Assembly (NCBI GenBank): GCA_963555825.3
Contig: CAUVXB020000001.1
Location: forward strand, 1,248,001 to 1,312,000
Direction: 5' to 3'
DNA: 64,000 nt
From: Alphaproteobacteria bacterium
Lineage (GTDB): Bacteria; Pseudomonadota; Alphaproteobacteria; JAAXGF01
The notes beneath the pieces are model-generated. The model searched no databases and had not been told where the DNA came from. It was given only the letters and a program-made list of their open reading frames with translations. Shown here piece after piece: positions 1-64,000 of this stretch. The position numbers were made by a program, and so were the translations under genes. Numbering within the stretch: position 1 is the stretch's first letter; the number at the start of each line of letters is the position of its first letter.

Positions 1-60
1 GCAAGCCTGGGCGATGAATCTGATGGTGATCAACGTCTCGACCCGCAAGTATGCCCGCGG
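1..60 (+). pseudogene. IS256-like transposase internal fragment (window edge)
   Basis: Frame reads QAWAMNLMVINVSTRKYAR, resembling the 'xSTR' region of alphaproteobacterial IS256 transposases; very short. Confidence 0.4.
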
Positions 61-189
61 GAGCTATTGTCAAAAGTTGACGGGGCGGTAAAAAGTTGTT
101 GGCCGATGGCGTGCTTGTACAGGTCTTTGCGGTTCGGTGAAGAATATTTGCCTGTCTCCGCGTTGCTGGTGGATAAAACCTGATATTAC

Positions 190-1311
190 CTACTGTCCCG
201 ATTCCGAAGTTCGCATGATTTTCGCCTGCTGTTCAGCGATTTCGATTGTTCGGAGGCAGAAGCGCTGGATGGCGCCGAGGATGTCATCGGCGGATTTGGT
301 CCATTTGAAGGGTTTGGGGTTCTGGTTTGTCGTGTCGATGTAGTCGAGGATGGTGCGCTCCAACTCCTTGGTGGAGCGATGGACGCCGCGCCTGATCTGC
401 TTGTCGGTCAGCAGCCCGAACCAGCGCTCGACCTGGTTCAGCCAGGAGGCGCTGGTGGGTGTGAAATGGGCCTGCCAGCGCGGCCGTTTGGCGAACCAGT
501 CGCGGATCGCCTTGGTCTTGTGGGTCCCGTAGTTGTCCATGACGATGTGGATGTCGAGATCAGCAGGGACGTTCGCCTCGACGAGGTCGAGGAATTTGCG
601 GAACTCTCGGGCCCGATGGCGCGGGAAACATTTGCCGATGATCTCTCCCGTGGCGATGTCGAGGGCCGCGAAGAGAGAGGTCGTGCCGTGGCGCTTGTAG
701 TCGTGGCTGCGCCGCTCCGCCTGCCCGGGGCGCATCGGCAAGAGGGGCTGGGAACGGTCCAGGGCCTGGATCTGGCTCTTTTCGTCGACACAGAGAACCA
801 GGGCACGATCCGGCGGCGCCAAATACAGACCGACGATGTCGCGGACCTTCTCCACGAAGAAGGGATCGCTCGACAGCTTGAAGGTCTCCGAGCGATGCGG
901 CTGCAAGCCGAAGGCCCGCCAGATGCGATGAATGGTCGAGGGCGCGTGGCCGCTCGCCCGCGCCATCGAGCGAAGGCTCCAATGGGTCGCGTCCGGCGGC
1001 GTCTCTTCCAGCGTCAGCCGGACCGCTTCCGCGATGGCGTCATCGCCGATTTGACGCGGCGCGCCGGGGCGGGGTTCGTCGTACAGACCGTCGAGGCCCT
1101 CCGCCGCATAGCGGCGACGCCACTTGCCCACGGTGTCCGCGCTCGCCTCGAGACGAACGGCGATCTCCTTGTTCTCCAACCCTTCCGCCGCCGCCAAGAC
1201 GATCCGAGCCCGCCGCGCAAGCCCCTGCGACGTCTTGCGACGACGAGACAGCGCCTCCAATTCGGCGCGCTCGTCATCGCTCAAAGAGATCGTCACCGCC
1301 ACTCTCGCCAT
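190..1311 (-). CDS. IS630-family transposase
   Basis: N-terminal [21 protein letters not shown] and [13 protein letters not shown] motifs. Confidence 0.95.
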
Positions 1312-1371
1312 CAATCGCGCCTCCTAAAAACAAATAGAGACATAATCATATCAATTTATCGATCAGGACAC
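193..1371 (-). mobile_element. IS630-family IS, complete
   Basis: Imperfect IRs CTGTCCCGAT / GTGTCCTGAT, each flanked by TA (191-192, 1372-1373); single transposase ORF. Confidence 0.9.
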
Positions 1372-1500
1372 TAGGAGCAAGTTCCCGCACGCAAGCCAGT
1401 CCTCACTTGATCGCCGGTAGAACTTCCCAGCGCGCTCGGCGAGACCGACCAGGGCGGCGGCGCTATTGCAGCGGTCGTTGGGCGGAGCTTTACTTAAAAC

Positions 1501-1764
1501 GTAACTGCCCAGGTAGCCGATGGCCGAGCGGCTGGATAGGACGGACGGGCAGATTTTGTAGGTTTGATGGACTGAATGCCTAGGTTTTGATTGACAAGCA
1601 GGGGGTGATGCGATTCAAGAATCCAATGAATCGTGAAGCCCTTGCCCTCTTGTCGAAAGACGAACTGATCGATTTGGTGCTGTCTCTGGCGGCACGGCTC
1701 GACGAACTCGAGCGCCGGCTCGGCCTGAACAGCACCAACAGCGGCAAGCCGCCGTCCAGCGATG
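1501..1764 (+). pseudogene. IS66-family (DUF6444-type) left end and truncated transposase N-terminus (ATG 1626)
   Basis: GTAAC terminus at 1501; coiled coil followed by LNSTNSGKPPSSDG; cut by IS6 at 1765. Confidence 0.75.
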
Positions 1765-2570
1765 GATGCTGTCAACTTAACGAAGGCAGGTCGCAGTTGA
1801 ACGTCTGAACTGAGCGGCTCAAGCAGCAGCGGTCACGGTCCGCCACGTGTTCATCGCGTCACCGCGGAATTGGCTCATTGTCTTGCGAGTGATCAGATGA
1901 CGTTGGACATTGAAGGTGTTGTAGATGGCGGCGTGGGTGGAGAGAAACCTTTGCGCCGATCCTGATGACTTGAAGCCCTGCATCCTGCGTTCTCGTTGTC
2001 GAACCGGCAGGTGCGAATTCTCCGCCCGATTGTTGCTCCGTCCGCCGGTAACGTGTTTCCCCGTCATGTTGAGATCACGCAATGCTGCCCCGTAAGATGG
2101 CAGTTTATCGGTCACCACCTTATTCGGCGCATACCCCTGCTTCTTGAGCAGTTTGCGCATCAGCTTGAGTGCTGCTTTCTTGTTCCTCCGGGACTGAACC
2201 AGGATATCCAGCACCTCACCCTCGCTGTCCACCGCCCGCCATAGATACATCCGTTTTCCGTTGATGGAGGAAAACACCTCATCAAGGTGCCACCGGTCGT
2301 CTGGTCGAGGGCGTGATTGTCTCAGTTTTCGGGCATAGGCCTGCCCAAACTTTAAAGCCCAGCGCCGTATCGTCTCGTAAGAAACATCGACACCACGTTC
2401 AGCGAGCAGATCCTCCACATCGCGGTAACTGAGCGGAAACCGGAAACACAGCCAGACGGCGCGCTGGATTATCTCTGCAGGAAACCGATGTCGGCGGTAG
2501 CTGATCTTGTTCATAACAGGAAGCTACTCGCCACCCGCAGCTGACACCAGCCAGTTACCGTGACAGCACC
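1765..2570 (-). mobile_element. IS6-family IS (copy of 56019-56824)
   Basis: 806 bp, GGTGCTGTCA IRs; the end at 1765 has a G>A change (GATGCTGTCA); no target duplication. Confidence 0.95.
1819..2514 (-). CDS. IS6-family transposase
   Basis: YRRHRFP, WHLDEVF, LWRAVD, VTDK and NNRAENSH motifs. Confidence 0.95.
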   Translation of the reverse strand: MNKISYRRHRFPAEIIQRAVWLCFRFPLSYRDVEDLLAERGVDVSYETIRRWALKFGQAYARKLRQSRPRPDDRWHLDEVFSSINGKRMYLWRAVDSEGEVLDILVQSRRNKKAALKLMRKLLKKQGYAPNKVVTDKLPSYGAALRDLNMTGKHVTGGRSNNRAENSHLPVRQRERRMQGFKSSGSAQRFLSTHAAIYNTFNVQRHLITRKTMSQFRGDAMNTWRTVTAAA

Positions 2571-3342
2571 GTCGAAGGAGTTCTGCCGGCGCATCGGCTG
2601 GTTCAAGCCCGACGGCGGCCTCAAGGACATGATGGCCAGGGTCGCCATGCTGGCCATGCACAGGGACGGCCTGATCGCCCTGCCGGCGCCGCAGGGACGG
2701 CAGAACCGGCCCGGGCCGATCGTCTTCGGGCCGGACACCGAAGCGCCGCTGTTCCCGGCCCCGACGACCCTCGACGAGGTCCGTCCGCTCGACCTGCGCC
2801 CCGTCGTGCGCGGCACCCGGGAGAGCAAGCTCTGGAACGAGTTCGTCGCCCGCTACCACTATCTCGGATACAAGACCCTGGTCGGCGCCCAGATGCGCTA
2901 CGCCGTCCACGACCGCGACGGCTGGCCGCTCGCCATGCTCGGCTTCTCCACCGCCGCGTGGAAGCTCGCCCCGCGCGACAACTTCATCGGATGGACACGG
3001 CAGAAGCGCGAGAAGAACCTTCCCTTCGTGGTCGACAACCCGAGATTCCTGATCCTGCCCTGGATCAATATCCCCAACCTGGGTTCGCACATCCTGGCCA
3101 TCATCCGCCGGCGCCTGCCCGATGACTGGACCGAGCGCTACAACACCACGCCCGTGCTCATCGAGACCTTCGTCGAGACCCCGCGCTACACCGGCGCCGT
3201 TTACAGGGCCTCCGGCTGGACCCGCGTCGGGACCACCCAGGGGCGCGGGCGCTACGACCGGGACAGGCAGTCCGACAAGCCTAAAAAGGATGTCTGGCTC
3301 CGGCCCCTGCGACGGGATTGGAAACGCACCCTCAATCGCTAA
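2571..3342 (+). pseudogene. DUF4338 (DruA-related) domain protein, N-terminally truncated by IS6
   Basis: WNEFVARYHYLGY, RDNFIGW, NPRFLILPW, ETFVE and YRASGW motifs; followed by IS66-like end GAACGAACGCTTAC (to 3401). Confidence 0.8.
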
Positions 3343-3401
3343 AATCGGCCGGGGCGAATGGAAACGCCCGCGCTGATTCCACGGCCTGAACGAACGCTTA
3401 C

Positions 3402-3631
3402 CCTTGGCGAAGGTGCCGTCCACAAGATTAGTCCCATCCCCGTCCTGTGATGGTCCATGTATACAGCATTGTGGCAAGCCGGATCGGAGCTGCCGGATAT
3501 AAGGTGATGCGATCACTCGCACGAAACACGGAACTCATCGCAAGACCCGCCCATAGCACATGAGTTGGAGGAAAAGGAGAAATGACAATACGGCGGCTAA
3601 TTAAACCGCCTTGACAGCAAACGCCTCATAT
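3402..3631 (+). ncRNA. IS1111/IS110-type right non-coding end, putative bridge/seek RNA remnant
   Basis: Internal CCACAAG and CCTT match the flanking istA target; internal ATATAAG matches the element end; TTGACA at 3611 near the terminus. Confidence 0.6.
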
Positions 3632-4285
3632 AAGGAGACCATCGGCGAGCGTCTCGAGCGGGATCGTCAAGTTCTCTTGCCATTGCCGCCTGCTCCCTAT
3701 GATGCCTGCGATAAGCGCCCTGGACGGGCGAGTTCGCTGTCGCTGGTGCGTTACCGCAGCAACGACTATTCCGTGCCCGTGGCCTACGGCCACCGTGAGG
3801 TGCTCATCCGGGGCTACGTCGATGAGGTGGTGATCAGCTGCGGGGCCGAGGTGATCGCCCGGCACCGCCGGTCCTACGACAGCGAGGACCTGATCTTCGA
3901 CCCGCTGCATTACCTGCCCTTGATCGAGCAGAAGATCGGCGCCCTCGACCAGGCCGCGCCATTGGCGGGCTGGGACCTGCCCGAGGCCTTCATCACTCTG
4001 CGGCGGCTCCTCGAAGCTCGTATGGGCAAGGCAGGCAAGCGCGAGTACGTCCAGGTGCTCCGTCTACTGGAGACCTTCCGGCTCGAGGAGGTCGAGGGTG
4101 CGGTCGGCGACGCCCTGCGGCTCGGCGCAATCGGCTTTGATGCGGTGAAGCACCTGGTACTGTGCCGCATCGAGCGGCGGCCGCCCAGGCTCAACCTCGA
4201 CGTCTATCCGTATCTGCCGCGCGCCCGGGTCGCGATGACGTCCGCCAAGTCGTACATGAGCCTGCTGTCGGGGCTCGGCGCATGA
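3632..4285 (+). pseudogene. istA: IS21 transposase IstA, 3' part only
   Basis: Identical to the C-terminal part of 17520-19019. Confidence 0.9.
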
Positions 4286-5046
4286 CCGACACACCGCAAG
4301 TGCTGCTCGCCCACCACCTCAAGACGCTGAAGCTGCCGACCTTCCTGCGCGAGTACGACAAGATCGCCCGGCAGTGCGCCTCGGAAGGCGTCGATCACGT
4401 CCGCTACCTGTTGAGACTCGCCGAGCTCGAGCTGATCGACCGCGAGCGCCGCATGGTCGAGCGGCGCATCAAGGCGGCGCGCTTCCCCGTGGTCAAGAGC
4501 CTCGACAGCTTCGACTTCAAGGTCATCCCCTCGCTCAACAAGGCGCTGGTCCTGGAGCTGGCCCGCTGCGAGTACATCGAGCGCCGCGAGAACCTCATCG
4601 CGCTCGGCAACAGTGGGACCGGCAAGACCCACATCGCCCTCGGTCTCGGCCTGGCGGCCTGCCAGAAGGGCCTCTCGGTCGGCTTCATCACCGCCGCCGC
4701 GCTGGTCCACGAACTCATCGAGGCCCGCGATGACAAGCAGCTGCTGAGGTTCCAGAAGAAGCTCGCCACCTACAAGCTTCTGATCGTCGACGAACTCGGC
4801 TTCGTGCCGCTGTCGAAGACCGGCGCCGAGCTGTTGTTCGAGGTGTTCAGCCAACGCTACGAGCGGGGCTCGACCCTGGTCACCACCAATCTGCCCTTCG
4901 ACGAATGGACCGAGGTGTTCGGCTCCGAGCGCCTCACCGGCGCGCTCCTCGATCGCCTCACCCACCACGTCAACATCCTCGAGATGAACGGTGACAGCTA
5001 CAGGCTCAACCAGAGCCGCAGGCGTCAAACCCCGACTGCTAACTGA
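4282..5046 (+). CDS. istB: IS21 helper ATPase IstB
   Basis: Walker A GNSGTGKT, LLIVDELG, LLDRLTHH; ATGA overlap with istA. Confidence 0.95.
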   Translation: MTDTPQVLLAHHLKTLKLPTFLREYDKIARQCASEGVDHVRYLLRLAELELIDRERRMVERRIKAARFPVVKSLDSFDFKVIPSLNKALVLELARCEYIERRENLIALGNSGTGKTHIALGLGLAACQKGLSVGFITAAALVHELIEARDDKQLLRFQKKLATYKLLIVDELGFVPLSKTGAELLFEVFSQRYERGSTLVTTNLPFDEWTEVFGSERLTGALLDRLTHHVNILEMNGDSYRLNQSRRRQTPTAN

Positions 5047-5199
5047 ACCGACCACCCAGCCCACGCTTGACCCCGTGGGCCCACAGGTCCCTCCCGCGCG
5101 CGCCGCCGCGTCAGCCTGTTGAGGGCACGCCGCGTCGCGCGCGGGGCCCTCCCGTGGACTACGGGGACAAGCCCGCAGCCGCCAAGCGGTCCCTTCTTA

Positions 5200-6375
5200 T
5201 ACCAGTGAGCGCCTGAATTGACTCTCGGGATATTCATTGATGGCGGATGATGGCGGATTGTGATTCTATGGTCTCCCACCAGATGTGGGGGATGTCATGG
5301 GATCAGCACTCAAGATACGGGATGATTTGACGCCTTTGGAGCTTCGGCGCTGGGCTCGCGTGGAATCGTACGGTCGAGCGGCGGCGCGGGCCTATGGGAT
5401 CGCGAATGCTTTGGAGGAGATGCCCCGGGCTGATGCCGCGCGGCTTGCGGGGATGGATCGCCAAACGCTTCGCGACGCGGTTGTTCGTTACAATGCAAAG
5501 GGATTGGAGGGGCTTCACGACCGTCCAAAGGGCTACTCGCCGCGGCGGCTGACGGCAGACGAGGAAGCGGCGCTGGCGGCGGTCATCATCGCCGGGCCGG
5601 AGCCTGAGCGCGACGGGGTTTGCGCCTGGACCCGGGCCGATCTGTGCCGCTGGCTGGAGGAGCGCTTCGCCAAGACCTACCACCCCTCGAGCATGACCCG
5701 GGTTCTACGGCGGATGGGATTTTCCCGCCAGAAGGCGCGCCCGAGCCACCCGCGAAGGGACGCCGAAGCGCAGGAGCGCTTCAAAAAAGGGGGCTTCGCG
5801 ACATCCTGAAGGCGACCGCCGCGGCGCATCCCGACAAGCGCCTACAGCTGTGGTTTCAGGATGAAGCGCGCGTCGGCAACAAGGGCCGGGTGTGTCACCG
5901 GTGGTGGCGCAGGGGCGAGCGTGCCCCCGGGACGCGTCAAATCGGCTACCAGTGGGCCTACATCTTCTCCGCCGTGCGCCCGGACACCGGCGACGACGTC
6001 ACCCTGGTGATGCCGAGCGTCAACGCCAAGGTCATGGACCTGTTTCTCGCACACTTCGCCGATACCCTGGACCAGGATGCGCACGCCGTCATGATGTGCG
6101 ACGGCGCCGGTTGGCACGACGAGCGCGCCCTCACCGTCCCCGACAACGTCACCTTGGCGCTGTTGCCGCCTTACAGTCCCGAACTCAACCCCGTCGAGCG
6201 GGTTTGGCTCTACCTACGCGAACGCTTCCTATCGCTCCGCGTCCTCGACGACACCGAGGCCATCATCGACGCCTGTTGCCAAGCATGGATCGACCTCATC
6301 GCAGAACCGGATCGTATGCGAACCCTCTGCGCCTATCCATGGATCATGAAGGTGATTTCATAGGCTCACTGGTAT
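5200..6375 (+). mobile_element. IS630-family IS inserted in the IS21 right end
   Basis: IRs TACCAGTGAGC / GCTCACTGGTAT with TA duplication; removing it restores CTTCTTACACCG of the intact IS21. Confidence 0.92.
5297..6363 (+). CDS. IS630 transposase, two ORFs joined by a probable programmed -1 frameshift
   Basis: HTH ORF to 5809 plus FQDEAR...DGAGWH...PELNPVE ORF; slippery AAAAAAGGGGG at 5783-5793. Confidence 0.9.
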
Positions 6376-6524
6376 TACACCGCCGAGGTGGTCCCTTTTT
6401 GCTCCGCCATTGACACCTGTCTTGAGTGAGGTTCGAAACCCCAAATCTCAACACAGGACAGACCCGCCCCGTTACCCCGAAGACCGCCCCACCTGTCGCT
6501 ACAAACTACCGCGAGAGCGGTTTA

Positions 6525-7692
6525 TACCAACGGGCATTAATCAGAACCCATGGGCCCATTTTCGGCGTCCGATCGACATGATCTTCCAGGGTTGATCGAT
6601 GAGCCTGTTCCAGGCTTCGCAACACAGCGCGACGATATCGTCGTAGGTCTTGAATATCCTGTTGGAAAGCCAGTTATCGCGCATGAACTGCCATATGTTT
6701 TCGACGGGGTTCAGCTCGGGCGCTCTTGGTGGCAAGAACATCAATGTGATGTTGGATGGGATCTCGAGCCTGCCGGTGGTGTGCCATCCGGCCCGGTCGA
6801 TGATGAGTACAGCGTGAGCGCCTGGTGTCACCAGGGCCGAGATTTCATCAAGATGCCATTGCATGGCCTGAGTGTTGCAGCGGGGCAGGACAAGGCCCGC
6901 ACCGACACCGCGCGCGGGACAGATGGCACCAAAGATATAGGCCGACTTCGTGCGTTGGTCCCGGAGCGCCGTGGGTCGGCTGCCGCGTCGCGCCCAGCGC
7001 CGGGTGAGCATGGTTTTCTGGCCGACCCGGGCCTCATCTTGCCACCAAATTTCTATCGCGGTGTTGGCCGGGAGCCTGGCTCGGATCTCCCCCAACCCGG
7101 CGGGGAAGTTTTTTTTAAATCCTCGACGGCAAACTCGTTCTGCCCCTTGTGGCGTGGTCGCGCCGATATCTTGCGAAACCCCAGCGCCCTCAATTCACGG
7201 CCCACCGTCGTCTCATCAACCGAAATGCGGAACTCTTCGAATATCCAATGCGCCAGGTCCTTTCGGCGCCAACGCACGACACCGTGGATCGCCGGAATCG
7301 GTCCGCTCTCAACAAGCCGAGCGAGCGCTTGTCGCTGCCTGTCATTGAGCTTGGCCGGCTTGCCTGTCGCCTTGCCGTCAATCAGACCATCCGGCCCCTT
7401 GGCGTTGAAACGGAGAACCCAGTCACGGACCACCTGGAGCCCGACAGTACCGATCCGCGCCGCCTCCGTGCGACGGCCACCATCGTAAATCTCAGCCAGC
7501 GCAAGAAGCCGCCGGCTCTGTCCAGCATCCTTCGACGCCTTGGCTAACCGCCGAAGCGCCGGACCATCAAAATCTTCCCGTAACGCAACCGCTCTGCCCA
7601 TAGCGAACCTCCGTATCAGTTCGCCTCATTGATTCAGACTTCTTGCCGTTTGGGAATCCCCTAAATGAGTCTCCTTCAATGCTCGATGGTAT
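6525..7692 (-). mobile_element. IS630-family IS
   Basis: TA-TACCA...TGGTAT-TA ends. Confidence 0.9.
6541..7601 (-). CDS. IS630 transposase, frameshifted at TTTAAAAAAAA (7109-7119)
   Basis: WQDEARVG, DRAGWH and PELNPVENIW motifs; upstream HTH ORF 7053-7601. Confidence 0.9.
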
Positions 7693-7803
7693 TAGTCCGT
7701 TGACCCATCTCGGACATTCAGCGGGGTGTGCGGTTCAATAAGCGAATACGGAAATCCAGGGGGGCTGTTGCAACACATCCCCGGTTGATAGCCTGGCCTA
7801 CGC

Positions 7804-9855
7804 TTACTTGGCGGCGACTGCGTTCGATGCCTTCTCCTGCGCACCATGCAACTCATTCAAGGGAATGTGACAGCGGATCGCGTGGCCAGACTCCGTGGGC
7901 TGCCAGGGCGGTATCTCCGTGTCGCAGATCGTGCCAATGCGCCGTGGGCAGCGGCGTTGAAATGGGCAGCCCCTGGCTGGCGGGAAGAGGTCCACCGTGT
8001 CCTCGGCGGCCAAGGTCGGCTTGGTGTCTGGATCGGGCTCCAATACCGCGCCGATCAGCACTTCGGTGTAGGGATGGGAGGGCAGGCGATAGACTGCCGG
8101 CGAGGGGCCGATTTCGCACAGCCGGCCCTGGTAGAGCACCGCCACGCGATCGGCCAAGGCACGGACCACCGCCAAGTCATGGGAGACAAAAAGATAGGTC
8201 GTCCCTCGATCGGCCTGAAGCTGGGTCAACAGGTCGAGGACGGCGGCCTGAACCGAAACATCGAGAGCCGACGTCACCTCGTCGCACAGCACCAGTTCGG
8301 GCTCGGCGGCGAAGGCCCGGGCCACGGCGACACGCTGCTTCTCGCCGCCGGACAACTGGCTCGGCAGGCGCTCGAGATAGTCTGCGCGCAAGCGCACCTG
8401 ATCCAACAGCGAGACGCTGCGCGCGTGCAACTCGTCACCATTAAGACCGAAATAGAGCCGCAGCGGCAGCGCCAGGATTTCGGCCACCGTATGACGCGGA
8501 TTGAGGGACGCATCCGGGTTTTGGAAGATGAGCTGAACCCGTCTCAGGAGATCCTTCGCCCGCTCATCGACCGGCGCATTGAGACTATTCGTTCCATCAT
8601 AGGTGATGGTTCCGTCGCGCAGCGGCAATAGGCCGGCAATGGCCCGAAGGATCGTCGACTTGCCGCTTCCGGATTCGCCCACCAGCCCGACGGTCTCCCC
8701 TCGGCGAATTGTCAAATCGATCTTGTCGATGGTTGGCGTCACATCGGGTTGCCGGCCCAGAATCTGGTCAACGATGCCGGGCTTGGCATAGCTGATAGAC
8801 ACGTTATCGAGTCGAAGGATGCTGTCCGTTTCGTCCAGGCTCGATCGGTCGGGCCGTTTCGGCGGTTCCGGTGGTGGGAGTTGCTCGACCCGTTCGTGGA
8901 AATGGCAGCGCACAATTTCATGGACGGCGGTGGGTTCCAGCGCCGGTCTTTCGTCCCGGCAGCGTTGCTCCGCCATGGGACAGCGGTCGGCAAAGCCGCA
9001 TCCCTGGCCAGCCCCGCCGGGAGGCGGAGGCCGTCCCGGCATCGAGGCGGGCACAACCGCCTCCTTCAACCTGGGAATCGACATGAGCAGCCCGCGGGCA
9101 TAGGGATGCGCGGGCTGCTTCAACACCCGGCGCGCTGGACCCTCGAGAACGAGTTCCCCGGCATACATGACGGCGATACGGTCGCTGACCCGCGCAATGG
9201 CGCCCAGGTCATGGCTGACATAGACCATCGCAGTCCCGGTCTCGGCCGCCAAATCGCGCAACAACTCGAGGATGTGGGCTTGAGTGGTCACGTCGAGGCC
9301 GGTCGTCGGCTCGTCGAGCAACAGAACCTTGGGCTCGCCCGCCAACGCCATGGCGATGGCGACGCGCTGTTGCTGACCGCCCGAGAGCTCGTGGGGATAG
9401 CGCTTCAGCATGTCCTCCGGTTGGGGCAACCGCACCTGCAGCAACAATTCGATAACGCGTTCACGCCGCTGCTCTATTGCCAGCCTGGTGTGCAGTTTCA
9501 CCGCCTCGTCGATCTGCCGGCCGATCCTCGAAGTCGGCGTCAACGACTGGCCGGCATTCTGTGGAATCAGGGCGAGATCGCCGCCGCGAATGCCTTCGAG
9601 AGCACTCTCGTCCATGTCGAACACATTGCGCCCCCGAAATAGGGATTCGCCTTCCAACACGCGCAGACCGGGTTTCAGGTAGCCCATCATGGCCAGAGCC
9701 AGGGTGCTCTTGCCGCAGCCCGACTCCCCAACCAGTCCAACCGTCTCGCCCTTGCCGAACGTCAGATCGATGTTCCGCAGGATCGGCAGCGTGACCTCCG
9801 CCTGGCTGGTAAAGCCAACACAGAGGTTTTCCACTTCGACCAGTGGATCGTCCAT
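7804..9855 (-). CDS. Dipeptide/oligopeptide ABC transporter, fused double ATPase (DppD/DppF-like)
   Basis: Two GESG(C/S)GKST Walker A motifs, two LSGG signatures, HPY and Cys-rich C-terminal motifs; start MDDPL. Confidence 0.92.
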   Translation of the reverse strand: MDDPLVEVENLCVGFTSQAEVTLPILRNIDLTFGKGETVGLVGESGCGKSTLALAMMGYLKPGLRVLEGESLFRGRNVFDMDESALEGIRGGDLALIPQNAGQSLTPTSRIGRQIDEAVKLHTRLAIEQRRERVIELLLQVRLPQPEDMLKRYPHELSGGQQQRVAIAMALAGEPKVLLLDEPTTGLDVTTQAHILELLRDLAAETGTAMVYVSHDLGAIARVSDRIAVMYAGELVLEGPARRVLKQPAHPYARGLLMSIPRLKEAVVPASMPGRPPPPGGAGQGCGFADRCPMAEQRCRDERPALEPTAVHEIVRCHFHERVEQLPPPEPPKRPDRSSLDETDSILRLDNVSISYAKPGIVDQILGRQPDVTPTIDKIDLTIRRGETVGLVGESGSGKSTILRAIAGLLPLRDGTITYDGTNSLNAPVDERAKDLLRRVQLIFQNPDASLNPRHTVAEILALPLRLYFGLNGDELHARSVSLLDQVRLRADYLERLPSQLSGGEKQRVAVARAFAAEPELVLCDEVTSALDVSVQAAVLDLLTQLQADRGTTYLFVSHDLAVVRALADRVAVLYQGRLCEIGPSPAVYRLPSHPYTEVLIGAVLEPDPDTKPTLAAEDTVDLFPPARGCPFQRRCPRRIGTICDTEIPPWQPTESGHAIRCHIPLNELHGAQEKASNAVAAK

Positions 9856-9863
9856 CGCGGACT

Positions 9864-10760
9864 CTAGACCGGCGCCTTTTGGGCTCGATCGATACCCAAG
9901 GCCTTGGCGAGCGCGTCGGCGCTCAAGTTGATCCCGATAATCAGCGAGCTGAGCGCAACGACGGGGGCCAGCGCCGTCCACGGCGCGTACGACATGATGC
10001 TTCGCGCATCGGAAATCATCAGGCCCCAATCCGGCGTGGGCGGAGTGACGCCGAACCCGAGAAACGACAGCGAACTGAACGCCAGCAACATCCATGACCA
10101 ACGCATGGCGCCTTCGACCAGCAGGACGTCGAGCACGTTGGGCAAGAGCTCGCGCACGACAATCGTGGACCGGCTCTCGCCTCGCGCTCGGGCAGCCGTC
10201 ACGAAGTCGAGGGCCACCACATCATGCGTCGCCGCGCGCGCCATCCGTATCACCGGGATGCCGTAGAAGAATCCCAGGGTGAGAATCAGCACGCCGGGGC
10301 TGAAACCGACCATGACAACGATTAAGAGTAAGACCAGGATCCATGGCAGGGAGAGAAAGGCATCGACGAGACGCATCAGGAGCTCGTCGAGCCGCCCGCC
10401 GACGAGGCCCAGCAGAACGCCCAACAATCCACCCCAGGCAATGGCGAGGACCGTGGAAATGGATGTCACGAGTAACGCCTGTCTACCCCCGAGCAGGGTG
10501 CGCGTGAAGACGTCGCGTCCAAGGTTATCAGTGCCAAACCAGTGCTCGGAGGAGGGCTCATCGAGGATGAGCTGAGCGCTGATCTCCTTGAAATCGTACG
10601 GCGCGATCGCCGGCGACACGATCGCCAGGACGATGTGGAAAGCCACGAGAATGAGACCCACGAGGCCAGAAGGCCGAGAGACCACCGCCAACAGGACAGT
10701 CAGCAACCTGACGAACACACTCTTCGGTTTGACGGGCTCTATGTTTGTCGTCACTGTCAT
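9864..10760 (-). CDS. ABC transporter permease (DppC-like)
   Basis: HWFGTDNLGRD, AARARGES, PTPDWG; multiple TM helices. Confidence 0.93.
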   Translation of the reverse strand: MTVTTNIEPVKPKSVFVRLLTVLLAVVSRPSGLVGLILVAFHIVLAIVSPAIAPYDFKEISAQLILDEPSSEHWFGTDNLGRDVFTRTLLGGRQALLVTSISTVLAIAWGGLLGVLLGLVGGRLDELLMRLVDAFLSLPWILVLLLIVVMVGFSPGVLILTLGFFYGIPVIRMARAATHDVVALDFVTAARARGESRSTIVVRELLPNVLDVLLVEGAMRWSWMLLAFSSLSFLGFGVTPPTPDWGLMISDARSIMSYAPWTALAPVVALSSLIIGINLSADALAKALGIDRAQKAPV

Positions 10761-10765
10761 GGTCG

Positions 10766-11716
10766 CTAGGTTTTCATTGTCCTAAGCCTTGGATTTGCCA
10801 CAAGAGTCAACAAGTCGGCGAAGAGGTTCAGGCCGACGTATAGGGTCGCCAGGATCAGGGCGATCGCCTGCACCGTCACGAGGTCACGGAAGTATATGGC
10901 TTGGATCATCAATCGACCGAGTCCGGGATAGTTGAACACCACCTCGATGACGACGGTGCCCCCCAACAGCCATGCAATTGTCAAGGCGACAAGGTTGATC
11001 GTCGGCAACAGGGCGTTCGGCAGTACGTGCCTGAACACTATCTGCCAGTAGGGAACACCCTTCAGTTGCGCCATCTGGACGTAGTCGCTTGCCATCACGT
11101 CGATCACGCTGGTGCGGACCATGCGCAATATGTGCGCCGTCATGACAAGGGCGAGCGCGATGATCGGTAGTATGATGTCCGACAGGAACTCAAATAGCGG
11201 CGCGTCGGGTGGTGTCGTTACGATTCCGGGGAGCCATCCGAGCCAGACGCTGAAGATCAAGATTAAAACCGTGGAGGTCACAAACTCCGGGATCGTCATG
11301 GCGAAGATCGCCGTGGTGGATACCCACAGATCGGGAGGGCGATCTCGCCACAGGGCCGCGAAAATTCCAAGCAGGATAGCAAGGGGAACGCCGACCAACG
11401 ACGCGGTAACGCCGAGGACGACCGTATTGCGGAAACGCGTGCCAACGGTTTCGGAAATCGGCGTCTTGCGCTTGAGGGAGACGCCGAAATCGCCTTGGAC
11501 CGCGCCGAGGACCCATTCGACATAGCGTGTCAGGGCGGGACGTTCGAGCCCAAAATCCCGGCGACAATTCTCCAGCCTCGTTCCCTGGGCCGCCCGCCCG
11601 AGATAGGCGGTGCAGGAATCGCCGGGCAGCAGCTCGACACCCACGAAGATAATGCCCGAGACAAGCACGATCGTCAAAATGCCGAGTGCCAACCTGCGAG
11701 CAATTAGCCTAACCAT
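10766..11716 (-). CDS. ABC transporter permease (DppB-like)
   Basis: GDFGVSL, DYVQMAQLKG, IEVVFNYPGLG. Confidence 0.93.
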   Translation of the reverse strand: MVRLIARRLALGILTIVLVSGIIFVGVELLPGDSCTAYLGRAAQGTRLENCRRDFGLERPALTRYVEWVLGAVQGDFGVSLKRKTPISETVGTRFRNTVVLGVTASLVGVPLAILLGIFAALWRDRPPDLWVSTTAIFAMTIPEFVTSTVLILIFSVWLGWLPGIVTTPPDAPLFEFLSDIILPIIALALVMTAHILRMVRTSVIDVMASDYVQMAQLKGVPYWQIVFRHVLPNALLPTINLVALTIAWLLGGTVVIEVVFNYPGLGRLMIQAIYFRDLVTVQAIALILATLYVGLNLFADLLTLVANPRLRTMKT

Positions 11717-11955
11717 TTGGACCCCTGTTCACGGCTTGCGGCTGTCGGGCCGGGCGCGCACTTAGTGGCCCCAGTATCTGTCCGAGCGTACTTTTGCTCT
11801 GACCGAACGCAGATTTCGCGCCGGCAAACCGTTTGATTTGACGGCCTGCCGGGCTTTGACGACCTGCGGGTCATATCTTGGACGATCCGGTTGCCCGGTA
11901 GACCAGTCGACGATGCTCGAAGATATGAAAGCATTGGACGCTAACCTCGAACGAT

Positions 11956-12882
11956 CTACAGATCCAGTTCAACCCAGTAAGGCCGATGATCCGAGCCTTC
12001 CACAGAACTGTCGACCCATGCACGCTTGACCGTGTGCCCCAAATCAGGACTGACAAAGCAATAATCCAGCCTCAGACCATGGCCGGGGGAGCGGCCTGGC
12101 GGATCGGGCCACCAGGTGATGCAGTCGTCATCGCCAGACCGCTCTCCCGCGACCGTCCAGCTATCGACGAAGCCGTCCAAATGATCTACGTGACCGTAGA
12201 GCGGGTGAAAGGTGCCAACCATCCGCTGAAATTCCTCGCTTTCGGGCTCGCTGTTGAAATCACCCATCACGATTGTTGCGTCGGGCATCGGTGGCTGGGG
12301 CTTGCCGTCGGACCACTCGAAACAGAAGAAGTCCTCGTACCCGTCCATGATGTCGATAATCTTGCTGCCCGTCCAGGCGCCCCCGTTCGACCACGCGCGC
12401 CGGTGCCATGCGAGCAGGTAGTCGATTTGCAGCAGCCGATCGCGGGGGGAGGCCGCAGAAAGATGGATCGAATAGATCCTCATAGGCCCCGAGGGCGCGT
12501 CGACCACACATTCGATTCCGCCAGTGTCCATATTGAAGTGCTTCAGCGTTCCCAGTTTTGGAAACACGATGAGGCGAGACGCGAGAATCGGCCAGCGGGA
12601 AAGCACCATGGGTCCGAATTGCCGGCGTCTGTTGATAATGCTGCCGTTGTCTTGGCGTTCGCTCGCGTCCATGTCGAACGCGGGACAATAGACCCAGTAT
12701 CTATCCTTCAAATGACCGCCGATAATGTCCGGCTGGTCAAGCATGCCGCCCCGTTTCCAAAACCGCTCGACCTCCTGTAGGCCGATGATGTCGGCGTCGC
12801 ACACCGTTTCGGCGATGCGCTTGAGATCAATTCGGTGGTCGGTGCCCAATCCAAAACGAATGTTGTAGCTGACGATCTTCAT
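11956..12882 (-). CDS. Endonuclease/exonuclease/phosphatase (EEP) family hydrolase
   Basis: SYNI, GLQEV, MGDFN, RLDYCF and SDH motifs. Confidence 0.9.
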   Translation of the reverse strand: MKIVSYNIRFGLGTDHRIDLKRIAETVCDADIIGLQEVERFWKRGGMLDQPDIIGGHLKDRYWVYCPAFDMDASERQDNGSIINRRRQFGPMVLSRWPILASRLIVFPKLGTLKHFNMDTGGIECVVDAPSGPMRIYSIHLSAASPRDRLLQIDYLLAWHRRAWSNGGAWTGSKIIDIMDGYEDFFCFEWSDGKPQPPMPDATIVMGDFNSEPESEEFQRMVGTFHPLYGHVDHLDGFVDSWTVAGERSGDDDCITWWPDPPGRSPGHGLRLDYCFVSPDLGHTVKRAWVDSSVEGSDHRPYWVELDL

Positions 12883-13238
12883 CTTGTCCTCCTCAAGCTG
12901 TCTATCGAACGCGCCAAGTGCTCCTAAGGCGGGGCGCTGTCTCAGCGATTCGAAAAGCGTGGGAAGTACGGTGCTCTGGAGGCGCCCCGTTAGCGAAGAG
13001 TCCGATGATTCGTTCCGAGCAGGGGGCCGTGGATGCTTCTCTGCACGCTGTCACCCACGAGGCAATGAGCCAGCGACTCCGCCTCGGTTTCCGGCAACAT
13101 CCCCAGCAGATGTTCACCCAGGCTCGGGCGGCTGACCCTTCACAGGGCTCTCGCCTTGCATCCAGCCGCCCGAGCCCGGACCAAAGATCGACGTGGACTT
13201 CACATGGTTTGGTCTTCTTTAAGCATCGCTCCCGTCGG

Positions 13239-14738
13239 TTAGTCGCTCACATTTACGAGGTGGTAGCGGATGGCGTCTGCAAACACTGCCTGCAGGCCCG
13301 AAACTCTGGCAGTCGCGGCAACGGCCTGGTTGATGTGGAAGGGGATGAACGATCCGCCCTCCTCGTAAAGTATCTGCTGTAGTCGATGGTACAGAGCCTT
13401 ACGTTTGTCGAAGTCGAGCTCCTCCCGCGCCTGGTCCAGCAAACCGTCGAAATCGGCACGGTTCCAGTAGGTTTCGTTCCAGGTCGCGCCGCCGCGGTAG
13501 TCTTCGTTTAGAATCTGATCGGCGGGCCGCTGCCCCCAGCTCGTGGTCACGGCTGCTTCCTTCATCCAGACTTCCGACCAATATCCGTCCGCCGGGGCCT
13601 TCACCAGGTTGACCTTGATGCCGGCCTGCGCGACCTGTTGCTGGTAGACTTGCACAATATCGATCCAGGTGGCTCTTAGATCGCTGGTGGTGACGTCGAT
13701 TTCTATGCCGTCGGGATAGCCGGCTTCGGCGAGCAGCCGCTTGGCCTCGTCGATCTGCTGCGGGCAATCGAACGGCGCGCGATATTGATCGCCCGACCAC
13801 ACCGGATGATCACAGGTGACGACGCCGCCGCCGGGGCCGAGAACAAGGTCGACCATGGCCGCACGGTCGGTTGCTATGCGCAGCGCCTTGCGGACGCGGG
13901 CGTCGGTGTAAGGTTCCACGTCGGTGCGGAAGACGATGCCCTGCCAATCACCCGTGGGCACGCTCTCCACCTTGAACTTCGGGTTGTTCTCGAAGAGCGC
14001 CAACTGCTGTCCCGACAGATCACCGTAGCCAAGCATGTCGATTTGGCCGGCGAGCAACGCTTGCACGCGCGCCTGGGTATCCGGAATGCCGATGATCTCA
14101 ATAGTGGCGACACCCGGCGGCCCCTCCCAATAGTCGGGATTCGCCTTCAGAACGGTTGTCCCTCCAGGATCGAGCGTTACCAGAATAAACGGCCCGGTTC
14201 CGATTCCCGTTGTTGCGATGGTGTCCGCCGAACCTTCCGGGATCATCCGGATCCGATAATCCATCAGCTGCAACGGGAGATCCGCGTACGGCGCCGAGAG
14301 CGTCATCTTGACGGTCAACCGGTCAACCGCCTCGAACGTGTCTACCATCCCGAAGACCGACGCGGCCGCCGAATCGAATTCGGGGTCTCTGACGTGTTCA
14401 AACGTATAAACCACGTCGCCCGAGTCGAAGTCGGACCCATCGTGGAATTTGACTCCGTCACGCAACTTGAAGATCCATTCGGTCGCGTCGTCGCTTGACG
14501 ACCACTCCGTCGCCAGATTTGGCTCCGGTTTGCCACTCTCGCCTGGCCGAACGAGGCGGCTCATCGTCTTCTCGGTGACTTGCCAAAAGCGACCCTCGGA
14601 AGCCGGGTCGACGTCTATAACGTCCTCGCCAAACCCCACGTCGTGGGATTGGCGGAATGTCCCGCTTTGCGCATTGGCCAGGGTTATCGGCAGGGCCGCG
14701 ATGACGGCCACTGCGATGAACATGCCCAGCTTGGTCAT
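13239..14738 (-). CDS. ABC transporter substrate-binding protein, family 5
   Basis: Signal peptide, LRDGVKFHDG, GTGPF, VRKAL, LLAEAGY. Confidence 0.93.
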   Translation of the reverse strand: MTKLGMFIAVAVIAALPITLANAQSGTFRQSHDVGFGEDVIDVDPASEGRFWQVTEKTMSRLVRPGESGKPEPNLATEWSSSDDATEWIFKLRDGVKFHDGSDFDSGDVVYTFEHVRDPEFDSAAASVFGMVDTFEAVDRLTVKMTLSAPYADLPLQLMDYRIRMIPEGSADTIATTGIGTGPFILVTLDPGGTTVLKANPDYWEGPPGVATIEIIGIPDTQARVQALLAGQIDMLGYGDLSGQQLALFENNPKFKVESVPTGDWQGIVFRTDVEPYTDARVRKALRIATDRAAMVDLVLGPGGGVVTCDHPVWSGDQYRAPFDCPQQIDEAKRLLAEAGYPDGIEIDVTTSDLRATWIDIVQVYQQQVAQAGIKVNLVKAPADGYWSEVWMKEAAVTTSWGQRPADQILNEDYRGGATWNETYWNRADFDGLLDQAREELDFDKRKALYHRLQQILYEEGGSFIPFHINQAVAATARVSGLQAVFADAIRYHLVNVSD

Positions 14739-14874
14739 GATGTCCTCCTTATTCTGAATTCCGATTCATCGTCATCCGACATATCGTGGATGATCCCCTC
14801 GGGTTGGGCCGACGGTAGCACAGACTAGCCGGGGGGAGGAGCCCGGCGTGGTTACACTAAGGTGGCGGCGTCGC

Positions 14875-15096
14875 CGTTGTCTTCGCCGTCTGCTGGTGAT
14901 CGGCATGACATCACAGCTTCAATCGGCACGGCGCAAGCCCGAGGTTCACCCCTGGATCACCAACTTGCTGGTAAGCAAGCCCAACAAGCTGGTCGCCGTG
15001 GCCATGGCCAACAAGGCCGCGCGGATCGCCTGGGTCATCATGACCCGTGGCGAGGCCTACCGCGCTCACCGACCCGCAACTGAGGAGACCGCATGA
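14875..15096 (+). pseudogene. IS110/IS1111 recombinase C-terminal fragment
   Basis: LRRLLVIG...VAVAMANKAARIAWVIMTRGEAY. Confidence 0.85.
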
Positions 15097-15401
15097 CCAA
15101 TTGATCGCTCGAAGGCACAACGCTTTCGACGATTGCAAGGACGACGAGACGTGATGGCGAACCGGTCAGACCGGGGATCGGGACAACCCGACCAATGTCC
15201 TGGGTGTTCGAGCCCGCTAAGCGGACAACCCGACGAATGTCCTGGGTGTTCGAGCCCGCTAAGCAGATAGGGACCCGATCCACGGATACCATCAGGGCCA
15301 GCGGTTCAACAAAACCGCATCAACAGGCCGGACACAAGACTGTACCTGACTAGGTCGCTACGCCGAAAAAAGTCCTTGCAACGCGGGAGCCATCCACACA
15401 G
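15097..15401 (+). ncRNA. IS1111-type right non-coding end, putative bridge/seek RNA
   Basis: About 300 nt after the recombinase stop; GGATCGGG...CCCGATCC stem; GCCGGACACAAG echoing the terminus CCACACAG; TTGCAA near the end. Confidence 0.7.
15181..15264 (+). repeat. 42-bp tandem duplication (1 mismatch)
   Basis: GGACAACCCGAC(C/G)AATGTCCTGGGTGTTCGAGCCCGCTAAGC x2. Confidence 0.95.
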
Positions 15402-15480
15402 GCGGCAGCGGGAGCGACGTGGCTTTATGTCCGGAGGTAACCCGAAGCAGGCTTCCATGATTCTGGGCGCCCTACCGACG

Positions 15481-16872
15481 TCAAACGGCGTGCTGCTGTC
15501 GCGGCGTTGGCTCGGCGCAGCAGTACCAAGGCTCGCTGATCTGCGGGACCGCGCCCGTCCCTGGGGCGATGTCCGGCGCCGGCCGGGCCCGCCTGTCGAA
15601 CGCCGCCTGCAGCCTCTCCCAGATCCGGACGAAGATCGCGGCGCGTGACGTGCCCACCTCGATCGCCTCCTGGACGATATCCTCGACGTCGCGCTGCAGG
15701 GCGTCCACGCGCGGATCGGAGTGGCGCCACGGATAACACAATCTCTCCTCGTCGAAGGGCCCGACCATGCCGCGCATCTCATCGAGCTCGAGCAAGCGCG
15801 AGCCCTCCGGGATGAGCAGCCGGATGGCGAGCTGCACCGGCCCGACGGCCTCGACGAGGCCGAGGCGGGCGATGGTCTCAAGCAGGTCCTCGTAGGCCTC
15901 GAGCGTCAGCCAAGGGCTGAACGCGACGAACGTTGGCACCAGCGTCAGCCCTTCCGCCCGGCACAACTCGACTACGGCGAACACATCCTCGCGCGTATGC
16001 CCCTTCTCCAGGGTCACGAGTACGTGGTCATCGAGCGACTCGATCGCTGAGGTGACGAATAGACAGCCGGTGTCGCGCAGCGCGGGCAGCGCGTCGGCGT
16101 GCTTGAGCAGATGCTCGACCTTGATCGTGACGTCGTAGGTGAGCCCCGGAAATTCTCTGTGCAGCGCCTCGACAACGGCGCGCGCATGGCCGGGACCGTT
16201 GAAGAAGTCAGGATCGCCAAAGGTGATGTGCTCTGCGCCCGCCTTGACCTGATGGGCAATGTCGGCGAGCACCACGTCGCGCTGCACCACAAAGAAGCGC
16301 CCGCCGTAGACCGGCACCACCGGGCAGTGGCGGCACAGGTGTTTGCAGCCGCGGCTCGCCTCGGTGTAGCCGACGACGCGCTTCGGCCCGTCGGGCAATG
16401 TCAGGTCGGCGTAGACGGCGAGGCTTGGCAGGCCAGCCCGGTCGGGGATGCGGAACCGCTGCTTCTCCAGCGTGACCGTCGGGCGGGTTCGGCTCGGTGG
16501 TCCGCAGGCTTTAGTTTCGCGAGCGATCTCGACGAGCGGCGTCTCGAATTCGCCACCGATGACGTGGTCGATGCCGAGACGCCGCAGGTACGCTTCGTTG
16601 ACCGGAGCGTAGAGCCCATACGCACACAGCATCGCGTCTGGGTTTAGGCTGCGGACGCGCTCGATGACTGGGGCTGCCAAGCGGGTCGCGGTATGCATCG
16701 GCAGGTAGAACGCCACCATGCCTGCCGCGCGCATCGCAGCCTCGTCGGGCATCTCGACCGAGAGGTCGAGGCAGGTCAATTCGTGCCCCTCGGCCCGCAG
16801 CCAAGCTGCCGGCGAGGCCAGGCCGAATGGCTGATGGCCGAGATCGTAGGTGGAAACGAGAACGACGTTCAT
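15481..16872 (-). CDS. CUAEP/CCAEP-tail B12-binding radical SAM protein (Cys form)
   Basis: CKHLCRHC CxxxCxxC motif, N-terminal cobalamin-binding-like domain, C-terminal WYCCAEP. Confidence 0.88.
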   Translation of the reverse strand: MNVVLVSTYDLGHQPFGLASPAAWLRAEGHELTCLDLSVEMPDEAAMRAAGMVAFYLPMHTATRLAAPVIERVRSLNPDAMLCAYGLYAPVNEAYLRRLGIDHVIGGEFETPLVEIARETKACGPPSRTRPTVTLEKQRFRIPDRAGLPSLAVYADLTLPDGPKRVVGYTEASRGCKHLCRHCPVVPVYGGRFFVVQRDVVLADIAHQVKAGAEHITFGDPDFFNGPGHARAVVEALHREFPGLTYDVTIKVEHLLKHADALPALRDTGCLFVTSAIESLDDHVLVTLEKGHTREDVFAVVELCRAEGLTLVPTFVAFSPWLTLEAYEDLLETIARLGLVEAVGPVQLAIRLLIPEGSRLLELDEMRGMVGPFDEERLCYPWRHSDPRVDALQRDVEDIVQEAIEVGTSRAAIFVRIWERLQAAFDRRARPAPDIAPGTGAVPQISEPWYCCAEPTPRQQHAV

Positions 16873-17116
16873 GGAGTACCAGCTTTCGATGGGTTCGGAC
16901 GATGATAATGGTAGGGCGTCGCCGGGCCGCCGTCAGGCTGAGACTGGGCGCCACAATTTGCGCGCCAAGCCCCTGTGACTGGACGACGCCCAGGCGAAGG
17001 CGCGCGCCCTGACCCGAATGAGGTGTTGATAGCAGTCTACGGAAGCTCGTTGGGCGAGTCTAATGGCGCTGTCAGAGGGCACATGGCGCATTGGCCTCGA
17101 ATGTCCGGTTATGGCT

Positions 17117-17401
17117 CAGACTGTGTAAGAACGTTTGCTGCGTGATCTGTACGGCGCGTCTTTGGCTTCGATGATCCGTCGCGGCGGGTTTTCTGGGATT
17201 ATGGATTTTCGCCGCTGGTGGGGGCTTATCGGCCGGCTGGCGCCGGTTTGTTGGGTAGTTTGACCGGATTGGGCTGTAGTTTGCGGCGCAGAGGCGCCTA
17301 TGCCGCCCTCATTGCCGCGATCAGCGGGTCGATGCCCATGATGTTCATGACGCGCTTGAGATTGTAGGCCAGCACGTGCAGGGCCATCTCGGTCCTCACC
17401 C
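17117..17401 (-). pseudogene. IS1182-family transposase 3' end and terminus, truncated by IS21
   Basis: VRTEMALHVLAYNLKRVMNI (stop at 17298); end TTCTTACACAGTCTG. Confidence 0.8.
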
Positions 17402-17519
17402 TGAGAACGGCAGAGCAATAATCCCCCACTGAAGCGGCCGGTCGATCCGGCTGCGGCGGACCAAAATGGGACCGCGTATAGCCTTCTGTCAGGGTTGCTC
17501 TGACTGGAAGGCGGGGGGG

Positions 17520-19019
17520 ATGTATCGGGTGGAGTTGTACGCACGGGTTCGGCGGGCGTGTCATGTCGAGGGGATGAGCACCCGCGAGGCCTCGCGGGTG
17601 TTTGGTGTAGACCGCAAGACGGTCCGTAAGATGCTGTCGTTCTCGGTGCCGCCAGGGTATCGCCGAAGCGCGCCGCCGAGGCGGCCAAAGCTGGGTCCGT
17701 TCACGGGAATCATCGATCGGATCTTGGAAGACGATCGGACCAGCCACCGCAAGCAACGGCACACTGCGAAGCGCATCTTCGACCGCCTCCGGGACGAGTA
17801 CGGTTTCACGGGCGGCTACACCATCGTGAAGGACTACGTTCGTGAGCAGGGGCTTCGGTCGCGTGAGGTGTTCGTGCCACTCTCCCATTCCCCCGGTCAC
17901 GCCCAGGCGGACTTCGGCGAAGCGATGGCGGTGATCGGCGGCGCGTTACGGAAGATCCACTTCCTTGCCTTCGACCTTCCCCACAGTGATGGTTGCTTTG
18001 TTGCGGCCTATCCGGCGGAGACGACCGAAGCATTCTGCGATGGCCACAACGCGGCGTTTGCCTTCTTCGGCGGCGTCCCCCGATCCATCCTGTACGACAA
18101 CACCAAGCTGGCGGTTGCCCGGATCCTGGGCGATGGGAAGCGGCAGCGAACGCGCGTCTTCACGGAGCTTCAGTCCCACTATCTGTTCGAGGACAGGTTC
18201 GGCCGGCCGGGCAAGGGCAACGACAAGGGCAAGGTCGAGGGACTGGTCGGCTTCATCCGGCGGAACTTCCTGGTCCCCGTCCCGCGTGCCGAGAGCTTCG
18301 CGGCCCTCAACGATGCTCTCGCCGAACAGTGCCGCCGGCGCCAGGCGGCGCGGCTGCGGGGCCACAAGGAGACCATCGGCGAGCGTCTCGAGCGGGATCG
18401 TCAAGTTCTCTTGCCATTGCCGCCTGCTCCCTATGATGCCTGCGATAAGCGCCCTGGACGGGCGAGTTCGCTGTCGCTGGTGCGTTACCGCAGCAACGAC
18501 TATTCCGTGCCCGTGGCCTACGGCCACCGTGAGGTGCTCATCCGGGGCTACGTCGATGAGGTGGTGATCAGCTGCGGGGCCGAGGTGATCGCCCGGCACC
18601 GCCGGTCCTACGACAGCGAGGACCTGATCTTCGACCCGCTGCATTACCTGCCCTTGATCGAGCAGAAGATCGGCGCCCTCGACCAGGCCGCGCCATTGGC
18701 GGGCTGGGACCTGCCCGAGGCCTTCATCACTCTGCGGCGGCTCCTCGAAGCTCGTATGGGCAAGGCAGGCAAGCGCGAGTACGTCCAGGTGCTCCGTCTA
18801 CTGGAGACCTTCCGGCTCGAGGAGGTCGAGGGTGCGGTCGGCGACGCCCTGCGGCTCGGCGCAATCGGCTTTGATGCGGTGAAGCACCTGGTACTGTGCC
18901 GCATCGAGCGGCGGCCGCCCAGGCTCAACCTCGACGTCTATCCGTATCTGCCGCGCGCCCGGGTCGCGATGACGTCCGCCAAGTCGTACATGAGCCTGCT
19001 GTCGGGGCTCGGCGCATGA
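17520..19019 (+). CDS. istA: IS21 transposase IstA
   Basis: AQADFG, LYDNTK and KGKVEGLV DDE motifs. Confidence 0.95.
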   Translation: MYRVELYARVRRACHVEGMSTREASRVFGVDRKTVRKMLSFSVPPGYRRSAPPRRPKLGPFTGIIDRILEDDRTSHRKQRHTAKRIFDRLRDEYGFTGGYTIVKDYVREQGLRSREVFVPLSHSPGHAQADFGEAMAVIGGALRKIHFLAFDLPHSDGCFVAAYPAETTEAFCDGHNAAFAFFGGVPRSILYDNTKLAVARILGDGKRQRTRVFTELQSHYLFEDRFGRPGKGNDKGKVEGLVGFIRRNFLVPVPRAESFAALNDALAEQCRRRQAARLRGHKETIGERLERDRQVLLPLPPAPYDACDKRPGRASSLSLVRYRSNDYSVPVAYGHREVLIRGYVDEVVISCGAEVIARHRRSYDSEDLIFDPLHYLPLIEQKIGALDQAAPLAGWDLPEAFITLRRLLEARMGKAGKREYVQVLRLLETFRLEEVEGAVGDALRLGAIGFDAVKHLVLCRIERRPPRLNLDVYPYLPRARVAMTSAKSYMSLLSGLGA

Positions 19020-19780
19020 CCGACACACCGCAAGTGCTGCTCGCCCACCACCTCAAGACGCTGAAGCTGCCGACCTTCCTGCGCGAGTACGACAAGATCG
19101 CCCGGCAGTGCGCCTCGGAAGGCGTCGATCACGTCCGCTACCTGTTGAGACTCGCCGAGCTCGAGCTGATCGACCGCGAGCGCCGCATGGTCGAGCGGCG
19201 CATCAAGGCGGCGCGCTTCCCCGTGGTCAAGAGCCTCGACAGCTTCGACTTCAAGGTCATCCCCTCGCTCAACAAGGCGCTGGTCCTGGAGCTGGCCCGC
19301 TGCGAGTACATCGAGCGCCGCGAGAACCTCATCGCGCTCGGCAACAGTGGGACCGGCAAGACCCACATCGCCCTCGGTCTCGGCCTGGCGGCCTGCCAGA
19401 AGGGCCTCTCGGTCGGCTTCATCACCGCCGCCGCGCTGGTCCACGAACTCATCGAGGCCCGCGATGACAAGCAGCTGCTGAGGTTCCAGAAGAAGCTCGC
19501 CACCTACAAGCTTCTGATCGTCGACGAACTCGGCTTCGTGCCGCTGTCGAAGACCGGCGCCGAGCTGTTGTTCGAGGTGTTCAGCCAACGCTACGAGCGG
19601 GGCTCGACCCTGGTCACCACCAATCTGCCCTTCGACGAATGGACCGAGGTGTTCGGCTCCGAGCGCCTCACCGGCGCGCTCCTCGATCGCCTCACCCACC
19701 ACGTCAACATCCTCGAGATGAACGGTGACAGCTACAGGCTCAACCAGAGCCGCAGGCGTCAAACCCCGACTGCTAACTGA
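19016..19780 (+). CDS. istB: IS21 helper ATPase IstB
   Basis: Identical to 4282-5046. Confidence 0.95.
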   Translation: MTDTPQVLLAHHLKTLKLPTFLREYDKIARQCASEGVDHVRYLLRLAELELIDRERRMVERRIKAARFPVVKSLDSFDFKVIPSLNKALVLELARCEYIERRENLIALGNSGTGKTHIALGLGLAACQKGLSVGFITAAALVHELIEARDDKQLLRFQKKLATYKLLIVDELGFVPLSKTGAELLFEVFSQRYERGSTLVTTNLPFDEWTEVFGSERLTGALLDRLTHHVNILEMNGDSYRLNQSRRRQTPTAN

Positions 19781-19971
19781 ACCGACCACCCAGCCCACGC
19801 TTGACCCCGTGGGCCCACAGGTCCCTCCCGCGCGCGCCGCCGCGTCAGCCTGTTGAGGGCACGCCGCGTCGCGCGCGGGGCCCTCCCGTGGACTACGGGG
19901 ACAAGCCCGCAGCCGCCAAGCGGTCCCTTCTTACACCGCCGAGGTGGTCCCTTTTTGCTCCGCCATTGACA

Positions 19972-21219
19972 ATCCTGTTGCTGTTGTTGAGCCTGTGGGG
20001 ATGTGGGCAAGGCGCGAGCCTTGTCCATCATATCTACAGGTTGACCGGCCCCGTAGGCCTCGGCCGGCGTTTGACCGTCGAGGGACGAATGGGGCCGCTC
20101 GGTGTTGTAGAAGCCGATCCACTCGCCGATGACCCGTTCGGCGTGGAAGCCGTCGGTGAGCTCGTGTAGGTAGACCGCCTCATACTTGAGAGACCGCCAC
20201 AGGCGCTCGATGAAGATGTTGTCCATGCAGCGGCCCCGACCGTCCATGGAGATGCGGATGCTCGCGTTCTTGAGCACGCCGGTGAAGTCGAGGCTGGTGA
20301 ACTGGCTGCCCTGATCCGTATTGAATATCTCCGGCTGGCCGTAGCGGGCCAGCGCGTCGCCCAAGGCCTCGGCGCAGAATCCAGCGTCCATGGTGTTCGA
20401 CAGCCGCCAGGATAAAACGTGGCGCGTCGCCCAGTCCATGATCGCTACCAGGTACAGAAAGCCACGCTGGACGGGGATATAGGTGATGTCGGCGCACCAG
20501 ACCCGATTGGGCTGGTCGATAGCCATCCCTTTGAGAAGATAAGGATAAATCCGGTGCATGGGATGCGGCACGCTGGTTCTCGGCGCCTGATAGATCGCCT
20601 CCAGGCCTATCAATCGCATCAACCTGCGAACCCGGTGACGGCCGACGCAAACGCCGTCCCGCCGCAACTGGCGGACCATCTGGCGGCTGCCGTAGAACGG
20701 GTACTTCATGAACAACTCGTCGATCCGACGCATCAGCGCCAGACTCGAAGGGCTCTCCCCCCTGGGCGCATAATAGAACGAGGACCGGCCGATCGAAAGC
20801 AGGCGGCATTGACGGCTCAAGCTCAGCTCGGGGGCGTCGCGTGTGATCATCGCCTTGCGCTCCCCCCGGCTCATCGCTTGAGCCCTCTGGCTAAAAAATC
20901 CCGTTCCACCGTCAGCTCGCCGATCTTGGCGTGAAGGTCGCGGACCTCGGATTCATGATCCCGGCAAGCGCGGTTGGCGCCGTTCGAAAACACTTCGCCC
21001 AGACCGTCCACCGCCTGGCGCTTCCAGGCGCTCACCTGGTTCGGATGCACCTTGTGCTTGGCCGCGATCTGCTGGATCGTCTTGTCGCCCCGCAGCGCTT
21101 CCAGCGCCACCCGGGCCTTGAATTCCGCCGTAAACCGGCGTCGATTCGTCATCTCGTATTCCTCCGTTATCCGGTGGAATACACCTTAGCTCCCTGTCCG
21201 ATTTTCTGGGACCACCTCA
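19972..21219 (-). mobile_element. IS3-family IS, right end removed by IS21 (orfA 20871-21152, orfB 19972-20874)
   Basis: Near-identical to 45498-46834; WCADITY, NTDQGSQF, IERLWRSLKYE. Confidence 0.93.
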
Positions 21220-21402
21220 GGGGATCGTCGCCAACGGTAAGAAGATCCGCCGTCTGATGCGCCAGCACGACCTGCAGCCCAAGCGTCGCAGGCGTTTCAT
21301 CGCCACAACCGACAGCGATCACGATAGTCCGATCTTCTCCAACCGCGCCAAGGACGTTACGGCCGACAGGCCGAACCAGCTCTGGGTCGCAGACATCACC
21401 TT
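21220..21402 (+). pseudogene. Internal fragment of a different IS3-family OrfB
   Basis: [12 protein letters not shown]...TTDSDH...[10 protein letters not shown]. Confidence 0.8.
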
Positions 21403-21533
21403 TTATGCCGAATAGACCAAGAAATGCGTTGAACGGCCGTCGCCGCGGTAGCATGATTGCATCGACAGGGAGTTTTTTCGACAATCTACAATCGCGAATT
21501 CCGACTGACATCGAACAAGGGAGGACGACGAAA

Positions 21534-22112
21534 ATGACAATCGCGACTTCAATCCACCCTGCCGTGGATCAGGGTGTGAAACCCGGGGCGCAGGATTTCG
21601 CGGGCGGGACCCTTGTGTGCAAGTGCAATCAAGACGCCGTCCAAGTGGCGGTCAAGGGGCAATGCGCGCACAATCACGTCTGCGGCTGCTCGAAGTGCTG
21701 GAAGCCCGAGGGCACGGTGTTCTCGCAGATCGCGGTCGTGTCGCGGGAGAACGTCAGCGTGACCGCGAACGGGCATAAACTCGCGGCCGTGGATCCGTCC
21801 GCGGCGATCCAGCGACACGCCTGCAGGGACTGCGGCGTTCACATGTATGGCCGGATCGAGAACACGGGCCATCCCTTCCACGGGCTGGATTTCATTCATA
21901 CCGAGCTTTCAAGGGAAGAGGGTTGGGCGGGACCCGAGTTCGCCGCTTTCGTTTCCTCGGTCATCGAATCGGGAACCAGCCCCGATGCGATGGATGGCAT
22001 CAGGGGCAGGCTGAGAGAACTCGGCTTGGAGCCTTACGACTGCCTTTCGCCGCCCCTGATGGACGCGATCGCAACTCATACCGCCAAGGCGGCGGGCGTC
22101 TTGAGCGACTGA
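21534..22112 (+). CDS. gfa: S-(hydroxymethyl)glutathione synthase (glutathione-dependent formaldehyde-activating enzyme)
   Basis: [32 protein letters not shown]; RBS GGAGG. Confidence 0.93.
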
Positions 22113-22662
22113 CCGTCCGATCGCCGAACCTATGGTTCGTTGCCCCCGCAAGCAGGCGGATCACGGACCAAGTCGCGGGGTTGTCGGTAAGGCATTTCGA
22201 GCCGACGGTCGTTCGGGGCGGACTACTCCTTCGAGCGGCATTGTCACGTTAACAGCGTGGCTTCGGCACGGCCGGTGCTTTAGCGTCTCTGGATGTGCAA
22301 GATATCCTACCGTCGTCACCGCTTTCCACCGGTCATCATCCAGCATGCCGTCTGGCTCTATTGCCGTTTCACGCTGAGCTATCGGGACGTTGAGGACCTG
22401 CTTGCCGAGCGTGGTCTCGACATCTCGTATGAGACAGTTCGAAGATGGGTCTTGAAATTCGGTCGGGCCTATGCGCGGCGGATTCAACGTCGGCGGCCAC
22501 GACCGACCGAACGCTGGCACCTGGACGAGATGGTCGTCGTAATTCGAGGGAGGCAGTTCTATCTCTGGCGTGCCGTGGACAGTGAGGGCGAAGTCCTGGA
22601 TTTCCTGGTTCAATCCCGCAGGAACGCTCGGGCGGCAATTCGGCTGATGCGGAAACTCTTGA

Positions 22663-22940
22663 CTCGAATTCCTCGAGCAGACTGCCGTCCGTGAGACCGA
22701 CGGCAACAGAGTGGCACTGCGAGCCGACATCGACACTGACACGCAGTTGCAAAGCTTGGGGGTTCAGCATGGATCGCTCCTTCAGCAAACAAGACCCTCG
22801 GATCATCCTTCGGTCTCGTCTACCTGCAGAGCCACGATCGCCAGCGATCGGCACCATCCCGGTCGACCCGTCGGATGATGCAGGTGACGGGGGCGGCAAT
22901 TCAAACTTGAGTGAGCCCGGCAAGCCGGACCACTGACCCA
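22663..22940 (-). pseudogene. IS110 recombinase N-terminal fragment (ATG 22770) with upstream non-coding end
   Basis: LRVSVDVGSQCHSVAVG resembles the first DEDD motif; GGAG RBS. Confidence 0.65.
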
Positions 22941-23375
22941 AACAGCCACACCCCCGTCGGCGTCAGGCTAACCGCCGTTCACCGCACAAGCCACCTGCGA
23001 TTCCAGGAAAATCACTGCCGCCGCACTGGATATGTGGATAACTCGCCGCCGCGAGTTCTCGCACATCCCCACTGCGCAACAACAGCCTATTCCTCACGAA
23101 ATTCGATGGTAGACCCACAGCCGCCATTCCCGCACATCGTCTCATCCGTCTTGAGCTCGAAGGGTATGTCACTTAGACCGACATTCCCCATATACCATCC
23201 AAATTCGTGGAAATCGTACCACTTTCCCACCGCCAAGGGAACTGTATCCCCTATGCAGCCATCCGATGGCATGATTTTGGTAATCGGCCCGCGCTTGGAA
23301 GGCCACTCGGTCATTTTTCTCGCCATCCAGACACACCTCTCCTGTCGCTTTCTCCTCGCCGTCGATTCCCTCGGC

Positions 23376-24725
23376 CTACGCCGGAGCGGGTCTTCGTCGC
23401 AGATCATCAATCAAGCTCAGGATTTTCCGGAACAGGTCCCTCGGCACCGCCACCTCAGCCAATTGGAACGTAACGTAGCGGCCATGTCGGACAACCTTGG
23501 CCCCGATCTTCACCAGCTTGTCGCGCAACGTCGTCATCGACCAGTGCTCCACCTCCTTCGGCAAAGCCAGTGTCCTCATGAAGTTGCCCAGATTGTAGGC
23601 CAGGGCGTGAAGCTGGAGCCGAACGGCATTGTTGCGGAACTTGCGACATGACAGACGGGTCCAGTTGATGGCGTTCTTGCCTTCCTTGATGTGCTGCTCC
23701 GCCGTGCCACGGTGATTATAGAACGCCACCACCCGCTTGGTAGGGCGCGACAGATTAGTGACGATGAAACCGACGCGAGGAACCAGCTCGCCGGGGTGCC
23801 ACTCCACTTTGGCCACGACACGGCGCTTCTTGTTCCACGATCCGGCCTGATAGCTGAAGCTGGCGTGGAAACGGCGAACATGGTCGGGCGGGCGACCGAC
23901 AGGTCGCGTAAGCAGATGGGCAATGTTCCGCTGGAGAATCGCGTTCGCTTTGAGGCGGATGACGTAGAGTAATCCCTCGGCTTCGAGATATTCGTATATC
24001 TCCGGTGAGGCGAAGGCGGCATCGCCACGAAAATACAGCCGCACCTTCCTTTCCTTATAGCGCATCACCACCGGCTCCAGAACATTCCGCCATCCGTCGG
24101 CACTGTGAACATTACCGGGGCGCAGGGAACATCTCTCCAAGTCGCCGAACTGGTTGAACAGGAATAGCGGATGCTAGCAGGTACAGCCGAAGTGACCATT
24201 GTACGCTGTTCCCTCTTGTTCGCCATGGGTCGGGCTGACGCTGCTGTCCATGTCGAGAATGATCATCTTCGGCGGATGGCGGTCATGAACCTTGTCGATC
24301 CACACCCCGTTCATGTCGACCAAGGCTTCAACGTTCTCGTCGGTGGCCAATAGCTCCGTCTCGAAGCGTCCCATCTGGCTGGTGGAAGCGGCCTGTCTTT
24401 CGATGGCCTTGCCGCCAACAATCCAGCGCATGGCGGGATCGCGTCCCAGACGGTCGGCGTCGTTCACATCGTCATAGCCGCCAAGGCGCCCGAAAACGGA
24501 CTGGCGAAACTGACCCGTCATGCCGTGCCATCCGTTCTTGCCGGTACGGCTATCCTGGAAAACACCCTCGGCCATCTCAGTCAGGCCGAGGGCATCGTCA
24601 AGCTCCCGGTAGGCGAGCAACCCGGCATCAGAGGTGATCTTGGAACCGTGGAATTCAAGCTTCAATCGACGGTCAAAAACGACCCGAAGGCACCCCGGTT
24701 TCGATTCACCCATCGGGTGTGCCAT
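23376..24725 (-). pseudogene. IS1380 transposase with in-frame TAG at 24174-24176
   Basis: TSDAGLL, LDMDSS, FRGDAAF, AEQHIKEGK; paralogue of 60584-61960. Confidence 0.92.
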
Positions 24726-25204
24726 ATCCGCCGCTCCATGTATGCTACAACTTCATGATTCTTATAGCAGAATCGCCTTCTCGCCGCACTGAATATCGAC
24801 GATACTTGGGAAATGCGGGCTTGAAGAAGCAGGGCTTCGCGCCGGCGACGATTGTAACCGATAAACTCCGCTCCTACGGCACCGCGATCCGTTTGCTTGC
24901 CCTCTCGGCTCAGCATGAGCAAGGCCTGCGAAAGAACAATCGGGCAGAAAATTCACATCAGCCGGTGCGACGACGAGAGCGAAAGATGCAGCGGTTCAAA
25001 TCGCCCGCGTCCGCGCAGCGGTTCCTCGCCGTCCATGCGACCGTCTACAACCTCTTCAACGTCCAACGCCATCTGGTCTCCCGCCGAACACTCCGCCAAT
25101 TCCGCGGCGACGCGATGAGACAGTGGCGGCAAGTGACGACCGTTGCATAATCTCCGGCGTCGGCGCCCACAAGCTGGCCAAATGGCGGTTAACGTGACAA
25201 CGCC

Positions 25205-25409
25205 GAGCAGACCAGCGTCTGACGTGATCCGCGAACCGTGGAACTCGAACTTCAGTCTTCGGTCGAAAAACGCCCGCAGAAGCCCCCGATCCGACTCACC
25301 CTCCAGGTTCCGCATTCGACCCACCCTCCGTCTGATCTAATCCACTGATTCTTATACAGGAATCAGACGAAAACCGCATCAGATGGATCGGTCACTTGGG
25401 GAATGCGGG
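25205..25409 (-). mobile_element. IS1380 left end and first codons, truncated by IS6
   Basis: Nearly identical to 61841-62045. Confidence 0.9.
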
Positions 25410-26071
25410 TATACATTGTTTTGCGCAGCCGATTTTCTGAACCAGAGCAATGCAGCCCGCGGGTCTTTCTCTCCGAACCAGCCATTCTTGAATGCGTTGC
25501 CAAGAAGAAACTGCGCATCTGAGTCTTGTGCTTCCACCGCCCTATTCAGCCAATACCGCGCCAATTTGAAATTCTGAGCAGTTACGTTTTTCTTGCCAAT
25601 TATCTCGTTAAGGTAAAACAACACTAAAGCCGTCATTGCCGGGACGTGATTATCTTCTGCCGCAGACAAGTATAATTTTCCCGGTGACAATTCGGGTCTA
25701 CTTACCTGCTCCTTTTCCAGCATTTCCGCGAGTTCGAACTCGGCTGCCGGGTAGCCGTCTTGCACTGCGCTCTCAAGGAGATCTGCGGCTTGTTCGAACA
25801 AGTCTTGCGCTCGATACACTCGGCCTAGCTGAAATTTGATCCGTGGATTTGTGGGTTCGTCTTCGACCGCCTCCTCACAGACTGCTCGTGCCTTCGCTAC
25901 GTCTAGCCTCAAGGTGTGCACCCCTTCGGCAGTTCTGTACGAATCGTCTGGGTGTGCCGCAAGTTGATCACATTTGGCAATTCTGTCAGCGTCGGCAGCG
26001 AAAGCTTGTTGCCCAAAGAGCAAAACAAACACGCCCAGAACCGATATGCCGAAAATTTGCAACTGTTTCAT
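25410..26071 (-). pseudogene. Secreted Sel1/TPR-repeat protein, C-terminus cut by IS1380
   Basis: Signal peptide, CDQLAAHP, AQFLLG...WFRKSAAQ Sel1 repeats; IS1380 IRL adjoins. Confidence 0.8.
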
Positions 26072-26123
26072 CTGACTGAACTCCAGAAACACAATGCGTT
26101 GCACAAACATGGGCGCATAGAGA

Positions 26124-26633
26124 TCAATTTTCAGATGATTCAAAATAAAAATTAACTTTATTGTCTCTCGCAAAAATCGTTTTTCGAACAAATACTTCAT
26201 CCGAGCTCAGCCAGCAAGGTCCCGCCATTTCATGGGAAGACCAGCCTGTCGTCGTCACCCGAATTTTCCTTACCTCTACAAGGCCCGCTTCATCGAAGAA
26301 CATTAGTCCCCACTGACCTTCTTCCGGACACACGCTATCCAGCCCGAAACTCCACCACTTGATAGAGGAAATAGAGGTTGCACTGATCCTTTCGAGATCA
26401 TCTCTCATCATGTACGGCGACAAAATGCAAACCTTTTGCCAACCAAATTCTGTCACATCATCCAACTTCACCCGTCTGGAGGCCCCTTCGAATTTTTCTA
26501 TCTTCTTAGCCAGTTCTTGGGCAAAGAGCGCGTCGCGCTCCCGCTGTTCCCGATCGATAAGATATTCAGCTACCGAAGCAAGTATGATAGCAATACCCAT
26601 CGCAATCGCGACCCGCACAGCAATCTTCTTCAC
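26124..26633 (-). CDS. Hypothetical membrane-anchored protein
   Basis: N-terminal TM helix, GGAG RBS, lower GC. Confidence 0.65.
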   Translation of the reverse strand: MKKIAVRVAIAMGIAIILASVAEYLIDREQRERDALFAQELAKKIEKFEGASRRVKLDDVTEFGWQKVCILSPYMMRDDLERISATSISSIKWWSFGLDSVCPEEGQWGLMFFDEAGLVEVRKIRVTTTGWSSHEMAGPCWLSSDEVFVRKTIFARDNKVNFYFESSEN

Positions 26634-26828
26634 AACATCACTCCGTTTCGAAGGTCGTTGCCGTCCTGCGCCGCCAACGACGCGAAGCGCGACCGGACTG
26701 ACCAGCGTCCACGACCGGACCTCAGAGCTGCAGGGTGAAACGCGTTCGCACTGTTCAGAAATCGCCTATACATCACCGCTCATTATAGCGGATAGGACGA
26801 AACGACGGCCTATTCTACGCCTTAAGCG

Positions 26829-27494
26829 CTAGCCACGCCGGAAGACGAGCGAGAAGTTGTCGCGGGGCATGTCGATGGTGCGCTCCAGGGTGAGGCCGTT
26901 GGCCTTGGCGCAAGTCTCGACGTCGGCGATGTCGCGGATGCCCCAGGTGGGGTCGCGATGGCGCAGGGATGCGTCGAAGTCGGCGTTGCTTTGGGCGGTG
27001 TGGTGGCCGTCGCGCTTGTAGGGGCCGTAGAGGTAGAGGATGCCGCCGGGCGCGAGCAGGCGGCCGGCGCCGGCCATCAGGCCCTCGGTGACCGCCCAGG
27101 GGGCGATGTGCAGGACGTTGATGCAGACGATCGCGTCGCGCGGGCCGTCGAGGGCGGCCGGCCAGTCGGGTGTGGTGACGTCCACCGCGATTGGATCGGC
27201 GAGGTTGTCGAGGCCGGTCTCGGCAACCCAGGCGGCGGTGCTGGCGCGCGATTCGGCGAAGGGGTCGCTCGGCTGCCATTGGAGGCCCGGGAACGTGCGG
27301 GCGAAGGCGGCGATGTGCTGGCCGGTGCCCGAGCCGATCTCGAGCGCGCGGCCGGTCGCCGGCAGCACGTCGCGCAGGACATCGAGGATCGGCGCCTCGT
27401 TGCGCGACGCGGACGGCGCGTGGCGGCGCGCGTCGCCGGCCTCGGCGACCGGCGTGCGCCGGCCCCAGGGCGACGGCGCGCTAGGTTTGGGCAT
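26829..27494 (-). CDS. DUF938-family SAM-dependent methyltransferase
   Basis: APSASRN, LEIGSGTGQH, WQPSD, LYGPY, SNADFDASLR. Confidence 0.88.
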   Translation of the reverse strand: MPKPSAPSPWGRRTPVAEAGDARRHAPSASRNEAPILDVLRDVLPATGRALEIGSGTGQHIAAFARTFPGLQWQPSDPFAESRASTAAWVAETGLDNLADPIAVDVTTPDWPAALDGPRDAIVCINVLHIAPWAVTEGLMAGAGRLLAPGGILYLYGPYKRDGHHTAQSNADFDASLRHRDPTWGIRDIADVETCAKANGLTLERTIDMPRDNFSLVFRRG

Positions 27495-28974
27495 CGGCGT
27501 CGAGCGGGAAGATCGGCCGCCGCACGTTGCGGAAATCGAGCTGGCCGTAGTCCGAGGTGCAGACGCCGACACCGGCGCAATCGACCACGGCGCGGGCGAT
27601 CGGCTTGAAACCGGCGCGCCAGTGCACGCGGCTCTTGAGCATGATGTAGCGCTTGGTCAGTGGGTCGATGCCGAGGCTCTCCAGGCAGGCCAGATCGTTG
27701 GGCTCCTGGTGGCGCGAGATAACAACGATCTCGACGCGGCCGGTATCGAGGACGGCGGTCGGCCCCATGTCCATCAAGACGCCGGCCGACATCGGCCCCT
27801 TGTTGCGGTACTGGCCGTTCGACAGGCGCCTGACCGTGCCGCTGATCGCGAGCGGCGGGCTCGGCGCCGCGACCGTCGGCATGGCGATCTTGCCGCCGAG
27901 CGACAGCGTGACGCTGGCCCCCTCGCCCGCCGCGATCATCTGCTGCACGGCGTCGGGGTCGTGGATCGCGAAGGCGGCGACGTTCTCAAGCCCGGCGTCG
28001 AGGATGGCGGCGAGCACAACGGTGGTGTCCATGGTGCCGACCGAGGCGGCGTTGTCGAAGTGGTCCAAGAGGATCACCGGGCCGTCGGTGATCTGGGCCG
28101 CGCGGTCGAGCGAGTCGGCGAGCGGCTCGAGCTGGTAGACGAACGCTTCGCGGTGGGCCCACGCCTGGTCCAAGAGCTCGGCGCAGAGGCGATCGGCGAG
28201 CGCCTGGTCGTCGTCGGTGACGACCACCGCGCTCGATCCGGCGTTGGCGATATCGGCGTGCGGGAAGCCGGTGAAGAAGCTGGCGCAAAGGGCGCCCTGC
28301 GCCTCCATTTCCTTGGCGCGGGCCTGCAGGCTCCGGTTGGGCTCGTCGTCGCTGCCCTGGCGCATGACATGGGGCAGCATCGGGCGGTTGCCCCAGGCCA
28401 TGGTTGGGTTCGCCGCGCCCTTGAGCGCGGCGAGCACGGCGCGCCCGGCGCGCTGGCCGGTCTCGTAGACGTCGATATGCGGGTAGGTCTGGTAGCCGGC
28501 GACGGCGGTCGCGTTCTCGATGATCGCTGGATACATGTTGGTGTGCATGTCGAGCGCGACGGCAATCGGCGTTTCGGGCGCGATGCCACGCAGGCGGGCA
28601 AGCAGCGCGCCCTCGCCATCTTCCAGGCTCTCGGTCACCATGGCGCCGTGCAGATCCAAGAGAATCGCATCGAGACCCTTGCCGAGCTCCGCCGCGACAC
28701 AATCGCAGATGCAATCCGTGATGTGCGCGTGGGCCGGGTCCTCGACCGGCCCGCTCGGCCAGCAGTGCGCGGCGATCGGCACGACGTACTCGGCGCCCTC
28801 GGCCTCGGCGAGATCGATGTAGGCGGCCATCGCGCTGCCCGTGCCGCGAAACGCCGCGACCGCCTCGTCGCCATAGAGCGGCGCGGTGCCGCCCCTGGCG
28901 AAGCGCGCGAGCGGTGTCGGCACCGGCGAGAAGGTGTTCGTCTCGTGCTTCATCATGGCGATGACCAAACGCAT
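27481..28974 (-). CDS. M81-family metallopeptidase (MlrC-like)
   Basis: HETNTFSP, LHGAM, LDMHTN, YPHID, KSRVHWRAGF. Confidence 0.92.
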   Translation of the reverse strand: MRLVIAMMKHETNTFSPVPTPLARFARGGTAPLYGDEAVAAFRGTGSAMAAYIDLAEAEGAEYVVPIAAHCWPSGPVEDPAHAHITDCICDCVAAELGKGLDAILLDLHGAMVTESLEDGEGALLARLRGIAPETPIAVALDMHTNMYPAIIENATAVAGYQTYPHIDVYETGQRAGRAVLAALKGAANPTMAWGNRPMLPHVMRQGSDDEPNRSLQARAKEMEAQGALCASFFTGFPHADIANAGSSAVVVTDDDQALADRLCAELLDQAWAHREAFVYQLEPLADSLDRAAQITDGPVILLDHFDNAASVGTMDTTVVLAAILDAGLENVAAFAIHDPDAVQQMIAAGEGASVTLSLGGKIAMPTVAAPSPPLAISGTVRRLSNGQYRNKGPMSAGVLMDMGPTAVLDTGRVEIVVISRHQEPNDLACLESLGIDPLTKRYIMLKSRVHWRAGFKPIARAVVDCAGVGVCTSDYGQLDFRNVRRPIFPLDADAQT

Positions 28975-29009
28975 GGAGTTTGTCCTTCCCTGTTTAGGTG
29001 TCGGTCAAC

Positions 29010-29128
29010 GCATAATCCGATCGATCGAATTATGCCAGCGCGCGACCGCGCGCCGCCGACCGTTCGGCGAAGAGCAAACGCGGCGATTGAGCGCAGGTCA
29101 GCTCCACGAAGTGGAGGTGACCGCACAA
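29010..29128. repeat. Structured dispersed repeat, copy A
   Basis: Homologous to 33802-33929 and 36445-36566; four hairpins. Confidence 0.85.
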
Positions 29129-30051
29129 GGAGTCAACCGCGCGCGGGCGGCGGCGATGTGGTCGGGCCCGATGCCGCAGCAACCGCCGATGACGGTGGCG
29201 CCCTTGGCGGCCCAGCGCGCCGCGGCGGCGGCGAACTCGTGTGCCGTCGAGACCTCATCGAAGTCCCAGTTGGGCGGCCTGAAGGACCCCGAATTGGGAT
29301 AGACGCCGATCGGTCCCGGCCAGGCGGCGGCGAGGACGTCGAGCGCGCGGTCGGTGACGTCGAAGCGGCTGTGCATCACGGTCATGACCGTCTCGACGGT
29401 GGATGGCAGCTCGGGGATCAGATCGGCGAGCACGTCGCCGAAGCGGCGGTATTCGGAAATGTTCATCTTGCCGACCCCGGCCAGCACGGTCTCGCCGTCG
29501 TCGGCGAGCGAGCAGCAGAAGCCGACCGAGAACGGCGCGCCGGTCGCCGCCGTCGCGCCGATCGCCGCCAGGCTGATCTCGACGTCGTAGAGCATCTCGA
29601 GGCAGTACAGGTCGCAGCCCGCGTCGCGCAGCACGCCGGCCTGTTCGTCGAAGTTGGCGCGCAGCGTGGCGCCGGCCGGCAGCGGCACGCGATAATGGGC
29701 GTCGACGAAGGTCGAGAGCGAACCGGCGATCCACGCCGGCCGGTCGGATTGCGCGATCGCCTCGCGGCAGAGCGCGACCGCGTGGCGGTTGAAGTCGGCG
29801 ACCCGGTCGCCGAACCCGACCAGTTCGAGCGTGTGGCGCGCCAGCGCGAAGCTGTTGACGATGTGGATCTCGGCGCCGGCGCGGACGTAGTCCTGGTGGA
29901 TCGTACGGACGACGTCGCCGTGCTTGGCCATCGCCGCGCCGCACCAGGCGTCGTCGTCCATCGCGACGCCGCGCCGCTCCAATTCGGTGCCCATGGCGCC
30001 GTCCATCAGGGTGATGTCCCCCGTGGCGAGACGGGCGCCGAGGTCAGTCAC
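29098..30051 (-). CDS. Homocysteine S-methyltransferase family protein
   Basis: DGAMGTEL, GVYPN and IGGCCGIGPDHI motifs. Confidence 0.9.
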   Translation of the reverse strand: MTDLGARLATGDITLMDGAMGTELERRGVAMDDDAWCGAAMAKHGDVVRTIHQDYVRAGAEIHIVNSFALARHTLELVGFGDRVADFNRHAVALCREAIAQSDRPAWIAGSLSTFVDAHYRVPLPAGATLRANFDEQAGVLRDAGCDLYCLEMLYDVEISLAAIGATAATGAPFSVGFCCSLADDGETVLAGVGKMNISEYRRFGDVLADLIPELPSTVETVMTVMHSRFDVTDRALDVLAAAWPGPIGVYPNSGSFRPPNWDFDEVSTAHEFAAAAARWAAKGATVIGGCCGIGPDHIAAARARLTPCAVTSTSWS

Positions 30052-30958
30052 GCGCGAGCGGCCGGGTCAGGCAGGTCGGCCCGCCACAGCCCTTGATCGA
30101 GATTTCGGCGCCCTTATAGGAAACCACCTGGCAGCCCGCCGCCTCGAGCCGGACGCGGGTCTGCGGGTTGCCCTCGATCACCAGGCATCGGCGGGGGCCG
30201 AGCGCCAGCACGTTGCAGCCCATCGACGGGTCGAACTCGGCGTCGGGCACCTCGACCAGGGCGATGCCGCGCGCGATCAGCCAGTCGCGGAACGGCACCG
30301 GCATGAGCGGCGAATAGACGGCGGCCAGGTCGTCGTCGAGCGGGCTGATGAACGACATCAGATGCAGGCATTCACGCGGGCCGCGGTGGTGCGGCAGCGG
30401 CACGACCTCGAAGTGGACGTCGGGTCCGAGCAGCGCCTTTAGCTGGCGGATGCCCTCGGCATTGGTGCGGTAGCCGTGGGCGACCGCGCAGGTGCCCTCG
30501 TCGAACCAAACGAAATCGCCGCCCTCGAGTGCGCCGTCGCTGGTGATCGCGCCGACCACCGGGATACCGGCGGCGGTGTAATAGTCGCCGACCACCGCCG
30601 GCTCGGGCGCGCGATGGGCGTTGGCCATGTTGCACAGGATGACGCCGCCGGGCGCGACGATGGCCGAATCGCGGGAATAGATCGCCGAGATGCCGTTGCG
30701 CGCGTCGGCCGGCATGAACTCGATCGGCACGCCGGCCGCCTCGATGGTGGCGATGAAGCGGTCGTATTCGGCGAGCGCCTCGGCGAAGTCCGGCGCAGCG
30801 ACGAACTCTTCACCCTGCCAGACCGCGTCGAGCCGCGCTTGGCTGCCATAGGCGTCGCGCGGGTGACGCAGCGCCATGCGCCGGATCGCACCGTATTCGT
30901 TGAGGCCGGCAACGCCGATCGCCTCGGCGGCCGGCGCCGCGCTCGGAACCGCGCCCAT
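30044..30958 (-). CDS. Amidinotransferase / dimethylarginine dimethylaminohydrolase-like protein
   Basis: YSRD, LEGGD, RTNAEG, HLM and GGPTCLT motifs. Confidence 0.88.
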   Translation of the reverse strand: MGAVPSAAPAAEAIGVAGLNEYGAIRRMALRHPRDAYGSQARLDAVWQGEEFVAAPDFAEALAEYDRFIATIEAAGVPIEFMPADARNGISAIYSRDSAIVAPGGVILCNMANAHRAPEPAVVGDYYTAAGIPVVGAITSDGALEGGDFVWFDEGTCAVAHGYRTNAEGIRQLKALLGPDVHFEVVPLPHHRGPRECLHLMSFISPLDDDLAAVYSPLMPVPFRDWLIARGIALVEVPDAEFDPSMGCNVLALGPRRCLVIEGNPQTRVRLEAAGCQVVSYKGAEISIKGCGGPTCLTRPLARD

Positions 30959-31044
30959 GCCCTACTCCCCATTCGTAAGGGAATTATATACGTGTTTACC
31001 CAAAAGCCGTGGCGTTGGACTGGTGAGGCTGCCATGATTGGGGA

Positions 31045-31272
31045 ATGCGGAAATACTTTCCTGTGTTCGCCTACGGTATCCTTGTTTTCTGCGTTGAGCG
31101 GTTGGCGGAAATGATGTTTCCAGACGCTCCACCATGGGTGTTTGTGTTAGGCGCCATAGCCTCGCTCTTAGCACTATTATCGCACCATTACGGAGTCCCT
31201 CACAGGTTTTGGAGATGGAAAAAAGTAGCGCGTCGAATTTCCGCCAATCACCGCTACCGTGAAGGTGCATAA
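31045..31272 (+). CDS. Small two-TM hypothetical passenger protein
   Basis: 75 aa with two hydrophobic segments, inside the left end of the element. Confidence 0.45.
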   Translation: MRKYFPVFAYGILVFCVERLAEMMFPDAPPWVFVLGAIASLLALLSHHYGVPHRFWRWKKVARRISANHRYREGA

Positions 31273-31363
31273 AAGAGCCGAGAAGATTGAGAAAAAACCC
31301 ACTTGTCTCTTGACGCTACGCCGATTGTTGGGTAAACTGTTGCCATAATAAGGAGGCAGGGTC

Positions 31364-32299
31364 ATGGCACGTAAAGCACCTGGGAAACACTACCGCGCGG
31401 GGCTCACTCTGATCGAGCTTACCCGGATGTTTCCCGATGACGCGGCAGCCGAGCGCTGGTTTGTCAAAACGCGCTGGCCTGAAGGTATCCACTGCCCGTG
31501 CTGTGGCTCACTGAACGTGCAGGAACGTGAGACGCGGAAGCCGCAACCCTACCGTTGCCGGGACTGCCGCAAGGACTTCTCGGCCAAGCTTGGGACGCTC
31601 ATGGAGGGGTCAAAGCTTGGGTTTCAGACATGGGCGATGGCGATTTACCTGATGATGACGGGAATCAAGGGTACATCCAGCATGAAGCTTCGCCGAGACT
31701 TGGGCATCACGCAAAAGACAGCGTGGCACTTAGCGCACCGGATTAGAGAAACATGGAGCGACCCAGACTCGCCTTTCGCGGGGCCGGTCGAGGTAGACGA
31801 AACCTTCATCGGCGGCAAGGAAAAGAACAAGCACGCTCACAAGAAGCTCAGGGCGGGTCGTGGCACCGTTGGAAAGGCTATCGTGATTGGCGCCAAGGAC
31901 CGCGAAACGAACCGCGTGAGTGCCGCTGTGGTTAATGGAACGGACGCCAAAACGCTTCAGGGTTTCGTCGGCGATCGCGCCGCCAAGGACGCAACTGTCT
32001 ATACGGACGATCACGGCGGATATCAGGGAATGCCGTTCGAGCATGAAACCGTAAAGCACAGCATCAGTGAGTTCGTGAACGGCATGGCTCACATCAACGG
32101 AATTGAGTCGTTCTGGTCAATGCTCAAGCGCGGCTACCACGGGACCTACCACCACATGAGCGAGAAGCACCTTGGCCGTTACGTTGGGGAATTCGCCGGG
32201 CGTCACAACAACCGCCCCGCTGACACCATCGACCAGATGCAGGCTACTGCGCAGGGGATGGTAGGGAAGCGGTTGCGCTATCAGGATTTGGTCGCATGA
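31364..32299 (+). CDS. IS1595-family transposase
   Basis: Zn ribbon CPCC...CRDC, VEVDETFIGG, VYTD, NGIESFWSMLKRG. Confidence 0.95.
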   Translation: MARKAPGKHYRAGLTLIELTRMFPDDAAAERWFVKTRWPEGIHCPCCGSLNVQERETRKPQPYRCRDCRKDFSAKLGTLMEGSKLGFQTWAMAIYLMMTGIKGTSSMKLRRDLGITQKTAWHLAHRIRETWSDPDSPFAGPVEVDETFIGGKEKNKHAHKKLRAGRGTVGKAIVIGAKDRETNRVSAAVVNGTDAKTLQGFVGDRAAKDATVYTDDHGGYQGMPFEHETVKHSISEFVNGMAHINGIESFWSMLKRGYHGTYHHMSEKHLGRYVGEFAGRHNNRPADTIDQMQATAQGMVGKRLRYQDLVA

Positions 32300-33569
32300 C
32301 TGCAAACTGGCAAAACCGCACGTTGTTTCACGGCGACAACCTTCCGTTCCTTCGCGCCATGAACAGCGAATCCATCGACCTGATCGCGACTGACCCACCA
32401 TTCAACAAGGGTCGGGACTTCCATGCCACTCCTGATAGCCTCGCCGCCGGGGCACGCTTCCAGGACAGATGGTCTTGGGAGCGCGACGTGCATCAGGAGT
32501 GGGTGGATCAAATCACCGATGATCATCCCAATGTCATGACGGTTATCCAAGGGGCGCGGATAAGCTACGGCGGCGATATGGGCGCGTTCCTGTGTTTCAT
32601 GGCCGTTAGGGTATTGGCGATGCACCGCGTATTGAAGCCGTCTGGCAGCATTTATCTCCACTGCGACCAGACTGCATCGCACTACCTCAAACAGCTAATG
32701 GATGCCGTGTTCGGGCGGCGGAGTTCGTAAACGAAATTGTGTGGTGCTACAAATCTGGCGGGGCCAGTTCGCGCTATTTTGCAAAAAAACACGACATGAT
32801 TTTTCTGTATGGAAAAAGCAAGAAATACATGTTCAGTGCGCAGAAAGAAAAATCTTACATGAAACCTTCTTCCGGAAAGAATCCCGCTCAAACCTACTAT
32901 CACGATAGAGATGGGAGCTACACACTTGTAAACACCAAAGATTGGTGGACTGATATCGGAATGCTTGCAACATCTGCCCATGAGCGAACAGCTTTCCCCA
33001 CACAAAAACCACTGCCATTATATGAGCGCATGGTTGGAGCAAGTAGCAACGAAGGCGATATTGTGCTCGATCCCTTTGCAGGCTGCGCGACCACGCTAGT
33101 TGCCGCCGAAAAGCTACAACGCCAATGGGTCGGTATGGATATTTGGGACGGCGCACATCGGCTTGTCGTTGACCGCATGGAGCGTGAAGTCGGGCTGTTC
33201 GGGAAGGTAGCGTTCACAAATAAGCCCCCTGCCCGCACGGACGACGGATTTACTTCCGCCCCCTTCCTCCGCGTCAAGCAGCGGGTGAGCGAGCCAGATG
33301 GGCCGAGCTGGACACGAGCCCAGATGTACGCGCACTTGCTGGAGCAACACGGCCCGCGTTGCCAAGGCTGCGACCGAGCCTTTGACGATCCTCGCTATCT
33401 CGAACTAGACCACAATACGCCGAGGTCAGACGGCGGGCTAAATCACATATCGAACCGCATCCTACTGTGCGGGCCGTGCAACCGGCTCAAGAGCAACACC
33501 TACACGCGGGTCGGGCTGCGGCGGGAGAACAAGCGCAAGGGCTACATGGCGACAGGGAGTGCAACATGA
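32296..33569 (+). pseudogene. Beta-class N6/N4 DNA methyltransferase fused to a C-terminal HNH nuclease; 1-nt frameshift near 32718
   Basis: DPPF, HCD, NEIVW, FPTQKP, DPFAGCATT, then CQGC...DHNTP...GG.N...CGPCNRLK. Confidence 0.88.
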
Positions 33570-33739
33570 CTGTAGAGCCGACCAAGAAGCGCACCCGAGG
33601 TCGCCCAGTCAAGAACACCATGCCGGAGCCGATCCCCGATACGCCGGAGAACATCGCGCGGGCGATCATGCGAGGCCCACCCAAGAAAGAATGGGATTAC
33701 ATGAAGGCGGCGGAGGCGCAAGATTCCACGGATAGGTGA
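33566..33739 (+). CDS. Small Pro/Arg-rich hypothetical protein, last gene of the transposon operon
   Basis: ATGA overlap, GGGAG RBS, 57 aa, stop just before the right IR. Confidence 0.6.
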   Translation: MTVEPTKKRTRGRPVKNTMPEPIPDTPENIARAIMRGPPKKEWDYMKAAEAQDSTDR

Positions 33740-33801
33740 ATGCGGCTCCTGGGTAAACACGTATATAATTCCCATTCGTAACTGTATCCCGCCTCTCTAG
33801 C

Positions 33802-33929
33802 GCATAATCCGGTCGATTGAAATCGATCGGATTATGCCAGCCTGCGACCGCAGGCCGCCGACCCTTCGGCGGAAGCATGCGCGGCGATTGAGCGCAGGTC
33901 ATATTTGCGCGGCAATAATGACCGCACAA
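33802..33929. repeat. Structured dispersed repeat, copy B
   Basis: Homologous to copies A and C; preceded by CTAG. Confidence 0.85.
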
Positions 33930-34003
33930 ACAACCCGGCGAGCGCTTGTCAAACGTGGCGCCGCGCCGTAGAGCTTGGAAAAGCAAGCGGGAGGAGACGC
34001 GAT

Positions 34004-35178
34004 ATGAGAACGACGATCGGCGCCGACGAGTTTGCCCAGCGCCGCGTCAGGGCGACCGACGTCGCGCGCGAGCGCGGCCTCAAGGGCCTGATGGTCTGCG
34101 CGCGTGGCGGCGGCTCGGTCGACCGCTACGGCGACGTCATGTACCTCAGCAACTTCTACACCGCCTTCCCGTTCATCCCCGACCGCCAGCCCGACTGGTC
34201 GGCGCGCGCGCATGCCTTCGTGCTGCTGCCGTTCGACGGTCCCGCGGTGCTGGTCTGCGACGTCAAACCGGGCGCCGACGACCACCTACCGATCGAGGAG
34301 GTCGTCGTCGCCAACGACATGGTCGCGGCGCTGGCGCAAGAGTTGGCCGCGCGCGGCATGGCCGAAGGCGAGATCGGCGTCGCCGGCGCCGACGCCGTGC
34401 CCTGGGGCGCCATGCGCAAGCTCGAGGCCGAAGCGCCGAAGGCGGTTTGGCGCGAGGCCGACGACATCATGGAGCGGATCCGCCTGATCAAGTCGCCGGG
34501 CGAGGTGGCGCTGCTGCGCGCGTCGTCGGCGATGGGCTCGCGCGCGATCGACGCCATGCTCGACGCCGCTGTACCGGGCGCGACGCAGGGCGCGGTCATG
34601 CTGGCCGGGCTCGAGGTCATGGTCCCCGAAGGCGGCATCCTTTACAACTCGTTCATGAGCGCCGGGCGCGGCGGCGGCAACGCGCAAGTCTGCGCCAGCG
34701 ACTTCCCGACCTGGGCGCATCCCGAGCCGCTGGCCGATGGCCAGTGGTTCCACGTCGGCCTCTCGGGCGTGCTCGACGGCTATTACTTCGACCACGCGCG
34801 CTCGGGCCCGATTGGCGACGCGCAGCCTGAGCAAATCCGCGTCTTCGAGGCGCCGATCGCCGCCGTCCAGGCCGGCATCGCCGCGATCAAATCGGGCGCC
34901 ACGGCGGCCGATGTCGCGATCGCCGCGCGGATCGGGTTGGAGGGCGCCGGCTTCCCGCTCGAGGGCAGCTTCCTCGGCTTCGGCCACGGCATCGGCCTTG
35001 GCTGGGACGCGCCCTGGCTGATCCCGGACGACGACACGCCGCTCGAGCCCGGCATGGTGCTGTGCGTCGAGCGCAGCGTGCGCCACGCCGGCTTCTACGG
35101 CGACTTCGAGGAAACCCCGTCCTGGTCACCGATGAGGGCTGCGAGCTTCTCACCGACGCGGTGGTTCGCCGCTGGTAG
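34004..35178 (+). CDS. M24 Xaa-Pro peptidase / creatinase-like protein, with an apparent +2 C frameshift near 35115
   Basis: RLIKSPGEV, GYYFD, GHGIGL, LEPGMVLCVE; the natural end EETVLVTDEGCELLT...W* lies in another frame after AAACCCCG. Confidence 0.82.
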
Positions 35179-35297
35179 GCGCCGGCGCGACCTGCCTTGC
35201 GTTCCGAACGGCGATCCGTCAGGATTGGCGCCAAGGCGCCGCCCGCCACGTCGCGTCGGCAGTCGGCGAAAACCAAGGTTCCAACGGGAGGAAAGAT

Positions 35298-36443
35298 ATG
35301 GAAACCAAACGCGACGTTGAACGCTTTATCGACGACTTCAAGATGCGCCGGCTCGACCGCCGCGACTTCTCCAAGGGGCTGGCCTCGGTCGGCCTGGTGA
35401 CGATCGGCTCGTCGGTCGTGCCGCAGCGCGCCTATGCCGCGGCCGACGAACAGCCGGTCTGCTTCACCTGGGGCGGCTACGAAGTGCCCGAGATGCACGG
35501 CGAATACATCACCAAACACGGCGAATCGCCGCGCTTCGCCTTGTGGGGCGACGAGGAGGAGGCCGAGGCCAAGATGGTCGCCGGCTTCCAGCCCGACGTC
35601 GCCATGCCGTGCTCGTACAAGGTTCAGAAGTGGAACGACTATGGCTTCCTCGACGAGATCGACACCTCGCGGCTGAGCCACTGGCCCGACATCATCGAGC
35701 CCTTGAAGGGCGTTCCCGACATGGCGATCGACGGCAAGCGCCTGATGGTCTGCGCCTGGTGGGGGCTGACCTCGGTCACCTTCCGCACCGATCTGGCGCC
35801 CGAGTACGTCGACCCGTCGACCCACACCTGGGGCATCCTGTGGGATCCCAAGTACGAGGGCCGGCTGTCGATGATCGACAGCCTGATCGACGGCGTCATG
35901 GTGGCGGCGATCTATTCCGGCGCCAAGGACCCGTTCAACATGACCCCCGACGAGGTCGCCAGAACCAAGGAGCTGATGGCCGAGCAGCGGCCGTTGCTGC
36001 GCTTCTACACCAACAGCGTCACCGAGTGGGAGCAGGCGCTCGCCTCGGGCGAGCTGGTCGCCGCGGCGTCGTGGAACAACACCATCACGACGCTCTCGAA
36101 GGACGGCCTGCCGGTCGCCTTCATGTTCCCCAAGGAGGGTCCAATGACCTGGACCTGCGGCATCGTCTTGATGAAGAACCGCGATGCCAACATGACCGAC
36201 CGCGCCTACGACCTGATCAACGCGTTCATGAGCCCCGACACGGGCGAGTACTGGGTCATGGAGAACGGCATGGGCCATGCCAACAAGAAGACCTACGAGC
36301 GCATCTCGGACGACGACCTGATCATGCGCGGCCTGACGCCGGGCAACATCGAGGAATACATCGCCTCGGGCATCTTCCAGGCGACGATCCAGAACGAACC
36401 CGAACTGCAGGCCATGTACGAAGAGGTCAAGGCCGGCTTCTAG
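35298..36443 (+). CDS. PotD/PotF-like extracellular solute-binding protein with Tat signal
   Basis: DRRDFSK twin-arginine, FTWGGY, W..LWDPKY.G, PKEG. Confidence 0.88.
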   Translation: METKRDVERFIDDFKMRRLDRRDFSKGLASVGLVTIGSSVVPQRAYAAADEQPVCFTWGGYEVPEMHGEYITKHGESPRFALWGDEEEAEAKMVAGFQPDVAMPCSYKVQKWNDYGFLDEIDTSRLSHWPDIIEPLKGVPDMAIDGKRLMVCAWWGLTSVTFRTDLAPEYVDPSTHTWGILWDPKYEGRLSMIDSLIDGVMVAAIYSGAKDPFNMTPDEVARTKELMAEQRPLLRFYTNSVTEWEQALASGELVAAASWNNTITTLSKDGLPVAFMFPKEGPMTWTCGIVLMKNRDANMTDRAYDLINAFMSPDTGEYWVMENGMGHANKKTYERISDDDLIMRGLTPGNIEEYIASGIFQATIQNEPELQAMYEEVKAGF

Positions 36444-36444
36444 G

Positions 36445-36566
36445 GCATATTCCGATCGATCGGAATCGGTCGGAATATGCCAGCCCGCGACCGCGGGCCG
36501 CCGACCGTTCGGCGAAAGCGTGCGCGGCGATTGAGCGCAGGTCACCTTGTAAAGGTGACCGCATAA
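36445..36566. repeat. Structured dispersed repeat, copy C
   Basis: Begins directly after the TAG stop (CTAG) of the solute-binding gene. Confidence 0.85.
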
Positions 36567-36615
36567 AGAGATAGGTTTTCGACGGCTCACCGAGCCGACA
36601 CTTTCCACCTCGACG

Positions 36616-36648
36616 CCCCCGCGGCCCGCGCCGCGGGGGTGTTTCTTT
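36616..36648 (+). terminator. Rho-independent terminator
   Basis: CCCCCGCGG/CCGCGGGGG stem followed by TGTTTCTTT. Confidence 0.7.
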
Positions 36649-37397
36649 GGGTGGGGGGCCGCGCGGCTAATCTCGGTTCCCGGTCAACCGCGCTGGATGA
36701 TCGCTCGACCAAGGGTTGCCAAACGTTGCATTGGCGAGGCCAAATACCGCACAGGAGCGAGGTTACCGAAACGAACCGACGATAACGGAGACAATTCCAA
36801 TTCATGCTTGAACTGTCGCGAGCACGCGACCGTCTTTACATCGCACTGGCTCTGCTCGTCGTGGCCAGCGCCGTGATCTCATATTTCAGCGCTCCCGCTG
36901 ACGTATTTTCCGTCACCGCTTGGTTTCTCACGACGCTGCTCGTCGTTCTAGGACCAATCACCAGTTGGATACTTCTGATTTTTCACGCGGGTGACGAGGT
37001 GTTCGTGACGGGGTTCGTATTCTCCGTCATATCGACGATCGTGCCAATTTGCCTTCTCTGGTGGAATTTCAAGCGGCCGGGAGTCTTGGCTTTGGCGCTC
37101 GCAACAGTCGTTTGGTTGATTGCTTGCCTATCCGGTTATCACCCACACCCACTATATGTAGTGTGCACCCATTTTCCTGAGTAAAGCTCGGTGCAGGTCG
37201 AAGCGGAGATATCTCCGGCGATGCCGAGCAGGGACTCGGACGGCATTGTAGCGGCTTTTAGGCGACACTTTAGCGTGGTGGAAATCCTAATCATTGAGTC
37301 GGATTTGGCAAAACGCCACGTTGCATAAAGGACCGTCACTTCATTGAAATTTATCTGAAATCGGAGGTGAACGACACCGATGGAATATTCCAGGAAA

Positions 37398-38883
37398 TCA
37401 GAGCTTCATTGAATTGTAGGATTCGAGTGCCGGATTATTCACAAATAGCTCTGTGAACTGGTTTTCAAGTTCGCTCAATACGTCATATGGAGTAAACGGA
37501 TTGAGGATCACGTTCTTGCGTGTCGCTTCGTCTTCGCTGCGACTCAAAACGCGCAGGAGACTAATACCGCATCCGGCTGATCAGTTCGGATAGATGGTTT
37601 TGGGCCACCAGTGGAAGTCGATACGCCCCTTGAAGAGTTCGGGATTGGCATCGAGAGTGAGGCAGCGCCGGGCGACGACGGCGTCGAGTTCCTCGATGGT
37701 CTCGAAGTGTCTGTTTGCGACCGGCTCGTCGAGTACGGGCCAGAGACATTCGGCCGGTTGCAGCTGGGGCGTATAGGGCGGCAAGTAGACGAGGTGGAGG
37801 CCTTCCGGCACCGTGAGGTTCGGCGCCGTGTGCCACCCGGCGCCGTCGATCACCAGGATGATGATGCGGCTCTGCCCAGCGCCGGCCTCGCGGGCGAAGA
37901 GGGCGAGCAGCTTCTCGAAGAATGGCTTGGAGACACAATTGGAGATGTACCAAAAGGTCTCTCCGCTGGTCGGCGAGACGAGGGCGGTGACGTAGAGCCA
38001 TTTGAAGCGGTGGTGGCCGAGCGCCACCGGGCGCATCCCGCGCGGCGCCCAGCAGCGCCGGGCCAATGGCTTCAGACCGAGCCGGTGTTCGTCGCTGGCG
38101 AAGACTTCGATCGGCGTGCCGGGGTGGCGCTCGGCTTCTTCCGCGACCAGGCGGTGAAGTTTTTTTTAAACGCCTGGCGTTCTTCCTCGCTCGCCGCCCC
38201 GGGGTTGTTCGGCCTGGGCACCTGCAAACTCCACTCGACTGCCTTCAGCGCCTCCCAGCCCCGTTGCGGCGCCACCGTCTCCAAGCCCAGTTCGCCCGCC
38301 ATCCAAGCCGCCACCTTCGGCCCAGACCACAAGCCGCCGTCCGCCGGCGGCTTTTTCAGGCGCTCTTTCAACACCGCCAGGACTTCCGGCTTCAGGATCG
38401 TCGCCTCGGAGCCGTTCGAGCGTCGACGATCGCCCAGCGACGACGGGCCGAGCTTGTTGTAGCGAGAAAGCAATTGTTCGAGCCAGCGTTGGCCGAAACT
38501 CGTCATCTCCGACACTTCGCGAACCGTATGGCCTTTGGCCAAAAGCCAGATCACCTGGAAGTGCCGCGCCTCCGTCGCCTCCGACGCCGAGCGATACCGT
38601 CCCTCCAACTCAGAAAGCTGCAAATGTTCCTCGACATGCGCCATGTCCCGCCCCTCCGCGAATCATGACTACGGATCCTAACCCTTTCCGATTCCAACGG
38701 GAATCCGTCGCAACCGAATCATTCAGGCGGAGTCGGTATCACAGGCGCGGACGGGTTCTTCGCAACGATTCGTGCCAGCGCGTCGCTTTCTTCGACTAGT
38801 GCCGTCAATCGCTCAGACGATGTCGTTTCATCAGCAGCTTCCCGTCTGGCCGTGGGTTTCTTCGTTTTTCCCTTGGTCGCCAC
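37398..38883 (-). pseudogene. Leucine-rich-variant/HEAT-like repeat protein of about 100 aa, split by IS630
   Basis: Rejoined frame ...IVAKNPSAPV|LLRVLSRSEDEATRKNVILNPFTPYDVL...NNPAL. Confidence 0.6.
37564..38739 (-). mobile_element. IS630-family IS; transposase 37581-38644 frameshifted at 38160-38170
   Basis: ATACCG...CGGTAT ends; SDEHRLG, DGAGWH, PYTPQLQPAE. Confidence 0.9.
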
Positions 38884-39138
38884 CGTTCCGTCCCCCGATG
38901 TTAAGTACGTGACGTGAATTAAACTCCGGTTCGGTTTTCAGAACAATCAAGAATTAGCCGGATCGCCTCCTCAATGCGCCTGCGCCGGCCCTTGCCTGCA
39001 GTCCAAGGAGACACACTACATATAGTGGGTGTGGGTGATAACCGGATAGGCAAGGTTGATTGAAGGGTTCTACTTTGCCATCGCCGTGTGGATTTAGGAT
39101 TTGACGATCAATTCTTGGCGCTAGGGACTTGCAGCAAA

Positions 39139-39651
39139 ATGAAAACTCCTGACCCGGAAGCGAGTCAACTGATTGAGACGATCCGCCGCGCATTCGCCGA
39201 CTGTCCTCAGCCGACCGACCAAAACATCGTGCCAGGCGATCCCTACGATGACTGGGAAGCCGTGAACGTTTACAAGGCGTACAGGGGCGCGACCTGGCAA
39301 GATATTGTATCGAATCTCGAACATTTTCGATTCGAACCAATCGGATTTCTAACCACTGACGCGCGCAGATACTTCCTCCAAGGCTATATGATTGCTTGTA
39401 TCTGCGACGCTGAAGAAGCGGACGTGTTGTGTGATGGAATCTTGTACGAATTAACGCCTCCCCAACCAGGGGATCGAAGCTTCGAGTTCTGGAAAAGTGA
39501 CTTTGATAACCTGACGAATCCAATGACGCGCGCACAACGCGAGGCCGTGCTCGAGTATTTGCGTTACGACTATGCGGGGTCGGACAAGTACGGTCGCGAA
39601 AAAATTGCGCCGCTCGTGGAGTTCTGGGAGGTTTTCGCGAAACAGGCGTGA
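39139..39651 (+). CDS. Hypothetical protein (DUF6714-like)
   Basis: IRRAFAD.P.P ... WQDI ... RYFL..YM pattern. Confidence 0.6.
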   Translation: MKTPDPEASQLIETIRRAFADCPQPTDQNIVPGDPYDDWEAVNVYKAYRGATWQDIVSNLEHFRFEPIGFLTTDARRYFLQGYMIACICDAEEADVLCDGILYELTPPQPGDRSFEFWKSDFDNLTNPMTRAQREAVLEYLRYDYAGSDKYGREKIAPLVEFWEVFAKQA

Positions 39652-39687
39652 GGTGTCGACGTCTCTTCGGCTCGCACCTCAAACAGT

Positions 39688-40593
39688 TTACGAACCCGTC
39701 AACCGTGCCGTCGCGCCCAGCACGCGGGCGACGGTGGCGCCCATTTCGGACGGGCTCGGCGCGATGGTGACGCCGGCGTCCTCGAGGATGCGGACCTTTT
39801 CGTCGGCGCTCTCGCCGAACGCCGAGATGATCGCGCCGGCGTGGCCCATGGTGCGGCCCTTCGGCGCCGAGAGGCCGGCGACATAGGCGACGACCGGCTT
39901 GGTCATGTGGTCGCGGATGAACTCGGCCGCCTCGGCCTCCTGCGGGCCGCCGATCTCGCCGATCATCATGACCACCTCGGTCTCGCCATCGGCCTCGAAC
40001 AATTCGAGCACGTCCTTGAACGACGAGCCGTTGATCGGGTCGCCGCCGATGCCGACGCTGGTCGTCACGCCGATGCCGAGCGCCTTCATCTGCGAGGCCG
40101 CCTCGTAGCCGAGCGTGCCCGAGCGGCCGACGATGCCGACCGGCCCGCGCGCGTAGATGTGGCCCGGCATGATGCCGGCGAGCGCCTGGCCGGGGCTGAT
40201 GACGCCGGCGCAGTTGGGGCCGAGGAGCCGCATGCGCCGGTTCGCCCGGTAGCGCCGCATATAGCGCTTCACCTGGATCATGTCCTGCGCCGGGATGCCG
40301 TCGGTGATCGCGATGCACAGCTGGATGCCGGCGTCGGCCGCCTCCATGATCGCGTCGGCAGCGAAGGGCGGCGGCACGAAGACGATGCTCGCCGTCGCGC
40401 CGGTCTCGGCGACCGCCGCCTTGACCGTGTCGAAGACCGGCACGCCGGCCGCCGTGGCGCCGCCCTTGCCGGGCGTTACGCCACCGACGACGCGGGTACC
40501 GTAATCGCGCATTTCCTGGGCGTGGAAGGCGCCGATGCGCCCTGTGATGCCCTGGACGACGACGCGGGTATCGGCATTGAGAAGGATGCTCAT
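39688..40593 (-). CDS. mtkB: Malate-CoA ligase / succinyl-CoA synthetase alpha subunit
   Basis: [33 protein letters not shown]; next to sgaA. Confidence 0.85.
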
Positions 40594-41789
40594 GACGCGG
40601 GCCCTCCGGAAATCTGGGTTGTTTGGGCCGCCCGCCACACCGCGACCGAACATTCGGCGGCCTCGGCGAGCGTCTCGGCGGCGACGATGTCGAGCCCCGA
40701 GTGGGCCAGAATCTGGCGGCCTTCCTCGACGTTGGTGCCGGCCAGGCGGACGATCAGCGGCACGCCGACCGGTGATTTCTCGAGCGCCTGGACGATGCCC
40801 TCGGCGACCCAGTCGCAGCGGTTGATGCCGGCGAAGATGTTGACCAGAATCGCCTCGACGCCCTGGTCCGCGGCGACCAGCCGAACCGCCTTGGCGACGC
40901 GTTCGGGCGTCGCGCCGCCGCCGATGTCGAGGAAATTGGCGGGCTCGCCGCCGGCCTTCTCGATCATATCCATGGTCGCCATGGCGAGGCCGGCGCCGTT
41001 GACGACGCAGCCAATCCGGCCGTCGAGCCCGACGTAGGAAAGGCCGCGGTCCGATGCCTGGGTCTCGCGCGGGTCCTCCTGCGACTTGTCGCGCAACTCG
41101 GAGATCTCGGGCCGGCGGTAGAGCGCGTTGTCGTCGAAGGTCATCTTGGCGTCGAGCGCGACCAGCGCGCCATCGGCGGTCAGCGTCAGCGGGTTGATCT
41201 CGACCATCGTCGCGTCGAGCTCGCGGAACGCCCGGTAGCAGCCCAGGAAGGTCTCGACCGCTTGGGGAATGACCGCCGGATCGAAGCCGAGCGCGAAGGC
41301 GATCTCGCGCGCCTGGAAGGCGGGCATGCCGACGGCGGGCTCGACCGAGGTGCGGATGATCGTCTCGGGCGCTTGCGCGGCGATCCCCTCGATCTCCATG
41401 CCACCGGCCGACGAGGCGACGACCATGACGCGCTCGGTCTTGCGGTCGAGCACGAAGGCGACGTAGACCTCGCGCACGAACGGCACGGCGGCCTCGACCG
41501 AGAGCCGGTAGACGACGCGCCCGCGCGCGCCGGTCTGCTCGTTGACCAGCCGCTTGCCGAGCAGTTCGTCGGCCGCGTCCCACACCGCGTGCTCGGAATC
41601 GCACATGATGATACCGCCCGCCTTGCCGCGGCCGCCGGCATGCACCTGGGCCTTGACCGCCCAACGATGGCCGCCGATCTCGCGCGCCCGGTAGGCCGCC
41701 TGCTCGGGGCTGTAGGCGAGACCGCGGCGCGGCACGGCGACACCGAAGCCGGCCAGCAAGTCCTTGGCTTGGTACTCGTGGATATCCAT
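40590..41789 (-). CDS. mtkA: Malate-CoA ligase beta subunit
   Basis: [40 protein letters not shown] (malate thiokinase-type variant). Confidence 0.88.
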
Positions 41790-41937
41790 GGCACGTCTCC
41801 TGGTCCCGCGGTGGCTTGGCCGCGGTGAGAGTTTTGGTTGCGTTCAATCGCCACGCAGACTTTCGCCGAACGGTCGGCGGGCCCGCAGTCGCGGGCCAGC
41901 GTAGTCCAAGCGAGGCGACTCGCCCGGACTACGCGGG

Positions 41938-43143
41938 CTAACCCGTGGCGGCTTGGGGCGAGACGAGTTCTACCGGGTGGGCGGTCGCGCGGTAGTACTC
42001 CTCGGCCGCGGCGACGCCGCTGCCGGCCGCGACGTCGATGCCGAGATCGCGCATCGCCATTTCGGCGCCGGCCAGGCCGCTCAGCACCATCAGCTCGTTC
42101 AGGTCACCGAGGTGGCCGATGCGGAACACCTTGCCGGCGACCTTCGAGAGGCCGAGGCCGAGCGACAGGCCGTAGCGCAGGTAGGCGAGCTTGGCGACCG
42201 CGTTGCCGTCGAAGCCCTCGGGCACACGGATCGCGCTGACCGTGTCGGAATACCACTTCGGTTCTGCCGCGCAGAGCGTCAAGCCCCAGGCGTCGACCGC
42301 GCGGCGCACGCCCTCGGCCATCCGGTGGTGGCGCGCGAAGACGTTGTCGAGCCCTTCGCCGAGCAGCATGTCGACCGAGGCGCGCAGGCCGCGGATCAGC
42401 GACATCGGTGGCGTGTAGGGGAAGAAGCCGTCGCGATTGGTCCGGATCATGTCCTCGAAGTCGAAGTAGCAGCGCGGGCAGCGCGCGGTTTTACGCGCCT
42501 CGAGCGCCTTGTCGCTGGCGCACAGGATAGCGAGGCCGGCGGGCAGCATGAAGCCCTTCTGCGAGCCGGACACCGCGACGTCGACGCCCCATTCGTCCAT
42601 GCGAAAATCGATCGAGGCGATCGAGCTGACGCCGTCGACGAACATCATCGCCGGGTGGACGCTGGCGTCGAGCGCGGCGCGCACGCCGGCGACGTCGCTG
42701 GTCACGCCGGTCGCGGTCTCGTTGTGGCAGACCAGCACGGCCTTGATCGTATGATCGGAGTCGGCGGCCAGGCGCTCGGCGAAGATGTCGACCGGCACGC
42801 CCTCGCCCCATTCGACCTCGACCGTCTCGACCTCGATGCCGTGGCGCTGGCAGAGATCGACCCAGAGATGCGAGAACTGGCCGAACACGGCGGCCAACAC
42901 CTTGTCGCCGGGCGACAGCGTGTTGGTGATCGCGGCCTCCCAGCCGCCGGTGCCCGACGACGGGAACAGGAACACCTGGCCCCGGTCGGTCTTGAAGATC
43001 TGCCTGAGATCGGCGAACAGCGGCAGCGTGAAATCGGGCAGATCGGGCGCGCGCTGGTCCTCCATCGCGACGTCGATCGCCTGGCGAACGGCGTGCGGCA
43101 CGTTGGTCGGGCCGGGAATGAACAGAGGCGTGGTTCCGGGCAT
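41938..43143 (-). CDS. sgaA: Serine-glyoxylate aminotransferase (class V PLP)
   Basis: FIPGPTN, SGTGGWEAA, HNETATGV, VDGVSS, GSQKG. Confidence 0.85.
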   Translation of the reverse strand: MPGTTPLFIPGPTNVPHAVRQAIDVAMEDQRAPDLPDFTLPLFADLRQIFKTDRGQVFLFPSSGTGGWEAAITNTLSPGDKVLAAVFGQFSHLWVDLCQRHGIEVETVEVEWGEGVPVDIFAERLAADSDHTIKAVLVCHNETATGVTSDVAGVRAALDASVHPAMMFVDGVSSIASIDFRMDEWGVDVAVSGSQKGFMLPAGLAILCASDKALEARKTARCPRCYFDFEDMIRTNRDGFFPYTPPMSLIRGLRASVDMLLGEGLDNVFARHHRMAEGVRRAVDAWGLTLCAAEPKWYSDTVSAIRVPEGFDGNAVAKLAYLRYGLSLGLGLSKVAGKVFRIGHLGDLNELMVLSGLAGAEMAMRDLGIDVAAGSGVAAAEEYYRATAHPVELVSPQAATG

Positions 43144-43190
43144 GGTACTCCCCCGCGAGATGTCGTTGCGTGTGGTCGGACGTGGCCGCC

Positions 43191-43367
43191 CTAGACGGTG
43201 CCGTAGACCTCTTCCTCGACCCGGCGCATGGCCGAGATGAAGTCATGGCCGCGGCGCGCCGGCGCGCCGGTGTCGGCGATGCGCAGCGTCCGGCTGCCCG
43301 CCGCGCCGGCCGGGCCGACCTCGAGCTGGACCAGGACGCGGGTATCGGAATCTTTCAGGATAGCCAT
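43191..43367 (-). CDS. Short ORF whose N-terminus resembles the SucD/MtkB start
   Basis: MAILKDSDTRVLVQ versus Mtk[15 protein letters not shown]; leads the sgaA operon. Confidence 0.45.
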   Translation of the reverse strand: MAILKDSDTRVLVQLEVGPAGAAGSRTLRIADTGAPARRGHDFISAMRRVEEEVYGTV

Positions 43368-43534
43368 CGGTGAAACCCTCACGTTGTCGACGCGGTTGGT
43401 CCGGGCGCCGAAGCGGTGGGCGTCGATCACGCCGGTTCGGGAAATACGCGGGTCTCTATAACTTTTCCATAAGACAATACGCCCCGTCTTCCCGTAAACT
43501 GCACAAATCCTCATTACTGGCATAACATATTGTA

Positions 43535-44440
43535 ATGGTTAGTCTGCGCGCCAAACTGCCGCCGCCGAACAGCCTGGTAACCTTCGAGGCGGCCGCCCGC
43601 CACCGTAACTTCACCCGCGCGGCGGCCGAGCTCGGCGTCACGCAGGCGGCGGTGAGCCGCCAGATTCGCACGCTCGAGGACCACCTCGGTGTCGCCGTTT
43701 TCCGCCGCGCGCCGAAGGCCCTCCAGCTCACGCGCGAGGGCCTGCGGCTCTTCCAGGCGGTCACCATGGGGCTCGAACACATCGCGACGACGGCGGCCGA
43801 TATCCGCCGCGTGCGGTCCGACGCCGAGGTCACGGTCTCAACCAGCGTGACCTTCGCGTCCTATTGGCTGATGTCGCGCGTCGCCAAGTTCCGCGCCGCC
43901 TATCCCGACATCGAGCTGCGCCTGGTCGCCTCGGCGCCGGTCGCAAATCTGGCGGGTGCCGGCATCGACCTCGCGGTGCGCTACGGCGACGGCCGCTGGC
44001 CCGGCGTCGAGGCAACGCATCTGTTGGACAACGAGGTCTTCCCGGTCTGCGCGCCGCACTACCTCGAAGGCCGTCCGCCATTGACCGAGCCCGCCGACTT
44101 GCTCGGCGAGACGCTTCTGAACCTGGTCGAGTACGACCGCAACTGGGTGACCTGGGAGGCCTGGCTGCGCGAATTCGGCGTCATCGACAAGCCGGCGCGG
44201 CGCGGACCGCAATTCGACAACTACCTGATCCTGATCCAGGCGGCGCTGGGCGGCCAGGGCATCGCCCTTGGCGGCGGCCGGCTCGCCGACGACTTCTTGG
44301 CGTCGGGCGCCCTGGTGCGCCCGATCGCCGCGACGCTGCGCTCGGAACGCGGCTTCTACGTCGTCGTGCCGCGCGAGGCGCCGCTCAGCGAACCCGCCGC
44401 CCTGTTCCGCGACTGGGTGCTGGCGGAGGCGGCGGTCTGA
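43535..44440 (+). CDS. LysR-family regulator (GcvA-like), divergent from sgaA-mtkAB
   Basis: FEAAARHRNFTRAAAELGVTQAAVSRQIRTLE. Confidence 0.93.
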   Translation: MVSLRAKLPPPNSLVTFEAAARHRNFTRAAAELGVTQAAVSRQIRTLEDHLGVAVFRRAPKALQLTREGLRLFQAVTMGLEHIATTAADIRRVRSDAEVTVSTSVTFASYWLMSRVAKFRAAYPDIELRLVASAPVANLAGAGIDLAVRYGDGRWPGVEATHLLDNEVFPVCAPHYLEGRPPLTEPADLLGETLLNLVEYDRNWVTWEAWLREFGVIDKPARRGPQFDNYLILIQAALGGQGIALGGGRLADDFLASGALVRPIAATLRSERGFYVVVPREAPLSEPAALFRDWVLAEAAV

Positions 44441-44510
44441 TCACGACGCCGCGGCTTCGCCCGCGTCGTAGAGCGCCTTGGCCTCGGTCGCGGTGACCGG
44501 CGCGCAGGTC

Positions 44511-44546
44511 GATGCCGATGCCGATGCCGATGCCGATGCCGATGCC
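44511..44546. repeat. (GATGCC)6 simple repeat
   Basis: Six perfect hexamers downstream of the LysR gene. Confidence 0.95.
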
Positions 44547-44861
44547 GGCACGCTTAAAGACATCCGCGATGCCGATCGTCAACCCGTGATCCCGGCCACG
44601 GCAGGCCGCAAACTCGACTCCGGATCCTATGTTTCATTCGATCACGTCCAATTATTGAACCTCCCACACACTCGATAGACCAAATGCATTTAAATTCGTA
44701 AACTACAATCGGCAAGGGCATCGAAAGACGCCCTTGCCGATTTTCACAGCTGCCACTGTTGCAGAGAATTGTTGCAGTAATTGTCAAAACTCTCGCTCGG
44801 TCCGCTCAATTGTCATTGTCGCATGCGCGCGCGATCGGGCTTCCAAAGACAGGGACTATTA

Positions 44862-45248
44862 ATGGACCCCAATCCCTCTACCGCCCCAGGCGTAAATACA
44901 ACCATAAAAGACAGTATTAAGTTTACTGAAAACGCCCTGCAGGTCATTAAGGCATTCCTAAAATCGAACGATATCGACGCTATATTAAAAACATATATTG
45001 CTTTCTGTGTCGTTATTATAATTGTCATTGTATTTATTATTGTACTTTGTGTCGTATTCGCCGTTTTAACCGCCTGTTGCGGCGTCCACTCCTATCCACG
45101 CTGGTGTTTCGCCACGATAATTTTGTTAGCTTCGGGATTGCTGAGGTTGGGCTTCCTCGTACTGGGACGTTCTGGTTCTACGGAAAACATGCTTCGAACA
45201 AAATACAACTTTCAAACGATATCCCATTCGCGGCGGAGGCAAGCATGA
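44862..45248 (+). CDS. AT-rich hypothetical membrane protein
   Basis: Two hydrophobic segments; ATGA overlap with the next gene. Confidence 0.6.
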   Translation: MDPNPSTAPGVNTTIKDSIKFTENALQVIKAFLKSNDIDAILKTYIAFCVVIIIVIVFIIVLCVVFAVLTACCGVHSYPRWCFATIILLASGLLRLGFLVLGRSGSTENMLRTKYNFQTISHSRRRQA

Positions 45249-45497
45249 CTGTGTCGACGAAGGACCCAGTTCCGTTTTGCATAGCTGTCGTGAGTGGCAA
45301 AGGCGGTGTCGGGAAAACAATGCTCGCATCGAATGTCGCTTGGGTGTGCGGCCAGCTTGACACTACATTGCTTATCGATCTCGATTTTCAGAACCAAGGT
45401 GCCACCGGACTATTCAAACCGCATTTTGATTTTTCCTCGGCCAACGCATTTTTGAACGTCTCAACGAGTACCGGTATTGATCTTGCCGATGTCACAA

Positions 45498-46834
45498 TGA
45501 GGTGGTCCCAGAAAATCGGACAGGGAGCTAAGGTGTATTCCACCGGATAACGGAGGAATACGAGATGACGAATCGACGCCGGTTTACGGCGGAATTCAAG
45601 GCCCGGGTGGCGCTGGAAGCGCTGCGGGGCGACAAGACGATCCAGCAGATCGCGGCCAAGCACAAGGTGCATCCGAACCAGGTGAGCGCCTGGAAGCGCC
45701 AGGCGGTGGACGGTCTGGGCGAAGTGTTTTCGAACGGCGCCAACCGCGCTTGCCGGGATCATGAATCCGAGGTCCGCGACCTTCACGCCAAGATCGGCGA
45801 GCTGACGGTGGAACGGGATTTTTTAGCCAGAGGGCTCAAGCGATGAGCCGGGGGGAGCGCAAGGCGATGATCACACGCGACGCCCCCGAGCTGAGCTTGA
45901 GCCGTCAATGCCGCCTGCTTTCGATCGGCCGGTCCTCGTTCTATTATGCGCCCAGGGGGGAGAGCCCTTCGAGTCTGGCGCTGATGCGTCGGATCGACGA
46001 GTTGTTCATGAAGTACCCGTTCTACGGCAGCCGCCAGATGGTCCGCCAGTTGCGGCGGGACGGCGTTTGCGTCGGCCGTCACCGGGTTCGCAGGTTGATG
46101 CGATTGATAGGCCTGGAGGCGATCTATCAGGCGCCGAGAACCAGCGTGCCGCATCCCATGCACCGGATTTATCCTTATCTTCTCAAAGGGATGGCTATCG
46201 ACCAGCCCAATCGGGTCTGGTGCGCCGACATCACCTATATCCCCGTCCAGCGTGGCTTTCTGTACCTGGTAGCGATCATGGACTGGGCGACGCGCCACGT
46301 TTTATCCTGGCGGCTGTCGAACACCATGGACGCTGGATTCTGCGCCGAGGCCTTGGGCGACGCGCTGGCCCGCTACGGCCAGCCGGAGATATTCAATACG
46401 GATCAGGGCAGCCAGTTCACCAGCCTCGACTTCACCGGCGTGCTCAAGAACGCGAGCATCCGCATCTCCATGGACGGTCGGGGCCGCTGCATGGACAACA
46501 TCTTCATCGAGCGCCTGTGGCGGTCTCTCAAGTATGAGGCGGTCTACCTACACGAGCTCACCGACGGCTTCCACGCCGAACGGGTCATCGGCGAGTGGAT
46601 CGGCTTCTACAACACCGAGCGGCCCCATTCGTCCCTCGACGGTCAAACGCCGGCCGAGGCCTACGGGGCCGGTCAACCTGTGGATATGATGGACAAGGCT
46701 CGCGCCTTGCCCACATCCCCACAGGCTCAACAACAGCAACAGGATGTGATAAAAAGGATTTTGGCAGCATGATCAAACAACGGAATACACCTTAACCGCG
46801 CTGCCAAACTGTCCAACAAAGTGGGACCACCTCA
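45498..46834 (+). mobile_element. IS3-family IS, complete (orfA 45565-45846, orfB 45843-46772)
   Basis: IRs TGAGGTGGTCCCA; CAA duplication. Confidence 0.95.
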
Positions 46835-46885
46835 CAATGGTGGATGATAACCTGTATTTTTTGCCCGCCGTGAGTTGGCGCGACC

Positions 46886-48200
46886 TAAAGTGCGCCCCGT
46901 TGTCCAGACCATTATGCGGCCTGTTTAAGATAATTTTTGTCTCCTGATTGCTGTTGTTGCGCCTGTGGGGATGTGGGTAAGCCGTCAGGCTTATCCATCA
47001 TATCCACGGGCCGGTGGCCGCCTTCGAAATAAACCTCGTCGGGCGTATTGTAATCCAGCGACTGGTGCGGTCTCTGGCTGTTGTAGAAGTCGATGTAGGC
47101 GCCGATGCAGCGCCGCGCCTCGGGCAGGCTCTCATAGACCCGGAGATAGACTTCCTCGTATTTGATCGAGCGCCAGAAGCGCTCAATGAAGATGTTGTCC
47201 AGGCAACGCCCTTTGCCGTCCATGGAAACCCGAATGCCGCAGTCCTCCAGCGCCGATACCCAGTCCTTGGCCGTGAACTGCGCCCCCTGGTCCGAGTTGA
47301 CGATGTCCGCAACCCCTTGGGCAAGCGCATCCTCCAGCGCCTCGAGACAGAACGTCCGGCTCATCGAGTTGGACAGGCGCCAGCCCATGATCCGGCGGCT
47401 GTAAACATCGATCAGCGCCACCAAATAAGCGAAGCCCACCGGCAACTTGATGTAAGTGATGTCCACCTGCCAGACCTGACCGGGGCGGACAATGTCCAGA
47501 TCCTGCAGAAGATAAGGATGGACAACGTGGTCCCGCCCCGGGCGGCTGGTCTTGGGCGTGGCGTACAACGCCGCGATCCCCATCGCCTTCATCAGGCGGC
47601 GCACCCGCTTGTGGTTGACGACATGGCCGGCGCGGCGCAAGACCTCGGCGATCTTGCGGTAGCCGTAGAACGGACGGGCCTCCCAGATGTCCCGGATGCG
47701 GTTCATCATGTCGACCTCGTCATCCGTCCCGGAACGCCGCCGGTAGTACACCGTGCTGCGGTTGATATCCAAAAGGGCGCATTGGCGGCGCAGGCTCAAG
47801 TCGCCACCTTCGCGCCGGAGAAGTGCTTTTCTTTTGTCACGGCTCAGCTCTCCAATGCTTTTTTTAAGAAGTCGCGCTCCATCGTCAACTCGCCGATCTT
47901 CTCATGCAACTTGGCGATGGTCCGCTCATCCGCCGTCCCCGACCGGCGGCGCTTGTCGGCGAAAAGGCTCTTGCCCCCACATTCCAACTGGTCACGCCAC
48001 TTCTGGATCGCGCCAACCGAAACCGCATACTCCCGGCTCAGCTCCCCAAGCGTCCGGTCTCCCTTCAACGCCGCCAGCGCCACCTTGAATTTGAAACCTT
48101 CGCCATGCGTCTTGCGAACCCTCGTCATCCTTCAATCCTTCCCCGAAAGAAGGAGACAGACTTATCTTAAACCGTGGTCCGAAAAACGGGGCGCAGCATA
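46886..48200 (-). mobile_element. Second IS3-family IS (orfA 47844-48128, orfB 46912-47799)
   Basis: IRs TAAAGTGCGCCCCG / TATGCTGCGCCCCG; ACC duplication; WQVDITY, NSDQGAQF. Confidence 0.93.
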
Positions 48201-48883
48201 ACCAACCAACGCACGATATAATTTTTGAGGAAGTTTTCGGTGGATCGTTTCATACGAAGTTGCAACAATTTTTGACGGAGAAACTTGCACAAACAAACAT
48301 CAATCGAAAAAATCCTGATGACGCCTAATTTCGTGCAAAACTTCCATAGCATTAATCTTCATTCGCCACTCACGCTTGCGCCGCCGGCGGTCGCCGACGG
48401 CACAATGCCTTTTTCGACGCCGTTTGCCAAGGCGATAAGCGGTAAAAACATACGTCACCGCTGCACCGCGCCGCAGCGGCTGGCGGAACTAGGGCCAGAA
48501 TTCAATCAGCCTGTTGATCGATCCGACCTACGCGACCGCGCGATGCGCGGCGATTGGAGAAATCGGGGGCTATCGGCCGCGGCCCTCGCGACAGTCTTGG
48601 CGTATTGGCTATAGCAAGTTTCAAAAAGCGATCAAATGCCCCCGCGACATCATCTCATCGAGTACGAGAGAATTCGTATCGACATAATTCGCTTTTGGAA
48701 TTGACGGCGAGTCGGACGGCCCCCATGTGCGGGAGGGCTGGCGCCGGTTCAACACGCTCACGATAGTACGGGCGCGCATTGATACGGGCCAGAAACCCCT
48801 ACCCCGAATTCGGCCCCTCGTCCAAAAGCGAACCCCGTTCCAAAGCAACCGTTTCAACGCAAAATTGGAAAAATTCATATGAA

Positions 48884-49096
48884 CCGACATTCCCCAGATG
48901 ACATCCAAATTCGCGGGCGTCGTACTACCGATCCACCGCCATGGGAACTCCGTACCCTTCGTAGCCCTCCGATGCGGCGACTTTGGCGGGCTGATCAAGT
49001 TCGGAACGCCATTTGGCAAAGTATTCCACCATCTCGACGCACCTCTCCCATCGTTTTCACCTCTCCGCTGATTTCCTCGGCCTACGCCGGAACGGG
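48884..49096 (-). mobile_element. IS1380 right-end remnant, truncated by IS21
   Basis: CCGACATTCCCCAGATGACATCC and CTCGGCCTACGCCGG shared with the other IS1380 copies. Confidence 0.8.
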
Positions 49097-51666
49097 TGTC
49101 AATGGCGGAGCAAAAAGGGACCACCTCGGCGGTGTAAGAAGGGACCGCTTGGCGGCTGCGGGCTTGTCCCCGTAGTCCACGGGAGGGCCCCGCGCGCGAC
49201 GCGGCGTGCCCTCAACAGGCTGACGCGGCGGCGCGCGCGGGAGGGACCTGTGGGCCCACGGGGTCAAGCGTGGGCTGGGTGGTCGGTTCAGTTAGCAGTC
49301 GGGGTTTGACGCCTGCGGCTCTGGTTGAGCCTGTAGCTGTCACCGTTCATCTCGAGGATGTTGACGTGGTGGGTGAGGCGATCGAGGAGCGCGCCGGTGA
49401 GGCGCTCGGAGCCGAACACCTCGGTCCATTCGTCGAAGGGCAGATTGGTGGTGACCAGGGTCGAGCCCCGCTCGTAGCGTTGGCTGAACACCTCGAACAA
49501 CAGCTCGGCGCCGGTCTTCGACAGCGGCACGAAGCCGAGTTCGTCGACGATCAGAAGCTTGTAGGTGGCGAGCTTCTTCTGGAACCTCAGCAGCTGCTTG
49601 TCATCGCGGGCCTCGATGAGTTCGTGGACCAGCGCGGCGGCGGTGATGAAGCCGACCGAGAGGCCCTTCTGGCAGGCCGCCAGGCCGAGACCGAGGGCGA
49701 TGTGGGTCTTGCCGGTCCCACTGTTGCCGAGCGCGATGAGGTTCTCGCGGCGCTCGATGTACTCGCAGCGGGCCAGCTCCAGGACCAGCGCCTTGTTGAG
49801 CGAGGGGATGACCTTGAAGTCGAAGCTGTCGAGGCTCTTGACCACGGGGAAGCGCGCCGCCTTGATGCGCCGCTCGACCATGCGGCGCTCGCGGTCGATC
49901 AGCTCGAGCTCGGCGAGTCTCAACAGGTAGCGGACGTGATCGACGCCTTCCGAGGCGCACTGCCGGGCGATCTTGTCGTACTCGCGCAGGAAGGTCGGCA
50001 GCTTCAGCGTCTTGAGGTGGTGGGCGAGCAGCACTTGCGGTGTGTCGGTCATGCGCCGAGCCCCGACAGCAGGCTCATGTACGACTTGGCGGACGTCATC
50101 GCGACCCGGGCGCGCGGCAGATACGGATAGACGTCGAGGTTGAGCCTGGGCGGCCGCCGCTCGATGCGGCACAGTACCAGGTGCTTCACCGCATCAAAGC
50201 CGATTGCGCCGAGCCGCAGGGCGTCGCCGACCGCACCCTCGACCTCCTCGAGCCGGAAGGTCTCCAGTAGACGGAGCACCTGGACGTACTCGCGCTTGCC
50301 TGCCTTGCCCATACGAGCTTCGAGGAGCCGCCGCAGAGTGATGAAGGCCTCGGGCAGGTCCCAGCCCGCCAATGGCGCGGCCTGGTCGAGGGCGCCGATC
50401 TTCTGCTCGATCAAGGGCAGGTAATGCAGCGGGTCGAAGATCAGGTCCTCGCTGTCGTAGGACCGGCGGTGCCGGGCGATCACCTCGGCCCCGCAGCTGA
50501 TCACCACCTCATCGACGTAGCCCCGGATGAGCACCTCACGGTGGCCGTAGGCCACGGGCACGGAATAGTCGTTGCTGCGGTAACGCACCAGCGACAGCGA
50601 ACTCGCCCGTCCAGGGCGCTTATCGCAGGCATCATAGGGAGCAGGCGGCAATGGCAAGAGAACTTGACGATCCCGCTCGAGACGCTCGCCGATGGTCTCC
50701 TTGTGGCCCCGCAGCCGCGCCGCCTGGCGCCGGCGGCACTGTTCGGCGAGAGCATCGTTGAGGGCCGCGAAGCTCTCGGCACGCGGGACGGGGACCAGGA
50801 AGTTCCGCCGGATGAAGCCGACCAGTCCCTCGACCTTGCCCTTGTCGTTGCCCTTGCCCGGCCGGCCGAACCTGTCCTCGAACAGATAGTGGGACTGAAG
50901 CTCCGTGAAGACGCGCGTTCGCTGCCGCTTCCCATCGCCCAGGATCCGGGCAACCGCCAGCTTGGTGTTGTCGTACAGGATGGATCGGGGGACGCCGCCG
51001 AAGAAGGCAAACGCCGCGTTGTGGCCATCGCAGAATGCTTCGGTCGTCTCCGCCGGATAGGCCGCAACAAAGCAACCATCACTGTGGGGAAGGTCGAAGG
51101 CAAGGAAGTGGATCTTCCGTAACGCGCCGCCGATCACCGCCATCGCTTCGCCGAAGTCCGCCTGGGCGTGACCGGGGGAATGGGAGAGTGGCACGAACAC
51201 CTCACGCGACCGAAGCCCCTGCTCACGAACGTAGTCCTTCACGATGGTGTAGCCGCCCGTGAAACCGTACTCGTCCCGGAGGCGGTCGAAGATGCGCTTC
51301 GCAGTGTGCCGTTGCTTGCGGTGGCTGGTCCGATCGTCTTCCAAGATCCGATCGATGATTCCCGTGAACGGACCCAGCTTTGGCCGCCTCGGCGGCGCGC
51401 TTCGGCGATACCCTGGCGGCACCGAGAACGACAGCATCTTACGGACCGTCTTGCGGTCTACACCAAACACCCGCGAGGCCTCGCGGGTGCTCATCCCCTC
51501 GACATGACACGCCCGCCGAACCCGTGCGTACAACTCCACCCGATACATCCCCCCCGCCTTCCAGTCAGAGCAACCCTGACAGAAGGCTATACGCGGTCCC
51601 ATTTTGGTCCGCCGCAGCCGGATCGACCGGCCGCTTCAGTGGGGGATTATTGCTCTGCCGTTCTCA
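49097..51666 (-). mobile_element. IS21-family IS, complete (istA 50049-51548, istB 49288-50052)
   Basis: Inverted copy of 17402-19971; same length and same translated proteins. Confidence 0.95.
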
Positions 51667-51684
51667 AGAGATAGGGACATCGCC

Positions 51685-51787
51685 ATTATCTCTGCAGGAA
51701 ACCGATGTCGGCGGTAGCTGATCTTGTTCATAACAGGAAGCTACTCGCCACGCGCAGCTGACACCAGCCAGTTACCGTGACAGCACC
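51685..51787 (-). mobile_element. IS6 left-end fragment
   Basis: Matches the first ~100 bp of 56019-56824. Confidence 0.9.
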
Positions 51788-52310
51788 CGCCGAGGCGCTC
51801 TACCGCGCGCTGTTGGGCGCCAATGCGCGCAACATGGCGACCTTCGACCTCGCCTACCAGAACCACGTCGACGGCCAGATCGCCGACAACATCGGCTGGC
51901 TCGACTTCACCCACGCGATCACCTTCGCCAACGCACTGCGCCTCGAATGCACCAAGTTCCCCGAGCTGTGGCCTGCGGGATTGCTGCAGTTGGCCTGCTT
52001 CTCGGGCCGCAACGCCGCCTTTACCGACCCCAACATCGCGCTCGAGGACTGGCGCGTCACCGACGTCGACGCATTCTTCGACGCCTCGGTCGATAGCCTG
52101 TTCGACCACGGCCGCGACGAATACATCGTCTCGATCCATTTCGTGAAGACGCTGCTGGCGGCGCGCGACGAGGTCGTCTCGGGCGCGGCGGGCGAGGCGG
52201 CGGCCGACGTCGTCGCGGCGCTCAACCGGCTCCTGAATTCGCCGATCAAGCGCAAGCACGCCCGACGCACCGTGCACCAGGCGATGGCCTTCGTCGCGCT
52301 CGACGGCTGA
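51788..52310 (+). pseudogene. C-terminal fragment of a protein truncated by IS6 (resembles the helical C-terminus of large Rieske-domain proteins)
   Basis: GWLDFTHAITFANA motif, host-like codon usage; no native start. Confidence 0.55.
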
Positions 52311-52344
52311 CCCTTGGTATAATTGCCGTCGCCTGCCGCCGGCG

Positions 52345-53667
52345 TCAATTCCCGTAGTGCAACTTCGGCAGCCACAGGGCGATCTCGGGGAAGGCCATGA
52401 CCAGGATCAGGCCGACCAGCATGACCAAGACGAAGGGGATGATCGAGCGGTAGATATCGCCCAGCGTCACCTCGGGCGGCGCCATCGCGCGCATCAGGAA
52501 CAGGTTGTAGCCGAACGGCGGTGTCATGTAGGCGATCTGGCAGGTGATCGTATAGAGCACGCCGTACCACACCAGGTCGAAGCCGAGAATCTTGACCAGC
52601 GGCACGTAGAGCGGCGCGACGATGACGAGCATCGCCGTGTCGTCGAGGAACATGCCCATCAGGAGGTAGGAGAGCTGCATCATGATGAGCACTTCCCACG
52701 GGCCCAGCCCCAAACTCCCGATGAAGAACGCCTCGATCGCCTTGACCGCGCCGAGCCCATCGAAGACGGCGCCGAAGCATAGCGCGGCCAGGATGATCCA
52801 CATGAACATGCAGCTGATGCCCAGCGTCTTGCGGATCGTCTCTTCCATCACCTGCCTGGTGAGCCGGCCCTTGACCAGCGCGGCCAGCGTCGCCGTCGTC
52901 GCGCCGACGGCCGAACTCTCGGTCAGGTTGGTGATCCCCAGAAGGAACAACCCGGTCATCGAGAAGAATATCAACAGCGGAACGATGCCGGCCCTGAGCA
53001 GCCGCAGCTTTTCGCCCCAACCCACGTCACGCTCTTCGCGCGGCAGCGGCGGGCCCAGTTCGGGCTGAATGAAGCAGCGGATGGCGATGTAGGCGACGAA
53101 CAGCGTCGCCATCATCAGGCCGGGCAAGACGCCGGCGAGCCAGAGCTGGCCGATCGGTTGCCGGGCGATCATGCCGTAGAGGACGAGAACGACACTGGGC
53201 GGAACCAATATCCCCAGCGAGCTTCCCGCCTGGATGACGCCGGTGACCATTATCTTGTCATAGCCGCGCCGCAACAGCTCCGGCAAGGCGATCGTCGCGC
53301 CGATCGCCATGCCGGCGACGCTCAAGCCGTTCATGGCCGAAATCATGACCATCAGGCCGATCGTTCCGATCGCCAGGCCGCCGCGCACCGGGCCGAACCA
53401 GACATGGAACATCTTGTAAAGGTCGTCGGCGATGCCCGACTCCGACAACATGTAGCCCATGTAGATGAACAGCGGCAGGGTCAGCAGCGGATACCACTTC
53501 ATCAGCTTCATGGCGGCGGTGAACGCCATTTCGGAGCCGCCGTCGCCCCACAGCCAGAGCGCCGACGCGACGGCGACGAAGCCGATGGCGGCGAACACGC
53601 GTTGCCCGGTGAGCAGCATGAGCATCATCGAGGAGAACATCAGCACGGCGATCAGCCCGTAGCTCAT
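52345..53667 (-). CDS. dctM: TRAP transporter large permease
   Basis: LGILVPPS, GMFLD, MTPPFGYNLF. Confidence 0.93.
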   Translation of the reverse strand: MSYGLIAVLMFSSMMLMLLTGQRVFAAIGFVAVASALWLWGDGGSEMAFTAAMKLMKWYPLLTLPLFIYMGYMLSESGIADDLYKMFHVWFGPVRGGLAIGTIGLMVMISAMNGLSVAGMAIGATIALPELLRRGYDKIMVTGVIQAGSSLGILVPPSVVLVLYGMIARQPIGQLWLAGVLPGLMMATLFVAYIAIRCFIQPELGPPLPREERDVGWGEKLRLLRAGIVPLLIFFSMTGLFLLGITNLTESSAVGATTATLAALVKGRLTRQVMEETIRKTLGISCMFMWIILAALCFGAVFDGLGAVKAIEAFFIGSLGLGPWEVLIMMQLSYLLMGMFLDDTAMLVIVAPLYVPLVKILGFDLVWYGVLYTITCQIAYMTPPFGYNLFLMRAMAPPEVTLGDIYRSIIPFVLVMLVGLILVMAFPEIALWLPKLHYGN

Positions 53668-54188
53668 GCCGCGCTCTCCTCATCGAGGGTCAACCCCTTG
53701 GCCCTGGCCAGGTCCTTGAAGAATGTCGCGATGGCCTGCAACAGCATCAGCGCGATGCCGAACGTCATGATGATCTTGATCGGCGCCATGAGCGGCGACC
53801 ATGACGAATAGCTCGTCTCGCCGTAATACAGCGCGTACTCGGTGCTGGAAAATCCGCCGTAGAGCAGGAGCCCCAGATAGAAGATGAGGCAGAATGCGGT
53901 AATTGAGTCGACGAACCCCTTGCCCTTCGGCGACCACCGCCCGTAGACGAGGTCCATCCTGACGTGGGAATCGAGCTGCATGGAGTAGCCGCCGCCCAAC
54001 AGGTAATAGGCCGCCATCGAGAACTGGGCCAATTCCAGCGTCCATAACTGGGGAACGAAGAACGTCTTGGATATGGACGAAAAGAGCAGCAACCCCATCA
54101 TGGCGAAGATCATGTACATCGCGAACCGGCCGACCACGCGGTTCACGGCGTTGACGTATCGCACGTACAATCTTATGGCCCTGGGCAT
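53664..54188 (-). CDS. dctQ: TRAP transporter small permease
   Basis: WTLEL, HVRMDL, four TM helices. Confidence 0.9.
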   Translation of the reverse strand: MPRAIRLYVRYVNAVNRVVGRFAMYMIFAMMGLLLFSSISKTFFVPQLWTLELAQFSMAAYYLLGGGYSMQLDSHVRMDLVYGRWSPKGKGFVDSITAFCLIFYLGLLLYGGFSSTEYALYYGETSYSSWSPLMAPIKIIMTFGIALMLLQAIATFFKDLARAKGLTLDEESAA

Positions 54189-54400
54189 GGCGCCCCCTTT
54201 TCCGTCATGGCCGTGCGGGTCGGTCTTGCGGCTTCGATCGGATGCTTCATACCAAGGATCGGGACATGGCAACGGCCGCCGCTGTGACGCGACAGCCGCC
54301 CGCCCTTCGGCTACGACAGCCGACGATGGCCAGGAGACGCCGTTGTCCCCTGGCCATCGGGCTTAGGTCTTTACGCGGCGGAAATCCCGCCTCGTCCGGT

Positions 54401-55453
54401 TCAACCGTAGCGATAGGGACGGCCGGCATTCGCCATGGTTTCGGCGTATTCCTTGAAAATCTTTACCACCCTGGCGCTCCTGGGGCTATTGGCCGCAATC
54501 TCGTCCCAGAACTTGTGCGCTTCGTCCTCAAGTGTCTGCCACTCTTCATCGGGGATGGTGGTGAGCTTCAGCTTGGTGCCCTTGGTGCGAAGATGCGCCT
54601 CGCCGCCCCAGTACCAGTACTGCCGATAGTAATGCGAGCTGTCCATGCACAGCCTGAACAGCGCCTTCAGGTGCTCGGGCACTTCATTCCAGCGTTCGGT
54701 GTTGGCGAAGTAGGACCCGATCCAGGCGCCGGAGATGTTGTTGGTCAGGAAGTAGTCGGTCACATCGGCCCAGCCGACGGTGTAATCCTCCGTGATGCCG
54801 GACCAGGCGACGCCGTCCAGTTCACCCGTCTGACAGGCGACTTCGATGTCCTCCCAGGGAAGGGTCACCGGGACAACGCCGAAGCGCGACAGGAACTTGC
54901 CGGCCGTCGGGAACGTAAAGACGCGAAGGCCCTTGAGGTCCTCGAGGCTGTGGATCGGCTTGACCGTATTGAAGTGGCACGGATCCCATGCCCCGGCACT
55001 GAGCCAGGTGACGTTCTCGACCTCGCCGTAGGCTTCCTCCCAGATTTCCCGTAGCCCGTATTGCTCAAACAGCACGGGCACATCCAGGCTATAGCGTAAC
55101 CCGAAGGGGAAGTAGCCGCCGAACACGGACACGTCGACCGGCGCTGCGATCGAGTCGTCGTCGCTCTGGACGGCGTCGATCGTACCCTTCTGCATGGCGC
55201 GGAACAGTTCGCCGGTCGGTACCAACTGATCGGCGGTGTACAGCTCGATCACCATCTCGCCGTTGGCGACCTTGTTGAAGGCGTCGATCGACGGCTTGAT
55301 GACGTGCTCGGCCAGCGCCGGGCCGGCATAGGTCTGCAGCCGCCACTTGATGGTGCTTTGCGCCTTCACATAGGGCGCGCTCAGCGTCGTGGCGGCGACC
55401 ACACCGGCCGTCGCTGCGCCGGCTTGCTTCAGAAAATCACGTCTTTTCGTCAT
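54401..55453 (-). CDS. dctP: TRAP substrate-binding protein with Tat signal
   Basis: KRRDFLK, KWRLQT, PIHSLEDLKGLR. Confidence 0.9.
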   Translation of the reverse strand: MTKRRDFLKQAGAATAGVVAATTLSAPYVKAQSTIKWRLQTYAGPALAEHVIKPSIDAFNKVANGEMVIELYTADQLVPTGELFRAMQKGTIDAVQSDDDSIAAPVDVSVFGGYFPFGLRYSLDVPVLFEQYGLREIWEEAYGEVENVTWLSAGAWDPCHFNTVKPIHSLEDLKGLRVFTFPTAGKFLSRFGVVPVTLPWEDIEVACQTGELDGVAWSGITEDYTVGWADVTDYFLTNNISGAWIGSYFANTERWNEVPEHLKALFRLCMDSSHYYRQYWYWGGEAHLRTKGTKLKLTTIPDEEWQTLEDEAHKFWDEIAANSPRSARVVKIFKEYAETMANAGRPYRYG

Positions 55454-55585
55454 TCTGTAATCCTCCCTTAACGGATGAATTTAATCGTTGGTAAACGGCT
55501 ACGCATCCTAGCTGAATTTCGTTGCCTGGCCACCAGAATATGTCGGCGCCACCCGCCTTCGGCGGGCCGCGCCCGAGGATCGGGG

Positions 55586-56018
55586 TCAGGAGCGCGCCGG
55601 CAGGCCGAGCTTCACGCGGGCCTCGTCGGGGCTCAGCACCCGGGCGCCGAGGCGCTCGATGATGCCGACCGCCTTCTCGACCAGCTGGCCGTTCGACGCG
55701 AACACGCCGCGCTCGAGATAGAGGTTGTCCTCGAGCCCGACCCGGACGTTGCCGCCGAGCAGCACCGACTTGGCGACCATCGGCATCTGCATGCGCGAGA
55801 TGCCGAACAACGCCCAGACCGCGTCGTCGGGCAGCAGATCGCGCATCGCCAGCATGACTTGGGTTTCGGTCGGCGCACTGTGGCCGATGCCCAGGCACAG
55901 CTGGAACATCGGCGGGCCGTCGATCAGGCCGTCGTCGATGAGCTGACGCGCGAGCATGATCTGGCCGACGTCGAACACCTCGATCTCGGGTTTGACCCCG
56001 GCCGCCTGGATGCGCGAC
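55586..56018 (-). pseudogene. 3-keto-5-aminohexanoate cleavage (BKACE/DUF849) protein, 5' part removed by IS6
   Basis: KPEIEVFD, QLCLG, GNVRVGLEDN. Confidence 0.85.
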
Positions 56019-56824
56019 GGTGCTGTCACGGTAACTGGCTGGTGTCAGCTGCGGGTGGCGAGTAGCTTCCTGTTATGAACAAGATCAGCTACCGCCGACA
56101 TCGGTTTCCTGCAGAGATAATCCAGCGCGCCGTCTGGCTGTGTTTCCGGTTTCCGCTCAGTTACCGCGATGTGGAGGATCTGCTCGCTGAACGTGGTGTC
56201 GATGTTTCTTACGAGACGATACGGCGCTGGGCTTTAAAGTTTGGGCAGGCCTATGCCCGAAAACTGAGACAATCACGCCCTCGACCAGACGACCGGTGGC
56301 ACCTTGATGAGGTGTTTTCCTCCATCAACGGAAAACGGATGTATCTATGGCGGGCGGTGGACAGCGAGGGTGAGGTGCTGGATATCCTGGTTCAGTCCCG
56401 GAGGAACAAGAAAGCAGCACTCAAGCTGATGCGCAAACTGCTCAAGAAGCAGGGGTATGCGCCGAATAAGGTGGTGACCGATAAACTGCCATCTTACGGG
56501 GCAGCATTGCGTGATCTCAACATGACGGGGAAACACGTTACCGGCGGACGGAGCAACAATCGGGCGGAGAATTCGCACCTGCCGGTTCGACAACGAGAAC
56601 GCAGGATGCAGGGCTTCAAGTCATCAGGATCGGCGCAAAGGTTTCTCTCCACCCACGCCGCCATCTACAACACCTTCAATGTCCAACGTCATCTGATCAC
56701 TCGCAAGACAATGAGCCAATTCCGCGGTGACGCGATGAACACGTGGCGGACCGTGACCGCTGCTGCTTGAGCCGCTCAGTTCAGACGTTCAACTGCGACC
56801 TGCCTTCGTTAAGTTGACAGCACC
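56019..56824 (+). mobile_element. IS6-family IS, complete (transposase 56075-56770)
   Basis: GGTGCTGTCA...TGACAGCACC; no duplication; different genes truncated on each side. Confidence 0.95.
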
Positions 56825-57658
56825 CGTCACCGTACCCGATGCGCTCGCCACGTCATTCGGCGAAGCCGTTGATCCCGTACCGCTCGCTGAGGCCGACCAC
56901 GTTACGGTCGCTGGACCGGTGGCTGCACTGGACAGCGCGATCGTGAAGCTCACGTCGTCGCCTTCGTCGGCGGAACCTCCGGTAATCATCACCGCCGGTT
57001 TCCCGTCGTCGGTCACGGCGATGGTCACGTCCACTGTGTCCGTGCCCGACATGCTGTCCGTCACCCTGATCTTTACGGAGTAGCTTGCCTTGGTCTCGAA
57101 GTCGAGCGTGGCCTTGGTCTTGATCTGTCGCCTTGCCCCGTCGAACTCGAACGCGTCGGCGTCCGCGCCTTCCATCGTGTAGGTCAGGGTGTCCCCATCG
57201 TCGGCGTCCGTCGCGCTCGGGATGACCTCGCCGATGTCCGTGGCCCGCGCCGTGTTCTCGACGATCGTGCGCGTCAGCGTGTCGTCGGAGAACATTGGCG
57301 CTTCGGCCATCGCGGCCGGCGATGTCGCCACCGAGGCGAGCGCTATCGCGCCTGCGCCGATGCGCAGTGCATGCTTCGCTGCCCTCGCGCGTGCCCTCGC
57401 GAGCCATTCGCGGTTCGTTACCTTTATTGAGCTGTCGCGCGCATCGTCGGTCATGGCGCTGCAAGCGTGTTCCTCAACCATTTCGATTGCCTCTGTCTGT
57501 TGGTTCCCGGCTCCGAGCCGGGCGGTGTCGGGTCCGAAGGTTTGTTTCCTCGGCCGAGATTGCGTCTTCCTTCTGGTCTTTCGATCTGTCCTGTCGTGCG
57601 CTTCGCATGCTTGGAGCGCTTCCGACCCTGTCCTGTTTTCCGATCCTTCGTCCGCCAT
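56825..57658 (-). pseudogene. Cadherin/Calx-beta domain surface protein, N-terminal part, truncated by IS6
   Basis: ATDADDGDTLTY, LDFETKASYSV, ADEGDDVSFTIALS; hydrophobic signal-like segment. Confidence 0.8.
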
Positions 57659-57782
57659 TCCTGCCCTGTCGATCCCAGTTGCCTCTCACCCCGCGTCTAA
57701 TCGATTACCGTCCGCCTCTCACTTCACGCGTTCGCGGCGTCCGGCGCCAGTCATTGGGTGTAGGTCTCAAACTGACCGTTCT

Positions 57783-59471
57783 TCATGCCCGCCTTCGGGT
57801 CCGGCGTCGTTCGAGCATCGGCTGCCCGAATGCGTCGGTGCTCCCTGTGCAAGCGCTGTCGACGGTGCACCCGCACCGCCGTTGTACCGCTGTGCGCCCG
57901 TGGTCTCGCGCGCGGGCTTGGTTCTCCGCCCCCGCTTGACCGGCGCAGCGCTTCCTTGCCGTTCTCAGCTCGCCCCACAACGCGTTCTTCGCTGCTCCGT
58001 CGGTGAGTCCTTGCGCTTTCAGCGCGAGCCATCGCAGCGCGCGAGCGCGCAGGACTTGTCCTGCGTTCACGTCGGCGTTGGCCTTGTGCTCGCACGCCGT
58101 GCATTCGAACCGGCGTTTGTCGCGACTCTTTGCGTCGACGTGTCCGCATGCGGCACACGTCGTGCTGGAGTCCATCGCGGGAAGCTTCAGCACCGTGCCG
58201 CCACGCGCTTCGAGCGCTGCCTTCAGCGTGTCTTGCGTGAATCCCCACAGCGCTGAGCGGATGCTGCGGTTGAGCCCTCTCTTCGCTGCAACGCCCGCCC
58301 ACGCCCGTCCCCGGGCGCTTGCGCCCATGCCTGTGATGTTGAGGGATTCGAGACCGAGGACGTCAAACATCGCGGCGAAGTCTTTCGCCGCCTTGCGAAT
58401 CGCATCGCGGTCGCGTGACCGCATTGCCGCTTTCTCGCTACGGAGTTGTTCCAAGTGTTCATGCCATTGTCGCGAACCTTGGACGCACTTGTTCATCGCC
58501 CGTTGTGCGTCGAGGACGACGTCCATGCCCACTGTGTGGTCTGGCAACGTGATCGTTCGCCCGTTGTGCATGGTCAGGGTGTCGGCACACCCCATGTCGG
58601 CGCCGGCGACGAGAGGTGTCTGCCTTCGCCGTTTCGTTCGGGGTACGACATCGACGAGCACTGCCAGGTGGACTTCGACTCGCGTGCGCCCCCGACTCCC
58701 GTGTTTCACGCACACCTTCGCTGCGCGAAGGCGTGCTGCTTCGGGTAGTGGATTGTTCGCAACGACTTCGACTTCTCCCAGACCGACCAACCCGACGGTG
58801 TTCGCATCCACCCGCCGCGGCGGTGTGTCCCACACCACCGCGCAGCGTCCCTTCGTCTTCCTGCGTCGGAGCAGTTGTGTGCGCGCACCGTCGCCGGAGC
58901 GCTCGTCGCGCCACGTCGCTGCACTCTTTGGTGGTGCGCGGTTTTCCTTGACCGCTTTGCGCTTGTCCTTGACCGCTTTGCGCTTGTCCTCGATGTCGAG
59001 TCCGTCCCAGGCTCCAGCGTCCCAGTCCAGATGCTTTGACATCCACTTCTTCCAGGAGGCGTCTTCTCCGAGCACCCGCGCGACGCGCGCTCTCGTCGCG
59101 TCCTCATGAAGCTTCAGCGCGGTTCTCGCCTGTCCAACCGCAGGACGTGCGAGCACCACCGGCACGTTGCCCATCCACGGGGTCTCGCTTCGCCACTCGG
59201 TGAGCCGCCCGGACAGCCCGTCGGGATGCGCTGGACTCTTCTGCTTTGCCGGCACGCTTCCGCCTTGCGGCGCGATGTCGGCGATCGTCCGGTTGTAGAC
59301 CCCGCGCTGAACGTGCCGGCAACGCGTGAGCGCGGCGTCGAGCGCCAGCGTCCACTTTGCCCGGTAAATGCGGGTGCGCAGCACGGTTGGGGGGGCTCGA
59401 CACTCTGTCACCGCTTTGCCCTCACCTTCCCCTGTTTTTCCTTCAGGCTTCACGCTTTCAGTCAGTTGCAT
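57783..59471 (-). CDS. tnpB: TnpB-like RNA-guided endonuclease (562 aa; true start may be a little downstream)
   Basis: RuvC-I GADMG, RuvC-II GLESLNI, Zn finger CAACGH...CTAC, RuvC-III NADVNA. Confidence 0.85.
   Translation of the reverse strand: MQLTESVKPEGKTGEGEGKAVTECRAPPTVLRTRIYRAKWTLALDAALTRCRHVQRGVYNRTIADIAPQGGSVPAKQKSPAHPDGLSGRLTEWRSETPWMGNVPVVLARPAVGQARTALKLHEDATRARVARVLGEDASWKKWMSKHLDWDAGAWDGLDIEDKRKAVKDKRKAVKENRAPPKSAATWRDERSGDGARTQLLRRRKTKGRCAVVWDTPPRRVDANTVGLVGLGEVEVVANNPLPEAARLRAAKVCVKHGSRGRTRVEVHLAVLVDVVPRTKRRRQTPLVAGADMGCADTLTMHNGRTITLPDHTVGMDVVLDAQRAMNKCVQGSRQWHEHLEQLRSEKAAMRSRDRDAIRKAAKDFAAMFDVLGLESLNITGMGASARGRAWAGVAAKRGLNRSIRSALWGFTQDTLKAALEARGGTVLKLPAMDSSTTCAACGHVDAKSRDKRRFECTACEHKANADVNAGQVLRARALRWLALKAQGLTDGAAKNALWGELRTARKRCAGQAGAENQARARDHGRTAVQRRCGCTVDSACTGSTDAFGQPMLERRRTRRRA
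58945..58990 (-). repeat. 21-bp in-frame tandem duplication in tnpB
   Basis: Encodes DKRKAVK-DKRKAVK. Confidence 0.85.
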
Positions 59472-59594
59472 TGTCCCAACTTGTCAGTTCGAGAGCTACA
59501 CCCAATCGTTCACGAGAATCGCCGAACCACATGCTGCGAGTCGGCGAAGTCGGTGTAGTGCTTGGGGGCCAGCGCAAGGCCGCCTGCGCTACGG

Positions 59595-60380
59595 TTACTT
59601 GTCGCCTTTTTCAAGGTCGAGCTCATTCCAAGTCATCAATCGAACTTCGTCACGGCGCTGGCCGGTTAGAAAAAGCATACGAACGAGGCTACGTGCCGTT
59701 GGTGAGCAGGTGCTTGTGGCATCCCAAATTGCACGGATTTCATCGCGGGAAAGAAAGCGGTCCCGGCTGCGCTCCTTGAACCGCTTTTTCTTTCCCCGAT
59801 TGATGGAAGCGACCGGATTGACGTCTATCCATTCACGGTCCTCGACGGCCCAATTGCAGAACGCTTTGATCTGGCTGACGACGCGATTGACCTGGACCGT
59901 CAGCCCTTCGCCAGCGAGATCGTCCATAAGCTCTAGAACGTGTGCTCTGGTCAGATCCTGCAATGGAATGTTGCCAACCCGGCTAAGGACGTGTTTCTCG
60001 AATAGGCGATCGGTCTGTCGCCAGGACTTTTGGTGCTCCTTGCAATGCTCCTCGATGTAGGCTCGCGCAGCCTGCTCCACGGTGCGCTGTCGGCGTTGAT
60101 CCGTTTCCGCCTTCGCTTCGGGGTCAATGTCATGCTTGGCCAGATTTCCAATCTCAAGGGACTTTCACCGCGCTTCACTCAGCGTTATTGCGGGAAAGGT
60201 TCCGAGGCCGATGCGCTGGCGCTGGCCATTAAACCTATACCGACAATCCCAGGATTTTGCCGTCTCGGAAACGCGGAGCGTTAGGTTCCAGCCGTTCGGG
60301 TTGGTGTCGGCGTATTCAGCTCGCTCGCCACTGGCTGCCTTTGCTGTCTGACAGAACCGGTCCGTGAGATTCTTTTTCAT
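59595..60380 (-). pseudogene. P4-like tyrosine integrase, internal stop and C-terminal truncation
   Basis: Arm-binding YRFNG..RIGLGTFPAITLSEAR, TGA at 60165-60167, LTGQRRDEV; later catalytic residues absent. Confidence 0.85.
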
Positions 60381-60385
60381 CTGAA

Positions 60386-62045
60386 CCGACATTCCCCAGA
60401 TGACATCCAAATTCGCGGAAATCGTACCACGGCCCCATCTCCAAGGGAACTCTGTTCCCATTGCAGCGATCCGATGACATGATTTTGGTAATCGGCCAGC
60501 GCGTGGAAGGCCATTTGGTCGTTTCTCTTGCCATCCAGACACACCTCTCGTGTCGCAATCTCCTTGCCGTCGATTCCCTCGGCCTACGCCGGAGCGGGTC
60601 TTCGTCGTAGATCATCAATCAGGCTCAAGATTTTCTGGAACAAGCTTCTTGGGACTGCAACCTCGGCCAATTGAAATGTGACGTACCGGCCATGGCTGAC
60701 AACTTTCGCACCGATCTTGACCAGCTTCTCCCTCAGCGTCGTCAGCGACCATTGCTCCACGGCATCGGGCAACGCCAGGGTACGCATGAAGTTGCCGAGG
60801 TTATAGGCGAGTGCATGCAGCTGGAGCCGGACGGCATTGTTGCGTAACGAACGGCATGACAGCCGCGTCCACTTGATGGCGTTCTTGCCTTCCTTGATCC
60901 ATTGCTCGGCAGTGCCGCGCTGATTGTAGAACGCAACAACCCGCTCGGCAGGACGGCTCAGGTTGGTGACGCTTGAGCGGTGAAACCGATCAAGGCCGAC
61001 GCGGGGATACAGTTCCCCTGAGTGCCACTCCACCTTGGCGACGACCCGGCGGGGCTCCGTCCAGCTACCGGCCCGATAGCTGAAGTTCGCGTAATACCGA
61101 CGAACTTCCTTCGGCGGCCGACCGACGGGGCGCTTGAGCAGGTGCGCGATGCTGTCGTGCAGCACCTTGTTGGCCGGAAGCCGGATGGCGTACTTGAAGC
61201 CTTCCGCTTCCAGAAACTCATAAACCTCGGGCGAGGCGAAGGCGGCGTCACCACGGAAATAACGCCGGAGTGTCTTGTTCCGGTATCGAGCGACCACCGG
61301 GTCCAACACATCGCGCCATTCATGGGCGCTGTGCACGTTGCCCGGACGCAGGGCGCAACGCTCCAGATCGCCGAACTGGTTGAACACGAACAGCGGGTGA
61401 TAGCACGTGCAGCCGAAGTGACCGTTGTAGGCCGTGCCCTCCTGGTCACCGTAGGTCGGGCTGACGGAGCTGTCCATGTCGAGCACGATAATCTTCGGCG
61501 GCTTGCGCTCGTTAACCTGGTCGATCCAGATGCCCAAAAGGTCAGCGAGCGCGGCGAGGTTGTCATTGGTGGCGAGTAACTCCGTCTCGAACCGGCCCAT
61601 CTGGCTGGTCGATGCGCCGCCGCGCTCGACAGCCCTGCCGCCGACGATCCACCGCATCGCAGGATCGCGCCCCAGCCGGTCGGCGTCGTTCACGTCCTCG
61701 TACCCGGCGAGACGACCATAGACGGATTGGCGAAGGAGACCGATGATGCCGTGCCAACCGTTCTTGCCGGTCCGGCTGTCAGCAATAACGTCACCGGCCA
61801 GCGTGGTCAGGCCGAGGGCTTCGTCCAGTTCACGATAGGCGAGCAGACCAGCGTCTGACGTGATCCGCGAACCGTGGAACTCGAACTTCAGTCTTCGGTC
61901 GAAAAACGCCCGCAGAAGCCCCCGATCCGACTCACCCTCCAGGTTCCGCATTCGACCCACCCTCCGTCTGATCTAATCCACTGATTCTTATACAGGAATC
62001 AGACGGAAACCGCATCAGATGGATCGGTCACTTGGGGAATGCGGG
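60386..62045 (-). mobile_element. IS1380-family IS (transposase 60584-61960)
   Basis: IRL CCCGCATTCCCC, IRR CCGACATTCCCC; open 458-aa ORF. Confidence 0.93.
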
Positions 62046-62217
62046 TTTAGAGGGCCTCATGGTGGCCAGCGCGCTGTGATTGTCGGCGTATCCGATGAGG
62101 CGTAACAATCACCTCTATAGACGCGCGGTGGCAGTTGTGGGTAGATTTGTCGGTTCAGGTGAACGGTTCCGGCTAAGGAGCCACGTCTACAAGAATAACC
62201 GAACTGGGAGACATCGA

Positions 62218-63198
62218 ATGCATCATTCCATCAAAAAGGCGACGCTCGGCCTCGCCGGGCTGGCGGTCGCGGCGTCCTTCGCCTTGGCGCCGGCCGCGCG
62301 GGCCGGCAGCGTTCCCGAAACGCCGGATCCGATAAAGCTGGCGATCAACGAGTGGACCGGCCAGCACATCACGACCCATGTCGCGGGCGAGATCCTCAAG
62401 CGCATGGGCTACTCGGTCGAGTACGTGACCGCGGGCTATTACCCGCAGATGACGGCGCTCGAGGACGACACCATCACCGCGACTCTCGAGATTTGGAGCT
62501 CAAACATCGGCGAGAACTACGACAAGGCGCTCGCGACCGGCAATGTCATCGAGATCGGCGACCTCGGCCTCGAGCCGCGGGAAGGCTGGATGTACCCCAA
62601 ATATGTCGAGGCCCAGTGTCCGGGCCTGCCCGACTGGGAGGCGCTGATGAAATGCGCCGAGGTGTTCGCGACGCCCGAGACCTTCCCCAAGGGCCGCTTC
62701 CTCGACTATCCGCTCGACTGGGGCACCACCAACGTCGACCGCATCAAAGCCCTGGGGTTGGATTTCGTCTCGGTGCCGTCGGGCGGCGAAGGCTCGCTGG
62801 TGGCCGAGATCAAGAGCGCGGTATCGCGCAAGGACCCGCTGATCATGCAGTTCTGGGCGCCACACTGGCTGCATGCCGAGGTCGAGATGGCGATCGTCAA
62901 TCTGCCACCCCATGAGGCTGGCTGCTACGACGACGCGTCCTGGGGACTCAACCCGAACGCCACCTACGACTGCGACTGGGAGCTCGGCTACATCAAGAAG
63001 ATGGTCTGGATCGGCATGGAAGAGAAGTGGCCGGCGGCGTTCCGCCTACTCAAGAACTACAAGCTGAACAACGCCGCGCAGAATGCCATGATGGCCGAAA
63101 TCGACGTCAAGGGCCGGCCTGTCGAGGAGGTCGTGGCCGAATGGCTCGACGCCAACGAGGGCACCTGGCGTCCCTGGGTCGACCAGGCGATGATGTAA
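62218..63198 (+). CDS. Glycine betaine/proline ABC substrate-binding protein (ProX-like)
   Basis: Signal peptide, NEWTGQ, LEIW, CPGLPDW, WAPHW. Confidence 0.88.
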   Translation: MHHSIKKATLGLAGLAVAASFALAPAARAGSVPETPDPIKLAINEWTGQHITTHVAGEILKRMGYSVEYVTAGYYPQMTALEDDTITATLEIWSSNIGENYDKALATGNVIEIGDLGLEPREGWMYPKYVEAQCPGLPDWEALMKCAEVFATPETFPKGRFLDYPLDWGTTNVDRIKALGLDFVSVPSGGEGSLVAEIKSAVSRKDPLIMQFWAPHWLHAEVEMAIVNLPPHEAGCYDDASWGLNPNATYDCDWELGYIKKMVWIGMEEKWPAAFRLLKNYKLNNAAQNAMMAEIDVKGRPVEEVVAEWLDANEGTWRPWVDQAMM

Positions 63199-63225
63199 GC
63201 GCCGGCAGATGATTTCTGCTTTGTG

Positions 63226-63250
63226 CGGGACCGGGCAATTGCCCGGTCCC
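63226..63250. other. Intergenic hairpin GGGACCGGGCAATTGCCCGGTCCC
   Basis: Perfect palindrome between the SBP and ATPase genes. Confidence 0.6.
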
Positions 63251-63285
63251 GTCGCATGAGCCTATCGATCCTACGGCATCCGTCG

Positions 63286-64000
63286 ATGTCCGAGAACATC
63301 AGCGAAGGCGCGGCGAACGGCGAGATCAAGCTGTCGTGCCGCAACCTGTGGAAGATCTACGGGCCCGAGCCCGAGGGCTTCTTCACCGATTCGGGCGGCG
63401 CCGTCGCCGACACGTCGGGCCATATCGAACAGATCCGGAGCACCGGGCACATCGCCGCCGCCTGCGACGTGAGCTTCGACGTCCGCGAGGGCGAGATCTT
63501 CATCATCATGGGGCTTTCGGGCTCGGGCAAGTCGACCGTGGTGCGCTGCCTGTCGCGCCTGGTCGAGCCGACCGCCGGCGCGGTGCTGTTCGACGGCGAT
63601 GACCTGCTCAAGGTTTCCAAGGCCGAACTAATCGACATCAGGCGCCACAAGATGGGCATGGTGTTCCAGAACTTCGGCCTGATGCCGCATCTGACCGTGC
63701 TGGAGAACGTCGCTTTTCCCCTCAAGATCCAAGGTATCGGGCGCGAACAACGATTCGCCCGGGCCCAGGAGATGCTCGATCTGGTCGGCCTCGAGGGCCG
63801 CGAAGCCGCCTTCCCGCGCCAGCTTTCGGGCGGCCAGCAGCAGCGCGTCGGCATCGCCCGCAGCCTCGCCGTCGAGCCCGCGGTGTGGTTCCTCGACGAG
63901 CCCTTCTCGGCGCTCGACCCGCTGATCCGCCGCCAGATGCAGGACGAGTTCCTGCGCCTCCAGCGCCTGCTGCACAAGACCATCGTGTTCATCACCCACG
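63286..64000 (+). CDS. Glycine betaine ABC ATPase (ProV/OpuAA-like), runs off the window
   Basis: MGLSGSGKST, LSGGQQQRVG, DEPFSALDPLIR. Confidence 0.92.
   Translation, partial: MSENISEGAANGEIKLSCRNLWKIYGPEPEGFFTDSGGAVADTSGHIEQIRSTGHIAAACDVSFDVREGEIFIIMGLSGSGKSTVVRCLSRLVEPTAGAVLFDGDDLLKVSKAELIDIRRHKMGMVFQNFGLMPHLTVLENVAFPLKIQGIGREQRFARAQEMLDLVGLEGREAAFPRQLSGGQQQRVGIARSLAVEPAVWFLDEPFSALDPLIRRQMQDEFLRLQRLLHKTIVFITH

What the first reader, a model, noticed from the sequence alone, without database searches (positions are those of the whole stretch)
3402..3640. Orphan bridge/seek RNA whose guides spell the IS21 istA site it occupies
Seen: istA resumes at 3632 (AAGGAGACC), while intact copies read GGCCACAAGGAG (18360-18371). 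The 230-nt non-coding stretch has CCTT (3402-3405, reverse complement of AAGG), a small GGC/GCC hairpin, then CCACAAG (3420-3426, left target plus core). A second loop ends GG-ATATAAG (3497-3503), matching its own terminus CATATAAG; TTGACA lies at 3611. Established: IS110/IS1111 non-coding ends encode RNAs with target- and donor-binding loops. Inference: an IS1111-like element programmed against another transposon's transposase gene; two empty targets remain in this window.
Basis: partly seen in the sequence, partly recalled or inferred. Interest (0 to 1): 0.7.

Follow-up and report, generated by a model that had tools for sequence, protein, structure and literature searches.

The report
Broken RNA-guided IS inside IS21
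The stretch is the cut-off tail of an RNA-guided jumping gene (IS110/IS1111 type) that landed in the transposase gene of another jumping gene, IS21, and its guide-RNA gene still spells that landing site; it is a clear natural example of a known mechanism, not a new one.

Summary
Confirmed. Window 3402-3634 is the last 233 nt of a 1524-bp IS110-family element with IS1111-like layout. It has a 377-aa DEDD transposase, followed by a ~190-nt structured bridge/seek RNA, an 8-bp subterminal inverted repeat and a TTGACA near its right end. The genome holds 11 full-length copies, 8 of them 100% identical to one another, plus several fragments. Seven full copies and four remnants, this one included, sit at the same point of IS21 istA (CCACAAG|GAGAC, after codon 301 of 517). 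Five others lie elsewhere, four of them (the full copies) at CA(C/T)AAG|GAGAC. Full copies carry GTCTCCTT, the complement of AAGGAGAC, then a hairpin, then GTCCACAAG, which is the order published for IS1111 seekRNAs. In up to 59 distinct relatives (36 and 39 usable pairs) the same two positions change together with the flanks (0 of 10,000 permutations reach the observed match). A covariance model finds one hit in the window (E 2.6e-35). The window copy is a fossil: an IS66-family element cut it inside the right-target guide. The transposase gene, the left end and the first ~46 nt of the RNA are missing. Seventy-four empty istA targets remain in the genome, two of them in this window. Verdict: new member of a known kind. 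A sister clade sits in IS3-family orfA.

The parts
1767..2570 (-). IS6-family element (transposase ORF 1819-2514). It truncates the neighbouring IS66-family element on its left.
   Evidence: PF13610 DDE_Tnp_IS240, E 1.2e-38. Repeat boundaries 1767-2570 come from a genome BLAST.
2571..3401 (+). The last 831 bp of a ~3.7-kb IS66-family element. It carries the 3' part of a DruA/DUF4338-domain ORF (to 3342) and the element's right terminal inverted repeat (3376-3401). Its end abuts and truncates the IS1111-like element.
   Evidence: 99.9% identical to L098 3493-4323. PF14236 DruA, E 3.8e-40. The full copy has an 887-aa PF03050 DDE_Tnp_IS66 ORF plus a 329-aa DruA ORF. All 22 ends listed in the genome stop at the same base.
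3402..3634 (+). 3' remnant (element positions 1292-1524) of a 1524-bp IS110-family element with IS1111-like layout. This is the finding.
   Evidence: Homologous to the 3' end of 11 full copies. Identical to them over 3402-3552 and 3609-3634, divergent in between.
3402..3405 (+). Last 4 nt (CCTT) of the right-target guide. Full copies read GTCTCCTT, the complement of the top strand AAGGAGAC.
   Evidence: Guide/flank covariation in relatives.
3406..3417 (+). Hairpin that closes the target-binding loop (GGCG AAGG TGCC).
   Evidence: Helix 4 of the model. The three outer of its four pairs hold in 60 to 64 of the 64 distinct relatives; the innermost is broken in 27 (87.5% of cells paired overall).
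3418..3426 (+). Left-target guide GTCCACAAG. It has the same sense as the left flank plus core of the target; istA reads GGCCACAAG.
   Evidence: The guide and the left flank share a mean of 4.47 of 7 variable positions, against 2.16 in mismatched pairings.
3430..3439 (+). 3' strands of the two stems that enclose the target-binding loop. Their 5' partners are lost in this copy.
   Evidence: The cmsearch alignment marks the 5' partners as non-canonical. Helices 2 and 3 are 96-98% paired in relatives.
3447..3541 (+). Complete donor-binding domain, a three-way junction. The right-donor guide region is at 3465-3472 (AGCATTGT), a hairpin at 3473-3494, the left-donor guide at 3495-3503 (ATATAAG matches the right end), a second hairpin at 3508-3521, and the closing stem at 3447-3459 with 3527-3541.
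   Evidence: AGCAT is complementary to the left end ATGCT in 12 of 12 elements that carry it, and AGGAT to ATCCT in 7 of 10.
3545..3551 (+). 3' strand of the outermost stem, marking the likely 3' limit of the RNA. Identity with the full copies ends at 3552.
   Evidence: Helix 1 is 91.7% paired, with compensatory changes at 6 of 7 pairs. The first difference from full copies is at 3553.
3553..3608 (+). Spacer that is specific to this copy. It includes a hairpin at 3592-3610; 3609-3610 already lie in the stretch shared with the full copies.
   Evidence: No other copy of this spacer turned up in the genome BLAST.
3611..3634 (+). Right end of the element: TTGACA (3611-3616), the subterminal inverted repeat GCCTCATA (3623-3630) and the terminal TAAG. 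The TTGACA would serve as the -35 of a promoter formed at the circle junction (inferred).
   Evidence: TTGAC is conserved at the same distance from the end in relatives. A junction promoter is reported for ISEc11 (PMC11187229, passage seen).
3635..5203 (+). Right part of the invaded IS21-family element: istA codons 302-517 (to 4285) and istB (4162-5046).
   Evidence: PF22483 and PF01695. The repeat boundary 5203 occurs in 63 copies.
17402..19971 (+). Intact IS21-family copy. istA is at 17466-19019 (517 aa), with the empty target CACAAGGAGAC at 18363-18373, between the rve core and the C-terminal domain.
50695..50705 (-). Second empty istA target in the window.
   Evidence: C1:1298695, minus strand.

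Best explanation
Window 3402-3634 is the right-hand 233 nt of an IS110-family insertion sequence with IS1111-like organisation. The order along the element is: left end, a 377-aa DEDD transposase, a bridge/seek RNA of about 190 nt, a spacer and the right end.

The RNA folds into two guide-bearing domains inside one outer stem.
- In the first, an internal loop carries GTCTCCTT on its 5' side. This pairs with the top strand of the right half of the target, AAGGAGAC. On its 3' side the loop carries GTCCACAAG, which pairs with the bottom strand of the left half, CCACAAG.
- In the second, a three-way junction carries AGCAT, which pairs with the element's left end ATGCT, and ATATAAG, which matches its right end.

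The transposase-RNA complex would bring a circular copy of the element to CCACAAG|GAGAC and recombine at the shared AA(G) core without a target duplication.

That 12-bp word lies in istA of an IS21-family element that has more than 80 copies in this genome, so most insertions end up there and split IstA after residue 301.

The window copy was later cut inside its right-target guide by the insertion of an IS66-family element, which was itself cut by an IS6. It lacks the transposase gene, the left end and the first ~46 nt of the RNA, so it is a fossil.

Shown: the homology, the copy contexts, the guide/flank covariation and the stem covariation.
Inferred: that the RNA is made and bound by the transposase, the circle intermediate, the junction promoter, and that IstA is inactivated.
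For: 1. Full copies. There are 11 full-length copies of 1524 bp, 8 of them 100% identical. The ORF has PF01548 and PF02371 and scores 204 bits on NF033542 (cut-off 140). The motif G-x2-P-x4-SG is visible in the translation.

2. Insertion sites. Seven full copies, one degenerate copy, one left-part copy, a 7-nt remnant and the window copy are at the same istA position. Four full copies elsewhere are flanked by CA(C/T)AAG | GAGAC. AAG is present at both junctions and there is no other duplication.

3. Guide order. The guide complementary to the top strand lies 5' of the one matching the bottom strand, and the two matches overlap. This is as described for IS1111 seekRNAs (PMC11187229, section 9 read).

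4. Relatives. Eighty loci were taken from genome contigs (49-89% aa identity) and 4 from plasmid records. The 83 loci whose transposase ends were known were scanned for the conserved guide motif; 6 lacked it, leaving 77, of which 59 were distinct. Rows without a recognisable left or right end were dropped.
- For 36 unique left-guide/left-flank pairs, mean identity is 4.47 of 7 variable positions, against 2.16 in 1238 mismatched pairings. Of 10,000 permutations, 0 reach the observed sum.
- For 39 unique right-guide/right-flank pairs, the mean longest complementary run is 6.3 nt, against 3.7. Again 0 of 10,000 permutations reach it.

5. Donor guide. AGCAT goes with the left end ATGCT in 12 of 12 elements that carry it, and AGGAT with ATCCT in 7 of 10.

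6. Structure.
- On 11 MAFFT-aligned sequences, 87.1% of cells are paired, against 35-40% when partners are slid, and 10 pairs show compensatory change.
- On the model-fitted alignment of 64 distinct sequences, 87.9% are paired against 37-42%, 39 of 46 pairs are compensatory against 14-21, and the covariation score is 0.384 against 0.05-0.08.
- G-U pairs are frequent, which fits the transposase strand as the RNA strand.

7. The model hits 80 of 85 sources directly 3' of the transposase gene, and the window once (E 2.6e-35), with the 5' stems broken there.

8. Truncation. All 22 ends of the IS66-family element listed in the genome stop at the same base, and in the window that base abuts CCTTGG.
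Against: - No expression or biochemical data exist for this element. The RNA-library contigs that hold the stretch cannot show transcription.
- The alignment behind one search was fitted to the model and leans towards its structure.
- The sequences in the permutation tests are related, so shared descent inflates the signal. Some automatically called right ends are wrong (for example L023 and L040), and these were left in.
- The transposase is 377 aa (IS1111 type: 330-350 aa per PMC11187229, section 6) and about 24% identical to IS4321 and IS5075. The subterminal repeat is 8 bp, where 11-13 is usual.
- The core part of the right-donor guide (TGT) does not complement AAG.
- The seven istA copies need not be seven events. 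Composite IS21::IS copies might have been moved in trans by IS21, and SNPs in the IS21 arms could not decide this.
Confidence: 0.9

Rival explanations
1. The enrichment in istA reflects spread of a composite IS21::IS1111-like unit, moved in trans by IstA/IstB from intact IS21 copies. On this view one or a few RNA-guided hits were then multiplied, rather than the element landing in istA repeatedly.
For: The invaded IS21 copies have complete arms and lie at different genomic places. IS21 is highly active here: 76 near-full left arms. The seven full inserts in istA are 99.87-100% identical.
Against: At least three distinguishable insert variants occupy the same istA position: the main type, the window copy with its own spacer, and the 97.5% left-part copy at C2:1618223. 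Four further copies lie at the same motif outside IS21. No SNP in the IS21 arm marks the occupied copies: all 9 carry the majority haplotype, which is uninformative rather than supportive.
Confidence: 0.3
2. The orphan is still functional. Read through from the co-oriented upstream ORF, it would give an RNA with an intact donor-binding domain but no target loop. Such an RNA could act in trans on the full copies, for example in donor-only excision or as a competitor for the transposase.
For: The donor domain 3447-3541 is complete and identical to that of the full copies. A 2026 preprint reports that donor-only recognition is enough for IS621 excision (10.64898/2026.08.31.748434; abstract and highlights seen). 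A contig specific to the orphan's spacer (3523-3638) is present in two RNA libraries.
Against: No promoter is evident. The upstream IS66-family element has itself lost its 5' part to an IS6. RNA-library contigs cannot show transcription, and none bridges 3401/3402. The outer stem and both stems of the first domain have lost their 5' strands. Eleven intact genes already supply the full RNA.
Confidence: 0.05
3. The 233 nt are a self-contained miniature element, or a chance resemblance, and the 'guides' are coincidental words.
For: Short words such as CCACAAG are expected about 0.03 times in 230 nt on two strands (own estimate), so one match alone would be weak evidence.
Against: The left boundary is made by the precise end of another IS, not by an end of the stretch's own. 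No left-end sequence is present. The stretch aligns end to end with the 3' part of 1524-bp elements. The guide positions covary with the flanks across relatives.
Confidence: 0.01

Closest known systems
IS1111-group elements with seekRNA (ISEc11, ISKpn4, ISPst6, ISPa11; Siddiquee et al. 2024, PMC11187229)
   Same: - The long non-coding region lies 3' of a DEDD transposase gene.
- The element has subterminal inverted repeats.
- The RNA carries a match to the top strand 5' of a match to the bottom strand, and the two overlap at the insertion point.
- Insertion is site-specific and makes no duplication.
- A TTGACA lies near the right end, where a junction promoter would form.
   Different: - The transposase is 377 aa, not 330-350.
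- It is about 24% identical to the IS4321 and IS5075 proteins.
- The inverted repeat is 8 bp.
- The target is a word inside IS21 istA rather than a REP, an attC site or a short chromosomal word.
- Nothing has been tested experimentally.
IS621 bridge RNA (IS110 group; Durrant et al. 2024, PMC11208160)
   Same: One RNA with two separately programmable guide-bearing loops, one for the target and one for the element's own ends. Recombination takes place at a short shared core.
   Different: - The RNA lies at the 3' end of the element, not the 5' end.
- The order of the guides is reversed.
- The donor guides sit in a three-way junction rather than a simple internal loop. Durrant et al. note this for many IS1111 orthologues (passage seen).
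- The core here is AA(G), not CT.
[quoted passage not shown]
   Same: A member of this family whose specific target lies inside another transposable element.
   Different: Those elements hit the terminal repeats of a Tn3-family transposon. This one hits the coding sequence of an IS21 transposase gene, and a sister clade hits IS3-family orfA.

Membership tests
IS110 family (DEDD RNA-guided transposases) | Transposase with an N-terminal DEDD/RuvC-like domain and a C-terminal Transposase_20 domain | tested here: met
   In full copies: PF01548, E 1.1e-9, and PF02371, E 1.6e-16. NF033542 scores 204.4 bits against a cut-off of 140. The window remnant itself has no transposase gene.
IS110 family (DEDD RNA-guided transposases) | Conserved G-x2-P-x4-S/T-G motif in the C-terminal domain (PMC11187229, section 6) | tested here: met
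   The translation contains G-I-T-P-S-A-Y-D-S-G.
IS110 family (DEDD RNA-guided transposases) | Sequence-specific insertion without a target-site duplication beyond a short core | tested here: met
   All 12 junction pairs shown share only AAG on both sides. The target consensus is CA(C/T)AAG|GAGAC.
IS1111 group | The long non-coding region lies downstream of the transposase gene | tested here: met
   The stop codon is at element 1204-1206 and the element ends at 1524, against 72 nt upstream of the start.
IS1111 group | Subterminal inverted repeats (7-17 bp per PMC11208160; usually 11-13 bp per PMC11187229) | tested here: met
   TATGAGGC at the left and GCCTCATA at the right, 8 bp, each 4 nt from the end. 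This is short for the group.
IS1111 group | Terminal extensions of 7 (or 6) bp on the left and 3 bp on the right beyond the repeats | tested here: inconclusive
   With AAG counted once, the extensions sum to 8 bp, which can be split 4+4 or 5+3. The true split needs the circle junction or the cleavage sites.
IS1111 group | seekRNA with the top-strand complement 5' of the bottom-strand match | tested here: met
   GTCTCCTT lies 5' of GTCCACAAG. The same order holds in relatives.
IS1111 group | Transposase of 330-350 aa that clusters with IS1111-type proteins | tested here: not met
   The length is 377 aa. tblastn identity to the IS4321 and IS5075 proteins is 23-24% over 81% of the length. No tree with ISfinder references was built, so the placement itself is untested.
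Bridge RNA / seekRNA | Structured RNA whose loop positions covary with the target flanks and with the element's ends | tested here: met
Bridge RNA / seekRNA | The RNA is expressed, binds the transposase and is needed for transposition | not testable with these tools
   Only assembled contigs of RNA libraries were available.
Bridge RNA / seekRNA | The RNA gene is complete in the window copy | tested here: not met
   Element positions ~1263-1291 plus the 5' strands of three stems are replaced by the end of the IS66-family element.
Rfam families | Match to a curated RNA family | tested here: not met
   No relevant hit at E <= 1 on window 2000-6000 or on a full copy.

The most novel reading that the evidence does not exclude
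This branch of RNA-guided IS110-family elements may live largely as parasites of other insertion sequences. A few base changes in the guides would then move a lineage from one host element to another.

- The nearest relatives (76-89% aa identity) carry the guides GTCCGCTT and GTCC(N)AAAG and sit in a REP-like palindrome at AAAG|CGGACAT.
- This genome's element differs by about two bases in each guide and sits in IS21 istA.
- A sister clade, seen in at least 12 distinct loci from several alphaproteobacterial genera, sits in the codons for E-N-D-F of IS3-family orfA.

Such elements would gain many safe landing sites, and as a by-product they would disable the host cell's most active transposons.

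A further unexplained point is that the DNA coding for the right-target guide looks like a breakage hot spot. Three independent truncation points fall within 11 nt of it.
Probability: 0.3. Interest if true: 0.6.

Novelty: new member of a known kind. Interest (0 to 1): 0.45.

Why it matters
The finding gives a clean natural case in which the programmable logic of bridge/seek RNAs can be read straight from a genome. The guide, the target, 11 active-looking copies, 74 still-empty targets and several damaged copies all lie side by side.

The target is the coding sequence of another element's transposase, and a sister clade targets IS3 orfA. This suggests that RNA-guided insertion sequences can exploit, and incidentally silence, other transposons in genomes rich in insertion sequences.

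The close relatives differ in only a few guide positions and have other targets, so they form a ready-made series of natural retargeting.

None of this changes the known mechanism.

Tried and rejected
- **Rfam**: no family matches either the remnant or a full copy.
- **Single-sequence MFE folds** disagreed between relatives. RNAalifold on a plain MAFFT alignment recovered only two conserved hairpins. I therefore drew a structure by hand from the main sequence, tested it and turned it into a covariance model.
- **RNA evidence**:
  - Four metatranscriptome runs, kept as contigs and coded X1, X2, X5 and X10, hold the stretch.
  - Contigs covering 3402-3552 run on upstream into full-copy sequence.
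  - A 116-nt contig specific to the orphan's spacer is present in X1 and X2.
  - No contig bridges 3401/3402 with 31 nt on both sides.
  - Contigs cannot show transcription, ends or level, so nothing is claimed from them.
- **Composite transposition versus repeated insertion:** SNPs in the 967-nt left arm of IS21 across 76 copies were uninformative.
- **Is C2:1618223-1619490 the orphan's missing left part?** That piece covers element 1-1297 and overlaps the orphan by 6 nt. I judged this unlikely. It is 97.5% identical to the main type and has indels just upstream of the guide. The orphan is 100% identical to the main type over its first 151 nt, and the piece is joined to istA, not to the IS66-family element.
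- **Miniature-element and chance readings:** rejected.
- **Literature.** Three searches found no description of an IS110/IS1111 element targeting istA or IS3 orfA:
  - 'IS110 family' + 'istA';
  - 'bridge RNA' / IS110 / 'other insertion sequences' / target;
  - IS1111 / 'IS3 family' / nested and related terms.

- **ISfinder** could not be queried, so I cannot say whether the element already has a name.

Full report
**What is at the coordinates**

- CCTT at 3402-3405
- a GGC..GCC hairpin at 3406-3417
- CCACAAG at 3420-3426
- ATATAAG at 3497-3503
- TTGACA at 3611-3616
- the terminus CATATAAG at 3627-3634
- AAGGAGACC from 3632

An intact IS21-family copy lies at 17402-19971, with istA at 17466-19019 (517 aa). 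It reads GGCCACAAGGAG at 18360-18371. A second empty target lies at 50695 on the minus strand.

The whole left end of the window is a mosaic of insertion sequences:
- an IS6-family element at 1767-2570
- the last 831 bp of an IS66-family element at 2571-3401
- the stretch in question at 3402-3634
- the right part of IS21 (rest of istA, then istB) to 5203

**It is the tail of a 1524-bp element**

A search of the window's own genome finds 12 further copies of 3402-3631. With one of them as query, the genome holds 11 full-length copies of 1524 bp. Eight are 100% identical to the query copy and three are 99.87-99.93% identical. There are also several fragments.

The full element encodes a 377-aa protein with the DEDD_Tnp_IS110 and Transposase_20 domains. 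It scores 204 bits on NCBIfam NF033542, 'IS110 family RNA-guided transposase', against a cut-off of 140. A 318-nt non-coding region follows the stop codon. The ends carry an 8-bp subterminal inverted repeat, TATGAGGC and GCCTCATA.

The window copy corresponds to element positions 1292-1524. It is identical to the full copies over 3402-3552 and 3609-3634 and differs in the spacer between.

**Where the copies sit**

These copies are at exactly the same point of istA (...GGGGCCACAAG | element | GAGACCATCGG...), after codon 301, between the rve core and the C-terminal domain:
- seven full copies
- one degenerate copy (C2:1500115-1501529)
- one left-part copy (C2:1618223-1619490)
- a 7-nt remnant (C1:1730309)
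- the window copy

Four full copies lie elsewhere, flanked by CA(C/T)AAG | GAGAC:
- one in a serine-recombinase-like gene
- one at the edge of an IS5-like repeat
- one in a repeated 517-aa ORF
- one intergenic

. A 127-nt left-end fragment follows ...GGCTACAAG.

AAG stands at both junctions and nothing else is duplicated.

The 11-mer CACAAGGAGAC occurs 77 times unoccupied, 74 of them in the istA context. Among 76 near-full IS21 left arms, 64 run on into GAGACC, 9 run into the element, and 3 were partial matches that could not be classed.

**The RNA and its guides**

In full copies the non-coding region reads ...CAT-GTCTCCTT-[GGCGAAGGTGCC]-GTCCACAAG-ATT.... GTCTCCTT is the complement of AAGGAGAC, and CCACAAG equals the left flank plus core.

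The order is the one described for IS1111 seekRNAs: the top-strand complement lies 5' of the bottom-strand match, and the two overlap at the insertion point (PMC11187229; I read sections 6, 9 and 13 and further passages).

A second domain carries AGCAT, the complement of the left end ATGCT, and ATATAAG, which equals the right end.

**Test on relatives**

I fetched 80 loci encoding relatives of the transposase from genome contigs (49-89% identity) and four plasmid regions. The 83 loci whose transposase ends were known were scanned for the conserved guide motif. It was found in 77, and 59 of those were distinct. Rows without a recognisable left or right end were dropped before the counts below.

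- **Left guide against left flank.** For 36 unique pairs, mean identity was 4.47 of 7 variable positions, against 2.16 in 1238 mismatched pairings.
- **Right guide against right flank.** For 39 unique pairs, the mean longest complementary run was 6.3 nt, against 3.7.
- **Permutations.** In both tests 0 of 10,000 permutations reached the observed sum.
- **Donor guide.** AGCAT goes with ATGCT in 12 of 12 elements that carry it, and AGGAT with ATCCT in 7 of 10.

The sequences are related, so these figures are not clean probabilities. Several automatically called right ends are wrong and count against the signal. Even so, many different guide/flank combinations agree.

**Structure**

A hand-drawn structure has an outer stem enclosing two domains. 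The first is an internal loop with a closing hairpin. The second is a three-way junction.

- On 11 MAFFT-aligned sequences, 87.1% of cells are paired, against 35-40% when the partners are slid. Ten pairs show compensatory change.
- The covariance model built from it hits 80 of 85 sources directly downstream of the transposase gene.
- On that model-fitted alignment of 64 distinct sequences, 87.9% of cells are paired against 37-42%. Compensatory change occurs at 39 of 46 pairs against 14-21. The covariation score is 0.384 against 0.05-0.08. This alignment leans towards the model.
- In the window the model finds one hit, 3379-3558 (+), E 2.6e-35. Its first ~23 positions are forced onto foreign sequence, and the 5' strands of three stems are broken.
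- The 3' strand of the outer stem ends at 3551. That is exactly where identity between the orphan and the full copies ends, which suggests an RNA of about 190 nt.

A donor site in a multi-loop is what Durrant et al. describe for many IS1111 orthologues (PMC11208160; passages seen).

**How the orphan arose**

Positions 3343-3401 are the right end of a ~3.7-kb IS66-family element. A full copy carries an 887-aa DDE_Tnp_IS66 ORF and a 329-aa DruA-domain ORF, 26-bp terminal repeats and 8-bp duplications.

All 22 of its ends listed in the genome stop at the same base. In the window that base abuts CCTTGG, so this element inserted inside the right-target guide. Its own left part was later removed by an IS6.

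The orphan therefore lacks the transposase gene, the left end, the 5' ~46 nt of the RNA and any evident promoter. I read it as a fossil. A trans role for its intact donor domain is conceivable; compare donor-only excision in 10.64898/2026.08.31.748434 (abstract seen). It is unsupported here.

**Comparison with what is known**

The element works like an IS1111-type seekRNA or bridge-RNA element and is a member of the IS110 family.

Placement in the IS1111 group proper is open. The layout, the repeats and the guide order fit. The protein, however, is 377 aa and about 24% identical to the IS4321 and IS5075 proteins, and no tree was made.

Targeting another mobile element is known for IS4321 and IS5075, which target the Tn21 terminal repeats; I saw this only as a reference title. 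My three literature searches found no IS110-family element reported in istA or in IS3 orfA.

**Wider pattern (lead, not proof)**

- The nearest relatives, 76-89% identical and from alphaproteobacterial metagenome bins, carry GTCCGCTT and GTCC(N)AAAG. They sit at AAAG|CGGACAT in a REP-like palindrome.
- A sister clade of at least 12 distinct loci has left guides ending in AAAAAG and sits at ...AAAAAG | element | AAATC(G/A)TT....
- In the Bradyrhizobium elkanii plasmid copy, the flanks translate to an IS3-family OrfA cut after ...ENDL and to the following OrfB.
- 'Programmed against IS21' is too strong. The guides fit three non-IS21 sites as well or better (13-14 contiguous bp against 12).
- Composite IS21::element units might also spread through IS21's own transposition, and could not decide this.

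**Verdict**

The stretch is a truncated copy of a new member of a known kind of RNA-guided insertion sequence. It is of moderate interest because its target is another element's transposase gene and because relatives show natural retargeting.

Noticed in passing
G000 C2:1492951-1492998 (L099 952-999); window 3401/3402; G000 C2:1619490: Three independent truncation points of this element fall within 11 nt of the DNA that codes for the right-target guide: element positions 1287/1288, 1291/1292 and 1297/1298. One of them bounds an exact 48-nt piece of the non-coding region that sits in frame inside a Kbl-like aminotransferase ORF (my reading of the translation; no family search was run). That ORF has CCACAAGGAG about 60 nt downstream. 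My rough scan-statistic estimate is p of about 0.01 for 3 of ~8 breakpoints. The guide-coding DNA may itself act as a half-site.
   Followed up: partly
G000 C2:1618223-1619600 (L097) and C2:1500057-1501529: In two damaged copies in istA the element's right part is missing. It is replaced by a duplicate of the istA sequence just upstream of the target, 85 nt in one copy and about 27 nt in the other. An intact target is therefore regenerated next to a truncated element. This looks like repair of a break at the right junction, templated on an empty IS21 copy.
   Followed up: partly
L011 (Bradyrhizobium elkanii plasmid NZ_CP126031.1) 3654-5259; also L012, L013, L032-L046: A sister clade of the same transposase/RNA family is inserted in IS3-family elements, at the codons for E-N-D-F/L near the end of orfA. 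The left guides end in AAAAAG and the right guides vary with the flank (TCGTT, TCATT, TCCCG).
   Followed up: partly
window 2571-3401; full copy at L098 ~620-4323 (G000 C1:1317621-1321322): This is an IS66-family element of ~3.7 kb with one 887-aa DDE_Tnp_IS66 ORF and a second ORF of 329 aa carrying the DruA (Druantia, DUF4338) domain. It has 26-bp terminal repeats, 8-bp duplications and about 12 copies. Two copies have cut IS1111-like elements. A DruA-domain gene as a fixed passenger of an IS is unusual.
   Followed up: partly
L031 2648-2758 and 2783-2967; L044 likewise: Two relatives carry two tandem target-loop modules in the 3' non-coding region, with different guide sequences. The covariance model hits both in L031. 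This may mean dual targeting, or a duplicated and decaying module.
   Followed up: no
window 1-6000 and 17100-21220; whole genome: The load of insertion sequences is extreme. There are about 80 IS21-family copies and about 60 copies of the 1.2-kb repeat at 190-1374, and elements are nested in one another throughout. The RNA-library runs that hold the stretch include ones labelled sponge metagenome.
   Followed up: no
window 3592-3610 versus full copies (element ~1480-1499): The spacer differs between the orphan and the full copies, yet both keep a hairpin directly upstream of TTGACA, built from different stem sequences. It may be a terminator or insulator between the RNA and the right end.
   Followed up: no

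Follow-up and report, generated by a model that had tools for sequence, protein, structure and literature searches.

Prokaryotic TnpBs have been described in DDE transposons, with inverted terminal repeats in all six DDE-associated branches (Altae-Tran et al., 2023; PMC10691335). According to that account, the 3´ end of the TnpB is as a rule no more than 250 bp away from the end of the transposon, and mobilization in trans is presumed for solo TnpBs that share these ends. IS605-type elements are described as elements without terminal inverted repeats (PMC3119063), and the ends of IS607 are likewise described without them (PMC9956272). For the Fanzor1 TIR transposons, Yoon et al. (2023; PMC10711439) predict a guide-RNA scaffold that includes the repeat and the duplication.

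The locus studied here lies in a 64,000-nt stretch of DNA from an Alphaproteobacteria bacterium, the whole of which is called the window. As in the DDE-associated TnpBs of PMC10691335, a prokaryotic TnpB is found as a solo copy without transposase between symmetrical ends, and its stop codon (57783–57785) is only 6 nt away from the right repeat arm, compared with the ~250 bp given in that paper. In contrast to those branches, which are compared here by their published description, neither a DDE partner nor an autonomous relative was found in our searches. ISDra2 TnpB (an IS1341-type solo element of IS200/IS605; PDB codes: 8h1j, 8exa) shares the fold and the catalytic motifs, and IS1341-type elements also resemble the locus in a guide-RNA region (putative here) that overlaps the 3´ end of the gene and in having no clear target duplication. 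However, the protein described here is longer by ~150 residues, and the element ends in inverted repeats instead of subterminal hairpins at both ends. The likeness to the IS607-family TnpBs consists of a weak NCBIfam match (46.4 bits), whereas the element carries an inverted repeat and no serine recombinase. As described for Fanzor1 in eukaryotic and viral TIR transposons, a solo nuclease is enclosed by terminal inverted repeats, and the right arm is located at the end of a conserved module, as the Fanzor1 prediction would have it; unlike Fanzor1, the host is bacterial and the RuvC arrangement is canonical, and the likeness noted here is one of arrangement. A claim that the arrangement is new does not stand, as TnpBs with inverted terminal repeats, solo copies included, already appear in PMC10691335. 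The element belongs to a rare family and fits the kind of transposon described there in 2023. Because the link between TnpB and repeat-ended transposons has been published, the locus would leave the understanding of TnpB biology unchanged.

The inverted repeat is real and beyond chance. Its core arms (57755–57776 and 59483–59504) are complementary at 20 of 22 bases, and because the flanking AT is itself palindromic, the repeat grows from 22 to 24 nt (57753–57776 and 59483–59506, 22/24 complementary). In one scoring routine the repeat in the window reaches 18, compared with a maximum of 13 in 200 shuffles. The repeats, their positions and the enclosed 562-aa ORF are confirmed as first described. 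The same routine gives at most 12 at the 32 nearest non-clade TnpB loci, and such a repeat is absent from all of these 32 ordinary loci. Within the 64,000 nt of the window, a degenerate form of the 22-mer matches only the two arms (0 matches in 100 shuffles). The preliminary description proposed a genome search for further copies; across the 6.04-Mb genome, the pattern returned the two arms of the element and nothing else. The ATG (59469–59471) is separated from the left arm by 11 nt, and both this gap and that at the stop codon agree with the distances first given. No second gene, neither a transposase nor a serine recombinase, appears within the element in the ORF list, as had been noted. 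No direct repeat of at least 3 nt was found at sensible boundaries. The proposed 2-bp target duplication stands insofar as AT is present on both flanks, whereas this AT/AT is equally the palindromic extension of the repeat and the two readings are indistinguishable. The features are summarized in Table 1.

Table 1. Positions of the features of the element in the window.
Feature	Position	Strand	Remarks
Whole element	57753–59506	.	1754 bp, bounded by the inverted repeat; sole copy in the genome (own-genome DNA search)
Left-end repeat arm	59483–59506	.	Upstream of the gene, 11 nt before the ATG
tnpB-like gene	57783–59471	-	562 aa, fills the 1754-bp element
Departure of the ORF from the usual frame of the clade	57923–57940	-	One-base shift, from the tail comparison
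Conserved 3´ nucleic-acid module, putative omegaRNA scaffold	57753–57922	-	Overlaps the end of the ORF
Hairpin within the module	57860–57881	-	9 bp and a 4-nt loop; folding and compensatory changes
Right-end repeat arm	57753–57776	.	Holds the stop codon of the usual reading frame of the clade
Putative guide-supplying flank	57735–57752	-	From the way in which TnpB elements work

The protein is a divergent TnpB-type nuclease, as judged by its motifs and fold. It passes the cut-off of Pfam PF07282 (46.1 bits, cut-off 26.3), while NCBIfam NF040570 (guided_TnpB; 86.9 bits, cut-off 100) and PF01385 (20.2 bits, cut-off 30.5) match below theirs. The RuvC-I, RuvC-II and RuvC-III residues D292, E375 and D467 appear in the canonical order; in a set of 26 clade sequences, D292 never varies, and the conservation of E375 and D467 is 90% or higher. 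A zinc finger (C439-C442...C457-C460) is located between RuvC-II and RuvC-III. In a profile search against the PDB, the motifs of the RuvC domain and the zinc finger align with those of the solved TnpBs, in line with the three acidic residues and the finger that the preliminary description had named. The structure model has a pLDDT of 77.8, with values below 50 in the tail (residues 512–562). Its top Foldseek matches are ISDra2 TnpB (8h1j) and ISFba1 TnpB (8iaz) (E 9.5e-15; TM by target 0.61 and 0.58), and the Fanzor2 structure 9b0l ranks 14th among the fold matches. A promoter scan returned no promoter.

The ~550-aa TnpBs related to this protein form a distinct clade by sequence comparison. 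One search returned 43 clusters at E ≤ 7e-72, followed by the next matches at E ~ 4e-20; a wider count includes 183 representatives at E ≤ 1e-30. Nearly all of the members come from ENA assemblies. The 562-aa form with the shifted frame recurs in P0122 (identical to the window protein), P0123 and P0134, which derive from several assemblies. S-[VI]-stop closes 62 of the 106 clade proteins having a C-terminus, which places the stop within the right arm. The read-through ORFs of relatives spell the remaining right arm up to ...CTACACCCA, after which the sequence differs among the window, P0013/P0150/P0154, P0012, P0041, P0042, P0180 and P0192. The 3´ end in the relatives halts at the same bases beside at least 8 different flanks, and the comparison supports a family whose members entered many different sites while their 3´ terminus, which ends in CA, stayed fixed. 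In P0146 and P0147, parts of a further copy come after ...CTACACCCA, a sign of nested insertions. P0180 derives from an internal deletion and retains the tail. From the two nested insertions and the deletion derivative it follows that the family has moved. A contig of 320,087 nt is given for each of the three paralogues P0026, P0200 and P0201.

The 3´ part of the gene was initially taken for a low-complexity tail. Instead, it is a conserved module in which the ORF of this copy is shifted by one base. The family consensus tail is spelled by the untranslated frame of the window, with the window ORF one base off from ~57923 onwards, and P0148, P0152, P0016 and P0039 read the tail in other frames. 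On this comparison, conservation of the last ~170 nt is at the level of the nucleic acid and not of the protein. A blind helix scan on back-translated tails yields one sound hairpin, the six tested pairs of which are all compatible in 46/46 tails. Compensatory changes, as deduced from the fixed codon positions in the tails of relatives, take one pair through G-C, C-G, U-A and G.U and another through G-C and A-U. Folding of 57840–57960 gives z = -2.36 (3/200 shuffles as good), while the RNA fold of the whole tail (57735–58010) is no better than the shuffles (z = -0.43). A longer 'helix' from the same scan was rejected because the bases of the window do not form it. An apparent pairing between the right arm and bases ~30 nt upstream of it was also discarded, as it is not conserved in relatives when the tail alignment is inspected by eye. 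The ~170-nt module fits an omegaRNA whose scaffold would end in the right repeat. Of the omegaRNA that had been proposed at the 3´ end, the RNA-gene-like behavior of these ~170 nt up to the repeat bears out one part, whereas Rfam gives 0 matches at E ≤ 1. Contigs from RNA libraries (runs of two studies), which may include DNA, are at least 99% alike over 57745–58237, 58891–59950 and 59239–59589. Such cover is absent over 57567–57744 and scarce over 58546–58890, and its absence proves nothing.

We consider the chances slightly better than even that the locus represents a distinct TnpB lineage and is a solo, non-autonomous transposon, with inverted-repeat ends and a putative omegaRNA, that is mobilized in trans. 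The gene, with its RuvC site intact, would encode an RNA-guided DNA nuclease. The last ~170 nt would provide the guide-RNA scaffold, overlapping the end of the ORF and ending in the right repeat, and the guide would be read from the DNA just outside this repeat. A transposase supplied in trans most likely binds at the two repeats. By analogy with TnpB elements already studied, the nuclease would cleave the donor site left empty by excision, and recombination would then restore the element. If this reading is true, a compact and well-delimited bacterial TnpB travels in a repeat-ended non-autonomous element, and the scaffold of the guide RNA ends in its right terminal repeat, which thus has two roles, as proposed for the eukaryotic Fanzor1 elements. 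The points of interest are the identity of the transposase that moves the element and a possible double reading of the terminal repeat, by the transposase as DNA and by TnpB as RNA.

The preliminary description had proposed a TIR transposon mobilized in trans. The symmetrical ends and the lack of a transposase inside the element agree with this proposal, whereas the partner DDE transposase was not found: a transposase with the same repeats appeared neither in the own genome nor in 400 genomes of the class. These 400 genomes gave one lone 20/22 match to the repeat, the number also given by a control pattern. At up to 6 mismatches the repeat occurs at 0/164 collected loci, and at up to 7 mismatches a later locus collection contains only the lone G352 site. 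The ORFs upstream of the 7 nearest non-clade TnpB loci (10 proteins) have no transposase domain, which is uninformative either way. The collections searched gave no DNA of a close relative of the protein. Among genome contigs, 90 of the 177 candidate stretches are relatives (the best is 40% identical over residues 286–479), and among JGI metagenome contigs 86 of 182 are; both sets contain 0 clade members. The clade profile returned 0/13 in viral contigs. Two profiles of more distant ~550-aa members returned 1 and 14 viral loci, all of them ordinary 372–430-aa TnpBs with repeat scores of 10 or less. None of 2142 plasmid records (tblastn) covers at least 80% of the query. A search of 60 relatives gave 1 weak match, and 18 of 400 genomes of the phylum have matches, which are confined to the C-terminal half. 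As the searches of species-representative genomes, of plasmids and of viral contigs gave no member of the ~550-aa clade, the clade adds diversity to the programmable nucleases.

An ordinary IS1341-type solo TnpB (IS200/IS605 or IS607), moved by a Y1 or serine TnpA and bearing a repeat without a role in transposition, is an unlikely explanation, albeit the best placed of the alternatives. The majority of TnpBs fall in the IS200/IS605 and IS607 families, and the protein weakly matches IS200_TnpB (49.7 bits) as well as IS607_TnpB. Three Y1_Tnp hits are present in the genome, the nearest 18 kb off and none inside the element. The conserved hairpin close to the right end might act as a signal in single-stranded DNA, as hairpins do at IS605 ends, and a clear target duplication is absent, as in IS605. 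However, this hairpin is situated ~105–130 nt inside the right terminus and has no counterpart at the left end, where the DNA fold of 59390–59520 shows no hairpin (z = +1.46). The IS605-type and IS607 ends described in the sources above have no inverted repeats, and 0/32 of the nearest ordinary TnpB loci have such a repeat. The four Resolvase hits in the genome are two ~600-aa frames, a 211-aa frame with TGA and a fragment, and no small IS607-type serine recombinase is evident among them. The earlier view that the ends are unlike the IS605 and IS607 types is upheld by the terminal inverted repeat and the hairpin-free left end.

A somewhat smaller likelihood attaches to a left arm that is not a transposase site: either a rearranged, inverted partial copy of the right module, or a sequence with an RNA-level role, in which base pairing between the 5´ leader of the tnpB mRNA and the omegaRNA scaffold at its 3´ end would influence expression or processing. 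The arm lies just before the start codon, inside the presumed leader, and the searches gave no partner transposase. Copying of right-end pieces does occur: P0147 has a second tail directly after the first, and at locus L030 in a Thalassobaculaceae MAG, which belongs to a distant family of elements, 85 nt of the right end stand inverted 1.6 kb upstream. Nested insertions are, however, the simpler account of P0146 and P0147. The DNA evidence for the left repeat comes from the window, and among the relatives from P0014 (57% identity), in part and through its protein reading. The N-terminally extended ORF of P0014 spells 'LVALTLT' where the window has 'GVALELT', in the same reading across the inner left arm, while the outermost ~6 nt seem to be unmatched. 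The presence of the inner arm at the matching place upstream of the start argues that the left arm is integral to the element.

We give little weight to a decaying or domesticated relic without activity of its own, which would concern the present state of this copy rather than the kind of element and overlaps with the other readings. The element is a single copy, a DNA run bridges both of its boundaries at the same locus, the tail is frame-shifted, and the copy sits among IS copies and a broken integrase. In contrast, the 562-aa frame is open with all the catalytic and zinc residues present, the gene is covered by RNA-library contigs, and the shifted tail recurs in other lineages, the unshifted tail looking non-protein anyway. 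From the single copy, the unchanged locus in the DNA run and the shifted tail, the copy in this genome may therefore be inert.

Least probable of all is a lineage without any cognate transposase. Its symmetrical ends, one of them the 3´ end of the guide-RNA scaffold, would then serve the TnpB-omegaRNA complex directly or be recognized by the host, and a nuclease-only element that spreads alone would account for the nested insertions, the deletion derivatives and the presence of several copies on one contig in the relatives. In a milder form of this idea, the left arm would allow the omegaRNA to pair with the leader of tnpB and thereby to control its own production.

The IS copies that neighbor the element have terminal repeats that differ from its own. 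A comparison of filled and empty sites had been suggested, and no empty site was found among 30 relatives. Apart from an IS end, nothing homologous to the left flank was found, and the right flank matches the integrase genes of G001 only from window position 59602 onwards, so these flanks provide no filled-versus-empty pair. In run X16, a joint that skips 59296–59568 was disregarded because it has just 21 letters on one side. One X16 contig is shared with the window from 59500 on and carries unrelated sequence before this point, which is absent from the own genome at up to 4 mismatches.

A TnpB-type ORF lies between terminal inverted repeats, as the preliminary description observed. The segment ends, 57753-57776 (right arm) and 59483-59506 (left arm), form an inverted repeat in which 22 of 24 bases can pair, and the 22-nt repeat core reported earlier at 20/22 is correct, as are its distances of 6 nt from the stop codon and 11 nt from the ATG. 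In a single scoring routine, the repeat scores 18 versus a maximum of 13 among 200 shuffles; the 32 nearest ordinary TnpB loci score at most 12, not above their own shuffles. Beyond the two arms, the degenerate 22-mer is matched nowhere in the window or the rest of the 6.04-Mb genome, and 100 shuffles gave 0 matches. AT is present at both flanks, as stated when a possible 2-bp duplication was suggested, but this dinucleotide is palindromic, so that two extra repeat positions explain it equally well, and no direct repeat as long as 3 nt can be fitted to the element boundaries.

Features of the element, its surroundings and matching RNA-library contigs
Feature	Coordinates	Strand	Remarks
tnpB-like ORF	57783-59471	minus	562 aa; sole sizeable gene of the 1754-bp segment
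Hairpin	57860-57881		9 bp with 4-nt loop; encodes the best-conserved tail peptide, N-G-G-A-G-A-P-S
Broken tyrosine integrase	59595-60542	minus	two frames
Arm-DNA-binding domain of broken integrase	60165-60542	minus	
Integrase central domain	59595-60080	minus	with only the first ~54 catalytic-domain positions
IS with 16-nt terminal inverted repeat	60376-62163		repeat 60376-60391 / 62148-62163, score 13
DDE_Tnp_1_4 transposase of this IS	60584-61960	minus	458 aa
IS6-type element	56019-56824		10-nt terminal repeat; DDE_Tnp_IS240 transposase at 56075-56770
RNA-library contigs, run X17	57745-58237		at least 99% alike
RNA-library contig, run X17	58891-59950		at least 99% alike; across left boundary
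RNA-library contigs, run X18	58748-59494		at least 99% alike; three overlapping contigs
RNA-library contig, run X20	59239-59589		at least 99% alike; different study, labelled sponge metagenome

The protein matches the Pfam Cas12f1-like TNB zinc-ribbon domain with 46.1 bits (cut-off 26.3), while the Pfam OrfB_IS605 match is below threshold and the NCBIfam guided_TnpB score of 86.9 bits does not reach its cut-off of 100. Across 26 aligned clade members, the RuvC acidic residues noticed initially (D292, E375 and D467) and the four cysteines vary little or not at all, and they align with the matching motifs of solved TnpBs in a profile search of PDB sequences. The AlphaFold model (pLDDT 77.8) is closest in fold to ISDra2 TnpB and ISFba1 TnpB (E 9.5e-15), with Cas12f and a mimivirus Fanzor2 as lower-ranked matches. 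Its domain matches, conserved motifs and predicted fold identify the protein as a divergent TnpB; its active site is canonical, and it is ~150 residues longer than the classical TnpB enzymes. A 21-nt tandem duplication within tnpB (58933-58983) lengthens the protein by seven residues (K-R-K-A-V-K-D/E twice); among the 26 aligned members it is limited to the window's cluster, and the relative P0179 carries a variant version of the region.

In a word-indexed protein search, 43 clusters reached E <= 7e-72, with identities of 37-72% and lengths of mostly 500-580 aa; almost all come from ENA assemblies, and a gap separates them from ordinary ~395-aa TnpBs at E ~ 4e-20. When 1.84 billion representatives were scanned in full with an HMM, 183 proteins scored E <= 1e-30, including additional full-length ~550-aa members. 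No clade member was found in species-representative genomes, JGI metagenome contigs, viral contigs or plasmids, or among 60 relatives or 400 genomes of the phylum; the own genome contains exactly one TnpB-type gene.

The features of the relatives were read from their protein sequences. In some of them, read-through ORFs spell the right arm up to ...CTACACCCA and then diverge, with differing flanks in the window (AT GAC...), P0013/P0150/P0153/P0154, P0012, P0041, P0042, P0180 and P0192. The right boundary is thus the CA named in the preliminary description, since the relatives' arms end there and their flanks vary. In P0146 another tnpB copy, from codon 7 onward, follows the right arm, and in P0147 the tail comes a second time after it; nested insertions in the same orientation are the simplest reading of both. 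P0180 is evidently an internal-deletion derivative, because residues ~85-127 are joined straight to the tail, and P0026, P0200 and P0201 are three paralogues of at least 90% identity, each listed on a 320,087-nt contig. The fixed right terminus at differing flanks, the nested insertions, the deletion derivative and the paralogues show that the TnpB family of this element has moved. At the left end, the N-terminal extension of P0014 (57% identical) reads ...C-L-V-A-L-T-L-T... versus L-G-V-A-L-E-L-T in the matching frame of the window's arm; this single relative supports the inner left arm as an integral feature of the element, and the outermost ~6 nt apparently have no match in it. Leaders beginning M-L-S/K-E in several clusters may overlap the arm and are too short to count.

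TnpB makes its omegaRNA (guide RNA) by processing its own mRNA. Among 106 clade proteins having a C-terminus, 62 end in ...S-[VI]-stop. The window carries these codons in a different frame from the ORF, with the stop within the right arm; near 57923 a one-base shift takes the ORF out of the family frame, and the untranslated frame still encodes the consensus tail. This shift is not an assembly error, because P0122 has the identical 562-aa form and other assemblies show it again in P0123 and P0134. Alternative-frame tails also occur in P0148, P0152, P0016 and P0039, members of other clusters, and the modelled tail is disordered (pLDDT < 50 for residues 512-562). Because the amino acid fixes the first and second codon positions, base pairs of the hairpin can be read from proteins. 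One pair appears across relatives as G-C (G...P), C-G (A...A), U-A (V...T) and G.U (G...S), and a second changes from G-C to A-U (A/A to K/V). Each of the 46 distinct tails examined is compatible with all six testable pairs, but the tails are related sequences and represent few events, not 46 independent ones; the four pair types at a single position require at least three changes. Judged from sequence, the tail behaves as a structured RNA or single-stranded DNA, not as a protein segment, and by analogy with other TnpB elements we read it as a putative omegaRNA scaffold terminating in the right arm. In two distant ~580-aa members, P0230 and P0235, the ORFs run ~35 residues beyond the usual S-I end; their extensions are alike (...P-L-T-P-x-x-G-A-K-L-x-C-R-I-H-G-E-L...), so in this sub-group conservation continues past the normal end.

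An IS605- or IS607-type origin is poorly compatible with these ends. The left end lacks a hairpin (z = +1.46), the conserved hairpin lies ~105-130 nt from the right end, and published accounts describe IS605-type elements as without terminal inverted repeats (PMC3119063) and IS607 ends as without inverted repeats (PMC9956272). No transposase with the element's repeats was found in the own genome, where the repeat occurs solely at the element, and the ends of the neighbouring IS6-type and DDE_Tnp_1_4-type elements are unrelated to it. The own genome has three Y1_Tnp and four Resolvase matches, none of which adjoins the element or is IS607-like by size. Across 400 class genomes, a lone 20/22 site without a partner was found in G352, which is at chance level because a reversed control pattern also gave one match. 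This intergenic site (L177:1500-1522; G352:C5:86035-86056) matches at 21/24 with the neighbouring bases and has no inverted partner within 1.5 kb.

TnpB reportedly cuts the emptied donor site, so that the element is retained (a finding attributed to Meers et al.). Altae-Tran et al. 2023 (PMC10691335) describe DDE-associated TnpBs with inverted terminal repeats in all six branches, the TnpB 3' end usually lying <=250 bp from the transposon end, and solo TnpBs with almost the same ends as elements that carry a transposase, a resemblance that points to mobilisation in trans. In Yoon et al. 2023 (PMC10711439), the terminal repeat and duplication of Fanzor1 elements are predicted to be part of the guide-RNA scaffold. 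With these precedents, the proposal of an RNA-guided nuclease recruited to a non-autonomous repeat-ended transposon is reasonable but not new as a concept, and as an interpretation of this locus it is partly supported. At moderate confidence, the most likely reading is a non-autonomous TnpB element with repeat ends, stranded here and belonging to a rare clade, whose omegaRNA scaffold would end in the right repeat and which would be moved in trans by a yet-unfound transposase.

The stretch is present, in whole or in part, in 20 of the 24 run rows listed, from six studies, and contig coverage was examined in four runs (X16, X17, X18 and X20). DNA contigs of X16 span both element boundaries (57559-57815 and 59366-59950) and therefore represent the same locus. 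The RNA-library contigs are compatible with transcription of the element and do not prove it, as such libraries may hold DNA and contigs reveal neither ends nor strand. Another X16 DNA contig is shared from 59500 rightwards (the element's last 7 nt and the flank) and is preceded by 255 unrelated letters absent from the own genome, which could be another arrangement of the flank in a related organism.

DNA homology of the broken integrase to intact-looking integrase genes of the related genome G001 ends at 59602, which leaves 59507-59601, next to the element, outside the matched part. The end of the DDE_Tnp_1_4 IS (60378-60583) occurs at 14 further places in the genome; the right end of the IS6-type element occurs at four further places and at seven in the relative G018. 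The adjoining BKACE gene (55586-56029) was probably truncated by the IS6-type element, because it matches only positions 134-274 of a 274-position profile. In a Thalassobaculaceae MAG, the 3' part of a distantly related tnpB, 470-550 nt long, recurs as a fragment at 15 or more loci (L030-L052 and others) with 90-99% identity. At L030, an 85-nt piece of the fragment end is inverted 1.6 kb upstream (2692-2776 and 4385-4469; 87% complementary), and the inverted copies enclose the tnpB fragment and, judged by eye, a PIN-type toxin-antitoxin-like pair.
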